Positions 1-64,000 of a DNA stretch of 64,000 nucleotides are shown here, piece by piece. The stretch's first letter is position 1. Every line of letters begins with the position of its first letter. Source of the stretch: Entomortierella parvispora E1425 (lineage: Eukaryota > Fungi > Mortierellomycota); assembly GCA_020891255.1 (NCBI GenBank), contig BQFW01000013.1:1550001-1614000 (forward strand). Reading direction: 5' to 3'. A program made the position numbers and the translations under genes. The notes beneath the pieces were generated by a model. The model searched no databases and had not been told where the DNA came from. It was given only the letters and a program-made list of their open reading frames with translations.

Positions 1-1649
1 GTTCAAAGGATTCATTCTCATTGTTTGCACTTATTCGGGACCTTTTTGCCCCTCGACGAATCTCACTTTGGGTGTTGAACTCTTGGTCACTCCCCGAATC
101 TGCAAGGCTGCTGTCTTGTTCGAATGTGAAAAAGTCTGAAAATCTGCTCTCTGAATCTGGATCTCTGTCTTTTGCCATGTCCAGCCCTTCTGCCGCCTCT
201 GTCAGGACTCTTCCCTGACACAAAGAGGCAGAAGTGTCGTGTGTGTGGGTCAGTGACTTAGCTTCGGACGCGTGTCGCCTTTTAAAGGACTTGTTCAACA
301 GTCGGTAGGCCACGGTCTCAAAGGCATGGAGGAGCAGTGTCCGGACATCATTCCTTGGTACGCAGGGGTACTGCATTCGCATGCGCTAGTGTGAATGCCA
401 GAGACAAAAAAAAATAATTCAAAAAAAAATGAGGTTGGGTTGACGCGTCATGAACGCGCATGTCGCGAACCTTGATTTTTTTTTTCTGGGTTCCGTCCCC
501 GGGTCTTCACCTTGATACTCTGATGCATTTTTCGTTGAACCACAGCGTGGGTAGATCTTTCATAGATCTGACAAATGGAGTCTGCCAATATTTCGTTGTG
601 CCTTGTAATATGAAGGAAGCGATCCACGTCCTTGGGTGAAAACACAAGCGGGTGCTCTCTGGCCAAAGCCCTCATGATTTGCTTGAATGCAATGGACATT
701 GCTTCAAATTCCAAGCAATCTGGCCCTAATCGTTCCAAGGGCGAGCGTGAGCCATTTTGACCACAGTCCATTTTGCGTGTTGACCAACAAATATCAAGGG
801 TGATCCACCGGAGTTCAGTGCGTGCTTGGTGTTGCCCCACCGGAGGAAGCGCATTGGACTGGAAACGAATCCAAGCGCCTGTGTGTGTGACAAAGAGTAC
901 TTGCGATTAATGCTTTGGCGCTGTTGACTTGCTCCCATTTGTTCTGTACCTTGTTCCCCAGGCTGACTTGATAGCTCGAATCTCGATATACCGTACTCTT
1001 CCCAACTCGATTGCATCCCAGTTGCACTGTCTTGCTGGGGACAGCAATATAAAAAAGATCAGAAGATGCTCGGCGACGGTCTGTTCAAAAATAAGGTACA
1101 TTTTTTCATCGAATTGTTATCACCTTGGGTTCGAGAAGGGACGAAAGGACGAGTTCATTGGAGTCAAAGTCAATGGTTTCGACATCATCCACGAAGTGCT
1201 TCCATTCGAGCCAGAGACAGCCACCGTTGACCCTGCAAGGAAGGGGAGGTCCCACCCAGAGCGCTTTCTGCATAGGTTGAGTCTCAGTTTCTACAACTTG
1301 GTGGCAACGGATCTTGAGGCTGGCAAGAGCTAAGCAGGGTGTAGCTGTCAGAGCATGATAATGACGGCAAAGACTGAAAGAGACTCTCAAGGTGCGATCA
1401 ATTTTGTCGCGGCCAACCTGGAAGCACAGACTTTGGCGAGGAGAGGGATGTGGAGGAGTCAGGGGTGCCCTGTCCTTGACCTTGACATTGATTCTGACCA
1501 GACCCGCAGGTGGATGCATCGGACACACGTTCCTGACCAGGGAGATTAGCGACGGTGACGAGGCTGCTTTCGAGGAGACGCATAGCGACGGTCGGAGTGA
1601 TGCTCCCTCGAGGTTGGCCATGGCTCTCACGGCGTGTCCTGGTGGTCAT
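1..1649 (-). CDS. Hypothetical multi-exon protein, runs off the left edge of the window
   Basis: Short minus-strand ORFs join in frame through GT-AG introns (…SLLEPK|QDSATG…PGEQG|AWIRFQ…MHQSIK|RMRMQYP…|GRVLTEAAEG…). The last exon is open to position 1. The start (ATG 1649, MTTRTRR) is tentative and no family is recognised. Confidence 0.55.
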
Positions 1650-2285
1650 GGAGGCAAATCTTGTTCTTGTGTCCTTGTGGAAGGGAAGTACAGGGCGCAG
1701 CGAGGGGCGGGCGAAGGTCGAAGGGACAAAGGACGAGCAGAAGCGGCGGAAGGAAAAGAGTTTCGCAGTTTCGCTTTCTTTCTTTTGTCCGTATGTCCGT
1801 ATGTCTGGCGGTGCAATGCCAGTGGAATGCATTCATGCTCAGAGCTGAAAGCTGAATGAATGCAAAAGGGTAAAAGGGTCAAGGTCAATAGGCAAAGGGA
1901 AGGAAGGCAGGTGCATTGCTCCTTTTATTTTTCTCTTTTCTTTTTCGCTCCTTCTTTCCTTGTCACCATCCATTCACCCTTTCACCCTTTCACTCTTTCA
2001 TTCTTTCATTCTTTCATTCGTTCACGCTTGCACGCCTTCCTTTGCTCCATTGCGCCCCATTCGCATCTGCCACCTGCCATTGCCCTGGCCCCATTCGTGT
2101 CCTCTCCTCTCCTCTCCTTTCCGTTCGTTTCCTTCTCTCCTCTTGCTGCTCTCACCCTGTGTTCCTGTGCACAACCACCCTCTTGCTCATCACGCACTCC
2201 CGCTTAATCTGCCGTATCACAGAGAAGAGTGAATAACTCGTTCAGTTCACGACCCTCTTCTGCTCTAATCTCATCCTTCTCTTCT

Positions 2286-4795
2286 ATGGGTATCCCCGTC
2301 GCAAGAGACCTCCAGGCTGAGCTGAATGCCAAGGTCAAGGCCCTCTTCGACAAGGTGGCCGAGGCCATCAACAAGGACCATGTAGGTTGCCTGCCTGTCA
2401 CGTTCATTTTCTCCCTTTCTTCCTTCCTCCCTGCCTCTTTCTTCTCTCTTTGTTCTCTATGTGCTGTGCACTTGCACTTTGCTTTGGATTTAGTCCGTTG
2501 GCAAAGCAAAGTGTCATATGGGAATCATCTCTATTGTCTGACCCTCTTGTTTCCTTCCCCCTTCTCTTTCATTTTCTCTTTTTTCTTTTCATTTTCCCTC
2601 GCTCGTGCTGTGTATGTGCGCAACAACAACGATAATAACCAACCGAACCCCTTTCTATTTTGTCCCAACAGCCATCCCATCAAGACTTTGACTTTGAGAG
2701 CTTTGTCGAGGGCTTTGACGAGGATAGCCCCCTGACTCAAGAGGTCTTTGAATACCTTGTCAAAGACTCGGCTCTGCGGTACTGGGATGCCAACCCGCTC
2801 ACGCGGCCGAACCCACCCTATCCTCATCGACACACTATTCACCACACTCCCCCTGCTTCTCCTTCTTGGGCAAGATTACGCGCAACTATCTCCGGTTCCG
2901 CAGTCGTCCCTGAGAACAATGGGGACGCCACAGGTGCCAACAATCAGAGCGTGCGCATGCGACAAGGACTCTATGGAATCGATCCTCGGAGCAGCGACCG
3001 CACTAGCGGCGATCGGCCCTTGAACAGCCTTCCTTTGACTAGATCCATAGGACCGCAGCACTGGCTGACTGCAACTACGCGCTCTGGCAGGAATCCTTGG
3101 AACGACACGGTTTCTGACGAAAATGAAGACGGCGATTCTGAGGTGGAAGAGCCTATGCGCCCAAGTTCTATCCATGCCAGTCTTTCATTCAATGAACGGT
3201 TGAATAGCTCTATCTTTAACGAGTCGGACGATGATCTCGATCAAGACGCGACAATGACTGGCGGTTCAACTTCAGGTGCAAGTTACAGAGACTCCCTCCC
3301 ATTGCCTCCTCGTACCTCCACGTTTGGAGTAGACAGTCAGACGCGACAAAGGTCAACTCTTACATCGCTGTCGCCGCCCATCGATGGGTGGTTTGATGGT
3401 GGTAGTCGTGCATCTCGGACGTCCAGCTATTCTTTTTCCCAGATCGAGACCTTTCGGAGGGCGACCGAATCTCTGCAGAGGGACATTCGATCTTTGCGAT
3501 CCCAGGTTGCAGCCACGCAAGCATCATTTGCGGCACAGCGGAGCAGCTCTCGGCACAACCCAGATGAGCGTCGGATGGCTCTGGAGCAGCATCTACAGAG
3601 GCTTCAGCTACTTGAGAGACACCACACACGGAGCGCTGTAAACTTGATGGAGGCTCAGGTTCAAAACGTTCGAAGGCAACAGGAGCAACAGCGGCAGCAG
3701 CAACAACAAGTTCAAAATGAGCTTCGAGAACGGATTACACAACATCAAGCTCGAGCACAATCTACCGTCAGTGCACCACCCACATCATCATTGCCCCTAT
3801 CATTGTCAGAAACAGTGTCCATCTTCACTTCTCAGCCTCGCAGTACGATATCGCCACCTCCATTACCCACCGCACCCTCGATGCTTCCATATCGCCCAAG
3901 AGCCACATCCAATACATTACCATCGCCGTCATCCGCACGCTCCTCGTCTCCTGGATCCTCCTTCGCTTTAGGTGGACTTTTCCAGGCACAATCATCCAGG
4001 ACGCCTACCGCGACAATTGTCTCCAATTCTCACCCTCCAGACGGATCAGTGTCAAGGACACAGAGATCAAGACCGCCCTTGACACCCTCCTTCTCATCCT
4101 CGTCCTCTTTCTCGACTTTATCGTTGTCGTCTTCCTCGCCGTTCACGTCAGGCTCAAACTCAAGGTCGTTGTTGACTCGCACCGGGTCTTCCAGTTCTCG
4201 TGATTCAGAGCTTAGCTCCGGTACGGAAAGCGCCACCAACTCTAGGCATGATCTCCAGGCATCGCCTGCGATTCCATCCACACGTGATATTCTGACGGCG
4301 GCAATAACAGATATCGAAGCAGGGGCAGCTTCCGATGATTCATCGTTCATGACCTCGTCAACAGTGATGGGAACTGAAAGTACTCGGCCAGATCCCGAGA
4401 GCTACCGCCGACCTAGCGCTGAGGACTATGAGCTATTTACGGCTCTATCGCTGCGTAGACGACAGCGACTACGAGAGGTTGTGGAGGCAGCAGAGGGTCT
4501 TCGAACATCAGTCGAGAGGCGACGCATCGTGCTGGAGGATCTTGATCACGGAGATGGAGAGCCAGTGGTTGAACTCTTGCTGTCAGATGATGGTCAGTCA
4601 GACCCTGTGGGTGTGGCGCAAGTCTCTATTCCTTCTTCTGTCCCTCTGACGCCGGGTCCATTATCATCAACATTGGAGGTGGCCAGCTCTAGCTCAGAGA
4701 GGGCAGAAGCAGAGGCAATAGCCATGCTGACCCCCGTGTCGACGTCGAGGTCGACTGAATCCCCAGAGCCAACAGATCAAGCGGCTCCCCTGTAG
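2286..4795 (+). CDS. Hypothetical Ser/Thr-rich, largely disordered protein (~740 aa)
   Basis: Short exon 1 (MGIPVARDLQ…NKDH, donor gtaggt) splices at the cccaacag acceptor (~2671) in phase 0 into the 711-aa ORF 2660-4795. A Q-rich coiled-coil segment lies in the middle. Confidence 0.75.
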
Positions 4796-5011
4796 ATTAT
4801 GTACGCACTCGCAATAACATCGTTTCTTTTTGTACAAGTATCATCGCTTGGCAAGTTTGTGCGAGATTTGGCTCCATTTTTAATTCGAAAACGATACTTT
4901 GTTGGTACATGATTTGAATGATGTTAATGATAATGATAGTAGCAGAAAGAAAAATAAGAACAAGAAGAAGAAAAAAAGAATGAAAAAGATGAACGTGGCC
5001 ATTCTCTTTTT

Positions 5012-8000
5012 CTAGTCATCGATGTACGGCAAGGCCTTGGACACTGTCTTTTTCTTCTTTGTGGGCGACTGACCAGGGAGGCCATCATCAGACATGCCGC
5101 CCATGTTGGAAGACGTTGGCTTCTTCTTTTTCTTGGGGGTCGACGGCATAGCGGAACCCGAGGACGAGGATTCGACGGGACCATTCTTCATGCTAGAAGA
5201 AGAGGAGGAAGACTTGATACGATCCTTGTCCTTTTCTCTATCCTTGTCCTTATCCTTGAGACTGCCACTGCTCCCATTCTTGTGATGACCGTTGCTGCCA
5301 GAGCTCGAAAGACTGCCGTTACTGCCGTTCGAATCAGAGACACCATGGCCGTTGCTGTCACGGTCGCCTCGGTCTCTGTCACGGTCACTCCTATCAGAGC
5401 GGTCGCGGTCCCGATCGCGGTCATAGTCACGGTCGCCACGGTCGCGATCCCGATCTCTATCTCGATCACGGTCCCGATCTCTCTCGGAGCGGTCTCTGTC
5501 TCGATCTCTGTCCCTGTCGCGGTCGCGGTCCCGGTCTCTTTCACGATCGCGATCGCGATCGCGATGGGAGGAATCTCGGTCTGAACGGTCTCTGTCTCGG
5601 TCTCTGTCACGATCTCGGTCCCTTTCACGGTCCCTGTCTCGGTGACCCCCACTGCTACTACCGCCCTCACGATCACGGTCTCGCTCTCGGTCACGGTGAC
5701 TATCGCGATCCCGTTCACGATCCCGTCCGCTGCTGCTTCCGCCACCATCTCTCGAGTCTCTGTCCCGGTCCCGTTCCCGATCGCGGTCGCGGTCCCGTTC
5801 ACGATCTCTTTCACGGTCTCGATCGCGATCACGGTCGCTACGGTCAACTCGGTCCCGGTCCCGATCACGGTCCCGATCACGGTCCTTTTCCTTATCGCTG
5901 TCACGCTCCTTGTCCTTGCTACTATGGCTTTTATCCTTGCTGCTCTTGGACTTGGACTCCTTGTGCTTGCTGGAAGAAGAAGAGCTCTCGCGGTCCTTGC
6001 TATTGCTGCCGCCATCCCGGTCACGGTCCGAGTGACCAAGGTCCTTTTCCTTCCGGTCCTTGGACTTTTCTTTACTCTTCTCAAAGTCCTTCTTGCTGTT
6101 ACTGCTGCCGAGGTTCTCGTCCCTATCCTTGTCCTTTTCCCGGTCCTTGCTCTCCTTCTTGGATTTTGATTTTGAAGGCATGCTCATGTTCGGGAGAGGT
6201 AGCGTCTTTCCAGCGACTGCAGGTCGATTGTTCGAGGACGAAGAGGAGGAGGACGATGACGACGCACTGTAATGTCCAGGCACCGTCTTTCCAGACGACC
6301 GGACATAACCAGAGGCATCGTCTGATTTGAAAGAATGGGCCTTGGGAGGAGGGGCCATCCGGATGTTGCCTCCTCCACCGCTCTCCATCACTTCCTCATC
6401 TACATCCTCATCTGTTGGATCCAAAGTCGCGCTAAGGATTGAGGGCGGGGGTTGTGCAAACACAGTGGAAGAGGGAAGAGCACCCGACCCCATAGTTGCG
6501 TTCTTGGGGGCCGCCTTTTTCTTGGGCTTTTTGGTAAGGGTAGGCACGGCGAGAGTAGATGCAGAGGAGCTACCACTGGAAGACGATGCGGCTGCCGCTG
6601 CAGCGGCAACCTTGGAGGCGGGGATTGTGGGTGGTGGAGGCATTGGGTCTGGCGTCTGACTTGGTTCCACATCGCTATCCTCCTCGTCGCCGTCTTGGGG
6701 CCCTTCAGAGGTCGCCTTCTTACCCTAAAGCAAAGATAGACACATTGTTAGCAAAAGAACGCTCATTCTGCATGGTAAAAAACATCGTTTCTTTTTCTCC
6801 CTCCAAAAAATAACAATGAAAAAATAGTGTCCTTACCTTCTTTGGTTTAGAAGTCTTGCCTTTGGATTCTTCCTTGATCTTTTTCCTCTCCATCTTTTCC
6901 ATGAGCTTCTTATCCTTGGCATCCTGCTTCTGCCTCTTGCGTTCCGCACGCTCGGCATCCAGCGCATCCTTTTCCTTTTTCCGCTTCAGTTTCCGGGCTT
7001 CCGCCAACGCATTGGATTCTCCAAGTTTGTTGGATCGCTTCTTCATCGAGCTCACAATCTTGCCCGTGGGCGGGATCTTGGGTCGGGACGAGACGCGTTT
7101 AGACACTGGCATGAACTCGTCCTCCTTCAACGATCCCAAATCTTCCTGTCGCTTCTTGAAGAAGGCATGCAGCAGTCCAATCGTCGCCGTCGGGTCTGTC
7201 AGGGGGATAAACGTCGGAGGAGGTGGATAGGGTACATCGGCCTTGGAACCGTCCGCAGATTGAACGCCAGGCAATCCCTTGGGCTTGAAAGGATCACCTC
7301 CAGGTCTTTGGCCATACCACAGCCTAGAGGGAATCGTCAAGGATCCCAGGCCGACCTCACGATCGATACCCAGTTCCCGGAAGCCAAAGAAATCATCTCC
7401 GAGATCATCTCCTCCGATCAAATGGCCACTTGTGAAGGCCTCGTCGTTCTCTTGGTATTCAAAATCCGGGTCCATCGCCTGTCCATCGTTCAGGCTGGCG
7501 TTGATCGTCTCTGCGTAGCTGCTTTCCAGTTTCCGATGAATATCCTGCAATTTGTTGCCATACCGCTCCACGTCCTCCCGGATATAACCTTCCAGGTCAC
7601 CCACACTACCCACTCCGTTTTCGTAGAGGGTGTGAAGCAAAATTTCCTGAATGAAAAGAGAGAAAGAGGGTTGAAATGATTAATCCCCATCCTTCCATTC
7701 TTATCATGGAAACAAAAAAAAGGAGTACACGTTCTTCGTGGTCATAAAAAACGTGGTCATCATACCTCTGGGGTCATGCCCTTGTTGTACTGATCCGAAT
7801 AGCCTCGCAGGGCCCTTCCAAGATTGAGAAAGAAATCCACGGTAATGTCGGTCATCACGGCCAGCGCGGATGACTGAGCTCCCTGAAAACCGGCGTGTGC
7901 CAGCATCTTGGACACTGCACGAGAAATCACAGCATGTCCGGTATCACTGTTCATAATCAGAGGCGGTAAAGGACCATCATGAGCTGGAATAGGTTCTGGT

Positions 8001-11000
8001 TCTAACGGTTCTTCCATGGGAGCCAAATCCTACGATGCAAAATAAAAAAGGAGCATTCATGAGGATCGGTACCAGGTGTTGCCTGTGAGGTACCTGATCA
8101 GCTATAACCAACGATAAAATACTTACAGGTACGTTGGCCCTTGCAGCAAAGATCTTTGAATAAACGTGTCGAATCTTTCTCAGTTCCTCGACATTACGCT
8201 CAATGCCAGCCACCAAATTTCCTGGAGCCGCAAGCGCGGATGGGTATAAGGATAATGAAGGCTGCTTCTCCTCGAGACTAGTAGAGTCCATTAACAAAAT
8301 CATGTTAGACAAACATTTCTCATATTGTTAATCGGGAACGAACAAAAGAAAAAAAAAAGAGTAAAGAAAAAAAAACATACGCAGTGATCTCAGATTCATC
8401 AAACAATTTCCGTGTGAGCTCTGGATCCGACGTCATCTTTGAGTTCCCAAAGGGTAGTTCCGGCAACCCTGCTCGGACTGCGTACTCGGGCAGGAACAAT
8501 TCCGAGGACGCCGCCGTCGACTTGTTCTTGTTTGAGTTCTTTTGCAGATCCTCCTCTCTCAACTTTGGAGGCGCAAAGAGATCCCGGACAAAGCCTTCAT
8601 CGACCTCGTCGTCCTTGCTTGTCGGATCCCGCTCTCCATAAACATCGTCAAAAAATGTGTCGTCATCTGCTTCTTCCTCGGTGGATTCTGATATGGCTCC
8701 TCCATCCTGTCCAAAATCCAAACGGACCTGTCTCTTCTTCTTTTTCTTTCGTTTCGGTGTTAATGAATCAAATACACGGTCATGCGCCCGATCGATCGCC
8801 CAAGACCGCCGCATCTCCCATGGGGATCGCTCCAGTGCAAATCGATCCTGGAAAGGCAGTCGCTGTTGACTCTCGCGATCAGAACAGACCTTGGCTCTGG
8901 CTTTCTTGGTCCGCTCTTTCCATTCCTGAAATAAAATGTCGCCCTTGTTGGCATTTAATTCCGCAGCAATGTCCTTTTCCTCCTGCTCGAGATCAATTTC
9001 GACAGGAACCGAGGCTCTGGACATTCTCCGTTGTCGAGCTGGGGAAGAGCCGAGTGCCATACCATTGGGTGTTCCACTTCGGCCAAGTCCTCCTGATCGC
9101 TCAAAAGAGCCACTGCCGAGAAGAGGGGTCTCTATTGACTCCATGGTCGAGGGTTCCCGGCTCATATCCCGAGTGGGTGTCATACTGGACATGACATCCT
9201 GGTCCATGCCGAGTTTAGGAGTTTCCATTCTAGAGTCCTGACTTGCACCACGTTTTGCTGCTGAAGTACTCGGCCCAGGAGTATCGCCATTAGGGGCCTG
9301 TGCTGTGGTTGTCTTTGAAGAGTTTTGCTCCTTTCGGCCCAAGCCCTTTGCAGATTCATTTGGTCGAGCCACGTTGCTGCTAGTATCCTGCTCATCATCG
9401 CTCTCTTCCTGCTCCGCCTCAACCTCTGCACGGTCTCGGATGACAACATCCTGAACTGTCTCGAGTAGCACCTGCGTCCGTTTTTTCATCGCGATGGCGT
9501 GCTTTCGATACACACTGCTGGGGTCTGAATTGTATGTCAAACAGTTGGAATAAATAAGGTACAGATCCGCCGCAAACTGAGCCTTGCTCTGGTATGCAAG
9601 GGCTTTCAGTTTCTTCAAGACTGTGCCCAGATCCATGGGCACTGCAATGACCTGTGCATAGTCGGGAGCTTCGCGTTTGTTGACCTTGTTCAGGAACGGG
9701 GTGGAATGTTCAGTGTAGTTTCGAAGTTCCATCAACACTCTTTCGCAGCCTTCATAGAGTTCTTCCTGTCCGACCTTGTCCTCATTCGCCCATTTGGATC
9801 GATTTGGTCGAACATCGGAGAGGAGTGTCCTGAGCTCGCGATCTGACAGTCCAGTAGCTGCTCGGTTGGATTCAATTGCGCCTAAGAGATATTTCATACT
9901 GAGGTTTCCTGGGCCACCAAATTGCGCAAGCATGTTGTCTGCTGTTAATCCTCCACCGGCCTGGCTTTCCTGCTCTTGTTGGATATTATCGGATTCCTCA
10001 AGTTGTTGTTGTTCAATCATGGCATCCATGTCGTATTCAAGAGTGTAGTACAGGTGATGAATGGGTAACCGCAGTGGAGGCTCGTCTAATAGTATGGGGG
10101 GGGGGGTCGTCATAAATGACAAGGTGAGTATAGATCCAAGTTAGAGACTCGTCAACATGCCCGACAACCATCGAAGCGTCCAATAAACATCAATCGCCTT
10201 TCTATACCTGTCTTTGCTTGGCTTTCTGATGATACTGCTGGCAGCTTTGCCTTGTCCACTGCGCCTTCCTGTGGATTTGTCTTTTCTGTCGTCGAATCCG
10301 TTCCATCATAGTCGTCATCTTCCACAGTTCGAGAATGTAAAGTAGGAAGATGAGCAGTGATATCCTTTTTTGCGAGGTCTGTTACATCGACGACAGGATG
10401 ACAACAAGCACATTGGCCAGGGTAGAGTTTTGGCAGCAACTGCTCAAAGACCATGACCCTGGATCGGAAGGCTGTAGTTGGGATTGAGGCTGGCGGTGCT
10501 GCTGAGGTGGTGATGGTCTCTGGTGCTGGAGTGGAAGGTTGTCCCTCTGTTGCGAGCGATCCGTTGGGAAGAGAAGAGCCTTCGCCAGTGTGGCTCGGGG
10601 TATGGTGGGTTCTTGATGAGGATGACGACGCCTGACCAGTAGGTGTGGATGCGTTGGGGGTCGAGACTGAAGGCGAGTGCGCGTGGGCGACAGAGAGTGA
10701 GTCCTCCTTCTTGATGATGACAGACATGTCTGGACCTGATGGCTGATCCTGATCGCCCATTTCCTGCTTGACAGTGACTGATGGCGAGTCCATCCGGTGA
10801 TCGTGATCGTTGTGATCGCCTGACTCGTCCATGCTCGCGTCTCCAGAGTCGACATGGTCCAGCTGAGCAGGGACGTCGTCTGTACTTGTTCCTTCCTTGG
10901 CCACTGCGACTGTCGCTGTTGCTGTTGCTGCTTCTGCCGTTGCTATGCTGCTGGCAGCAGGGACTTGCCATCCTTCGAGCTGCGATCCAAACTTGCTGTC

Positions 11001-11330
11001 GAGCGAGATAAAACTCTGCCAGGTCTCGACACTGGCCAGGGCTGCCTCAAAGATGGCATGCTCTTGGTCCGAGAGATAGAATCGCCACAGCTTGCGCGCG
11101 TTCATCTCTTGGGCGACATTGTACGTTAGGCGGATCTGGCTGTTGGCCGCGGGATCATTCAGTGCCCGGAGGAGCTGGGCCTTTTGTTCCGTCGGGGCCC
11201 CAGTCGCGTCCAGTGCTGGTTCTGCAGGCGGGGCAAAAAGGCCGCCTCCTGTGCCAGAGCGGGGCGACGAGGCCTGTGAGAAGTCCAGATCCCCTGCCTC
11301 CGCCTCGAGAGTGAAATCCGAAAGCGACAT
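5012..11330 (-). CDS. SPT7: SAGA complex subunit Spt7 (bromodomain + histone fold) with Arg/Asp-repeat C-terminal tail, ~1920 aa
   Basis: Six phase-consistent exons: 11330-10208, 10085-8381, 8277-8127, 8029-7766, 7646-6837, 6724-5012. Spt7-type motifs: HHLYYTLEYD, bromodomain GQEELYEGCERVLMELRNYTEHSTPFLNKVNKREAPDY…IYSNCLTYN, histone fold KMLAHAGFQGAQSSAL, EILLHTLYENG. Confidence 0.9.
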
Positions 11331-12417
11331 GGGGGCGAGGGGGGAGGGTGAGAAAGAGACTGTGAGGACAATGAACAAGAGGAGAGGAAGAAAGAAAGAA
11401 AGAAAGAAAGAAAGGGGGATGGGCGGGAGGGAGAGGGAGAGGGGGGGAGGAGGAGGAACAAGAGGAAGAAGGGAGTGAAAACAGAGAAGAAGGAATGCTC
11501 TCTCGGTGCACACATTCATCCATTCCATCATTCCATCCATCCAACCAATTCATCGCCTCTTCTTCAATATGGGTTCACAGGCTGTGTGAAGGGGCGGAAA
11601 ACGGATCACGTGACCATTTACATCACTGTACGGCCGCAAGTCGCCCCTGCTACGGCGCGGTGGTGTCCTTTTTTTTTTTTTTTTTTTTCTTTCTTTCTTT
11701 CTTTGGAGTGTTCGTTCTCTTCATACTCCTGGATATAGATCTGGCCTGTGGGGAGGCAGCTCTTTCGTCATGTGACTAGAGGTTGGTTCGATGCACACCC
11801 AATCACCCTGTCATGTTCCTCTTTTTGCAGGGACTCTTGGTCAAAGTCTCAAGGGCAGGAAGCGGTTACAAGAAGGAAAATGAAATTGCAGAAAAAGATT
11901 CAGTGGAAAACACATCGATATCTCTCAATCACCTGACTGGTTAGTTAATGGCGAAACATCTAGCTTAGCCTCTAAGTAACGGCTAAGCAAAATGTAAAAC
12001 CAAATTCATTTAATGTCCTTGACTTGAGTCCAAGAAGGCGGAGGCTGAGAAGAGATCCGAGAATGAGATGCGAGAGGCGCGACTGACGAGAGTGAAGGAA
12101 AAAAAAAAAGGAAACCCCGAATGCAAGAGAGTCCACTCACCCTAGCCAAGCAATGGCTAAAACTGAAAGAGACGAGGATCGCGCTGGTATGTTGAGTGGA
12201 AACTTGGAATCTCCAAGATAACGAAAAAAAAAAAAAAAAAGAGAAAGGCTATAGCTCAACATATGAATTTTTTTGTGTTTGTTCAGGGAGCAAGTTCAAT
12301 ACACAGTTTGATCTTCAGATCAAAGCCATACACCTGTCATTAACTCTAGCTGTTGTGCTGTGAAGGAGGCGCCGTTGTTTATTTACATTTCGGGGCTGGT
12401 CGTTCATTGTGTCATGA

Positions 12418-15116
12418 CTAGGGATAGGGATGATGTGCCTCCATTGACGAACGCTGGTGAGGGTGGTGAGGATGGTGGTGTTGATGATGCTGCTGTTGCT
12501 GCTGCTTATGGGTAGAGGTGTGGTGTTCATAGTACTGATGACGTTGATGCGGAGGCAAGGCTTCCTGCTGTGGTTCATGTCCAGTTCGAGAGACTCCAGA
12601 ACTGGTATGGAACTCAGAAATAGAGACTGATGGACCATATTTCCAGTTTTCATTTGAGTTGGGACCTGGCAGGGACGATGGGGGTGCAGAGTACATGGGA
12701 AGGCCAGAGCGAGGTGGATGGGCGGGTTGGGAGGGTTCATGTGTAGGATATCTTTCAGGATAATATCCATTCATGTCGTGGCGGGGGTGCGATCCATAAT
12801 GCGACTCTTGCAGTGTGCTTCCTGGATATCCGGCGTATCTTTCTTGCACATGGGAGCGCCCCTGGCCCTGTGGGTTCTCCACCATGGCTCGAAGACTGGT
12901 CATGGTCAGAGCAGCTTCCTTCTTTAGCCTCATTTCGTCCGATTCTTCCTCTTCTTCCTCTTCACGGTTATCCGTAAGGTTATCTTGATAGGTCCTATCC
13001 ATCCTTGAGCCACGCTCTAGATTCTCTGGACTAGTACCCTGGTCTTCATTGAGGGCAACGTGACCGCTCCGGACTGTGCGTTTGCCATTTGATAGAGCGG
13101 GTCTTGATGATGATAGCGAAGATCCTTTTCCTGGAGCGGGAGCTTGTTCTACCGGGTATCCATTGGAGGGGTCACGTTGTTGGGAAGAGAGCGAGCGATG
13201 ATGACCATTAGAACCATGGCTCAGGGATAGCGGTGAGCGATCTGCAGGGTCGTGAAGTCCGTGTTCTTGGGATTCGACAGGCGATGCAGCGGGGGAAACT
13301 TCCTGAGAATGACTAGAAGGTACAAGGGTTGAATGGGACGTTTGTTGCGCCGGAGAGGACGTGGCTGATACTGTAGCAGATGAGGACGGTGAGGAGGATG
13401 ACGTTTCTTGGGGGATAAAAAGGATCATGCCGCTGTGCGTGGTGCGCTGGTGGGTGATCAGTCTGGCCAGTTGGGTATATGTTGCTCCACAGCGGTTGTG
13501 ACGACAGATGTATGGCCGTAACCCTTGATCTGTGTGAACCACCCGATGGTGGGACAGGGAGGATGACTAGTGCAAAAAAAAAAAAAAAAAAAAAAAAATG
13601 AACAAATGAAATTTCATCAAAAGAGTCGTCGTTTGCATGGTCTTTTTGTCCAACAAAGCTCAGCTTACGGTATGGAAAGCTTTCTCACAACCCTTGTAAC
13701 CTGCAAAAAAAGGAAGCATGCAGAAAGTAAAGTACGTTAATAGATAGCATTTCAGAAAATACTGCCTAGAGAAGAGCCGCAAAGGTATTCATACCACAAA
13801 GATAAGGGGGTTTGCCCGAGTGAATTCTGTAGTGGGTGGTCAGGCGCGAAGCAACCGTGAACTCTTTTCCGCAACGAGGCCAGCTGCAGCGAAATCTGTG
13901 GGCGAGTAAAAGAGGTTTAGTCAAAGGCAAGATCAAGGGACTGACGCGCATTGACGGCAGAGATGCAGCACAATCGCGGTTGTGACCCCAAGCTGGAAGT
14001 CGCAGGGTGTCAACAGAGGGGCGGGACATTATTCAAGGAGCGTGATATAAATATAAAAAAGAATAAATGTGTCTTCGGTAAATCAAGTTTAGAACAGGGT
14101 GTGGTGGACTTACTTTCCGTCCGAGTTTCTCTCAAAGTCAGGGGTGGGGCTTGACTCGGGAACACCCTGATCCAAAGCGTCATCCTCCTGCGTATCTAGC
14201 GGGGCTTGTGGCGCACTCGGTTGCTCGTGCTTTGCATGCTTTTTCTCTTGACTCTCTTTATCAGACATGACAAACCGAATCTCTAGCCGCTGTTGCTGCT
14301 GCTGTTCTGAATCCGCTCCGTTCGTGCTCACGCCAGACTTTTTGGATGCTTTTTTCTTTGGTTCGATGGGTCCAGTTTGAAATGAATCCTGAAAGGATGC
14401 GGCATCGCCAGCTAATACGCGAGAGAAAAGAAGGATTAGGACGATGTCCAATGTACATTTTGAAAGGGATCTCGGACATCGGCTGTATTTTCTTTGAAGG
14501 GGAACTCACCTTGCTGACGCATCTTTTTCTTGGCAGTGTTCGCAGTCAAGGCAAAAGTATCTGCAGGATTTGGGCCAAGCAAAGCCCCCGAGGAAGTGAC
14601 ACCAGCTGTGGCATTGTTGGTCGACAGAGAGCTTTGGGTGATGACGAGGGTCGACTTTTCCTTGGCAGGATTGACCCGCACATTGGCCCGAAAAGTGGAA
14701 GTGCTGTATCCATCATTGGTCTCATTTGGCTTGATTTTCTGGCCGGGTAACAAGCCATTAGACTTGGCAGTGCCGGGTGCCGTGGTAGAGTCGTGGAGCT
14801 GACATACAGAGACTGAGCTGGCATGTTTACGGGATGGGCCCGATGGTACTGCTGTTATTCCCAGAGTGGACAGGTGGCCTACTTCGCCGCTGAGGATGGA
14901 GGACAAAGGGGCGTTTGAAGACTTATCCTTTGCAGACAGGGTGGTCGTATTGCTACTGTTGGCATGAAAGGGGGCATCGAAGCGGAGGATGGAGGTGGAT
15001 GGGACAGCGGATGAGCATGGGCTGGGCGATGTCCGCTGTTGACGACGGGATGGCACAGGGCCCTCCTCGGGGACGGATGAGCCTCCGGGGGGGTTGAGAA
15101 TCTGGGAGAGATTCAT
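12418..15116 (-). CDS. C2H2 zinc-finger transcription factor (3 fingers)
   Basis: Exons 15116-14510, 14411-14114, 13895-13795, 13700-13669, 13566-12418 give FRCSWPRCGKEFTVASRLTTHYRIH, YLCGYKGCEKAFHTSSSLSHHRVVH and YICRHNRCGATYTQLARLITHQRTTH. Confidence 0.88.
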
Positions 15117-15586
15117 GATGGGATTGCTGATGGGGTTTTGCTGGACAGTCTGGTTCAATGGACGGAAGAATGGATGGATGGAATTAACCGAGCAGGACGA
15201 GAGGAGAAAGAAAGGGCCAAAAAGGGTGAGGGTGAAGAGTGGAGAGTGGGTTGGGGAAGGAAAAGGTCTTGGCACCAGAGGCGGTCGAGGAAACTGGCGA
15301 TGAGGGAGATTGAAGAGAGGAAGCGGAGACGAAAAAGAAAAAGTGAGGAAGGACAGAAGAAGAGAGGACGGATGGATGGACAGATGGACAGATGGACAGA
15401 TGGACGGAGGAAAAGACGAATGACGGAAAAGGGAAAAGCGGAGAGGGGGAAAAAAACAGAGCGTGTCGGGACACTGCCTGCGTGTGCGAACAGTGTTCTG
15501 TGGGTGTGTGCCAAAGTATGTTTGTGTGCAAATGTGTGTGCAAATGTGTGTGCGTGTGTGTGTGAAAGTGGGAGATCTATCTTTCA

Positions 15587-15606
15587 GTCTGCCTGTCTGC
15601 CTGTCC

Positions 15607-15700
<94 letters not shown>
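15587..15700. repeat. (TCTG)n tetranucleotide microsatellite
   Basis: More than 20 near-perfect gtct units, flanked by (GT)n-rich sequence, upstream of the C2H2 gene. Confidence 0.97.
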
Positions 15701-16235
15701 GTGCGTGAGAGCAACAAGAAGTGTGTGTGTGTTGTGCAAAAATGCTCGACCCGTTCTTTGCTATCCGTCACGACGTACCCTCTTCTCTTTGTCCCCCTCC
15801 TTGCGTCTCACTGCCTCTGCGCAAGACCGATATGGGAGACAATCCGCTTGCAATAAGAGATCGCTCTCTGCGGATTGGCTCGCAGCTCCATCACGTGCAT
15901 CAATTGCTTGCCCATTTCGGGTGACAAAGTGTGCGTTCCGCCCGCTGGCTGGCTGGGCCACATGTGTCTGTTCGTTTGTCTCAGGGACAGATTTTTTTTT
16001 CTTTGTTTCCTTCTTTCGTTCCTTCTTTTCTTTTGTTTCTTTCTTGTGTTTCTTTCTTCCTTTCTTCCTTCCTTCTTTTCTTAATTTCTCTTTCTTCTCT
16101 TCCTTCTCCTCTTTCTCTCTATTCTCTCTCTAGTCTTCCTTTTCTTTTTTCTTTTTTTTTTTTTTTTTTTTTTTGCAGTCGGTTTTCAATTCAAAGAATA
16201 GCTGGCAAGGAATAATATTTACAGAAAAACTAGAG

Positions 16236-19231
16236 TCAAAACGTTGGCGCATCCTCTTCCTCCTGCCCTCCGTCATCATAGTCGTCATGGCTCTCTACAT
16301 TCGAGGGTCCTGAAATCTCTGAAGTGCTCCACCCGCCATCCGTGCCATTGAGCCGAATCTGCCGTTGATGGAATCTTGCCAGACCGACATTATGGCAGAC
16401 GGTGATGCAAGTGATGTTCAAAAGTCGACACTGGTTAAACATTTCAATCTCTGAGTCATTATCCATTGAGCTGGTGGCCTCATCCAGCACTATCGAATTT
16501 TAAGATAAGCAGAATTAATCAACAGGGAACGTTCGTAACGAGGGCATGGCATACGTTTTCGAGACAATTCTCTCGTTCCTTCTTACCAGCAAAGACAGGT
16601 CGAGCGTAAAACAGACGGGCAAAAGCCATCTTTTGCTGCTCTCCTGGAGAGAGCATCTTTGTCCAGTCCAGGGTATATGTGAAATCAAAGTCTTGAACCA
16701 TTTCAGCAATATGTTCCAATCGCGCCAGCTTCAATACTCGTATAATCTCCGCATCCGAGACAGTGGCCGCGGTGTCCTTGTGAGGATAAACCAATTGCTC
16801 ACGAAGAGTACCATACGTCAAATAAGGCGTCTGAGGCAAAAAGATCAAATCCTTGCGGTACTGTTGAGGGAGAATCACTTGGCCTAGTCATGTCAAAGTC
16901 ATTTTAGTTTAGAAACCCGTATGCTTGACCAAATCGCCTCCTTTGACAAAAGAACGTAATTTCGGACCCACCTCTGCTCATTGGCCACAGCCCTCCCATG
17001 ACACGTAAAATCGATGTCTTCCCGGTACCTAGAATCGTACGGCGTTACTTAGAACTACAATTTGCATTCTGAAAAAGGTCCATGCTTCCAATAGTGCTCA
17101 AACCAAAGCCTACCATTAGATCCAACAATCATCGTATTTGTCCCCACCTCAAACGTATAAGTGAAGTCTAATTCGAAACGAGAAGTTCACACTGTAAGTC
17201 TCATAAGTTATCAGTCAATGAGAAAGGATTAATAAAATATTACCTGACACAATCAATTCGCCGGATGGTGTATTGAACGAGACGTCCTCAAAACGGATGG
17301 TAGAATCGGAAGAGACAGACTCTTCATGAGGAAAGTCAATGGCGATGTTCTCCATCTCCGTGTTCAAATTATCCAATGCCTCCATGAGCTGTCCAAGACG
17401 TGAAGTGTATCCTGCAACATCCGAAAAGTCTGTTCCACATTTGATAATCTTGGAGAATTGGTACGTCAAATACATGGAGACAAAAGATATCTATGGCACG
17501 ACGGAGAAATTGTTAGCAACTGACTGGAACAAGTCTCTGTCAATCGAACGAGCTTGTAGATCACCGAAACGCAATGGCCTACCTTGCTGATGACAACTGT
17601 GATGTCAGATGGAGGAAGATGGTCGTAGTCGCCCATGAAAATGGGGATTGCAATAATCACATAGCTCAAAATCGATCCAAAATAGGACACGCTCTGTTGC
17701 AAAACTAGAATTCGCAACACAAAAGTATTGTCAGCATCGATATCTGGATGGTTGAAAACCCAATTATTGTTGTCCAAAGATGACGGGACTTCATACACTG
17801 CAAAGGGAGTTCCTTGTAAATAACATTTAGTTGGTTCACCATGAGAACTTCCAGTGACTCGTCCGCACTATTCTTTGCCTCAGCTTCTCCTCGACTGAAT
17901 GTTATCGATTCCGCACACTGTCTGAAACGCACATGCAAAAATCTATCCCACATCATGAAAGAAGAATTAGTCAAGCAGAAATACAGCGCTGGGCGTTGCA
18001 TCGTATCAGAAAATAAGAAGATTTTGGATTGCCCACCTGAAGTAACCTTCAGCCGATTCCTTGTAGAAGATGGCGTCAACGATGGGATTGATCAAAATGC
18101 GACTTGTGATCGCGCTAATAATAAAGTATCCGTAAATGAAAAGAGGTCCGGTGTAACCTGCCAGGAGCCAGCATTGGTACGTGTAAAAGATGATCAAAAG
18201 TGGAATGATAATCAATTCTTCAACCATCCTCTTGAGAGACTCCATGAGCTTGTCAATGTCCTGTGTGATACGTTGGTCACTGAGGGTCATCGTAAAGAAA
18301 AAGCTGACAGTCAGTCTGCAGACCTACAAAATGCCAATGGCTATAAACAAAACTGCGCACTTACGGGTTGTCAACATCTTCCTCATGCATCATGGTTATC
18401 CGATAAAAGAGCTTTGGTCGGAGGTAAATACGATGGAAGTAGAGAGTGAGTGTCTTGCGTCCCTCCATGGCGAGTAGGCTGCCCAGCAAGAAGATGCCGC
18501 TTTTGCCCTAGTGTTTTTTTTTTTTTTTTTTTTGGAAAAAAAAAGCGAGATGGTCAGTTGAACTGCCAACAAGCAAGAGATTCGATCTGTGCAGCACGGA
18601 AAATGATCCGAGAGCGATGTGGTTCATGCAGGTCAACAAAGATTCATTGCAGCAGGCTGCATCATCTGCCCCCCCACACTCTACTTACAAACCCAGCCAA
18701 GAACACGGTGAATAGTGATGTTCCAAGCAATTGAAAGAACGCCGACTTTTCCTTATCAACGAGAACCTTGTAGTACCGTGAGGGGATGAGGCCAACATAG
18801 TAGACAATGCCTTCGTTCAAACAGCAGAAGAGGATCATGCTGATGTAGAGCCAAAAGACCATGGAGCGGTTTGCAAAGAGGACTTCCAGGATGCGAATAA
18901 ACCGCTTGAAGAAGAGGCTGTCTAGTTTGTATTCTCGCTTATCCTTTGGCTTGACGAAACCTGCACCGGGGTTGGTTACATGGCGTGGCACTGCCGTAGT
19001 TCTTGATCCCCATGAGGCAGAGGAGTTAAATGAAGTAGAAGAGGGGATGGAGGACCGGAGGAATGAAGGGAGACGGTTCTTAAGAGAGAGCATGAAGGAC
19101 TGGATCCTGGTCCTTGGCGTGGAAGGCTGAGGATGGGGATGGTAGCCATTTTGTGAATGGATGGATCCAGTCTCAGTGCGGTCCTCGTCTCTAGCCTCGT
19201 CCTCTGTGGGCACGAGGCGGTACATTGTCAT
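16236..19231 (-). CDS. ABCD4: ABC half-transporter, ABCD4-like (lysosomal cobalamin exporter family)
   Basis: Multi-exon gene with LDSLFFKRFIRIL, DNPDQRITQD, the EAA-like AESITFSRG, spliced Walker A GSNG|TGKT, FLPQTPY, signature LSPGEQQK (ABCD4-type LSPGE) and Walker B LDEATS. Confidence 0.82.
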
Positions 19232-20282
19232 GGTGCAAGACAGGAGGGGGATGTGACAAGGGAGGACGTAAAGGAAGGAAGGACGGCAAGGAAGAGGCAA
19301 CAGTTCGGCGGCGGTCAAAGTGGCCCTGGGAAAAAAGAGCCGTGATTGGGATTGGGATCTTGAATAAAAGATAAAACACTTAGAATATTATTAATAATAG
19401 TCACGATAAATATATTCTTATGTCTGCGCTCCACTCTCGTCGATCAGAAAGCCGTTATCATCTGTGGAAAGCTGAAAGGTCAAGCTTGTCGGACGAGATC
19501 GCTTTTATGATACCAACAGCCTTGTTCGGGGTTATCGGACGTGCTTCTGTCATCGTCATAACAATGACAGGGAGGACAAAGGACAAAGAGGGGTCATCCT
19601 GTCGTCCTTGAACACGCTTCGGCCACTGGAAGACAGATGGATGGCCCAGTAGAGACGAAGATATCAAGCGACAGAGACAAGCAGAAAGAAAGAGAGGGAG
19701 AGGGAGGAAGAGGGAGGACAGACGCGGCTCTCGTTCAGTCGTCTCTGCCCCCGCACCAAACTTTATTGTCAGCGCCACGCCCCATGTGCAACCATCCAAG
19801 GCACAACTTCACAAGGGTAGAATGTCATGTGATAATTGAAAGTCCCTCTGTTTCCTCCACTTTTTGATGACCTGTTGCTCTGCGTGTGTCGGTCATTGAC
19901 TTGTGAAGACGGGACACACATGCGCCCAGGGTCTTGTCTTTCTTTTTCTTTCTCCTCCTCCTCCTCCTCCTCCTCCTCCCCTCTCCTTGTTCCCTCTCCC
20001 GCCTCGCTCCTTCTCCACTCTTGTCGTCCAACCATTCCCCTCCTCCTCACCGACTTTTCTTCCATTCCTCGGTGCCACCCTCCCTCGACCCTTGCCGTAT
20101 TCTTGATTGCCAATCCGGAATATTAATCTCCAAAAAAAAAAAAAAAGGCCTTCCTGTCTGCGTGTCCCTTCTTTCTTGACATCATCGCTCCTCTTTTCCT
20201 TGCCTGATTCTCTCATTCATTCCCCTTCATCCCTCTCCTCTCCCCATTTCCAGCACCTCCGGTCGCCATCCTAGACACGACC

Positions 20283-23200
20283 ATGGGCATCTTTTCAAAG
20301 CCCGCCGCGACATCCGCTGCCGTCTTTGACCCCGTGGCATTCAAGGCCGTCCTTCTCAAAGTCGTCAAAGCCTACTCCAACAACAGATCTACAGTCAAGC
20401 GCTCCATCTGGATCACCATTCTTGTTACCATTGCCATCCGCATCCATGCCATGGCCACCAGCAAACCAAAAAAGAATGACAAACGGTCTGGTTTGAGCAA
20501 GGGAGATGGCAAGGCCGCTAAAGTCGCTGTATGTACCGCGGCAATGATCGATAGATCCTGGATCTATCAACACTACGAGATTGATCGGATACGGCAGTTT
20601 ACTGCAAAGGTACTGAAGAAAGCGCTGACCCATTGTCCAACTCCCAATTCTCGCAATATAGGTCGATCGTGTGTTCTTTGAACGTTTCATGCGAATCCTG
20701 AAGTTGGTCATTCCTGGCTGGAGATCAAAGGAGTTTTGGCTGTTGGTCGTCCACACTGGTTTCCTTGGTACGTTCAGCGATGTCCTTGTCCCTCTGATCA
20801 GTAGATGAGATTTCCCGATTTTTGATGGGGCAGGATGGGATACTCTCACTCGCGACAAACACAGGGATGACCTATAGCTTAAGCGATGGCATTGCTGCAG
20901 CTGTCTGAAAACGAGACGACGCGCGATAGACACCTGCAGATTGAGAGGCAGCGCTCGGCTTGTTATATTTCCGATCCACGTTGTTGCTGACTGCTCCCAT
21001 TTAATTTTTTTGTACCCCCACAGTCTTCAGAACCATGCTCTCGGTTTACATCGCCTCGCTGGACGGACGGATCGTCAGTGCCTTGGTCCGTGGACAGGCC
21101 AAAGACTTTATGGTCGGTCTTCTCTGGTGGATGACGGTTGCTGTTCCCGCTACCTACACCAACTCGATGGTGAGTATACTATGAACCCATTGTGACCAAT
21201 TGGCCAAGAGAAAAGGAAACTAACTCAATTGACTTTGTGCACACGTTCATGACGATAATAGTTGACGTACATGCAGAGCAAGCTCGCAATTCAGTTCCGT
21301 ACTCGTCTTACCAACCATATCCACGAGCAATATCTCACCGACATGACATTCTACGCCATTGGCAACTTGGATGATCGTATCAAGAATGCTGACCAGTACG
21401 TTCAGCCCTTTGGGTTTATGGGAGGGTGATAGTTCATGAATTGATCTGCGGAGCAAATTGTTTCTGACCCCTCCTTCACTCTGTCCTTCTAGATGTATTA
21501 CAGTTGATGTCAACAAATTCTGTACCTCACTTTCAGAGCTTTACTCCAATTTGGCCAAGCCTATCCTGGATGTGATCATTTACAACGTTCAGCTGTCCAA
21601 GAGCGTCGGTGGTGAGGGTCTCTTCGGTGTCAGTGCTCTGCTCCATGCCTCGGCCTTGGTTCTCCGCGCTCTGACACCTCCTTTTGGCAAAATGGTTGCC
21701 GAGGAGCAGCGTCTGGAGGGAGAATTCCGTTTCACGCACTCTCGTGTTATTGAAAACGCCGAAGAGATTGCACTGTTCGGTGGCCACGACATTGAAAAGG
21801 CCATCTTGGACAAGAACTACTTTGCTCTCATTAAGCACGTCAACCGTATCTTCCGCATGCGCGTCTGGCACGGAATGTTGGAAGATTTTATTATCAAGTA
21901 CTTCTGGGGTGCCATGGGTCTTGTTATTTGCTCCATCCCTGTCTTCTTCAAGCTTCCAGGACAGAGTGGAGGCTCTGACATTGGTGGCCGTACCGAGGGT
22001 AAGTTATAAGATGTTGGTCGAGCAAGCCTTCGTGGAGAAGTTTTGCATCTAACTCCGATATTACTGTGGGTCTCCTCGACTATTAGGCTTTGTCACCAAC
22101 CGACGCATGTTGTTGAGCTCCTCCGATGCTTTTGGTCGCATCATGTATTCTTACAAAGAGGTTACCGAGTTGGCCGGATACACTGCTCGTGTTTCCGAGC
22201 TGTTGGATGTCTTTGAGGATGTCAAGGCTGGTCGTTTCGAGAAGCGACTTGTTTCCTCAGCATCCACTGAGGAGAACGCCAAGGTTCTTTCTGGTCGCGG
22301 AGATGTAGTTGAGGATGATACCATCGAGTTTTTGGATGTGCCAATCGTGTCCCCTAACGGAGACGTGTTGCTGAAGAAGCTCAGCTTCTATGTCAAGCCT
22401 GGCATGCATCTCTTGATCGTTGGACCTAACGGTTGCGGAAAGAGTAGTTTGTTCCGTATCCTCGGAGGCCTTTGGCCCGTCTATGGTATGGACCAATCTT
22501 TTTTTTAATTTCTTCATTTGACGGACATGACATCTTTGGGCACCAGCAACCTGTCTAATCTTACTTTTTTTTAACCTCCACCCCTTGTTTTCTTTTTTCT
22601 GTAGGCGGTACCGTCCATCGCCCTAACCCCAAGAACATCTTTTATATCCCCCAGCGCCCTTACTTGTCTCTGGGAACCCTTCGTGACCAAATCATTTATC
22701 CTGATACCGTCGAGGACATGAAGGCCAAGGGTGTCACAGACCAGGATCTGCAAGACATTTTGGAGGTTGTTCAGTTGAACAATATTGTGGAGCGAGAGGG
22801 TGGTTGGGACCGCGAACGTGAGTGGCGTGATGCCCTCTCTGGTGGTGACAAGCAGCGTGTAAGTCCGAGTTGAGCAAAGAGGCTATTTTTCATTGATGAT
22901 TTGCTGCGAGACTGTGGATGGAATATTGATTGTCTTTTTATTTCTGATCGGTTGAAAATTGAAAACAGATTGCCATGGCGCGTCTCTACTACCATCGCCC
23001 CCGCTATGCAATTCTGGACGAGTGCACAAGTGCTGTGAGCATGGAGGTGGAGAAGATTATGTACACGCACTGTATGAAGTTGGGTATCTCACTGTTGACG
23101 GTGTCGCATCGCCCCTCGCTGTGGCAGTACCACAACTACATCCTTCAGTATGATGGTCAAGGAGGCTATGTGTTCACAAAGTTGGATGCCGAGCGCCGGT

Positions 23201-23352
23201 TGGCGTTGCAGGAAGAGCGCCAGGTGTTGGAGCACAAGTTGGCTGAAATTCCCAAGATTGAGCAGCGGTTGGAGGATTTGCGTAACCTGATCCGCGAGCG
23301 CGATGCGGGTATCAAGACCACGGCGGAGATTGAGGCCGAGCAGCAGGCATAG
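20283..23352 (+). CDS. Peroxisomal ABCD half-transporter (Pxa1/PMP70/ALDP-like fatty-acyl-CoA importer)
   Basis: Multi-exon gene with [47 protein letters not shown] and [11 protein letters not shown]. Confidence 0.92.
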
Positions 23353-23677
23353 ATAGATAAACAAAGAAACATACAGACGGACAGACCGAGAGCGTGGGCA
23401 GAGATGTCAAGTGCATAGATAAACTGAAATAATAGTCAATTGTAGCATGCAAATGTTGAATGCTATGTAGCTGGCCGCAGATCCACAAAGTCAGGGAGAC
23501 CATTCCCACCTTTCGGAGCCCGACAGGTCACTTAGTTGGCCCGGAAATGAAAATGAAAACGATGGAAGGCGCGATCGTTTAAGGGGCCAATCTCGATCTG
23601 ATTGATGGCCCGTGTGTGTGTCAGTCAGGCTGGCTGGGCCAGGAAAGAAAAGGCATGCATGAAGGAAAAGGCATTTC

Positions 23678-23713
<36 letters not shown>

Positions 23714-24424
23714 TCTCCATCCATCATCATCATCATCATCATCACCACCCCGTCCTCGTCCGTCCTCATTTCATCGTCATTCTCCTGATTCCTGTCCCCC
23801 TTGTTTTCTTCCTTTGATTGTCCCATTCTTCTTTCCATCCGTCCATTTGTCATCGGCTTTGTCACAGTCCATCTTCAGGATCACTCCTCTACACTCAGCG
23901 TCAGAAAACAGAGATAGAGACAAAGACAGCGCCCTGCCAGGAAAGAGAACCGAAGACAAGAGCGCCAAATAAACAAGCACACCACAAGGTAGACTGCGTA
24001 GTACCGTCTCTTTCTCCGTTCCTCCATCCGTCCCTTTTCCCTCCCTCTTCTCCCTCGCCTCCTCCTCCTGGCTGTCTCCTTTAAATCACATCGAACCGCA
24101 CCGCATCGCCTTGCCTTTGCCAGAAAGTCAAGTGGGATAGACACAGACCATCCGTCCTTTCACTTCTTCCCTTCTTCCGTTCCCTTGCTTCCACAATCCC
24201 CAAGCGCAACAACCACTCCTCTCTCCCTTGGTCTTTCTCCGTCCTGCACCCCCTTCCCTCCCCCCCCACTCCTCCTGCCCTTTTTCCCACTCTGACAAAA
24301 CTCGTAATGTCTTTGACGTCTTTGTCTTTGTGATTTCATTCATCCCAACTGATCTATTTTATCTCCTTGTCGTTGTCCTTGTCATCATTGCCTCGTCATC
24401 TTCAGCTCAAGTCTCTCTTGCTCC

Positions 24425-27400
24425 ATGCTGCCAACCCGTGCGCAGCGAAATCTGGCCATTCAGTCTCCTCCAACACCACCTAACCTGCCTCCACCTCTGG
24501 CCGCAAGCTCTGCTTCTTCTGCTACTGTCCCAGTCTCTGCAACAACCGGCTTCAGTGCACCCAGACAAAGTCGCTCCACTCCCCAGCACCAGACTGCAGA
24601 AACTGATACCATCATGGTCCTGCGTTCACACCACTCGGACCCGCATGGCCAAGCGTCCACGGGTAGCACAAAGAGCAATCCTGGCCACAGCACTCAAGGT
24701 CATGGTCGCAGACACAACGCCCCTGGAACACGCAAGGCGTCGTCGTCGTCATTGTCTTCCTCTGCTGCCGAATTGCCTTCGGCCACAGCGACCTCGACTG
24801 CCCGAAAGCCCACCTCGACAACATTTTCGCTTGCCCCCATGACGACCACGACCGTGGTGACAACGACAACTACGACATCGACCGAATACCCACCACTCTT
24901 TTTCAGCCCTCCCCCGATACCCGCCCATCTTGACCCCAAGGTCTTTCCCCTGGCTGACACCCCCACACCACCTGCTCTAAAAAAGTTTTGCTTTGACCTC
25001 AACGGTCAGCCGACCTTTTTCCGCGAGAACCAAGATGGCGAAAAGACCATGGACCAGGTAATTTTCTATTATTCATTTGCTGCTTCTTGATATTTTTATG
25101 ATTGTTGTTTGGATGAATATATGAACAGGGATACCCTTTCTCTTCATTCCATTTGGACAACGATCAATGGCCCTAATAATATCATCCAACTGTGGCTCAT
25201 GTGGATCCCGTTTATTTATTTTTTTGTTCATTTGTATGCCTGTATGCGTATAGCTCGAGGATGCGCTCTACAACCTCAGTGCCTCGGCTCACCAGCGGGC
25301 ACTCAAGTCCATGTCTGAGCAGGCAACAAAGTCCCAGTCTAACAGGAGTCGTTCACAGGCGTCAGTGGCCAGAGACAAGTCCAAGACGGACGACAGTACA
25401 GGAACAGGACCTGAACAGACTATGACCACCGTTGCTCGTACGGCTGCCAATCATCCTCAGCAAAATAGCCTCTCGCCTCACGTTGCCTGGAGGTCGCATG
25501 AGCGGTGTCGCGCAAAGAAACGTCCAGCATCGCCCATTACCCCCGTTGGCGTGACCGATGTCTCGGTCCCTTCATCCGCTGGCATGGCTGGATCGCCGAG
25601 CACTTCCTCATCATTATCGCTCTCCCATCCTGCCTCAGTTCAAAGAGCAATGGATGAGGTCTCTTCTTCGTTCGTGGGTCGATCTTCGCCTCCCCATAAA
25701 AAGTCAAAGAGACCCTGGACTAGTTCGTACCCCGTACCAGAGGCGTCCGAGGATAATCGACAAGCCGCGACCCAGAAGACTTCTACGAACCGGAAATTAC
25801 CTTCTTCAACCTCTGCCCCTTCGCTCGCAGAATTTGCTACGCCGGCGCTCCCCTCTCGTACGAGGACACTTGAGCGTGCCCGAGAGCATAACATCCACAT
25901 GTCTCGACTTTCTCCGCTGGTAGATCCATCCAGCTTGCCCTCGCCATCTCTTTCGCCAACGACAGCGTCTCAAAACAACAGTCACTCAATTATACAACAT
26001 GGTGCTGATGGAACGGTGACTCGGCGACGCTTCCGAACAGCACCAACATCATTTCACCCCGCGCAGGATCGTGAGGAAGAAGGGCATGTCTTGGATAGGG
26101 GCGATCATGAGTTGCACGGACACCAGGAGGGTGAGGACGAAGATGAGGACGAAGAGGCCGCCCACTACATGAGTGACGACGGAGGAGAAGAAGAGCAAGA
26201 CTTGGAGGCAGACGAGGAAATGGATGTGGAGCGGTCTTTGCAGCAAGCTGGACTTACCCATGTACCGACACTACTCGACCTTCCCAATTTGATTGCCACA
26301 TTTGACGCCCTTCCGTCCAGTCTCCAGTCCTACATGCTTTTTCACCTTCTCCGAAGAAGTCCTGCCCCGACATTGCAGTTCGTTAGCTCGGTGATCCTAG
26401 CCACGATGAAGCAGGACTTTCTTTCATTGTTGCCTGTGGAGCTTAGCAGGAACGTACTTCGTTTCTTGGACGGAAAGAGTCTTTGCAAGGCGGCTCAAGT
26501 CAGCAAGCAATGGCGAATCGTAGTCGACTCGGATGCTCACATATGGATGCACCAATTCCAAAAGGAGGGATTTGTGCTCGATGATCGAGAAGAGGAAGAA
26601 GCTTTTGCGCAGAGACTGGGCATTGATGGCCACTATGGTGTGCGTCCGAGTTACCAAGATAGGAAGCTTCTAGCGAAGCGACGTCTTGCTAAAGGCAAGG
26701 GACGTTCTAGTCAAGCCGTCATTCGGGCCTCGGACTTGCCTGAATCACCCATCTATCCGAATGATGTGACCATGCTTGGAGAAGACGAGGTTGAAGGACC
26801 CATTCAACCGCTCTCCTTGCACAGGGGACGCGAGTCAAGGAACCAAGAGTGGGACAGCGACACCGCAGAGGACGACGGTCAGAACAAGGACGAGAGTTTT
26901 ATGACACCCGATGCTGTACCGCCGTCGCCCACAACAAGTCACACTGGACGTTTTAACGACGCAGACTCTGAGGATGAGCTAATGGAGCAGGACTTGGTAG
27001 AAGAGCCGTTTGGGCCCATGGCACCCTCTACTACCCACCCCTTTAAAGCACTCTACCGCCGACACTGGATCATTCGACAGAACTGGAGAAAGGGCAGGGC
27101 AAAGTACATCCAGTTTAAGGGACATATCGACAAGGTGGTGACGTGTCTCCAGTTTGATTCCGAAAAGATTATTTCTGGATACGATGACATGTCGATTCAC
27201 GTCTACGATACTGCAACCGGAAATCGACTCAAGCAGCTGGTCGGCCACGAGGGTGGTGTCTGGGCTCTTCAATACCATGGAAATACTCTTGTCTCTGGTG
27301 CCACGGATCGTACCGTGCGTGTCTGGGACATTGAAAAGGGCATCTGCACACACACCTTCAGAGGTCACAGCTCGACTGTCCGATGCCTCCAGATTGTCAT

Positions 27401-28547
27401 GCCCGTGAATGTCAACAAGGACCCCAATGGAGTTCCAAAATACGAGCCAGAATTCCCCGTAATTGTGACAGGGTCTCGGGACTCTACCCTCTTGGTCTGG
27501 CGACTTCCCGACCCCGAACTCAACGGCCATATCTCTCCAACAGATGGATCCTGGCTCCTGCACTCTCTTGTAGGACACACATTATCGGTCCGTGCTTTGG
27601 CTGCTGAGGGCAGCACTTTGGTCTCTGGCTCATACGATTGCACGGTGCGTGTTTGGAACATTTGCACTGGAGCTCTTGTTCATCGACTTCAGGGTCATAC
27701 CCAAAAAGTCTACTCGATCGTCCTCGATCGCGAGCGAAACCAGTGTATGAGTGGCAGTATGGATGCTGTCGTTCGCATCTGGTCGTTGGAGGATGGCACT
27801 TGCCTCCATATGCTTGAAGGTAAGAAGTTGTTTTGACCGTGGTGGATACTGTCTTCAAAATGTTGAATATTATAAATCTGACAATGGTATCCCTTTTCGT
27901 TTTATTCATTTAGGTCATGCATCGCTTGTGGGCCTGTTGGGTTTGAATGCAGGTCACCTTGTCTCTGCAGCGGCCGACTTTACGGTCCGAGTTTGGGATC
28001 CTGAGCGTGGAGTCTGCTTACGGATTTTGACTGGTCATCAAGCTGCGATCACCTGCTTCCAGCACGACGCCAACAAGGTCATTTCTGGATCCGATGGAAA
28101 TCTCAAGATGTGGGATTTCAAGACTGGCAAATTTATCCGCAACCTGCTCACGGGCTTGGCCAGCGTTTGGCAAGTCAAGTTTGACGAGAGACGTTGCGTG
28201 GCAGCTGTCAAGCGTGTGGAGCCAAATGGTTCACCGGATGGCGCCACCTACTTTGAGGTACGAATTGCTTGTTACTTTTTGGCCTTTTTTTTTTTTTCAG
28301 GTTTGATTTTCCGATGCTGTAGAATCTCATTTTTGCATTATTATTTTTGTATTCATCTCTTGTCTTAATTAGGTCCTTGACTATGGTGTCTATGGAATCG
28401 TAGAGCCTTTGGAGAATGCACCCATGTTGCCACTGGAGGACAGTGTGGACAATCTCCCTGGAGAAGGTGGGGCTGGAGCAGAAGGAGGGCCCGCAGCACA
28501 AGCACAAGGTCATGCCCCAGCAGAGGTTGCAGCAGTGGGTGGTCCAT
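24425..28547 (+). CDS. CDC4: SCF F-box/WD40 substrate receptor Cdc4/Fbw7
   Basis: Exon 1 (…FPLADTPTPPALKKFCFDLNG…) splices into the 841-aa ORF. Contains a D-domain, F-box DFLSLLPVELSRNVLRFLD and multiple GH…WD repeats. Final exons lie at ~27915-28257 and ~28373-28547 (FEV|LDYG). Confidence 0.92.
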
Positions 28548-28654
28548 GATGAGGAAGCACCCCCATTATTTCACTTTGCAGCCGTTCTTGTAGCATATGT
28601 TTTTTTTTTTTGCTATGTAAAATTCTTACTTTTTTCCAAGAAAAAAAAAACTAT

Positions 28655-30206
28655 TTATTCCCAATAATGAGGGTGAGGAGGAGGGGGGTGGGATCCTGCT
28701 TGACTGGCAAGTCGTCTCAGATTGTCAGAGGCTCTTGGAGCGTTTGATGTAGTTGGTTGTGGGGAGGCGATGGCGATGGCGACGGCGTTCTGATTTGTAG
28801 GAGGCCATTGTCCTGTGGTGGTTTGACTTTTTCTAATGCTGCTACTGCTGCTGCTAGTATAGCTCGCCAGAGAATCGAGTGAGGCTTGATCACGACCCAC
28901 TTTGTGTAAAGGCGAAGAAGATGAAGAAGATGATGAAGCAGTAAAGGCAGACAGGGTGGCGCCCGTGGAGTTTGAGGCGAGAGCCATGCTGGGACTGGCT
29001 TTGGGGATGGAGAAGGTCGGAGCAAGCGAGACCAGTGCTGGAGAACGTGAACGGGCCGCGCCTGTGGGTGCAAGATAATATTGAGACGAGGCTCCAGCTG
29101 CCGAGCTTTGGCCCTGCCCATGTCCATGTCCTTGTCCTTGACCGCCGAGCAAAGCGAGCCCCGAGGGTTGTTTGAAGTTTGGGGGATCAGATAAATGGGA
29201 CGCAGTGCCCTGGTGTAAAAAGTGGTGAAGCGTTGGGTATGTAACAGGGTCCAGATATGGCCAAGGAGATGAGTCAGGTTCTTCTCCACTAGGGTCTTCG
29301 GGTGTTGGAGGTAAATGCCTCGAGACGTCTTGTAGTTTTTGAAGAGTGTTGGCGAGGAGCGCCTTTGTAACATCGGCTTGTTTCGCCAATGCGTGGACTA
29401 TTTTTTTTTTTTTTTTTTTGGTGAGAAAGTGAAAGAATGGGTGTTAATAGCCTAAGACCGAATATACACTATTGCTTGGGACTTTATTCCTCGTCCTTGT
29501 TATACCTGATAGTAATTGGTCCGCATGGCTCTTTGCTTGTTGTTGAACAGCGATCAGATCATGAACCGCCTCTGCTGTATAGTCGTCCAATGTCTTCATC
29601 CTTAGAGCGAGGGAGCGTTGATAGGCTTGGATATCAAGAGCACATTTCTTGCTATGAGTGTTCATCTGGATCAAGATATCGACCAGCACGTTGGGATTAA
29701 AGGCTACTTCGGCCGTATCTGTAACAGAGAAACCGATTAGAAAAGAAAAAATAACATAAAAAAAGAGCGGTCAGTTCTAGAGAAGATCTAAGCTCTTCGT
29801 ATTTACCTCGTTTGGGACCTTGAGACGTGGACAAGGCGCCAAAGACGCTGGATAATGAAAAGTGGGAGGGAGTCTCGGGTACGACCAATGGTTCAAACTA
29901 TCACGCAATGTCACGGTTGATAAAAGCAAGATCAGCTACAGGCGCGCAGATCCGAGGGAAGAATCCTTCCGATAGTCCTTGGTCATTGCGAATTCAATCC
30001 CTGTTGTTACCCTTGGTAGCGCCCGGAGAGCCTGCAGCATCTCATCCTCGGCTTGAGCCTCTTGTCCACTCACTGTGACGATGCCGTGGTACTATGGTGG
30101 AATGGAAAAAAGAAGCCCCATCAATGCTGGAAATGTAAGCGAGCATGGACTGGATATACGCAAAAATTCCTCTTGTCCCCATGCGCTTTACATTCTCCTG
30201 TTCCAT
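28655..30206 (-). CDS. BORCS5 (myrlysin/LOH12CR1)-like BORC subunit with disordered C-terminal tail
   Basis: Phase-consistent exons 30206-30192, 30091-30011, 29897-29807, 29718-29506, 29397-28655 give HGIVTV…DEMLQALRALPRFEPLV…LVDILIQMNTHSKKCALDIQAYQRSLALRMKTLD…LQDVSRHLP. This is collinear with BORCS5 as I recall it (DDIVVV…LQEIPTFQPLL…[27 protein letters not shown]). Confidence 0.65.
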
Positions 30207-30617
30207 GTTTCCTATGCTAGCTTGTCTTGTTGTCCATGAAGAGCTAAGTTGAGGCATGCATGGGCTGTCATCTTCAAGGACGAAACGCGGTTTGCTCCAC
30301 GTGACATTTTTTGTGCATTCATTTGACAAAATCTCGATCCCATGCATGACTTCACAAAGCTAATCGACTCCATTACCGTTGCTTCCTCTTCACTTTTCGC
30401 CCACTTTCGCTCTAGCTACATCATGGATACAATTTGTTCTATTGTCAGATTTTTATTATTGAATGTTGTTATGTACAAATAGTGGGTGTTTGTTTGGTCT
30501 TTGGACTAGTGAAAGTGACCAACTAGAACAAAAGAAATTGCGCAACGAAGCGGCCGCAAGGTATGTATGTAATACAGGGTTGTTGGTTTTTCTTGGTTAA
30601 TAGACTCGAGGAGGTCT

Positions 30618-31019
30618 TTACATCTCCTGGGAAGCGGCACCACCCTTCTTGGTCTTCTTGGGCAAGAGAGAGTCGTGGATGTTGGGGAGGACACCACCCT
30701 GGGCGATGGTGACATGTCCGAGCAACTTGTTCAACTCCTCATCGTTACGGATGGCCAACTGCAAGTGGCGGGGAATGATACGAGACTTCTTGTTATCGCG
30801 AGCGGCGTTACCAGCCAACTCGAGAATCTCAGCGGCCAAGTACTCGAGGACGGCAGCGAGGTAGACGGGGGCACCAGCACCGACACGCTGGGCATAGTTA
30901 CCCTTGCGCAAGTGACGGTGGATACGACCGACGGGGAACTGAAGACCGGCCTTGGAAGAGCGGGAGGTCGAGTTCTTGGAAGCCGAAGCAGACTTGCCAC
31001 CGGATTTGCCGCCAGACAT
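30618..31019 (-). CDS. HTA1: Histone H2A (intronless, C-terminal SQEM phosphorylation motif)
   Basis: 133-aa sequence [17 protein letters not shown]…[10 protein letters not shown]…ASQEM. Confidence 0.99.
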
Positions 31020-31635
31020 TGTGATGTTGTTTGTTGAGGGAGTTGAAGTGAGGGGAGAAAGGAGAATGAAGACCGAAAAGTCGTTCGAGAGAGAGAGATA
31101 TAGGTGAGGGAAGAGAAAAGGAAAAGAGAAAAAAAAAACTGGATCTGGGGGATGGATCGAGGTTGGTCCTTTTATATGAGCCTGCGACAGGAGGGCACGC
31201 GTTGCGAGGGAGGCAAGGGGGAAAACAAAGCACAAAAAAAAATTGGAGGCAAGGAGCCAAGTGTCGAATTGACACTTTCTCAATTGGGCGAAATTGGTGA
31301 AAAAATCCAAAATCGAAACAACGAAAACAATTTTGGGTCCATGGCCCAAAAAGTTAACGGCGGGCAGCGGACTTAAGCTAACACCTTCCCGTAAGTGCAC
31401 GCGTTTTGGTGTCCCAAATCGAAAACACACCAAAAAAACACCACCGCCCTGTTGTCTGTTTTCATTTTTCTTTTTGGGTTTCCCTCCCCTCCCTGACAGA
31501 TTGGGTCTGAATTGAGCGCGCGGCCTGGTATATAAGAGCCGACTTGTTGGCCATCTCCCCCCCCCTTCTTTTTTTTCTCTTACGATACCAACTCTCATCA
31601 AACCTCTCACCCCCTCGCCACCTCTATAATCAAAC
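31020..31635. promoter_or_regulatory. Divergent H2A/H2B promoter
   Basis: TATA-like tttatat (~31171) and tatataa (~31529). ACGCGT at 31197 and 31399. 11-mers TAAGTGCACGC (31392) and GTGTCCCAAAT (31409) are shared with the H4/H3 spacer. Confidence 0.75.
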
Positions 31636-32046
31636 ATGCCACCAAAAGCCGTTGCCGAGAAGAAGCCCTCCACCGGAGGCAAGGCTCCCGCCAAGACTTC
31701 CGCCTCTGCTGAGAAGAAGGAGCGCAAGTCCAAGGCCGAGGGCGGCAAGGGACGCAAGAAGACTCGTTCCGAGACTTACTCTTCCTACATCTACAAGGTC
31801 TTGAAGCAGGTCCACCCCGACACCGGTATCTCCAACAAGGCCATGTCCATCTTGAACTCCTTCGTCAACGATATCTTTGAGCGTATCGCCGGTGAGGCCT
31901 CCAAGCTCGCTGCCTACAACAAGCGCTCCACCATCTCCTCCCGCGAGATCCAGACCGCCGTCCGTCTCATCCTCCCCGGTGAGTTGGCCAAGCACGCCGT
32001 CTCTGAGGGTACCAAGGCCGTCACCAAGTACACCTCCTCCAAGTAA
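31636..32046 (+). CDS. HTB1: Histone H2B (intronless)
   Basis: 136-aa ORF with [40 protein letters not shown]…AVTKYTSSK. Confidence 0.99.
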
Positions 32047-32918
32047 ACGGTCTTCGGTGGATAGTAGTGAAAGAACAGTGACTCTTTTGGCCCGTCGAGT
32101 TCAACTGGAAGACCAGGATCATCAATCAACTTTGGATTCTGGATTTCAATTGCATACTTCGAGCTCTCTTTGTCGACCTTTGATCACCCAATCCTTCCTC
32201 CCTCAACATCACCCTCCCTTGCTTGGTGGGTTCTTGAACGACCAATCTGTTTTATAGTCCTTGATCCCTTCTCCTCGCTCGTTTTGTAATAAGTTCAAGT
32301 CACCCGTGGTGCGTCTTTTTTTCTTTTTTTCTTGTCGGCAGGAGGGAAACATTTCTATTTTTTTTCCCTTTTTGACCTTCAATACCAAATTCAAACTAGA
32401 ACACCACTCCAATTGTAATCATAGCTCCCCGTTTTCTTTCTGTAGAAACATTAAAACAAATCAAAGAAACAAATAACCTGATCTCTTGGGCGAAGCAAAA
32501 TGGCGGGAAAGAGGCAAGAAACGCCCTGAACACCATGGGTGCTTTGAAGTGGTTGAAAAAAAAAGATTCCAACTTGAACATTTGTCACGGTACGAAAAAT
32601 AATCGCATGGGCTGCGACTGAACTTGAACGTTGCAGGATTCCTTTTTTTTGGACGCTTCATCGCATGGTTCCAGGAAACACGAAACCTCCCTCTTTTGTT
32701 TCTCCACCAAACTGGACACATCACCTCGACTTTTTTTTGACCTCGGCCTCCTCCTCCATCTCGGCGCGTCTACTCCCGACATTTAAGGAAAGGGCTCAAA
32801 GTCAGTCAAAATCTCTTTTTCTCCATTGAGCTGCTCACGGAAAAGAAAGCACACAACACAAAAAAGAGGCGCGCGTGTGGCACGCTCCAGGGCATTTGAC
32901 GCAGAGGCAACTTGACCA

Positions 32919-35900
32919 ATGACCAAGAAGTCGGGTCCTTCTGGAGACGAGATGGACGTCCCGGACAAGGACGAGTCTCGCACTTTTACGCTACCGCTAC
33001 TGTCGGATTCCTTGGAATGGACACAGTCCATTACCGAGGAGTCAATCACGTCCTTCACCACCACATCTAAGCCTGCGCATGGATGGCCAGAATCCCGTCG
33101 TGGTTGGAGTCGCTCTAGAGAGAGGAACATGGACAGAGATGGGGATAGATACAGAGACAGGTATAGGGACAGGAGTAGGGACAGGGGCAGAGACAGGGGC
33201 AGGGACAGGAGCAGGGACAGGGAAAGCTATTACAACGGTGGTGGTAGTGGTGGTGGTGGTGGTGGTAGCAACTACAGACACCACTACAGGCACAGAAGCA
33301 CCAGCAGCAGCGGCAGTAATCGCAGCCAGAGGAGCTATCGGATCCCTGATCACCAAAGAAGCATCAGTGGTACCTCGGCCCCTGCAGCGATCCACGCCTA
33401 TCCGTCTCGTCACCCCACTGTAGGTTCTACTTGAAGAAAAGGAGATGTTGAAGGAGGAGGACACACGATACTAAGGCTTTTGTTACCCTTTTTTTTTTTT
33501 GTTTCAGCAGCACAGCAGCAGCAGGTCGATAGATATGACCCACCCAAGACCAGTGGCGGCGATTCCGCCAGTGCATGGACGTACCCGCGTCTCGGAGCCA
33601 AGAGATCAAGATCCAACAGCATTACCGCCGCCACCACCTCCCCCTCCTCCACCTCCACCACCACCGCCTCCACGACCACCAGTGTTACCAGTCCTGCCGA
33701 TACTGCCTGTACCGTCAACACAATCAGCAAAACCAGGACCGCTAGTATTACCAGGACAGCCACCAGTGTTGCCAGGACAGCCGCCAGTGTTGCCAGGACA
33801 ACCACCAGTGTTGCCAGGACAACCACCAGTGTTGCCAGGACAACCTCCAGTACTGCCAGGACAGCCGCCAGTGTTGCCTGGACAACCAGCAGTGCCGCCA
33901 GGACAACCAGCAGTGCCGCCAGCACAACCGCTTGTATTGCCAGGACAGCCGCCAGTGTTGCCAGGACAGCCGCCAGTGTTGCCTGGACAACCACCAGTAT
34001 TGCCAGGACAGCTGCCAGTGTTGCCAAAACAGTCGCCAGTGTTACCAAGACAGTCTCCAGTATTGCCAGAACAGTCTCCAGTATTGCCAGAGCAGTCTCC
34101 AGTATTGCAAGAACAGTCTCCAGTATTGCAAGAACAGTCTCCAGTATTGCCAGAGCAGTCGCCAGTGTTGCCCGAACAACCACCAGTATTACCATCCCCA
34201 CCAGCTCCATCCCAACCAGTTCCACCAGCCCCACCAGTATTACCGGAACCACCCAAGTCACCAGTGCTATCGACGTCGCTAGGACCACAGGGACTGACTC
34301 TGCCCACAATGGATGACGAGAGCGAATACACACTGGTCTACCCGACACACGCTTGGGGCCAAGGTAATTATACACGGAAACAAATTCCAGCCTCCAAGCG
34401 ATTGATTACCTCGATTATGGAAAGGCAGATCCAGAGTTCAGATGAGGATATGAGCGATCCCATGTCTCCACCACGAAAGAGTCAAAGGACCTCAACTCGT
34501 GATGTGGATTATTCGCTTCGCAAAATGAGTTCGGCGTCGTTGATCCGCAAGGACTCGGGCGGAAAATCCAGCCGAACCACTGAGCAGGTAATGCACCTTT
34601 ACTACTCTTGTTGCTTGAAACAGAGCAGACAAAAAGATATTTTCTTATTAACATTATACCCGTTTTTATTCACATAGTCCCCAATCCGTCGGGTGAGATC
34701 TCATAAGAGACAGCCTTCATCGGTATCGACAGGTTCCATGGATAGCGGTAAACTGAACGAGACTCCCTCTCGAGCCACCAGTTCGGATCGCTCAGCCAGC
34801 GAAACAACGCTTATTCCCGTCACTATCGCCTCTGTCAGCACTTCAAGCACAGCTACCCTGTCCTCCAATACTGCCGTCGTCAATACGACCTCCCACTCCA
34901 GCAACAATACCCGTTCCATCAATGACAATGACTCAATGGACAGCACAGACTTTATTGACATTATGGAAACTTCGAACAGTGCGGATTTCATTGACATTAT
35001 GGAGACGTCGGATATTATGGAAACTTCCGACGTTATGGATACTACGGACAACACTTCAATGGCTATCGTACCAGAGACAACCCGTGCCGGTCCAAAGAAG
35101 AGACCGGCTGGACCGGTGGAACGCCTCGACTATGTGCTGATCCCGGTGATGAGAAAACCTGCCCCCAAATCTGCAGCGGAAAGCTCTAGGCCAAGTACTC
35201 CAATTATGATTGAACCTGAGGACGTCAAGATGGAAGACGATGTTCGGATAGCAGATGTTCCTATGGAGGATGCTTCTTCATTTGACAAGACCCGCACCCA
35301 AGAGAAGGGGAAGACCCCTGTTCGAGATGTGTTGATTGTCGAAGATGAGGTGACTCTTATTGAGCAGGAGGATGAGCCATCTATTCATCAGGAGGACGAA
35401 ATTCAGCAGCTGGATGAAGTCCCCAGGGACGACACCTCCGTGCAGCAGGAAGACCAGGTCCCGATTCAACAGAAAGACGACCCCATTCTGCAGGAAGACG
35501 AAATTCTTATTCAGCAGGAAATCGAAATACCCACTCAGCAGGAAGACGGAACTCTTCGAGAGAAAGATAGGACGCCAGTTCAGGAAAAGCAGAAGACCCC
35601 TATCCAAGAAGAGGAACCCTCTGTTCAGCGGAACAAAAATACACGCGCTCAACAGAAAGTCAAGACACCTGTCCCAGAGAATCCAAGGACTTCTACTCGA
35701 CTGAACACCCGCAGTCAGCAGAAAAACAAGACTCCTGTACAAGAGAAAGAGAAGACCCCTGAGATTGAGGTTGTGGAGAAGCGAAGAACCCGCTCAGCAA
35801 ATAACACGGGATCTGCCTCTGCTTTGAAGTCGGGCCCTCAACCCAAGGATGTGCAAGACAAGTCAAGGGCGGTTCAAAAGAAGTCTCCACCTACCAAGCC

Positions 35901-38707
35901 TGCACCAAATCCCAAGACTCCTTCAGCGACCACGCCTGTTGCAGCAGGCAAGAAGAATGCCAAGGTCATTCGCGACTGGTGGCTCCAATACATCGCTGCG
36001 AACACGAACACCGAGGACGAATTCATGATCAGCGTCCATGGGCATATGACGGAACCAAGGCCTATGGTAATGTGATTTGAAGTTGGAGGATGATATTTTG
36101 TCGAGTCGCATTTTATTTTCCTGGAGTGGGCAACTAACATTGTACTTCTACCTGTTATTGACTCTATTTGTAGGTGTGGCACACATCTTGCATCGAGGAA
36201 TCTCCGAGGCCATTGCTGGTGGTAACTCGTACTGGGTCGCGCTATGCTCTCCAAGGAAAGCTGGACCAAGAAAAGATGATTGCTAATGGTAAGTGCCGTG
36301 ACTGAACGTCTATTTTGTCTGCTATTTCAAAGCCATTCAGTGGATTCATGTACTCATCAGAAGTTTTTTTTTATATGGTCAAATAGGATTCGGGATGGAC
36401 ATCATCGATGCATTTTCGAATGGATTTCCCAGAGACTGGAAAGAGTTGCTTGCCCGTGTTTTCCATGGCAGCCACGATGATGCTGAAGATATAATAGATA
36501 TAGAGACGGAGTCAGTAGAACCTGCTGCAGCTACTCAAGACATGGAGGGGGTTGAACAGGAGACTACAGCCGCAGCAACTGTCGAGACACCGCCTGCTGC
36601 CAATACTCGTCGCAGTAGGCGAAGGACAGCGAGTAAGGATCCACTGCCCGTAGCCCCCACCAAGCCTGCGAAACCTGCCAAAGCCGTTAAACCCGCCAAG
36701 CCCGTCATTGTTGAGCGCATGGTTGCCGTGGAGATCCCAGTCTATCGATCCCCAAAGTCAGCACCAGCTCAGGCAGGTCCGTCTCGTCGCACTTCTGCTC
36801 GTATTTCGGTCGATCTGACAACGCCTGTGCGTGAGCTCAGGTCATCTCAAGCAGCAGCAGCAACAGAAGTGGAATCAATAACTCTTGACGTGGCGGACGA
36901 AGCTGGTGAAGCGGGTGAAGCTGATGCAGGAGAACCAGGACAGCAGGATGATATCGATATGGCTGAAGTCGACCAAAGTGACTCTGTAATGTCCAGGATC
37001 CTTGTTGAATCAACTCCAGTCCCCGAAGAGACGGCTCCTACCAATACAGAGACGACCCCCATCCCTATGGAGACGACACCTACTCCCATGGAAATGACCC
37101 TGGTCCCTGAGTTTGCCACGGCCCTTTCAGAGACTACCCCGGTTCCTGAAGAGACTACCCCGGCTCCTGAAGAGACCACTCCGGCTCCTGAAGAGACCAC
37201 TCCAGCTCCTGAAGAGACCACTCCGACTCCTGAAGAGACGATTCCAGTTCCCGTAGAGACGACTCCAGTTCCTTTAGAGACAACTCCGGCTCTTGTGGAA
37301 ACGACTCAATCTCCCGTAGAGACCACCTTGGGCCCTGTAGAGATTATCCCCGTTCCCGCAGAGGCAACCCCGGATGAACTAGAAACGGCTGGTACTTTTG
37401 CCGAGGCAGAGCCGGCTGTGATCGAGCCCGAGGATGAGCCAGTAACATCTGACAATGCAGAGAACGTGGATAACAATCAAGGACTGTCCAGAGGCGATAA
37501 CGGCGGAACTGAAGAAGTGGAATTGCTGAAGGATCAAAAAACTCGCGTGAACTCTAACTCTGTGCCACTTTCAGCAGAGAACATCGAGGAATTACTCTTT
37601 GGAATTGACACCGTGATGGATGAAGGCGAACCTCTCGAGGAGGATCAGATGGAAGACGCAAACTCCATGGAGGAATTCTTCAAAGAGTCGAGCAATATCG
37701 GAACGGAGGAACCCTCGATAGAGCCATTGGTCGAGCCACAAGAAGACCGTCGTCATAGCAGCCTGTTCAAATCGCTCTCCTCCATTTCAGCCTCCTCGCA
37801 AACGATGATTCCTTCTGCAATGGATGGTCTTGAAGGACCTACTGAGAGCGAAATGTTTGACGCGTCATTCTCGCAGGAACACACCATGATGTCAGCCCAT
37901 GATATGACAGAGCTGGGACCAGGGATCGAATCGACCATCGAAAAGATCTCTCTTGGTATCTTTGGCACAGACTTTAACAGCAACTTTCGAAACGACACCA
38001 GCATTCACGGCTCCATCAGCGACTCAATGCGGGACTACTACCATGAGTCGGAGACCGAGCCCCATGACCTTCGGTCTTTGATGGGTCTGGATGATGAGCA
38101 GGCGCTGGGTGATCTCTCGGAGCATGCATTGGCAGCCTCTGTCAATGGCATCGACTTGAATCAACTCCAGCCTTTAGATGAGCTTGCAGGGAGTGAAGGG
38201 TATACTATGGACCACACCACCTCGATGGCAGATCAGATCTTGCAAATGTCTACCAGTCGGGATGCAGATGCAGATATCAACGCGATGCTTGTGTCGGATA
38301 TGTCGGGGGACGCGGACCCTGCAAATGTCCTCATCACGGAGTCTGACAGCAACGAAGCGACAGATCACACCGTCAAGGGTACCGAATTAACCGACACAGA
38401 CACAATGGAGAGTGTCGTTCGAGACGCGACTGATTTACAGAGCCAGTCACCGGGAAGGGCTTCCAAACGAAGGAGTCTCAGTCATCCTGTTGATGATGAT
38501 GAACTCAACGGTGGGTCAACTTCTCAACGGAGCGAAAGATCGAATGATGGATCAAGTGACAGGAGGAAGCGGCGACCCTTGAGCTCGACCCCTGACCCCA
38601 CCATCGAACGAATGGCTTTCCCTCCCGTGCTGGTGTACACCCCATCCAGGACAATACGAGTACAGGACATTCGTTCCCGAGACCGCGCCAACAAAAGAGC
38701 ACATTGA
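32919..38707 (+). CDS. SANTA-domain protein, KNL2/M18BP1-like, ~1800 aa, otherwise repetitive and disordered
   Basis: Five phase-consistent exons: 32919-33419, 33508-34587, 34678-36066, 36174-36288, 36387-38707. Exons 3-5 splice to IRDWWLQY…ISVHGHMTEPRPMVWHTSCIEESPRPLLVVTRTGSRYALQGKLDQEKMIANGFGMDIIDAFSNGFPRDWKELL, which matches the SANTA pattern (DW…V.G…W.(S/T)S.I…T..G..Y.L.G.LD…GF…F..GFP..W). Confidence 0.82.
33742..34182 (+). repeat. Coding minisatellite, 21 units of 21 bp (PVLPGQP grading to PVLPEQS)
   Basis: Counted directly; consensus ccagtgttgccaggacaacca. Confidence 0.95.
37024..37390 (+). repeat. Coding 21-bp repeat encoding E-E-T-T-P-A-P-like heptads
   Basis: gaagagaccactccggctcct-like units, degenerate towards both ends. 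Confidence 0.85.
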
Positions 38708-39212
38708 TTGCCTGTATAATATTCTCTCTTATTTTGGTTTCATCGCCTTTGATTTCCTAAATAAAAAACAAGTCGAAGCAAAGCTGACCCTCAATGACAA
38801 ACACAGTAACACACAGCCATTCCAAGTTTTGAGCGACATGCAACAAGACCAAACACAGAGATGGAACTGAATAAAAATATTGTTTGAATTTTCGATTTAT
38901 TTTACAAGGGCCGACCCGAGCAAAGAGGCTGAACGAGGGCGATTAGAAATGAGAAAAAGGGATCTTTTTTACGGTGCTATACAAAAAAGAGCAGGAATAC
39001 AAAGACAGAGTCCGTAGAAAGGCCATATGAAGCTTGAAGACTTGCGGGAACCAAGGAGTTAAAAAGACTTGAGACACGACAAGAGCAACGAGACAAATTT
39101 GGCCCCGGCTCTGACCAAGAAGAGACCCTGGAAACCGTAGACCACTCGAGAGAGAGTGGTGGGAAGGGAAGGGCCTCGTCTTGAAGACTTGATATTTTTG
39201 GATTCCGAGCGC

Positions 39213-40455
<1,243 letters not shown>

Positions 40456-41277
40456 ATGCTATCTCCTGGATAGTACTTTGTAATCCTCAATTACTCCATT
40501 ACCCTCCCCAACATCTCTCCCTCTCCCGTTGTATCATTAATCTTCAAAACACAGTCAAAGAACTGGCGACCCCTTCACCAAACGTAGAAGCGGTCCTTGC
40601 TTTTTTTTTTTTTTTCTTTTTTGTGGCTATTGTGCTTCCACCTTGTACAGCAAAGAAATGAAATAAAAAAAGACGCCGCGCATTTCAAACACAAAACCAG
40701 ATCGCAATTGCTGATATGCAAGTATGAAGAAAGTTGAATAGAGGATAAAGGAAGGAAGGGGGAGTGATGTGTCATTGATTGGTCGAAATATTTCATCTCG
40801 ACGCGTTTCAATGGAAATCAAAACAGACAATTCAGAAATGTCGGAGGTGAGGAGTGCAGTGGGATCAAGCGAGGTGATGAAGGTTCCTGGAAACAGGGAC
40901 CATGGAGAGTCAATACGGCACAGTGGGAAGAAGTGACAGCCTCGGCTGGGTGATCATCCCCAGCGCCAGGGGTGTGGACCCTTCATTCCCTTTGACCAAA
41001 GCAAAACACGGCGCGAAGGTGCTGCTCCGGCTGAGAAGCGACAAAAAAAAGAGCCCCGTGACTAGAAGAAGGGAGGATCGCACGGGCTGCGCCACGGAGA
41101 TCATCTCTCTGTGAGTGTGATTGAAGGAAGGGGAAGGGACCATCCAACCATCCAGCTCCATCCAGCTCCCATCCTGTCCACCCCTTCCCCTGACTCGGCA
41201 TTCTCTCGGTCCCCCCCTCCTCTCTCCCGTTTCCGCATCCGACCGACCGTCAGGATAACAACTCACCATCCAATTGA

Positions 41278-43500
41278 ATGTCAATCATGTCAGAAGGCGT
41301 TGGTGGCCCTATTCCAAACATGGGCTCGATGGCCCTGCCACCGTCATCATCCACAACAACAACCTCTGTCCAGATTGGGCCCACACCTCCCTTGACAGAA
41401 GCGCAGCGGACGGCCCTGGAGGGACATATGCATCGGGACTCTGTTTTTCTCGCGGCCTTTGAACAACAAAGGCAACGACAGAGTGCGCTGCTGATGGAGA
41501 AACAGCGCGAGCTTCAACATGCGGCTCAGACAAGGGTGGCATCGTACGGTCCAGGCTACAACCCCTCGTTTGGCAATGGATCAGGGCAACTGTCAGCCCA
41601 TGGATTCCATCCCCCAGGAAGTCATCCCCACATCATTTACCCCTCGCAACGGAAGCGGTCCCGCAAGTCAAAAGAGTTTTCATTGTAAGCATGACCTTTT
41701 TTTTGTGTTTTTTTGGGAGGCGAAATATCATGTTGACATAACTGTCTGCATTTGACCTGAAGAACTAACACTCGTTTTAATTTACCGGGATATCTTGGGA
41801 ACTCAACAGTCGAAAGGCATCACTGGAGGAGCAGGCACAAAAGGAGGATGTTCTCGTACCGATTCGTCTTGAGATTGAAGTGGACGGTCTGATTCTTCGT
41901 GATACCTTTACTTGGAACCTGCATGGTAAAAAAAAAGCCTCCCAGGACCTTTTTTTTTGCGTTGTTCGTCGCTCTTCAGGCTTTGGCTGTGTTACTGACT
42001 GGTGCAAAACACCAAGCTACTCGAACTCACCGTACGACTTTTTTTTTTTTTTTTTTTTTACTATTTTCAAGAATCCTTGATTACGCCTGAACACTTTGCG
42101 GAAGTGATGTGCGAGGACATGCAGTTTTCACCACAACAGTTTGCACCCCTCATCTCCAAATCGATCCGGGAACAGATTCAGGACTACCACCTTCCAGTGA
42201 TTGCCACCCCAAACCCACCTCTAGCCGAGGGAGAACCTGGATCTGCCGTTGTGGAGGAGAAACCAACACAAGAACTACGAATTTTAATCAAGGTAAAAAA
42301 AAAGCAGCAGCAGCAGAGCAGAGAAAAGGCAAAAAACAGAGGAGGTTGGAGTGACTACGGACATTCAGAAAAGCCCCTGATCAAAGACACTGACTTGGCT
42401 CCTGCCCTTGTTGTAGATCGATATTACTGTCGCTAATACCTCACTTGTGGACCAATTCGAATGGGATATCTCATGTCCTAATAATGACCCCGAGCACTTT
42501 TCAGAGGTGCTCGCTAACGAACTTGGACTCGGCGGAGAATTCCGGTAAGGAGATATGAAAAAGATGAGCAAACCCTCGGAGGACGCGGAGGCTGTATACG
42601 CTTTGAAGCAAAAGAAAGAAAAAGAAATGTCACTCACCAAGACCACCTTTTGATTGCCACACGTCTCTTTAGCACTGCAATTGCACATTCGATCCGAGAA
42701 CAAGTACAGATTCACACGAAATGTCTCAACTTGATCGGCTACAACTATGATGGCAGTTCGGTCCATGACGAGGATCTCCGCACCAGCTTCCTTCCCAAAA
42801 TCACCACCATCCTCCGAGAAGAAGAATCTGTGGAGCAATTTACACCGATCCTTGAGAAGCTTACTGAACCCGAAATCGATAAACTGGAGCGGGACCGTGA
42901 ACGAGACAAGAGGTAAGCAATGGTTATATGGAGTATTTTATCTATCATGGAATGAGCCCCATATGAACGAAAAAAGACTAAACATTTCTATCTGATGGTG
43001 ACCTGAATAGACGAAAGAGGAGACAAACCCGTGGTCGTAGAGGCGTTATTTTGCCTGATAGAGAACCTTCCAAGACCAAGCGGACGTTATTACACCATGG
43101 ATATATGCCCGAGCCCTCAGATTCAATGTTGGATCCTCAGAGCGATATGGCAGCTCATAACCGGGCAGGACCCACGACGAGGAGGACAGCAACGATGGCT
43201 CAGGATCATTCACCACTCGGGGCCAATATCTCTGCGGCTGCAACTATGGCTGGCCAGGGCACACCGTCACATTACCGGCTAACACGGAAACTGAGGGGCA
43301 CAGGTTCGGATCTCTCGGCCCATCACTTGGGATTGCCAGGAGCGTCGAATCTGGGCGGTGGGGGAATGGCAGGAGGCTTTTCAAGAGAGTCGCTTCATGG
43401 ATCTAAAGAAAAGCTGATGGCGAACAGTCATCAAAACCACATGCATTCCCCCATGATGCGGGAAACAACACCGGTGTATAGCATCAAGGAAGGAGAATAA
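41278..43500 (+). CDS. SNF5: SWI/SNF subunit Snf5/SMARCB1
   Basis: Multi-exon gene with [82 protein letters not shown] and [21 protein letters not shown]. Confidence 0.92.
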
Positions 43501-44145
43501 CCTATCCTTCCTGCTTGTATTGAACAAAAACAAAAAATAATAAAAAAAGCAATAGAAAAAAAAGAGGGCATTGGATCGACGACAGTAGAAAGACAGGTCT
43601 TTGTGTGAATCATGGAAAGCACTGTGGACGTTGCTCTTTGTGCGACGTTGATTGAAAAAAAAAATTGAAGCGCTCTGTGCAAAGACAACCGGCATGATGC
43701 ACGATGATGAAAAAAGTGACCTTCAGCAAACATGACTGGATCGAGCACTTTTTGGGGGGTGGTCTTGTGAGGAACGACGGGCCCTGGTAATGATATCTCC
43801 ATCTTGAAGATATCGGTAAAAAAGAAACAAAGAAAACAACATTCCCGCTCGAGCACATTTCGGCATTGAATTATGTTGCCTCGTGCAGGATCGATCGGAA
43901 TGAAAAATAAAAAAAAATAAAAAAATAGAGGATCGCGTTGAACTTGGGGGGGTGGACAGACCCCAACAGAGCAAACAACCTCCGTCCCCTGTTTCCCTCT
44001 CTTTTTTTTCATTTCAGCTGTTTCCCTCACTCGACTCGTCTTGCCAGCAAGAAAACCTTCCGTTCCCTCCAGTTCCTTTTCTCTCCTCTCCTTCTGTTCC
44101 TCTGTCGTCTTTGATCTTCTCAGAACAAACCCCCAAAATACAGAT

Positions 44146-46634
44146 ATGACGAGGCGTTCAAGACAAAATCAACGAGGTGGAGGAGCAGCTCAGGCACAAC
44201 CCACGCCCAATCCAGCGCCTGCTCCAGTTCAGAACAGTCCCCCAGCACCACCACCACCACCACCCCCAGCAGTTTCATCTCCCCCTCTCTCGACCACAGC
44301 CAGCCCCACGGGCAGTGTGCTCTTGCCCCCTGTCGAGATTGAGATCAGTCCCAGACATTCATTCCATTCCAGCTATTCCTCATCTTCTATCCAACAGGCT
44401 CGTTCTCGAGGAAGGCGGGCCAGCGCGACGACCAGCGACGAAGAAGAGGAGGAGGAGGACGAGTATGAGGACCCGATCAATGAACATCCGGTGGAAGAAG
44501 AGGTAGGAAGTCATCATCAACACTTTGACCGACATCACCATTATGACCGCCATCATGAATACCACCCGCAATCGTCCTCCCAACGCAAGAACCGGGGTCT
44601 GTGGTCAAAACAAAAAGTACATCTGTCCGAATCAGCGACAGGCGGCGATCCATCGCTGGACGACATCGAAACCTCTGTGCCTCGCTCGGGTCCGGTGGAA
44701 AGTGGTGTGGGTGGTGGCAGTGGCGGATTGAGGCGGTCGGTCAGCAAAGCAAGCATCACGGTCAAGTCGCGCAGTTGCTTCGGTCGCCTTCGACGATCGC
44801 CCAACTTTATCTTGTTCACGGTGTTTTTGGCTCTTTTTGTCGACATGGCCACGGTAAGCTCTTTTTTTTTTTTGGCTTTTTTTTTGGCTTTTTTTTTGTT
44901 GTTGTGTAGAATGATATTTGTTTCCCTTTCCTTCCTTCCTTCCTTCCTTCCTTCCGTCCTTCCTTCCTTCCTTCACTAAATGCCATTGCCTGCTCTTTCC
45001 TTCTTCGCCTACAGTATGGAATCATTGTGCCCATCATTCCCTTCATCGTCTCTGACAAGATCAGCGGTGGCGCAACCGACACTGGACTCTTGTTGGCAAT
45101 GTACGCCATCGGCATCTTGCTGTCCTCCCCTATCTTTGGGATCCTCGGCGACAGTTTTGTATCCCGTCGTGTCCCCATGTTGATTGGACTCGCAGGAATG
45201 TTGGTCTCCACAGTCTTGTTCATGGTCGCCACAAACTTTTACGTCTTTTTGGCCGCGAGACTGTTGCAGGGTGTGGCAGGGGGTTCAGTCTGGACATTGG
45301 GCCTGGCCTTGATCACCGATGTGTTTCCGGCCCATACGTTGGGGGTCCAGATGGGCAAGGCTTTGATAGGCTATACCCTCGGACTGATGATGGGACCTCC
45401 CTTGGGTGGCATCTTGTACGAGCGGGGTGGGTACCAGGCACCCTTCCTGTTTATCTGTGTGCTCACGTTGATTGATTTCGGATGCCGTGCCCTGATCATT
45501 GAGGAGCGGGAAGAGATTGTCAAGGCCTTGAAAGAGCAAGGCAAACAGGAAGAGGCCAATGAAGAACAAGCCGAGCTCGTGGCCATGCGCAAGAAGGAAC
45601 GTGAGCAGGACTCGACCAGCTTTTGGAAGCTGTTGCAGAACAAGCGTTTGCTGGCCTGTGTGGTCGTGACGGCCTGTAATGCCTTTGTGTTCTCGGGCGC
45701 TGAACCGACGGTGCCTTTGCATCTGGCGTCCACATTTGATTTCACCTCTGGCAAGATTGGGATGGTTTTTATGGCCTTTTCCTTGCCCACCCTCACAGCT
45801 CCTCTTTCAGGTAAAGAAAAAACTTTGTTGATCAGTGTTTTTCTAATTACTTTTGATTTTGATTGAATTTTTTTTTTTTTTTATCTTTTTATCCCTCCTC
45901 CTCCTTCTTGGATCTCTTCCGTAGGCGCCTTGTCGGATAGGTTTGGTGCCAAGATTGTGTGCCTGATTTCCCTCATCGTCTGTGCGACCTGCGCGGTGAT
46001 CCTTGGTTTTTTAGCACACTCACTGGCCATGATCATCTTCTTATTCACCCTGATCGGCATGACGGGCACCGCGATTTTGACCCCCGTCCTGGGAGAACTC
46101 TCGGCCGTCGTCCGCATCACCGGTCAAGGCGACGGTTTCGCACGGGCCTATGCCATCTTCAACATGGCCTTCTCGATCGGTGTCCTGGTGGGTCCTGTGA
46201 TCAGTGGCCTGGTCTTTGAGAACTTTGGTTTTGAAATCATGACCTTCACCATGGCGGGCGTCCTCCTCCTTGCCGTGCCTGTGGTCGTGCTCTGGATCGG
46301 CGATCTGGCGCAAAAGAAACGTGATTTGGCGAAATACAAAGAAGACGAGGACCGTCGTCGTATGGGCTGGCCTCGCTCGTCCTCTCGTTACAACCTTGAG
46401 TTTATGGAAACGACGGATGATGCGGAATTGGGTCGGAAAACAACGCGCCAACAGCGACAGGAGTTGTCGGGGGTGAGTCCTCCTAGCTTTGATGCTGTGG
46501 TCGTGGAAAAGAACTTGGAGGATGAATTGGCCCATGACTTGAGCAAGGATGTCGATGCCGAAGAACAAAAACGTGTACCTATGGGTGATATCCTCAAGTC
46601 GGCACGAATGGACGATCCAATCTCTTCATGTTAG
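44146..46634 (+). CDS. MFS transporter, SLC18/vesicular amine transporter-like
   Basis: Three exons. The N-terminus is Pro/His-rich and disordered, followed by hydrophobic helices with FGILGDSFVSRRVPML, ARLLQGVAGG and LSDRFGAK motifs. Confidence 0.88.
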
Positions 46635-46848
46635 GCATTCCACGGATCATAGAAAATTATTAAAAAAAAAATCAGCGTCAAATATCTTGGAGTTTCAAAT
46701 ATTTATTATTACATGTTGGCAAGAAAGGAGAATGACAAGCAAGCATCCCAACATGCTGATGATGATGATGGGAGGAGGGTGATGGAGATGCATGGAGGAA
46801 CAACAAAAAGGCGGAGTGAATCGAGACGGCGGAAACGGAAGGAGATTT

Positions 46849-48873
46849 TTAAAGCTGCTCCAAACGCTTCTGGATCTCGGAAATCATGTCAGCGCGGGAA
46901 TATTCGAGACCTCCCTTCTGGGACTCGTCCTTGGTGCGCATGTCCTTGATCTTGATCACTCCCTTCTCAATCTCCTCGCCTCCGACAATGACAGCCAAGG
47001 GAATCATGTCACGGTCGCAGACATCCCACTGGTTCTGAGTACGGGGCTTCAACTTGTAGGCAAACTCGGCCTTGATGCCAGCATCCCACAACTCTGTGCA
47101 AATCTTCATTCTCTCCTCCACAGACACACCTCCGAGTCCGACCACGTAGACCTGAACCTCGTTACTCTTGATCTCGTCCTTCTTTTGCTTCTGCATCAAG
47201 ATCGAGAACACACGCTCGACACCGATCGAGACACCGACACAGGGGATCACCAAGTTGGGGAGACCCTTCTTGTTTGTGCCAGAGAACATACCCACCAAGT
47301 TGTCGTAACGTCCTCCAGCAGCAACGGAACCGACACCGACAGTGCTCTCGTCCAATTCGTCCGTGCCCTTCTTGACAGTGGCTCTAGCCTTCTCGCCGTT
47401 AGCCAAGGCTACGCATAGAGAAAAATGGATCATTGGTTAGGGGACAGCGCGACCCAAAGAGTTTCTCGCAGTTCTTTCTGAGGCAAAGCTCATGCACTTA
47501 CTTGGGGGAGCAGATCCCTCGAGAACAGCTTCGTAGATCAATCCAGTGTAGTAATCCAAACCACGGGCCAACGACAAGTCAAAGGAAGTGTACTTGGTCA
47601 CGTTCAAGACGTTCAAGTACTTGAACAAGAGAGTCATATCATCCAAACCCTCCTTGGCGCGAGCGTTCGTGCTCAACTTGGCATCGCTATAGAGACGCTC
47701 CAACAACTCCTCACCTCCCTTGAGCTGAACGTACTCTCCAATCAAATCAGCCACAGCGGGGTCCAAGCCCTTCTCCACAGTCATCTCCTTGCGCACCTCG
47801 AGCCAAGGCAACTTGTCCAACTTGTCCACAGCCGACGAGATGGTGCGGATCTTGTCCTCGGGAACACCGCACACGGCGAAAATACCGTCCAGAATCTTGC
47901 GGTGGTTGATCTTGATCGTGAAATCGCCCAAGTCCAAAGCCGACAAGCACTCTGAGAGCACACGCAAAATCTCGGCATCAGGGATCATGGCATCATAGGT
48001 TCCAGCAATATCGAAATCCTAAAAGCAAAATCGATCCCGGGAGATGGAAAAAAACAAATGTTGGGGAATGGTTAGATGATGTGAGCAGAGTTGTCAAACC
48101 CCTCCGTCTTGTCTCCAGATCATGTCGTCCTTTGTCCTTACGCATTGGAAGAACTCTCTCATGCGACCCTTGGTCATGGCAGGCTGGTCACGACGGTAGA
48201 CCTTGGCAATGTGGTAACGCTTAATGTTCTGGTACTCCTTTCCGTTCATGGCCAAGAAACGGGCGAAAGGGACAGTCAGATCGTAACGAAGGGAGCACTT
48301 CTCGCCTCCTTGATCCTCGAGGTCGTAAATCAACTTGCTGTCCTCGCCATACTTTCCAGAGAGAATCTCCTTGAGCTCAAAGACTGGGGTATCGATGGTG
48401 ATGCCTCCGTGCTTCTTGAAAACTGAAATGATGGTCGAGAAGATCTTTTCCCTGACAGCCATCTCCTGGGGCGAGTAATCCTTGGTGCCCTGTTATTTTT
48501 GAAGCAAGAATAAACATAACGGACAAGGTGGTGGTGAGTCACGGCAAACAAGCAAAAAGCAAAGAAAAGGAAAAGCTCATGAGGCAAGGAAGAAAAGAAA
48601 TCAACAATGGGACAAAGAAGAAAAAGAATGTACCTTGGCGTTCTTGAGAGTAAAGACTCCCTTGCCCTTCTTTTCTTCTTCAGCCTTCTTCTTGGACTCC
48701 TTGGGCTTGACCTCAGGGACGATGCCGTCCTTGGGCAAAAGAGCATCGCGCTCGGCCTTGAGAGCATTCAAAGTGGCGACCTCAGTGGTGATCTGCTCCT
48801 TGGGGGCCTTCTCAGCCTTGAGTGAGCGGACGACGTCGGCCTGGGCGGTGATGCGTTGTTCAATGTCCTCCAT
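46849..48873 (-). CDS. HTS1: Histidyl-tRNA synthetase with N-terminal WHEP domain
   Basis: [15 protein letters not shown] (WHEP), LKNAK|[48 protein letters not shown] and GVERVFS. Confidence 0.96.
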
Positions 48874-49381
48874 GGTGGGTGGGTGATTAAGAGAAAGTGG
48901 GGAATGAAAGATTGAATGGATGAACGAATGCTGAGAGGTTGAAGGAGATTAAAAAAAGGAAACAAACGGCGAACGAAAATGTGACTGCCAATGTCCCTGC
49001 ATTTCGATGACTCTACGCTTTCTGGCCATGCGCGTCTTTTCTAGGCTAGGCTGCTCTCCCCAGAGTTGCATCAGCGGGGGCGCAGACCGAGCTTTCTTCT
49101 CTTTCCTAGAGATCAGAAACTCCACTAGCTGTATACTGGGCCATGGCTGTTATTATTGTAACCACTTTGCCTATCCTAATGACTGAACAAATGTCATTTT
49201 TTTATTCAAAGAAAAGAGTAATTGCGCACCACACACCGTCCAGCTGCAAGGCTGTGAACAGATGGCAAAACAGGACACCAGATAATAGAAATGTTCAAGC
49301 CGATCCGTCTCTGTGCCAATGACGTGGAAACTTCTTCAATTGAGTTTGTCGCAATTGATAATACTTGGAAAAGACGTTTTT

Positions 49382-50727
49382 TTAGCGCCTGAGGCTACGA
49401 GGCACGAGAATGGGGCTCGAGTGAGGTGAATGTGGCTTCACCCTCTCAGAGAACACGGCAGACCTGATGTTGCAGCTCATTGATGACCGTCTACGATCTC
49501 GAGAAAGTCTCGGTTGACTTAGGACTGGCGATCTGGAGAGGCTCTGGTCCCTCACCTTGATGGCTTCTTCAAAAAGATCCCACATCTCCTTCTCTGATAT
49601 GGGAGTCGACGGGGATGCTTGACCGTGGCCTTTGGTGTCCTCGGGGCGGTCATAAGGTTTTGGACGCTGCTGTGGAACCGACTCGTGAGATCTGCCTCCG
49701 TTGCCTTTGTTCTCTCCGCAATCTGCAACGACTTTGCGAGAGCGTCTTGGGATCGGCCAGACTTTGGCTTGGCTTGGGGTTGCGAACGCTGTAGAGGCAC
49801 CCTTGCTCTTGGGTCGATTGGGAGCTTGTGGAGATTGCTCTTGGACACGCGTGGGTTCGGGATGAGTGACGGGAGGTCGTGGATGGCTGACGGGATGTTG
49901 TGGATGACTGACGGGAGGTCGGGGATGATTGACAAAAGGTCGAGGCCCCCTTGGAGGACTGGGAACATTAACGCCGCCTGGACTTGAATACGGCTCTGAA
50001 AACAAATGCAATCGACGCTGCATCCATGGTTTCGGTGGAATGTTCCCGCGAGCAATCTCAAGTTCATGACGATGATGCCACCTCCAGTATACATCCACAG
50101 CTTTTTCAAGAGCTAGAATTCAAAGTCATGAAGAAAACAAAGGAACCGAAAAGGCCGTGTAAACATCCAGGTAGACAAGTGCAAAGTAGCAAGTTTTCAA
50201 GCAGCAGAACTACGAAAAAGAACTCCCCATATTTCAGTTTCAGCTTACAATGGATTTGGCACGAGAACTTGGTTCTGCAGCTTCCGCATTGCAACAAACC
50301 AGTCTTGTTCTTGGTATCCCTGATAATGTAGATCGCCATGGATATTTTCACCAACGGCAATTCGTTTTCCCAATCAACAACGATGCGAAGAAAAGAAATA
50401 GACGTTAATTTCTTTACTTTTTTTTTTTTTTTTTTTTTGAGGCGACTTATGAGTTAGGGGGCAGAAAGGAGGGGGGAGGGGGGAGAGAAAGATTGGCAGG
50501 CTTTTATGACGCGTTGCCGACTCTAGCTTGCAGCTTTAAGTACCGGTGGATAGCGATGAGGGTTGACCGTTAGACAAAGACAGTGCTTACTCGGTATAGG
50601 ATACAGTTTTTGTACCTCGGCAGCACAAGCAATTGAACTCGTTGTCTGGAGCTCGCATGTACGTTGCTTTCCGCTCTCTCTCTCGGGCTTGGAGTCGTTG
50701 GCGTGTAGGAGGTCTCCTTCTCGTCAT
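49382..50727 (-). CDS. Elf1/ELOF1-like zinc-ribbon protein with long Pro/basic C-terminal extension (~312 aa)
   Basis: Exons 50727-50591, 50319-50249, 50112-49382 are phase-consistent and give EFNCLCCRGTKTVSYTEDTKNKTGLLQCGSCRTKFSCQIHSLEKAVDVYWRW, like the Elf1 pattern FxCxxC…G.L.C..C…F…I..L…VDVY..W. Confidence 0.72.
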
Positions 50728-51204
50728 GGATGTGACCTTTTTTTGCAGACAAAAGTAGGATCAGCGGCGCGCGTGCAAGTTGTGAATTGCCAAATGTGAT
50801 ATAGGAAGAAATTAAGAACAGGAAGCGGTATTGATGATATTGGGCAGGGGATAAGGAGAACGCGAGGAGGTGAGAAGGAGAGAAGGAAAGAGAGAGGTCA
50901 ACGGAGACTGGAATATATAGAACTGGCCAAAGTAGCAAAGCGTCAAAGATATACTGGCAGGTTGGGAAACGAAAGGGGCTGGCATGGGAAAGATGACGAA
51001 AAGCCTTTGGTCCTTAGCCATTGTGGCGATCGGATAACCGACAAGGATAGGCGCCATTGTCGCTATTGCCGCCAAAACTCGATGCTTTCCATTGGACTTT
51101 GTTGTCAGGTGTATCCAGCTGTGGTATCAAAAAGTATCTAGCCGTGCAACTATCGTCTATTCGAGTTTTTATTGGAAACTAAAGATAAAGAGGACGAAAT
51201 GTTT

Positions 51205-52987
51205 TTAGAATAACCCATCTTCCTTGGCCTGTACAGTCGTCCGCAACTTGTCTTTGTACATGTCCAAGTCAACATAGCACCCTTTGAGGTGCCTCTTGCC
51301 CTTTGTAGGATCAAAAGCCGTGCGAGCGTGCAAGACTCTTCTGTTTGCAAACACCATGCATTCGCCTGGTCGCATTGTGTGTCGGTACTGAAGATCTGGT
51401 CGTTCGACATAACTGGCAAAGCGCTTCAACGCAGTATAAAACGGCTTGACCTCATCCGCAGGAAGCTCCAAGGGCCCTTGGAAAGGTGGAGAATAGTTGA
51501 CGGTGAGAGTATCATTCATAGAGTCCAGGGCGATGGTGGGTCGGTTGTAGTGGAGGTGATGATCCGCATTCCTGTAATGAAAGGTTGTGGGTGTCCTTGT
51601 CAAGATCTCAAAGTCCTGGGGATGCTCCTTCTTCAGCAGCTCTACTGCCTTGAACGAATCCATGAAAATCGAAGTTCCTCCAGGGACACTGTCGTGTATG
51701 AAAAGTAAACGCAAATATCAGTGACTGATGCACAATCCATTCAGGTACAAACATAATCCGGAACTCACCTGTTTTCCAGACTGTGAAGGAGCTGCAGACC
51801 TGGAGGGGCTTCCAAGTACCTGCAATGCAAAGCAAATATAGGATCTGTTGAGTGGATTGTTCATAAATGCACAATTACGGTTGTGGCGGCATGTGTGTGG
51901 TAACAAGAAGGACCACGTCTACTTACAAAAGATCCATGTGCAGACCCAGGTTCAGGTTGGTGTAGGCAATGTTCTTTGCTTCAGGAACGCTCTTGACATC
52001 CCAGGTCCGGCCATAAAAGGTGTGTCTCAGGTGTCCGATCCTCTCTGCTACGGTAGCCACCTCTTGGTCCTTGGTGGGTACATCTTTGAGGAAAAAGAGA
52101 CCGTAATCCTGCAATTGCTTCAGTCCCTTCAAGAGACCTTCGGGTGTGTTCATATACTCGTCATAGCTTAGCCAAAGTACGTTATCCTGCATGCTCTTGT
52201 CATCCCAGAGTACAGGCTGCTTGTTCCTCCGAGTTTCCCGTCTGTGATCCGAGGGGGAGCCGCCATAGGAGCCGAGAATCATTTCCCATGGGTATAAACT
52301 CTTGTGACCCGGCTTTGCCTTTGCGGGTTCTTCCCAGTCGCCCACGTCTTCCAGTCCTTTAGACCATGTCAGTTCGAGCCCCTCGGGGTAGATCTGAACT
52401 GAAGAGACCGTAATATCCAAAGGAACTTGTGATGAGGCGTGCAGCTTTTGTCGGGTGGAAGGGTGGATGCACTTTGGGCAAGGGCAGTTGTCTCGGAGCC
52501 AGATAGGGTTCAGGGTTGTGCTGGGATGGTGGGGTCGATAGAACTTTGAGGATTGAGGTGGGGTGACGATGACAGAGGCGCAATCCTGAGCGATGGTGAT
52601 GGTGGGCAGATCCGGTTGAGGTTGTCGCTGCAAGTCCAGTTCCTCGGCTGGGATGGAGAAGGGCGAAGGGACCGAGTTATGGAGGGACCGGGCAGTGGTT
52701 GTGTGGAACGGAGCCAGGCACGGAAGGGGTCGCTAATTATTGGTGCAAGAAATGGAGAGTTAGGTACTTCAGCAGGGACAGGAGGCCATAAATTAAAGTG
52801 GTGAAGGCAGTAGAGGATGCAATGGGAAACAAAACAGGCCATAGGGAGGCATAACTACAGACAAAAGAAGCAAGGAAAGAGAATCCAGAGAACTAACCGT
52901 GGGAAACAAAGGTCGCACTGCGGGGGAGTGCCTGGCCACCAGGGCGGAGTTTCTAGCGACAAGTCGTCTTGAAGAAGAGAAGAGCAT
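51205..52987 (-). CDS. Gamma-butyrobetaine dioxygenase-like Fe(II)/2-oxoglutarate dioxygenase (TauD/TfdA fold), probably mitochondrial
   Basis: Arg/Ser-rich presequence-like N-terminus, WLRDNCPCPKC zinc domain, H-x-D (GLHMD) and NRRVLHARTAF. Confidence 0.88.
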
Positions 52988-53459
52988 GGGAGGAAGAAGA
53001 AGAGATGAGGAGGAAGAGGGAGGGAATGAGGGCAGGAAGGAAGGAAGGAAGGAAGGAAGGAAGGAAGGAGGGAAGGGAGAGGGAGGGAGGGAGGAGGGCA
53101 AGAGAGAAAGAAGGAAAGAAGCGAGAGAAAGAAGGAAGGAGGGAAGGGAAAAGAAAGAAAGAAAGAAAGAAAGAAGCGCCAGGACAGAACGAGAATGTGG
53201 GGAGAAATGAATGAAAGAAAAGTGTGCAATTAGAGCAGGCCAGCTGGACCCACTTTCAGGGACAGGGATATACCCTTGCAGTACATAATGCATTGCATTG
53301 CATCCATGGCTACAGTATTCTCTTTTCTTTTCGTCTGTTTGCTTCTTTGGGTCAATCCATCTCTGCTCTTGTCATTGTCACTTGTCTCCGCTCACTCTCA
53401 TTCTTACCTCATCATCATCATCCCTGTCATCTTGGTCTACAGTACTCTCTCATTAGACA

Positions 53460-53530
53460 CTCACTCACTTACACACTCGCTTACTCACTCACTCACTCAC
53501 TCACTCACTCACTCACTCACTCACTCACTC
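53460..53530. repeat. (TCAC)n microsatellite immediately upstream of the PEN-2 ATG
   Basis: About 12 perfect tcac units plus degenerate flanks. Confidence 0.95.
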
Positions 53531-53551
53531 GCATTCACTCTCCTCAGCACC

Positions 53552-53987
53552 ATGGCAAAACCAATCGAAAGGATGGGTTCTCACGAGATCCTCGTCGTCA
53601 GCAGAAAACTCTTTTTGGGTGGGTTCTGTCTTTTGCCCTTCCTATGGGTCTTTAATATCCTCTACATCTGGCCTGTCCGCAACAGGCCTGACCTCAGTCC
53701 CCAGGTTCGCCGCTGTAAGTCAACCAACGCGGACTTATTCTTGTTTTTGGATCATGTGGCACATTGGGATTCTCAATGTCGTCGACTGGTGAACGCATGC
53801 ATGCATGTTCTCCCTCTCTAAATGGTTGTCGACTTTCTCTCCGCATGTAGACTTGATAATGTCTGGTGTCCTGTCGATTGCCATGTTTGTCATCTTTGCA
53901 ACTTGGTATGGTGTCTTTGTGGACCACAGACTCAATTGGGGTGCACGAGGAGACACCCTGACCGTGGTCCTGGTCAAGGGCGTTTGA
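53552..53987 (+). CDS. PSENEN: Gamma-secretase subunit PEN-2 (99 aa)
   Basis: Exons 53552-53714 and 53851-53987 give RKLFLGGFCLLPFLWVFNILY…WGARGDTLTVVLVKG. This matches PEN-2 GGFAFLPFLWLVN…WGALGDYL in pattern and length. Confidence 0.88.
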
Positions 53988-54859
53988 TCCAACATTTCGC
54001 TCGATACTCCCTTACAGGATTCAACCCTGTCTTTCTCTGTACCATATACCTTGACGTCCACAAACTACTTAGACTATGACCTCTTTCTCTCTTTCTCTCC
54101 TTCCGCCATTCCCTGTCTTTTTTCATTCCTACTGTCCTCACGCTGCCAGCTGCCTATTGCAATATACCCGTTTGTTCTTAAACGCTTTTGACCAAGACAA
54201 AGTACGCAGGCCACATCATACTTTGGCTGTATGTAAAGCAGTCGAGTGCCGATCGAGGAATGTTTTCCAATGACCACTCGTAAAGGAGCATGCAGTCTTC
54301 CCGTGGTTACTACCCGACTTGGTTCTGTGATATCCAAGGAAACTTTGTTTGTGTGGGTAGAATGACAATCGACGCAAATGGATAAGAGAGGATAAGAGAA
54401 ATGGAACTCGTGGAGAGAAAGATGCAGGAGTAAACGGGACAGTTGGATTGCAAAAAACTGCACGCTGGTAAGCTGCACATTTGAGTGATAGTTCTTGGGG
54501 GCTTCTTGAGACTCCAAAAAAAAACCCCCCCGGATAATGGCATCGTCAAACTATGTGGTCCGTGTGTAGTTTTGAGCATGCCAACGCTATTCTGGCGGTT
54601 CTTGTCTTTGGATGGTGTGGATGCATGCGGATTAAACCATTACAGTGCACCGCTTTGCTGTTTGCACTCTTCAACAACCTGTCTGGATTGGGCAACAAGA
54701 ACGACACACACCTTCAACTCAAGATTGGTCTGTTGCTTTCCTTTTCTTTTTTAATTTTTTTTTAATTCAGGTCAAGGTGGAGATATAAGCAAGCTTAGCT
54801 TAAAGTATGGCTGTGCTGTGGAGAGGAGCTACTGCACATGCTCATGATGGAAAAGAGTG

Positions 54860-56509
54860 CTATTCTCCATCATTCTCGCTCTCGCTTCCACTGTCCTCTT
54901 CATCGTCGCTCTCCTCATCATCCTCGTCGTCACTGCCGTCGTCGCTCCAGTTGTCATCACTCTCGTATGACACATGGGCCTGCTCAAGTAAACTTGCCGC
55001 GTCTTCATCCATGCTAAACCCGCGAAGTGAATCCAGTTTTGGCCAAAATCTCTGCATCCATTGCACTTCCTCCATCCCCCAAATAGGCCCGTTTGTGTTG
55101 TGGACGGCAAAGCTCCTCAATCGCCCAAGAGTTCGCAACCGATCCAGTCCACCATCCAACTCCAAACGATAACCAATCGTCCCCGACGCGTTCAACGCCG
55201 CGCAAAGACAACAGGTCTCCAGTCGAACCAGTTCCGAAAGCCGCTTCATAAACATTCGCTGTGCCCTGGACGATATCTGCTCGACATCCACTGCCAGCAC
55301 CTTGAGTCCCCGACATGCCCAGGGCCGATTAAAGTCGCCAAGGACATGCTCATCCTTGAGATATCCATCCGCATAGAGAACTTCTAGATTGGGCATCATG
55401 GTCAACATCTCTACGACCTCTGCCCCCTGGAGCAATCGACAGGAATCCAATGTCAGCTCGGTGATGGCGTGCAAATGTCTGGGGAACAGTCGCATGGTCA
55501 TCCACGACGGTCGACTGAAATTCGTACTACTCAAGTCGAGTTTCTTGATCCGAGGTACAGTGCTGAGGAAATAGCGAAACACTTCTGGGCGAAAGGTCTG
55601 GTACGGTAGAGCCAATGACTGTAGTCCAGATCTGTCCATGATGGTCTGCTCAATTTCAAATGCTAACCATCGCATAGGTGAGAATGTGTCGGGCATGGAA
55701 GAACAACATTGTAGATGGATCAATTGGGGGCTTTGCTGAACCATCCAACCGTAGAGGGTCATGTTCCTATCGTCATCAAACGTAAGCCGTTGGATGCGCG
55801 AGGGTCCCATCCGGATAGCACATTGCTCCATGATCTCTGAAGAAGGCACTTGAGACATCCGATGGACCGATCCTCTGAAAGACACGACCTCCAGCCGAGA
55901 CCAAAGTCTTTCGTACGCTTCCAGAAAGTGGGTGGCATTGCTCATTCCTCCCGACTCCATACATTTCAATTGCGGACAATGCGTCAGTGCCTCGATGAGC
56001 TCTTGGGTAGCTCTTCCGGAAAAGGTCAGACACCGGAGTGTTTGTCGATGTCGAAGGACAATGTTCACAAGAGAGTTGGCGAACCCGCGCCGACCCTGTT
56101 GAACGGTCAAGTGAGACAAGTTAGGACAGAAGAGCGGAAACTTTTCACTACCCTCTCTCCAGAGATGGTCCAAGTTCCAGAATTCGAGATGGTTCCTGTC
56201 GCTCACGATTTTCAGCCTTCGAACGTGCACTGAATGGGTCCTGAAGGCGAGGGGAGAGGGTATTTTGGGGGGGCATCTGAAATTGAGGTGGAGGTCGGCC
56301 CATATCTGGGGGGTGAGTGTTTTCTGCCACTGTCGCGAAACACGGATGCAGACCGTCAAGGTGTGCAGATCCAAGTACTGGCCGAGTTCGAGGAGGATTT
56401 CGGGAACATCGAAAGGGTTGCGTTGACGGTGTCCTTGTCTCGAGAGATAGCCTGGCTGCTCTATCAGACGGCTGCTTCGGCGAAGAATAGGTCGTGGATG
56501 ACGCGCCAT
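54860..56509 (-). CDS. F-box-like / RNI-type LRR protein, intronless, acidic C-terminus
   Basis: NPFDVPEILLELGQYLDLHTLTVCIRVSRQW F-box, followed by LxxLxL repeats and WACRGLKVL. This is typical of families expanded in Mortierellaceae. Confidence 0.85.
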   Translation of the reverse strand: MARHPRPILRRSSRLIEQPGYLSRQGHRQRNPFDVPEILLELGQYLDLHTLTVCIRVSRQWQKTLTPQIWADLHLNFRCPPKIPSPLAFRTHSVHVRRLKIVSDRNHLEFWNLDHLWREGSEKFPLFCPNLSHLTVQQGRRGFANSLVNIVLRHRQTLRCLTFSGRATQELIEALTHCPQLKCMESGGMSNATHFLEAYERLWSRLEVVSFRGSVHRMSQVPSSEIMEQCAIRMGPSRIQRLTFDDDRNMTLYGWMVQQSPQLIHLQCCSSMPDTFSPMRWLAFEIEQTIMDRSGLQSLALPYQTFRPEVFRYFLSTVPRIKKLDLSSTNFSRPSWMTMRLFPRHLHAITELTLDSCRLLQGAEVVEMLTMMPNLEVLYADGYLKDEHVLGDFNRPWACRGLKVLAVDVEQISSRAQRMFMKRLSELVRLETCCLCAALNASGTIGYRLELDGGLDRLRTLGRLRSFAVHNTNGPIWGMEEVQWMQRFWPKLDSLRGFSMDEDAASLLEQAHVSYESDDNWSDDGSDDEDDEESDDEEDSGSESENDGE

Positions 56510-57060
56510 AGTTCCTGCTGGCGTGCTAAAATTGTGGGAAGGGGGTATAGAGTGGGTGGTTAATAACTCAGGACAGAGCAAAGAGGGAACGTGGAAAGAG
56601 ACAAGATTGAGAGGGAAAGCTACCTCAGTAGCAATCTATCATTTATACTCAAACTGAATTTTTTCTCGGAGGAAGGAATAGCGCGGATATGTGGACAATG
56701 AGCAAAGTGGACAATAGGACTTTAGTACTGAAGTGGGAATTCTGTTATTCCATGTACCATTAATATGCCCATCACAAGCTACGATGAACAACTCTCCGAG
56801 AACGCCACAATCGAGCGACACAAATACCCAGTCTTTGTGTCCAAGGTGTGGAGTATGGCTGGCTCCCTTAGCAAGAGAATAAAGAGAATAAATCAGTCAT
56901 TTGAACAAAGAACCACAGTCGCAGATATTCGTTTTGTAGGCATCTTGCATCGATTCTTGCTATCTGGCTGCTCTAAATGTTTATTCTCTTTGACAAAGAC
57001 GCGAATGGGAGCTTGAGGGATAATTTTTCCCCCTCTTTTTTTTCCTTTTCTTTTTTTTTT

Positions 57061-57108
57061 GTTGATGTTGTTGTCGTTGTTGTCGTTGTTGTCGTTGTTG
57101 TCGTTGTT
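57061..57108. repeat. (GTTGTCGTT)n short tandem repeat
   Basis: About 5 units of 9 bp in the intergenic region. Confidence 0.85.
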
Positions 57109-58243
57109 TCAAGCAACAATAGGTAAAGCGGAAGGCATAGGCGCACTTCCTTTACATTTAATCTTGTCGTCTTGTTCCGAACTCAAATATCTGGCCATTA
57201 ATTTTGACCAAGGACGCGACAAGATCGCGGATATCCTCCATCATACCGTAGGCCAAGAGAGAGATCTCGATCTGGGGAGGAAACCCAGGCGCTAAAAAAG
57301 GAGAAAGAGATACCTACACCATCAAAAATCAAGAGTGCATTGAATGGTGTAGGTCTGTAGGTTTTAAAGAAAATTGAGGCAAGACGTATAGTTCCTGCCA
57401 AAAGAGGGGCCCTCGCCGATGCAAGCTTCCTGATTCCTGCCCTCCTCGAGCTAGTCTTCTATGGAGCTTTAAGAGTGTGAGGCGCTGACAGATGGTTCTT
57501 GCTAAAGATGCGCCCCCTCACCACTTCAGTCTTTAGAAAGCTCGCCCCCTGATTCCTACCTCTTTTGAGACAGTCGTCTTTCTCCTCCTTCAAGACCACT
57601 TTATCTACACCGAGCGCGAAGGTGACACCTTAACTGTGGGCATGAATATGCACCATTCCCCTGCCCCCCTCCTTTTTTTGTGAAGGAAAAAAAAAAGTTC
57701 AAGGGTAACATTGTAACAGCGTCACAGTCAATGCAAACCTGTAAAGGAGATTCACATATCTCCACACGGCACAAGAATAGGATACTCTCAAAGATAGGCC
57801 TTGAAAAGGATAGAGCGCGTCAGGGGGCCAGTCAATGACGCGACAAGATCGCGCTTGTGGTTGTACACCCTTTTCTTTCTTCCATGACATTGACATCCTC
57901 TCCTTGTGTGACGATTAAGGTTGAACGGCTAAGGAGCGTGGTACCTTAAAAGGAGAAACAGTGCATCTTGAACGAAAGTGCCTAGGTCTCCGCCTTTCTT
58001 GTCAAAACTGTGGCCAAGATGGCGAATTTAGATCTCCTTTCTAACCCAAAGACCCTCCACAATGTCTTTTCTATCTTCCAACTCGTATTGTTGCATGCGT
58101 ACTCCTTTTAGAGCCACAAAGTGGTGTTGCTTCTCCCACAAGAGGACATATTTCCCCTTTCCTGTTGACATTGGATAACTAGCCTTTCTTTATTCGACTA
58201 CACCTGTTCTTTCTTTCAAATGGGGGGGGGGGTTGTGTTCCAG

Positions 58244-59305
58244 CTAGTTTGCTTGGCTGTCGGTGAACGACGTTGTGGCAATACCGACTTGGTTGGTGCC
58301 TGCATTAAAAACGGTGTAGAACCGCTGGAGAACTCTGTACCCAATAGTAAAGTCGAACCCTTGTCCGCTGCTGGACCCATGGTCCGTGACGACCAAATAG
58401 ATGGTCCCTTCTACACCACCGATCTCCGAGTTCTTCGATCTGGGCCAAATAAGTCCATTGGGTGGGATACTGATGGAGCCTCCACTGAACTGCAAGACAA
58501 GTGGCTGCATGGCCGCATACTGCTCATCGGTGACGGTCAAGAGACCTGTGACAGTATCTTCTGCTGCACCAGTTTGTTGTTTGAACGCTGTAAAGCCATT
58601 GGTCGCAAGGGTAAGAGCGGTGGTGGCGTAATCTATAATCCCGGCAGTCTGTGCCAGCAAAACAGTGTCGCCATAGCTAAAAGCCGCGTTGATGCCCCAA
58701 TAATCGCTGGCGGGTGATGTATCGGTGACAGGGATGCAATAAATGTCGCCTGTAAATTTAGTCGGGTCCACCTCGCCAAAAGTGATATCACCACTCACTT
58801 CGTCGCTTCCAGCGATTGACTGAAAAGAGATGGCAAAAACATCTTCGGTAATGATGCCCTGTTTGAATAGATTGTCGGCGACGGTAGGTATCTCTCCACC
58901 CGACGAGACAGTTCCCGCGGATAGGCGAGTGGGGCCCAAACCCAAGACACCGTCCTGGTCTTGGAAGTTTTGCGCCGTGCCAACTCCAAAGCTTTGAAGA
59001 GACACCGTTGCCGTCCCTAGTACAACATCGTCTGTATATTCCGTTCCCGTGAAGGTGTACCCATAGTACGACACAGTGACCGTGCTACCGGTATCTTTGC
59101 TCTGGGGTCCAGGCTTGTAAGGATTTTCATTCCCTATCCACGTATTAGCTGAGGCAGTGTCGACAAGGAGAGAGTACGTTCCAGCGCCCACGTCAACTGT
59201 GATTTCACCATGGGTTTGAGCGTCAGTGAAAGGGACGCTGACAGAGGCTGCCTGAATGGCTCCCGCCATCATGAGCGTAAGCGTGGCGATCGAGAGTAAT
59301 GTCAT
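58244..59305 (-). CDS. Secreted pepsin-fold (A1) aspartic-protease-like protein, polyporopepsin-like, non-canonical active site
   Basis: Intronless 353-aa ORF with a signal peptide, YSLLVDTASANTW, DGVLGLGP, SPASDYWGIN, AGIIDYATT, DFTIGYRVLQRFYTVF. Confidence 0.88.
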   Translation of the reverse strand: MTLLSIATLTLMMAGAIQAASVSVPFTDAQTHGEITVDVGAGTYSLLVDTASANTWIGNENPYKPGPQSKDTGSTVTVSYYGYTFTGTEYTDDVVLGTATVSLQSFGVGTAQNFQDQDGVLGLGPTRLSAGTVSSGGEIPTVADNLFKQGIITEDVFAISFQSIAGSDEVSGDITFGEVDPTKFTGDIYCIPVTDTSPASDYWGINAAFSYGDTVLLAQTAGIIDYATTALTLATNGFTAFKQQTGAAEDTVTGLLTVTDEQYAAMQPLVLQFSGGSISIPPNGLIWPRSKNSEIGGVEGTIYLVVTDHGSSSGQGFDFTIGYRVLQRFYTVFNAGTNQVGIATTSFTDSQAN

Positions 59306-60114
59306 GCTAATAGAAGAGTGGTATCAAGGATGGGAAGAACACTCGACACTCTTGGCTTTGGATATGGAGGGGAATGGATGATGTTTGAAAAATGGATCTT
59401 TTTTGTTTTGAAGAAACGTTTTTATACAAACCATTGACAAGGAACAAAAACCCTGCCCCTTGCCTTTTTGCTCATTGGTTTTCTACTGCCTCAACATTGT
59501 TAAAAAGACGGAGGCAATTGTGCCGTTCAGGAGGTCGATCCAGGGAGGAGGGGTGTCATCAGGAGCCCCCAAAGAGGTGAGTATGTATCTGCGCACGAAA
59601 GGAAGGGTTAAAAGGAGTGATGTAGCTCGCCAAAAGATGAGCCCTTCCCCGATTCAACCTGTAGGGAGCTCCCTGACTCCTACATATTCCGATACAGTCT
59701 CTTCCTCCTTTTTAAAGACCCTGCTGGTGAGGGAATGGCGACTTGGATGGTGACACTCCAGTCGTAGGTTTGAACTTGCCCTCATTTTCCATTTTCCTTT
59801 TTTTTTTTTTTAGTATTCATCACAGCAACAGATAACAGTCAGACAGAGGGGAAAACCACATTAGTGGCCATTATCCGTTCTCTGGTCAAGTATACTTTTT
59901 AAATATCCAGCCATGAGTAGGAGAGATCGCGTCAGGGATCAGCCAAAGACGCGACAAGATCACGCTTCACAGAATCGGCGATCGACCCCTTCTTTTTTGT
60001 TGAGGAATAAACATGGAAGCTGATGGCCCGTAGACTGTATCCTTGCTACGGTGGGAGTGTTGACCATCAAAAAAGGTACGTAGGGTATAGGCTATTTTGT
60101 TGTCAAATATATAT

Positions 60115-61530
60115 CTATGTTATGATAACGACTCTACGCTCAAGATCCTTCATTGGTCCGTGTTTGTAGAAGAGCACAGCAAACGCCCATGTCAGGACAA
60201 ATGCACCAATGATGATGTACCCAATCAGACCAAAGTTGTCGCTCAACATGGAAAAGAAGTCCCAGAATGGGCCCTCCAGATCTAGCTGTTCTGCCAAGAG
60301 ACCTAGAAGTTCGGCCAGCCCAACTACAAATGCAACAATGACACCCATGAGTGTCACTACAAAATTGTACCAGAGCTTCTTAACAGGATTGACAAACGCC
60401 CAGCCATAGGCATTGACCATCAAGATACCGTCCAACGTATCGATGAGACTCATTCCGGCAGTGAAGAGTGCGGGAAAGATGAGAATGACCGCTGTGGGGA
60501 ACCCGGCTTGAGCGTTGGTAGCAGCGATACCGAGGAGTCCCACTTCCGTCGCCGTGTCAAAGCCAAGACCAAAGAGGACCCCCAAGGGGTACATTTTCCA
60601 AGAACGATCAATAAGGTTGAAAAGCGGTCGGAAAATACGAGCAAAGAGGCCACCGGCCTGAAACTTTGAGTTGTTGACTTGATGGTCGATCGATTTGTCC
60701 TCCTCCTTCAGGCCTTGGCCGTCCATGTCCTTCTTGGTCTGGATCTCCGTAGAGATCTCTTCTTTTTGCTGCTCCGAGTGGACGTTGGCCTCGATATCGT
60801 CCGTGACAGCCGCGGTGGCGTCGATCATCTCCTTGACGGGATCACGGTAGTGATACTCGCCTGTCCGCTGGACCCTTCGCAGTTCTTGTCCGACCTGAAT
60901 CAAGACGACCAAGTTGATGAATCCAATCAAAAACAAGAAGCCGGCAGACACGGATGTACCAATGATACCGCCTGTATCTCCAAAGGCCGCGAATTTGTCC
61001 TTGATCGCTGTCGCCGTCACAGCCAGGGCAATGGAGGCAATGATCACAATGGTCGAATGTCCGAGAGAGAAAAATAATCCCACGCATACGGGCGGTGTCC
61101 ACTGATCCTCATCCTCGACCATCTTCTCTTCCTCCTGGACTTGCTCCCTCTCCCCCTCCTGGGCGGCAATGGCGTTTGCGTCTTGTTCTTGTTCTTGTTC
61201 TTGTTGGGCTATCCCTTGCGCGTTTTTTTCCTCCTCTTCTTTTTCTTTTTGTTGCTGTGCTTGAAGAGCAGCGCGGCTACGCGCCTTGTTAAGCATGCCC
61301 TGGTAGATCAGTTTCCGTGTCACGTTGTCAATGGCTGCGAGGTGGTCGGCATCGACGGCGTGTCGGAGTCCGAGCGTGTAGGCGACGACCATGGAACCCA
61401 GGAGCTCTGGGTACTCCCTGGCGGTGATTCCAGCGAGGGCCCAAACAATGATGTTGACCAGAATCAGTCCGCCCATGGTTAGCAAACATTTCCGCTGGAG
61501 AGTGTTTTGCTTGAAGATAGTCGCGTCCAT
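60115..61530 (-). CDS. High-affinity nickel/cobalt permease (NiCoT, HoxN/Nic1 family), intronless
   Basis: Signature LGLRHAVDADHLAAIDN, FFSLGHSTIV, LFGLGFDTATEV and LFTAGMSLIDTLDG. Confidence 0.95.
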   Translation of the reverse strand: MDATIFKQNTLQRKCLLTMGGLILVNIIVWALAGITAREYPELLGSMVVAYTLGLRHAVDADHLAAIDNVTRKLIYQGMLNKARSRAALQAQQQKEKEEEEKNAQGIAQQEQEQEQDANAIAAQEGEREQVQEEEKMVEDEDQWTPPVCVGLFFSLGHSTIVIIASIALAVTATAIKDKFAAFGDTGGIIGTSVSAGFLFLIGFINLVVLIQVGQELRRVQRTGEYHYRDPVKEMIDATAAVTDDIEANVHSEQQKEEISTEIQTKKDMDGQGLKEEDKSIDHQVNNSKFQAGGLFARIFRPLFNLIDRSWKMYPLGVLFGLGFDTATEVGLLGIAATNAQAGFPTAVILIFPALFTAGMSLIDTLDGILMVNAYGWAFVNPVKKLWYNFVVTLMGVIVAFVVGLAELLGLLAEQLDLEGPFWDFFSMLSDNFGLIGYIIIGAFVLTWAFAVLFYKHGPMKDLERRVVIIT

Positions 61531-62446
61531 TCGAGGCTTCCTTGTGTCGTGGTGCTGGTATTGTAAATGATGAGGTGGACGCTAGAGTTGAAGGCAAGGA
61601 CGAAAAGAAGATGGAAAAAAAAAAAAAAGAAAGAGAGAGAAAGAGAGAAGAAAAAAGTCACCAAAAAAGTAACAAAAGCGCAGATAGGTTAAAAACTTGC
61701 ATCCACGTGACAATCTGGGCGCCCTTGCATGCATGCGGGCAAACAATCCGTGCCTGGGTCCAGGGCCAACGATCTGGACAAATGGCGGCGGCTGTCAAGT
61801 CGCTTCCTAAACCATCGACGCCAAACTTTCCGTTAAAGCCAGTCTTTTTTTATTTTATTTGAGCAACCTTATCGTGCCATTCAATCCTGGCGATCTGATT
61901 GCAGTCCCCTCTTGCTCACCACCACTCTAACCTGGGCCCAGAATTTCCATTGATAGGCCATATGTAGCCGACGCACTACCCTGCGCCATTGACCATGTGG
62001 ACAGTTATCTTCTGACCCATGCAGAAAAGAGACAATTGAGGGCGAAAGCAAGATACGTTGATAGCGCACCATCCATCGACCCCGTCCCCTGTCTTCCTGC
62101 TAGATCTCTCTAGCGTCCAAAGTCGAGACCCGAAATTGACCGATCGACCATTCGATCAAGGCAGTCAGCCAACTACAGTGCACCATGGACTCTATCTCTA
62201 TAGACAACAATGGCTTCTAGTGTTTTGTTGTTCTAGGGAGCCAAGTCGGCCACAGACAGACAGTCAGACAGGCGCGTGAAAACAATTCCCCATGCCACGC
62301 GGACTTTAGGCGAGTGACGGGCCCAAATTTGAAACATAAAACAAGTCCTTTAGTCCTTCAGTCCTTCATTCAGTCCTTCAGTCCTTCATTCAGTCATTCA
62401 AGTCATTATTCATTTATTCTGCATCCGCATTGCCGCACTCGTCAGG

Positions 62447-63690
62447 ATGGACATGCTCGCTAATTACGCGAGTGAATCAGACTCGGACACGGAACATGTC
62501 GCCTCGGTCAATGCGCCCAAGCAACAGGCGCCCATTCATAAGCATGAATCTCGGACCCATGCATCCGTTCCCTCCAATGGTGCCAACGAACCCTCTGTTC
62601 CAGGAACCCGTTCTTTATCAGATCCCTCGGTGACACAAGCAGCAACAGGACCCACAGATCTACCTGGTGAAGATGTAGTCATGGATGATAGCAGCAAGCC
62701 CGAGGATGAAGCTTTTATTTCGAATTCTTTGAAATTCCTTCAGGACTTTGCCGCCTCTGTGGATCCAAAACCCGATGTGGATCCAGACACTCAGGAATCA
62801 ACAACCATGGACGAAGGGATCGGTGGGACAACACCAACTTCCTTGTCTGAGGCAGGACCAGTGGCTACTTTAGAGAACACAGTTGCAGACTCTTCCAAAG
62901 ACGACGACCGGATACCGAGCCCTACCATCATGACGCCTGAGCAACAGGTTCTTTTCGATGCTTTCATGGCTCAGATTGATGCTCTTCCTCTTACACGTAA
63001 GGATCAAACACGGCCCCCTCTCTCTTCCAAACCAGGATCGTCAATGGAGTTGGATCTGAAATGGCAGCAGGAAGCGAGTGTGCAGTCCATTTACAGTCGA
63101 ATCCATCAGCTGTCCCTCTTGTCAAGTCCATTGCTTCAATCGCAGGCCAAGGAACTGGAGAAGGCTCTGATCAAGTTTGCAATTCGGATCTTGGATTGGG
63201 AGAAAAATGGCCTCAAACCCAGCTATTTTCTGGGAGAGCAGCGATCCGAGGCACTGAATCGCCGGAAGCAGCTGGATGCTCAGGACAATGATGGAGATGT
63301 GAGCATGGATGAGGATATGGAAAAGCAAGAGGAATCAAAACAGGACTCCAAAGAAACAGGAGAACTTCCCCCGTATGGTGGTGTCGTAGGCAGCATGCTG
63401 GAGACCATGACTAGAGTCGAGCAAGAGGCTGCCCCTTCTGAATGGAAGGTAATATGGGATCCACAGGAGGATGCCTACAAGTTTTTCCACATTAAATCAG
63501 TAAGTCATCCAACTCGTCCATTTGAACAGAAAAGGTCGGGCGGGAGGTGTTTATTAATCAAATGTTTATCTTGCAAATTGTCTAGGGAACTATCTCGACA
63601 TTATACCCATCCATCCAGCTTTTACATCAGCTGGACCCACCATCCTCAAAGTCAAAGAGCCCCCCTTGTTCACCGATCGACATACAATAA
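62447..63690 (+). CDS. Hypothetical acidic protein with one degenerate WW-like module
   Basis: Exon 1 ends …PSEWKVIWDPQEDAYKFFHIKS (donor gtaagt ~63500). Exon 2 from ~63586 reads GTISTLYP… to TAA at 63690. Confidence 0.7.
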
Positions 63691-63763
63691 ATAGTGTGTA
63701 ATGTTGGTACAAAGCCCGTCCGATGGACGTGACCAAAAAGCAAAAATAGCGGCGGCCAATGAC

Positions 63764-64000
63764 TCAAGAATTGAAAACAGCATCCATGGTCTCGCGTTGT
63801 CGCCTCTCTTCTTCGCGCTGGGCGTGTCGAGCATCTAAGAAAAAGGAGGAAAATGGACATGTTAGTAACAGCCTCGATTCCGCGCAGGTCTTCAAGGAGA
63901 GAACGCAATCTGCTGTAAACGAACCTTTCGCGGCCTGAAGTAACGCCTTTTCTTCCGCAATTTGTTCAGGAGTCCGCCGTACGCGCAGTCCCAACGCACC
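63764..64000 (-). CDS. 3' end of a gene that extends beyond the right edge
   Basis: …RRTPEQIAEEKALLQAAK (donor gttcgt), an intron with branch-like ctaac and ttcttag acceptor, then DARHAQREEERRQRETMDAVFNS*. Confidence 0.6.
   Translation of the reverse strand, partial: GALGLRVRRTPEQIAEEKALLQAAKGSFTADCVLSLKTCAESRLLLTCPFSSFFLDARHAQREEERRQRETMDAVFNS

Follow-up and report, generated by a model that had tools for sequence, protein, structure and literature searches.

In a 64,000-nucleotide stretch of Entomortierella parvispora DNA (here called the window), one gene lies between two pairs of core histone genes. What does this gene encode, and why does it sit among histones? The initial annotation assigned it to the KNL2/M18BP1 family, described a SANTA domain without a SANT/Myb domain, and proposed a histone linkage that might reflect co-regulation. 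We find that the family assignment, the domain content and the recurrence of the linkage stand up, and that the co-regulation is unsupported. The assignment matters because budding and fission yeast, the fungal models studied in most depth, to our knowledge have no M18BP1/KNL2; what has been worked out about Mis18 targeting to fungal centromeres therefore comes from that derived state alone.

The arrangement of the locus is simple (Table 1). H2A and H2B are divergent, as are H4 and H3. All four ORFs have canonical histone identity by their Pfam matches, and H3 and H4 match their counterparts in relatives at 100% identity. The SANTA gene begins 872 nt downstream of the H2B stop codon, on the same strand as H2B, and converges with H4 at a stop-to-stop distance of 505 nt. 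As first described, it is the sole gene between the two pairs, judging by the ORFs, the splice model and Pfam searches of the histones. The SNF5 gene beside H3 keeps its place in several relatives. The E. parvispora genome holds a second histone cluster, without a SANTA gene.

Table 1. Histone genes, the SANTA gene and its encoded motifs and repeats, in window coordinates.
Feature	Position	Strand	Evidence
H2A, 133 aa	30618-31019	-	ORF; Pfam Histone_H2A_C 74.5 bits and Histone 59.9 bits
H2B, 136 aa	31636-32046	+	ORF; Pfam Histone 85 bits
KNL2/M18BP1-like gene, 5 exons, 1801 aa	32919-38707	+	Splice model; public annotation; collinear with Gryganskiella P0022
N-terminal motif FTLPLLSDSL	32985-33014	+	blastp against P0022 residues 24-49, 50% identity; DNA kept in diverged strain 32919-32977
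21-nt tandem repeat, ~21.7 copies, PPVLPGQ heptads	33739-34194	+	Tandem Repeats Finder; translation
Pre-SANTA motif [FY]xxLxYPxxxWG ... SKRLITSIME	34324-34422	+	Alignment; DNA kept in diverged strain 34367-34559
Basic stretch PRKSQRTSTRDVDYS, weak candidate CENP-C-like motif	34471-34515	+	Translations
First ER(M/L)xxVxIPV motif, upstream of SANTA	35116-35148	+	Translations; scan of nine genes
SANTA domain, aa 956-1054	35962-36463	+	Pfam PF09133 on exons 4 and 5; P0022 homology
Second ERMxxVxIPV motif, downstream of SANTA	36710-36742	+	Alignment; scan of nine genes
21-nt tandem repeat, (E)ETTPxPE units	37129-37326	+	Tandem Repeats Finder
C-terminal-half motifs SLFKSLSxISASSQ and LGIFGTDF	37760-37975	+	Alignment; DNA kept in diverged strain 37733-38045
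C-terminal basic motif RTxRVxDIRSRxRANK	38648-38695	+	61% identity to P0022 C-terminus
H4, 103 aa	39213-39524	-	ORF; Pfam histone-fold match CENP-T_C 34.4 bits; 100% identity to relatives' H4
H3, 136 aa	40045-40455	+	ORF; Pfam Histone 159 bits
SNF5-domain gene beside H3	41278-43497	+	PF04855 on the public annotation (L003); tblastn matches from SNF5 genes of L012, L010 and L015

Is the SANTA gene real? Roughly 60% of its protein is repetitive or of low complexity (proline makes up 12% and serine 10.5%), which would fit an annotation artefact, or a pseudogene in decay, pieced together from ORFs that arose by chance in low-complexity DNA. Several features of the gene speak against such a reading, to the point of effectively refuting it. 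The frame is open for 1801 codons across five exons (32919-33419, 33508-34587, 34678-36066, 36174-36288 and 36387-38707) and four canonical GT-AG introns. At this locus the public annotation (L003, GCA_020891255.1) gives a single 1801-aa product that covers the same 5789 nt as our splice model, and the introns add up to 383 nt in both. The introns that follow ...PM and ...NG occupy the same positions in all four spliced orthologs (the window, Gryganskiella, Linnemannia hyalina and Mortierella sp. GBAus27b), and the position of a third, before SP(I/S)RR, is common to the window and Gryganskiella. N-terminal, middle and C-terminal motifs are collinear with those of an ortholog. A diverged strain, represented by patchy contigs, retains the coding patches; its matches begin exactly at 32919, and within the patches its differences from the window are mostly three bases apart. 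For L. hyalina, the homology-guided model equals the annotated protein of 848 aa.

The SANTA domain had been placed at about 35965-36460 and was said to be split by two introns, and our limits bear this out: introns 36067-36173 and 36289-36386 interrupt the domain, so no single ORF reveals it. Scanned separately against Pfam SANTA, exon 4 gives 17.6 bits over profile positions 34-70 and the head of exon 5 gives 17.8 bits over positions 75-92. The two matches are colinear; simply added together, their scores pass the 21-bit cut-off. The precomputed Pfam collection records no match for the annotated 1801-aa product; the orthologs do carry PF09133, which is the only precomputed match for seven of their products. 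The Gryganskiella ortholog P0022 scores 57.6 bits against the same 21-bit cut-off, and its SANTA region matches the SANTA domain of human M18BP1 in PDB 9r6h with an E-value of 5.6e-12 over 100 residues. The window domain is 49% identical to that of P0022 (E 4.8e-39), and the full protein model aligns with P0022 at E 3e-40, ungapped over both splice junctions. Language-model neighbours belong to Mis18-binding protein 1 and SANTA clusters.

Animal and nematode KNL2/M18BP1 proteins have a SANT/Myb domain at the C-terminus. We found no match to one in any exon at E<=10, nor in full-length P0022, in keeping with the initial annotation. Plant KNL2 also lacks this domain, so its absence is no bar to membership of the family. 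The gene structure, the SANTA domain, its direct similarity to that of human M18BP1 and the lack of SANT/Myb together identify the gene as the KNL2/M18BP1 ortholog of Mortierellaceae; in the Mis18 centromere-licensing complex, KNL2/M18BP1 is the subunit that carries SANTA. The architecture is plant-like, a long and disordered protein with SANTA and short linear motifs. Divergence is rapid. Between genera the SANTA protein retains 29-55% identity, with the remainder unalignable, compared with 97-100% for the neighbouring histones, 67-81% for MFS and 86-93% for HisRS; such fast divergence fits a centromere protein.

Which other parts of the protein are conserved? The YPxxxWG portion of the pre-SANTA motif occurs in six of nine orthologous genes scanned. 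ER(M/L)xxVxIPV is present once or twice per gene in four of these: those of the window, Gryganskiella, L. hyalina and GBAus27b. SLFKSLSxISASSQ and LGIFGTDF are found in the window, Gryganskiella and GBAus27b, and partially in Mortierella sp. GBA30. The basic tails at the C-termini of other orthologs are weaker than RTxRVxDIRSRxRANK. The PPVLPGQ repeat, preceded by a poly-proline run, is species-specific. The (E)ETTPxPE repeat is the source of nearly all spurious protein-search matches, which fall on query residues 200-350. Following YPxxxWG, the stretch PRKSQRTSTRDVDYS has a counterpart at the same position in Gryganskiella, RRSRRIRVNDDEYM. Both resemble the start of a CENP-C-like motif, a motif said to require Pro and Trp (PMC9210943); these two residues are missing, and the stretch is poorly conserved among the four orthologs and has no Pfam or PDB support as a convincing CENP-C-like motif. 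The N-terminal Mis18-binding region of animal proteins is not recognisable in the window protein; FTLPLLSDSL and YPxxxWG...SKRLITSIME are candidates for it.

The histone linkage might have been a peculiarity of this assembly. It is not: the order H2A-H2B-SANTA-H4(-H3) is found in at least seven Mortierellaceae taxa. The block is present in Gryganskiella (L001), Mortierella sp. GBAus27b (L010), Linnemannia hyalina (L012), Dissophora globulifera (L021), Mortierella sp. GBA30 (L034), and M. alpina and its kin (L038, L041, L042 and L043). We verified SANTA exons at each of these loci with an HMM built from four domains. At all nine annotated SANTA loci, H2B lies upstream on the same strand (460-1095 nt away) and H4 is convergent (267-797 nt away); the Dissophora gene, unannotated there, also adjoins H2B. 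The outer flanks vary, with ABC/F-box, Rxt3/Aminotran_4, HisRS/Pex24 or FAD_binding_3 on the H2A side, and SNF5 or Cofilin-Cornichon-RPL27A on the H3 side. Mortierella spp. AD011 and AD094 have an ORF-free spacer where the SANTA gene would be, and the Podila-type histone loci scanned contain no SANTA exon; the block can thus be lost. Further histone loci of P. verticillata have no SANTA gene annotated. The linkage is present in most sampled relatives and is not universal in the family.

Why has the linkage persisted? One answer is that the position itself is selected: a licensing factor placed inside a histone cluster would share its chromatin domain or cell-cycle control, tying supply of the factor to S phase. 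The nine annotated loci have at least four different outer flanks between them and yet all keep the H2B and H4 neighbours, the Dissophora gene likewise lies next to H2B, and the second E. parvispora cluster (L002) is without the gene, which therefore tracks one particular pair of pairs. The promoters tell against this answer. The word TATAAAAG is enriched in histone promoters, being present in 12 of 23 compared with 1.9% of controls. The enriched 8-mers in the 23 Mortierellaceae histone promoters are all TATA-box or A/T-rich words, and the five SANTA upstream regions do not share them. A CGAATT element is absent upstream of the SANTA gene and is not conserved across species. The suggested co-regulation with core histones thus goes unsupported, with no common promoter word beyond the TATA box. 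In addition, at least four rearrangements at the outer borders against one or two gene removals (AD011/AD094, Podila) mark no departure from neutral expectation, and SNF5 and MFS are syntenic too. We regard selection for position as rather improbable. Its extension is a little less probable still: that the placement couples production of the factor to histone activation, and that break-up of the block in Podila, AD011 and AD094 marks changed CENP-A loading or loss of the factor. Most likely the linkage is passively kept, and selection for co-expression is not its main cause. The five-gene block is old and has outlasted the reshuffling of its outer flanks in much of the family. Within it, the SANTA gene has a tightly constrained divergent histone pair on either side, and recombination between paralogous histone clusters would swap the flanks and not the interior.

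What might the protein do? From homology we infer a role in loading CENP-A. The SANTA and pre-SANTA regions of M18BP1 touch CENP-C and CENP-H/K (PMC13501546; PMC9210943). By extension from vertebrates, the fungal protein would be anchored on these constitutive centromere proteins through its SANTA domain and the conserved motifs beside it; once docked, it would recruit Mis18 and the CENP-A chaperone (Scm3/HJURP) so that new CENP-A is deposited. Alternatively, it could be a SANTA-domain chromatin factor that acts away from centromeres, for example in histone gene regulation or general nucleosome assembly, and whose position in the cluster reflects that role. In favour of this, the protein has neither a SANT/Myb domain nor a clear CENP-C-like motif, it is encoded among its putative targets, and its family-specific motifs YPxxxWG and ERMxxVxIPV have no known counterpart. 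Yet the characterised SANTA proteins (vertebrate M18BP1, nematode KNL-2 and plant alpha and beta KNL2) all act in CENP-A/CENH3 loading, as far as known (PMC9210943); the domain matches human M18BP1 directly, and rapid sequence turnover is typical of centromere proteins. A non-centromeric role is accordingly unlikely. A KNL2/M18BP1 ortholog with a centromere-licensing role and a passively kept histone linkage is, as a whole, probably the right explanation.

The Mucorales and Umbelopsidales lack CENP-A. Mortierellaceae are close kin of the Mucorales, which gave it up, so the loss of the licensing pathway could be ordered stepwise across Mucoromycota. The losses of CENP-A and CENP-C are placed within Mucoromycotina by 10.1101/706580. 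PMC9210943 (citing Sandmann 2017) reports KNL2 with a CENPC-k motif for chytrid fungi, so fungal KNL2 is not wholly new: the gene is a new member of a known family, and its family-wide neighbourhood is newly seen. The ortholog shows that, apart from the chytrids already reported, at least one fungal lineage outside Dikarya has kept the animal/plant-type subunit. Mortierellaceae thereby offer a fungal system with this subunit, and M. alpina, widely cultured and in industrial use, carries the ortholog. The conserved position among the histone genes gives a new, inexpensive way to locate the gene where genome annotation is poor, as in Dissophora. The linkage also lends itself to testing whether or not a centromere factor is co-regulated with bulk histones.

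Among known systems, plant KNL2 (Arabidopsis alphaKNL2 and betaKNL2) is close in design. Like the fungal protein, it has a single SANTA domain and no SANT/Myb, is otherwise disordered and fast-evolving with short conserved motifs, and presumably works upstream of the deposition of centromeric H3 (PMC9210943). The CENPC-k motif of the KNL2/M18BP1 family, which occurs in non-mammalian vertebrates, plants and chytrids, binds CENP-A nucleosomes. In plant alphaKNL2 it is C-terminal and well conserved (KRSRSGRV/LLVSPLEFW), whereas the fungal protein has only a degenerate basic stretch N-terminal of SANTA. Fungal proteins of 848-1801 aa, with SANTA central, are two to three times the length of plant KNL2, and the literature searched revealed no histone linkage of KNL2 in plants. 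Vertebrate M18BP1 (human, chicken and Xenopus) has a homologous SANTA domain, with the core WH(S/T)x...T.SG..Y.L.G..D and the tail GFPENWKE in common, and a conserved pre-SANTA segment, as in the fungal protein; it also has SANT/Myb at the C-terminus and, at the N-terminus, a defined region that binds Mis18alpha/beta, and neither is recognisable here. The fission-yeast Mis18 complex (Mis16-Mis18-Mis19/Eic1-Mis20) is also fungal CENP-A licensing machinery and recruits Scm3, but M18BP1 and SANTA proteins are absent from S. pombe, whose Mis18 is recruited by other routes (PMC7618776). As for the locus, fungal core-histone clusters share with this block canonical divergent pairs, TATA-containing common promoters and several clusters per genome. 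In the other cluster type of the same genomes, RPL27A, cornichon and cofilin lie between the pairs in place of the SANTA gene; here, unlike in the usual fungal histone cluster, a large non-histone chromatin gene is held between them.

The two divergent histone pairs of the window bracket a single gene. Between H2B and H4 the ORF listing contains four long plus-strand ORFs, and splicing these across four GT-AG introns yields one frame of 5406 nt and 1801 codons. The public annotation of this locus (L003; GCA_020891255.1, BQFW01000013.1) likewise calls a single gene over the same 5789 nt (L003:11284-17072, equivalent to window 32919-38707), with an 1801-aa product and introns summing to 383 nt, exactly as in our splice model. 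It calls no other gene between the pairs, in agreement with the initial annotation, which had taken the SANTA gene to be the only one there.

Features of the histone-SANTA block and its H3-side flank (window coordinates)
Feature	Position	Strand	Basis or remark
Histone H2A	30621-31019	-	ORF listing, Pfam
Histone H2B	31636-32043	+	ORF listing, Pfam
SANTA gene	32919-38707	+	splice model
Intron 1 (GT-AG)	33420-33507	+	splice model
Intron 2 (GT-AG)	34588-34677	+	splice model
SANTA domain	35962-36463	+	aa 956-1054; exons 3, 4 and 5
Intron 3 (GT-AG)	36067-36173	+	splice model
Intron 4 (GT-AG)	36289-36386	+	splice model
Histone H4	39216-39524	-	ORF listing, Pfam
H4-H3 promoter	39525-40044		two CGAATT(T/G)
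Histone H3	40045-40452	+	ORF listing, Pfam
SNF5	41278-43497		downstream of H3
MFS transporter	44638-46448		downstream of H3
Histidyl-tRNA synthetase (HisRS)	46783-48909		downstream of H3

Two kinds of evidence bear on this gene model. The ortholog in Gryganskiella cystojenkinii has three intron positions in common with the window gene (before SP(I/S)RR, directly after PRPM and directly after NG), and the two positions within the SANTA domain are found again in Linnemannia hyalina and Mortierella sp. GBAus27b. The genes of the latter two species (L012 and L010) were modeled by homology-guided splicing, which for L. hyalina matched the annotated length of 848 aa exactly; enumerating every possible set of introns by brute force left too many solutions for these two genes. 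A look-up of sequencing runs listed none of RNA; the second kind of evidence comes from DNA-like reads of a diverged strain, found in four runs of unknown kind, whose contigs match the SANTA gene in patches at 85-90% identity (~87%). These patches cover coding parts, start exactly at the ATG at 32919 and differ from the window mostly at sites three bases apart; in the four runs they contain no informative splice joints. Comparison of orthologs gives the model stronger support than the patches do.

The SANTA domain defines KNL2/M18BP1, a subunit of the Mis18 centromere-licensing complex. As the initial annotation had proposed, the domain in the window gene is split by two introns, and the match to Pfam SANTA (PF09133) that it called for is present. 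Scored exon by exon, the domain matches the profile at 17.6 bits with the 38 aa of exon 4 (profile positions 34-70) and at 17.8 bits with the 34 aa at the head of exon 5 (profile positions 75-92). These matches are colinear, and simply added together they pass the 21-bit cut-off; the domain was also scored through its Gryganskiella ortholog. This ortholog, P0022, is a 1559-aa hypothetical protein and the one true relative among the 130 matches obtained when exon 5 was searched exhaustively with phmmer. The other 129 were rejected as low-complexity matches on the TTPxPEE repeat, retrotransposon P0001 among them. P0022 reaches 57.6 bits against Pfam SANTA and aligns with the window model at E 3e-40, ungapped across both splice junctions; its domain matches that of human Mis18-binding protein 1 (PDB 9r6h) at E 5.6e-12, and a protein language model places it next to M18BP1 and SANTA clusters. 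Membership of the KNL2/M18BP1 family is well supported, and from the sequence we reasonably infer that the product would function in CENP-A licensing. A SANT/Myb domain is absent from every window exon, from P0022 and from the precomputed Pfam matches of seven orthologous products.

Other searches were less informative. Word-indexed protein searches, including one with a profile of exon fragments from four species, returned P0022 alone; low-complexity words crowd the word index, and blank results there carry no information on distribution. Metagenomes gave no match to the protein pattern or to a general SANTA-core DNA pattern that picks up both known loci. Two AlphaFold models from thin alignments reached pLDDT 41 and 50, too poor for a fold search. 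Public records name the orthologous proteins hypothetical, with automatic PF09133 matches. All orthologous products carry PF09133 in the precomputed Pfam table and the annotated 1801-aa window product has no match there; domain surveys relying on such tables would therefore miss the gene.

Most of the SANTA protein is low-complexity sequence: its translation contains an RD/RS-like run, a poly-proline run with ~22 PPVLPGQ heptads encoded by a 21-nt tandem repeat, and (E)ETTPxPE repeats. The islands kept between genera are an N-terminal FTLPLLSDSL; [FY]xxLxYPxxxWG followed by SKRLITSIME, with YPxxxWG in six of nine orthologous genes; ER(M)xxVxIPV, flanking SANTA in two copies in the window and Gryganskiella and in one in L. 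hyalina and GBAus27b; SLFKSLSxISASSQ; LGIFGTDF; and a basic C-terminal RTxRVxDIRSRxRANK. The basic stretch after YPxxxWG (RRSRRIRVNDDEYM in Gryganskiella, RKSQRTSTRDVDYS in the window) is like the start of the CENP-C motif, but has neither its Pro nor its Trp and is poorly conserved. Pfam and PDB sequences lent no support to a motif like that of CENP-C; we treat the stretch as a candidate lead and nothing more. When genera are compared, the best-matching parts of the protein share 29-55% identity and the remainder cannot be aligned; the corresponding values for its neighbours are 97-100% (histones), 67-81% (MFS) and 86-93% (HisRS). Such fast change is typical of centromere proteins. In GBAus27b the SANTA core (L010:13255-13365, minus strand) reads LHSH at the otherwise invariant WH(T/S)S and is one residue shorter ahead of the conserved Tyr; even so, SANTA is on record in Pfam for the product.

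Is the linkage to histones peculiar to this assembly, as the initial annotation allowed? It is not. Loci from other genomes were found by exact look-ups of histone proteins, their called genes were inspected, and an HMM built from four SANTA domains was scanned over all fetched loci except the nine fetched last. The order H2A(-), H2B(+), SANTA(+), H4(-) and, where present, H3(+) is common to Gryganskiella (L001, where the contig stops after H4), L. hyalina, GBAus27b (1142-aa product), Mortierella sp. GBA30 (L034, 1406-aa product), Dissophora globulifera (L021, where the contig starts within the block and H4/H3 fall outside view) and four assemblies of M. alpina and close kin (L038, L041, L042, L043). 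Where the gene is present, 460-1095 nt separate the H2B stop from the SANTA ATG and 267-797 nt the SANTA stop from the H4 stop. The linkage is real and family-wide; it is old and widespread in Mortierellaceae, yet losable. The D. globulifera ortholog, for which the public record calls no gene, adjoins H2B at L021:~1250-4000 (minus strand; JAAAIO010000819.1) and has the YPxxxWG motif, an exon-4 equivalent with IWHSS and a GFPAGWK tail.

Several loci have no SANTA gene. The H2B-H4 gap is 3.4 kb in Mortierella sp. AD011 (L015:4524-7959) and 4.6 kb in Mortierella sp. AD094 (L018:890-5512), both at 42% GC. These spacers contain no called gene, tblastn, phmmer and HMM all fail to pick up SANTA in them, and their longest stop-free stretch is 138 codons; several patches are conserved between them at 70-95% identity. 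They may be a gene in decay or a regulatory or non-coding stretch, or may indicate loss of the factor. None of ten scanned Podila-type H2A-H2B loci has a SANTA exon, and no called gene with SANTA occurs at three H2A-H2B and three H3-H4 loci of Podila verticillata (by annotation for those fetched last). Rhizomucor pusillus, of the Mucorales, a lineage without CENP-A, has H2B-H2A and H3-H4 pairs 0.9-2.5 kb apart at two loci (L006, L008; GCA_041956525.1); between the pairs at these loci lies either nothing or a 77-aa called gene, with no SANTA, a result that applies to these loci alone.

Outside the block, gene order varies. Beyond H2A lie ABC/F-box genes in the window, Rxt3-Aminotran_4 in Gryganskiella, Dissophora and L043, HisRS-Pex24 in L. 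hyalina, GBA30, L038, L041 and L042, and FAD_binding_3 in GBAus27b. On the H3 side the block is followed by SNF5 or, in L038, by a Cofilin-Cornichon-RPL27A-H2B-H2A-Rxt3 cluster. Since HisRS is on the H2A side in L. hyalina, the segment MFS-SNF5-H3-H4-SANTA-H2B-H2A is inverted as a unit between that genome and the window. The window's genome has a second histone cluster without the SANTA gene (L002/L011/L048, BQFW01000015.1), of a type common in Mortierellaceae, in the order Rxt3-like, H2A, H2B, RPL27A, Cornichon, Cofilin, H3, H4, Thioredoxin; it encodes the same H2B, H4 and H3 proteins as the window. A solitary H3 gene (L049, BQFW01000008.1) encodes the same protein between RPE65 and CHS5, an arrangement also present in assembly GCA_001651415.1 (L052). 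One member of the M. alpina group has both cluster types fused (L038/L039; GCA_015847185.1, JAAAHX010000174.1): HisRS, H2A, H2B, SANTA, H4, H3, Cofilin, Cornichon, RPL27A, H2B, H2A, Rxt3. This fusion is consistent with the outer flanks having been swapped by recombination between paralogous histone pairs, and so is the pattern of the swaps itself.

Has the gene been held beside the histones by selection? The initial annotation had suggested both linkage and perhaps co-regulation; the linkage stands, and the co-regulation finds no counterpart in the promoters. The 8-mers enriched in 23 histone promoters, which are only TATAAAAG-type (TATA) and A/T-rich words, were not found in five SANTA upstream regions. 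CGAATT enrichment is confined to the H3-H4 promoters of the window's genome: CGAATT(T/G) occurs five times in that of the second cluster (L002:15021-15556), is rare or absent in those of other Mortierellaceae, and CGAATT is absent upstream of the window SANTA gene. SNF5 and MFS, moreover, are often syntenic too, and we consider selected co-regulation of the SANTA gene with the histones unlikely. Rearrangements number at least four at the outer borders of the block, with one or two removing the SANTA gene, counts that do not depart from a neutral picture. Together with the SNF5/MFS synteny they make passive retention the reading that we prefer, the gene being enclosed by two divergent histone pairs under constraint.

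A literature search found neither a Mortierella SANTA protein nor a histone-linked KNL2 described. A survey of Mucoromycota kinetochores covers 26 proteins, and Mis18, KNL2 and M18BP1 did not come up in a search of its text (10.1101/706580). Fission yeast is without M18BP1 (PMC7618776). KNL2 with a CENPC-k motif is reported from chytrid fungi, in a passage of PMC9210943 citing Sandmann 2017; a KNL2 in fungi thus has a precedent. In vertebrates, SANTA and a pre-SANTA segment touch CENP-C and CENP-H/K (PMC13501546; PMC9210943). Plant KNL2 resembles the Mortierellaceae gene in having SANTA without SANT/Myb (PMC9210943).
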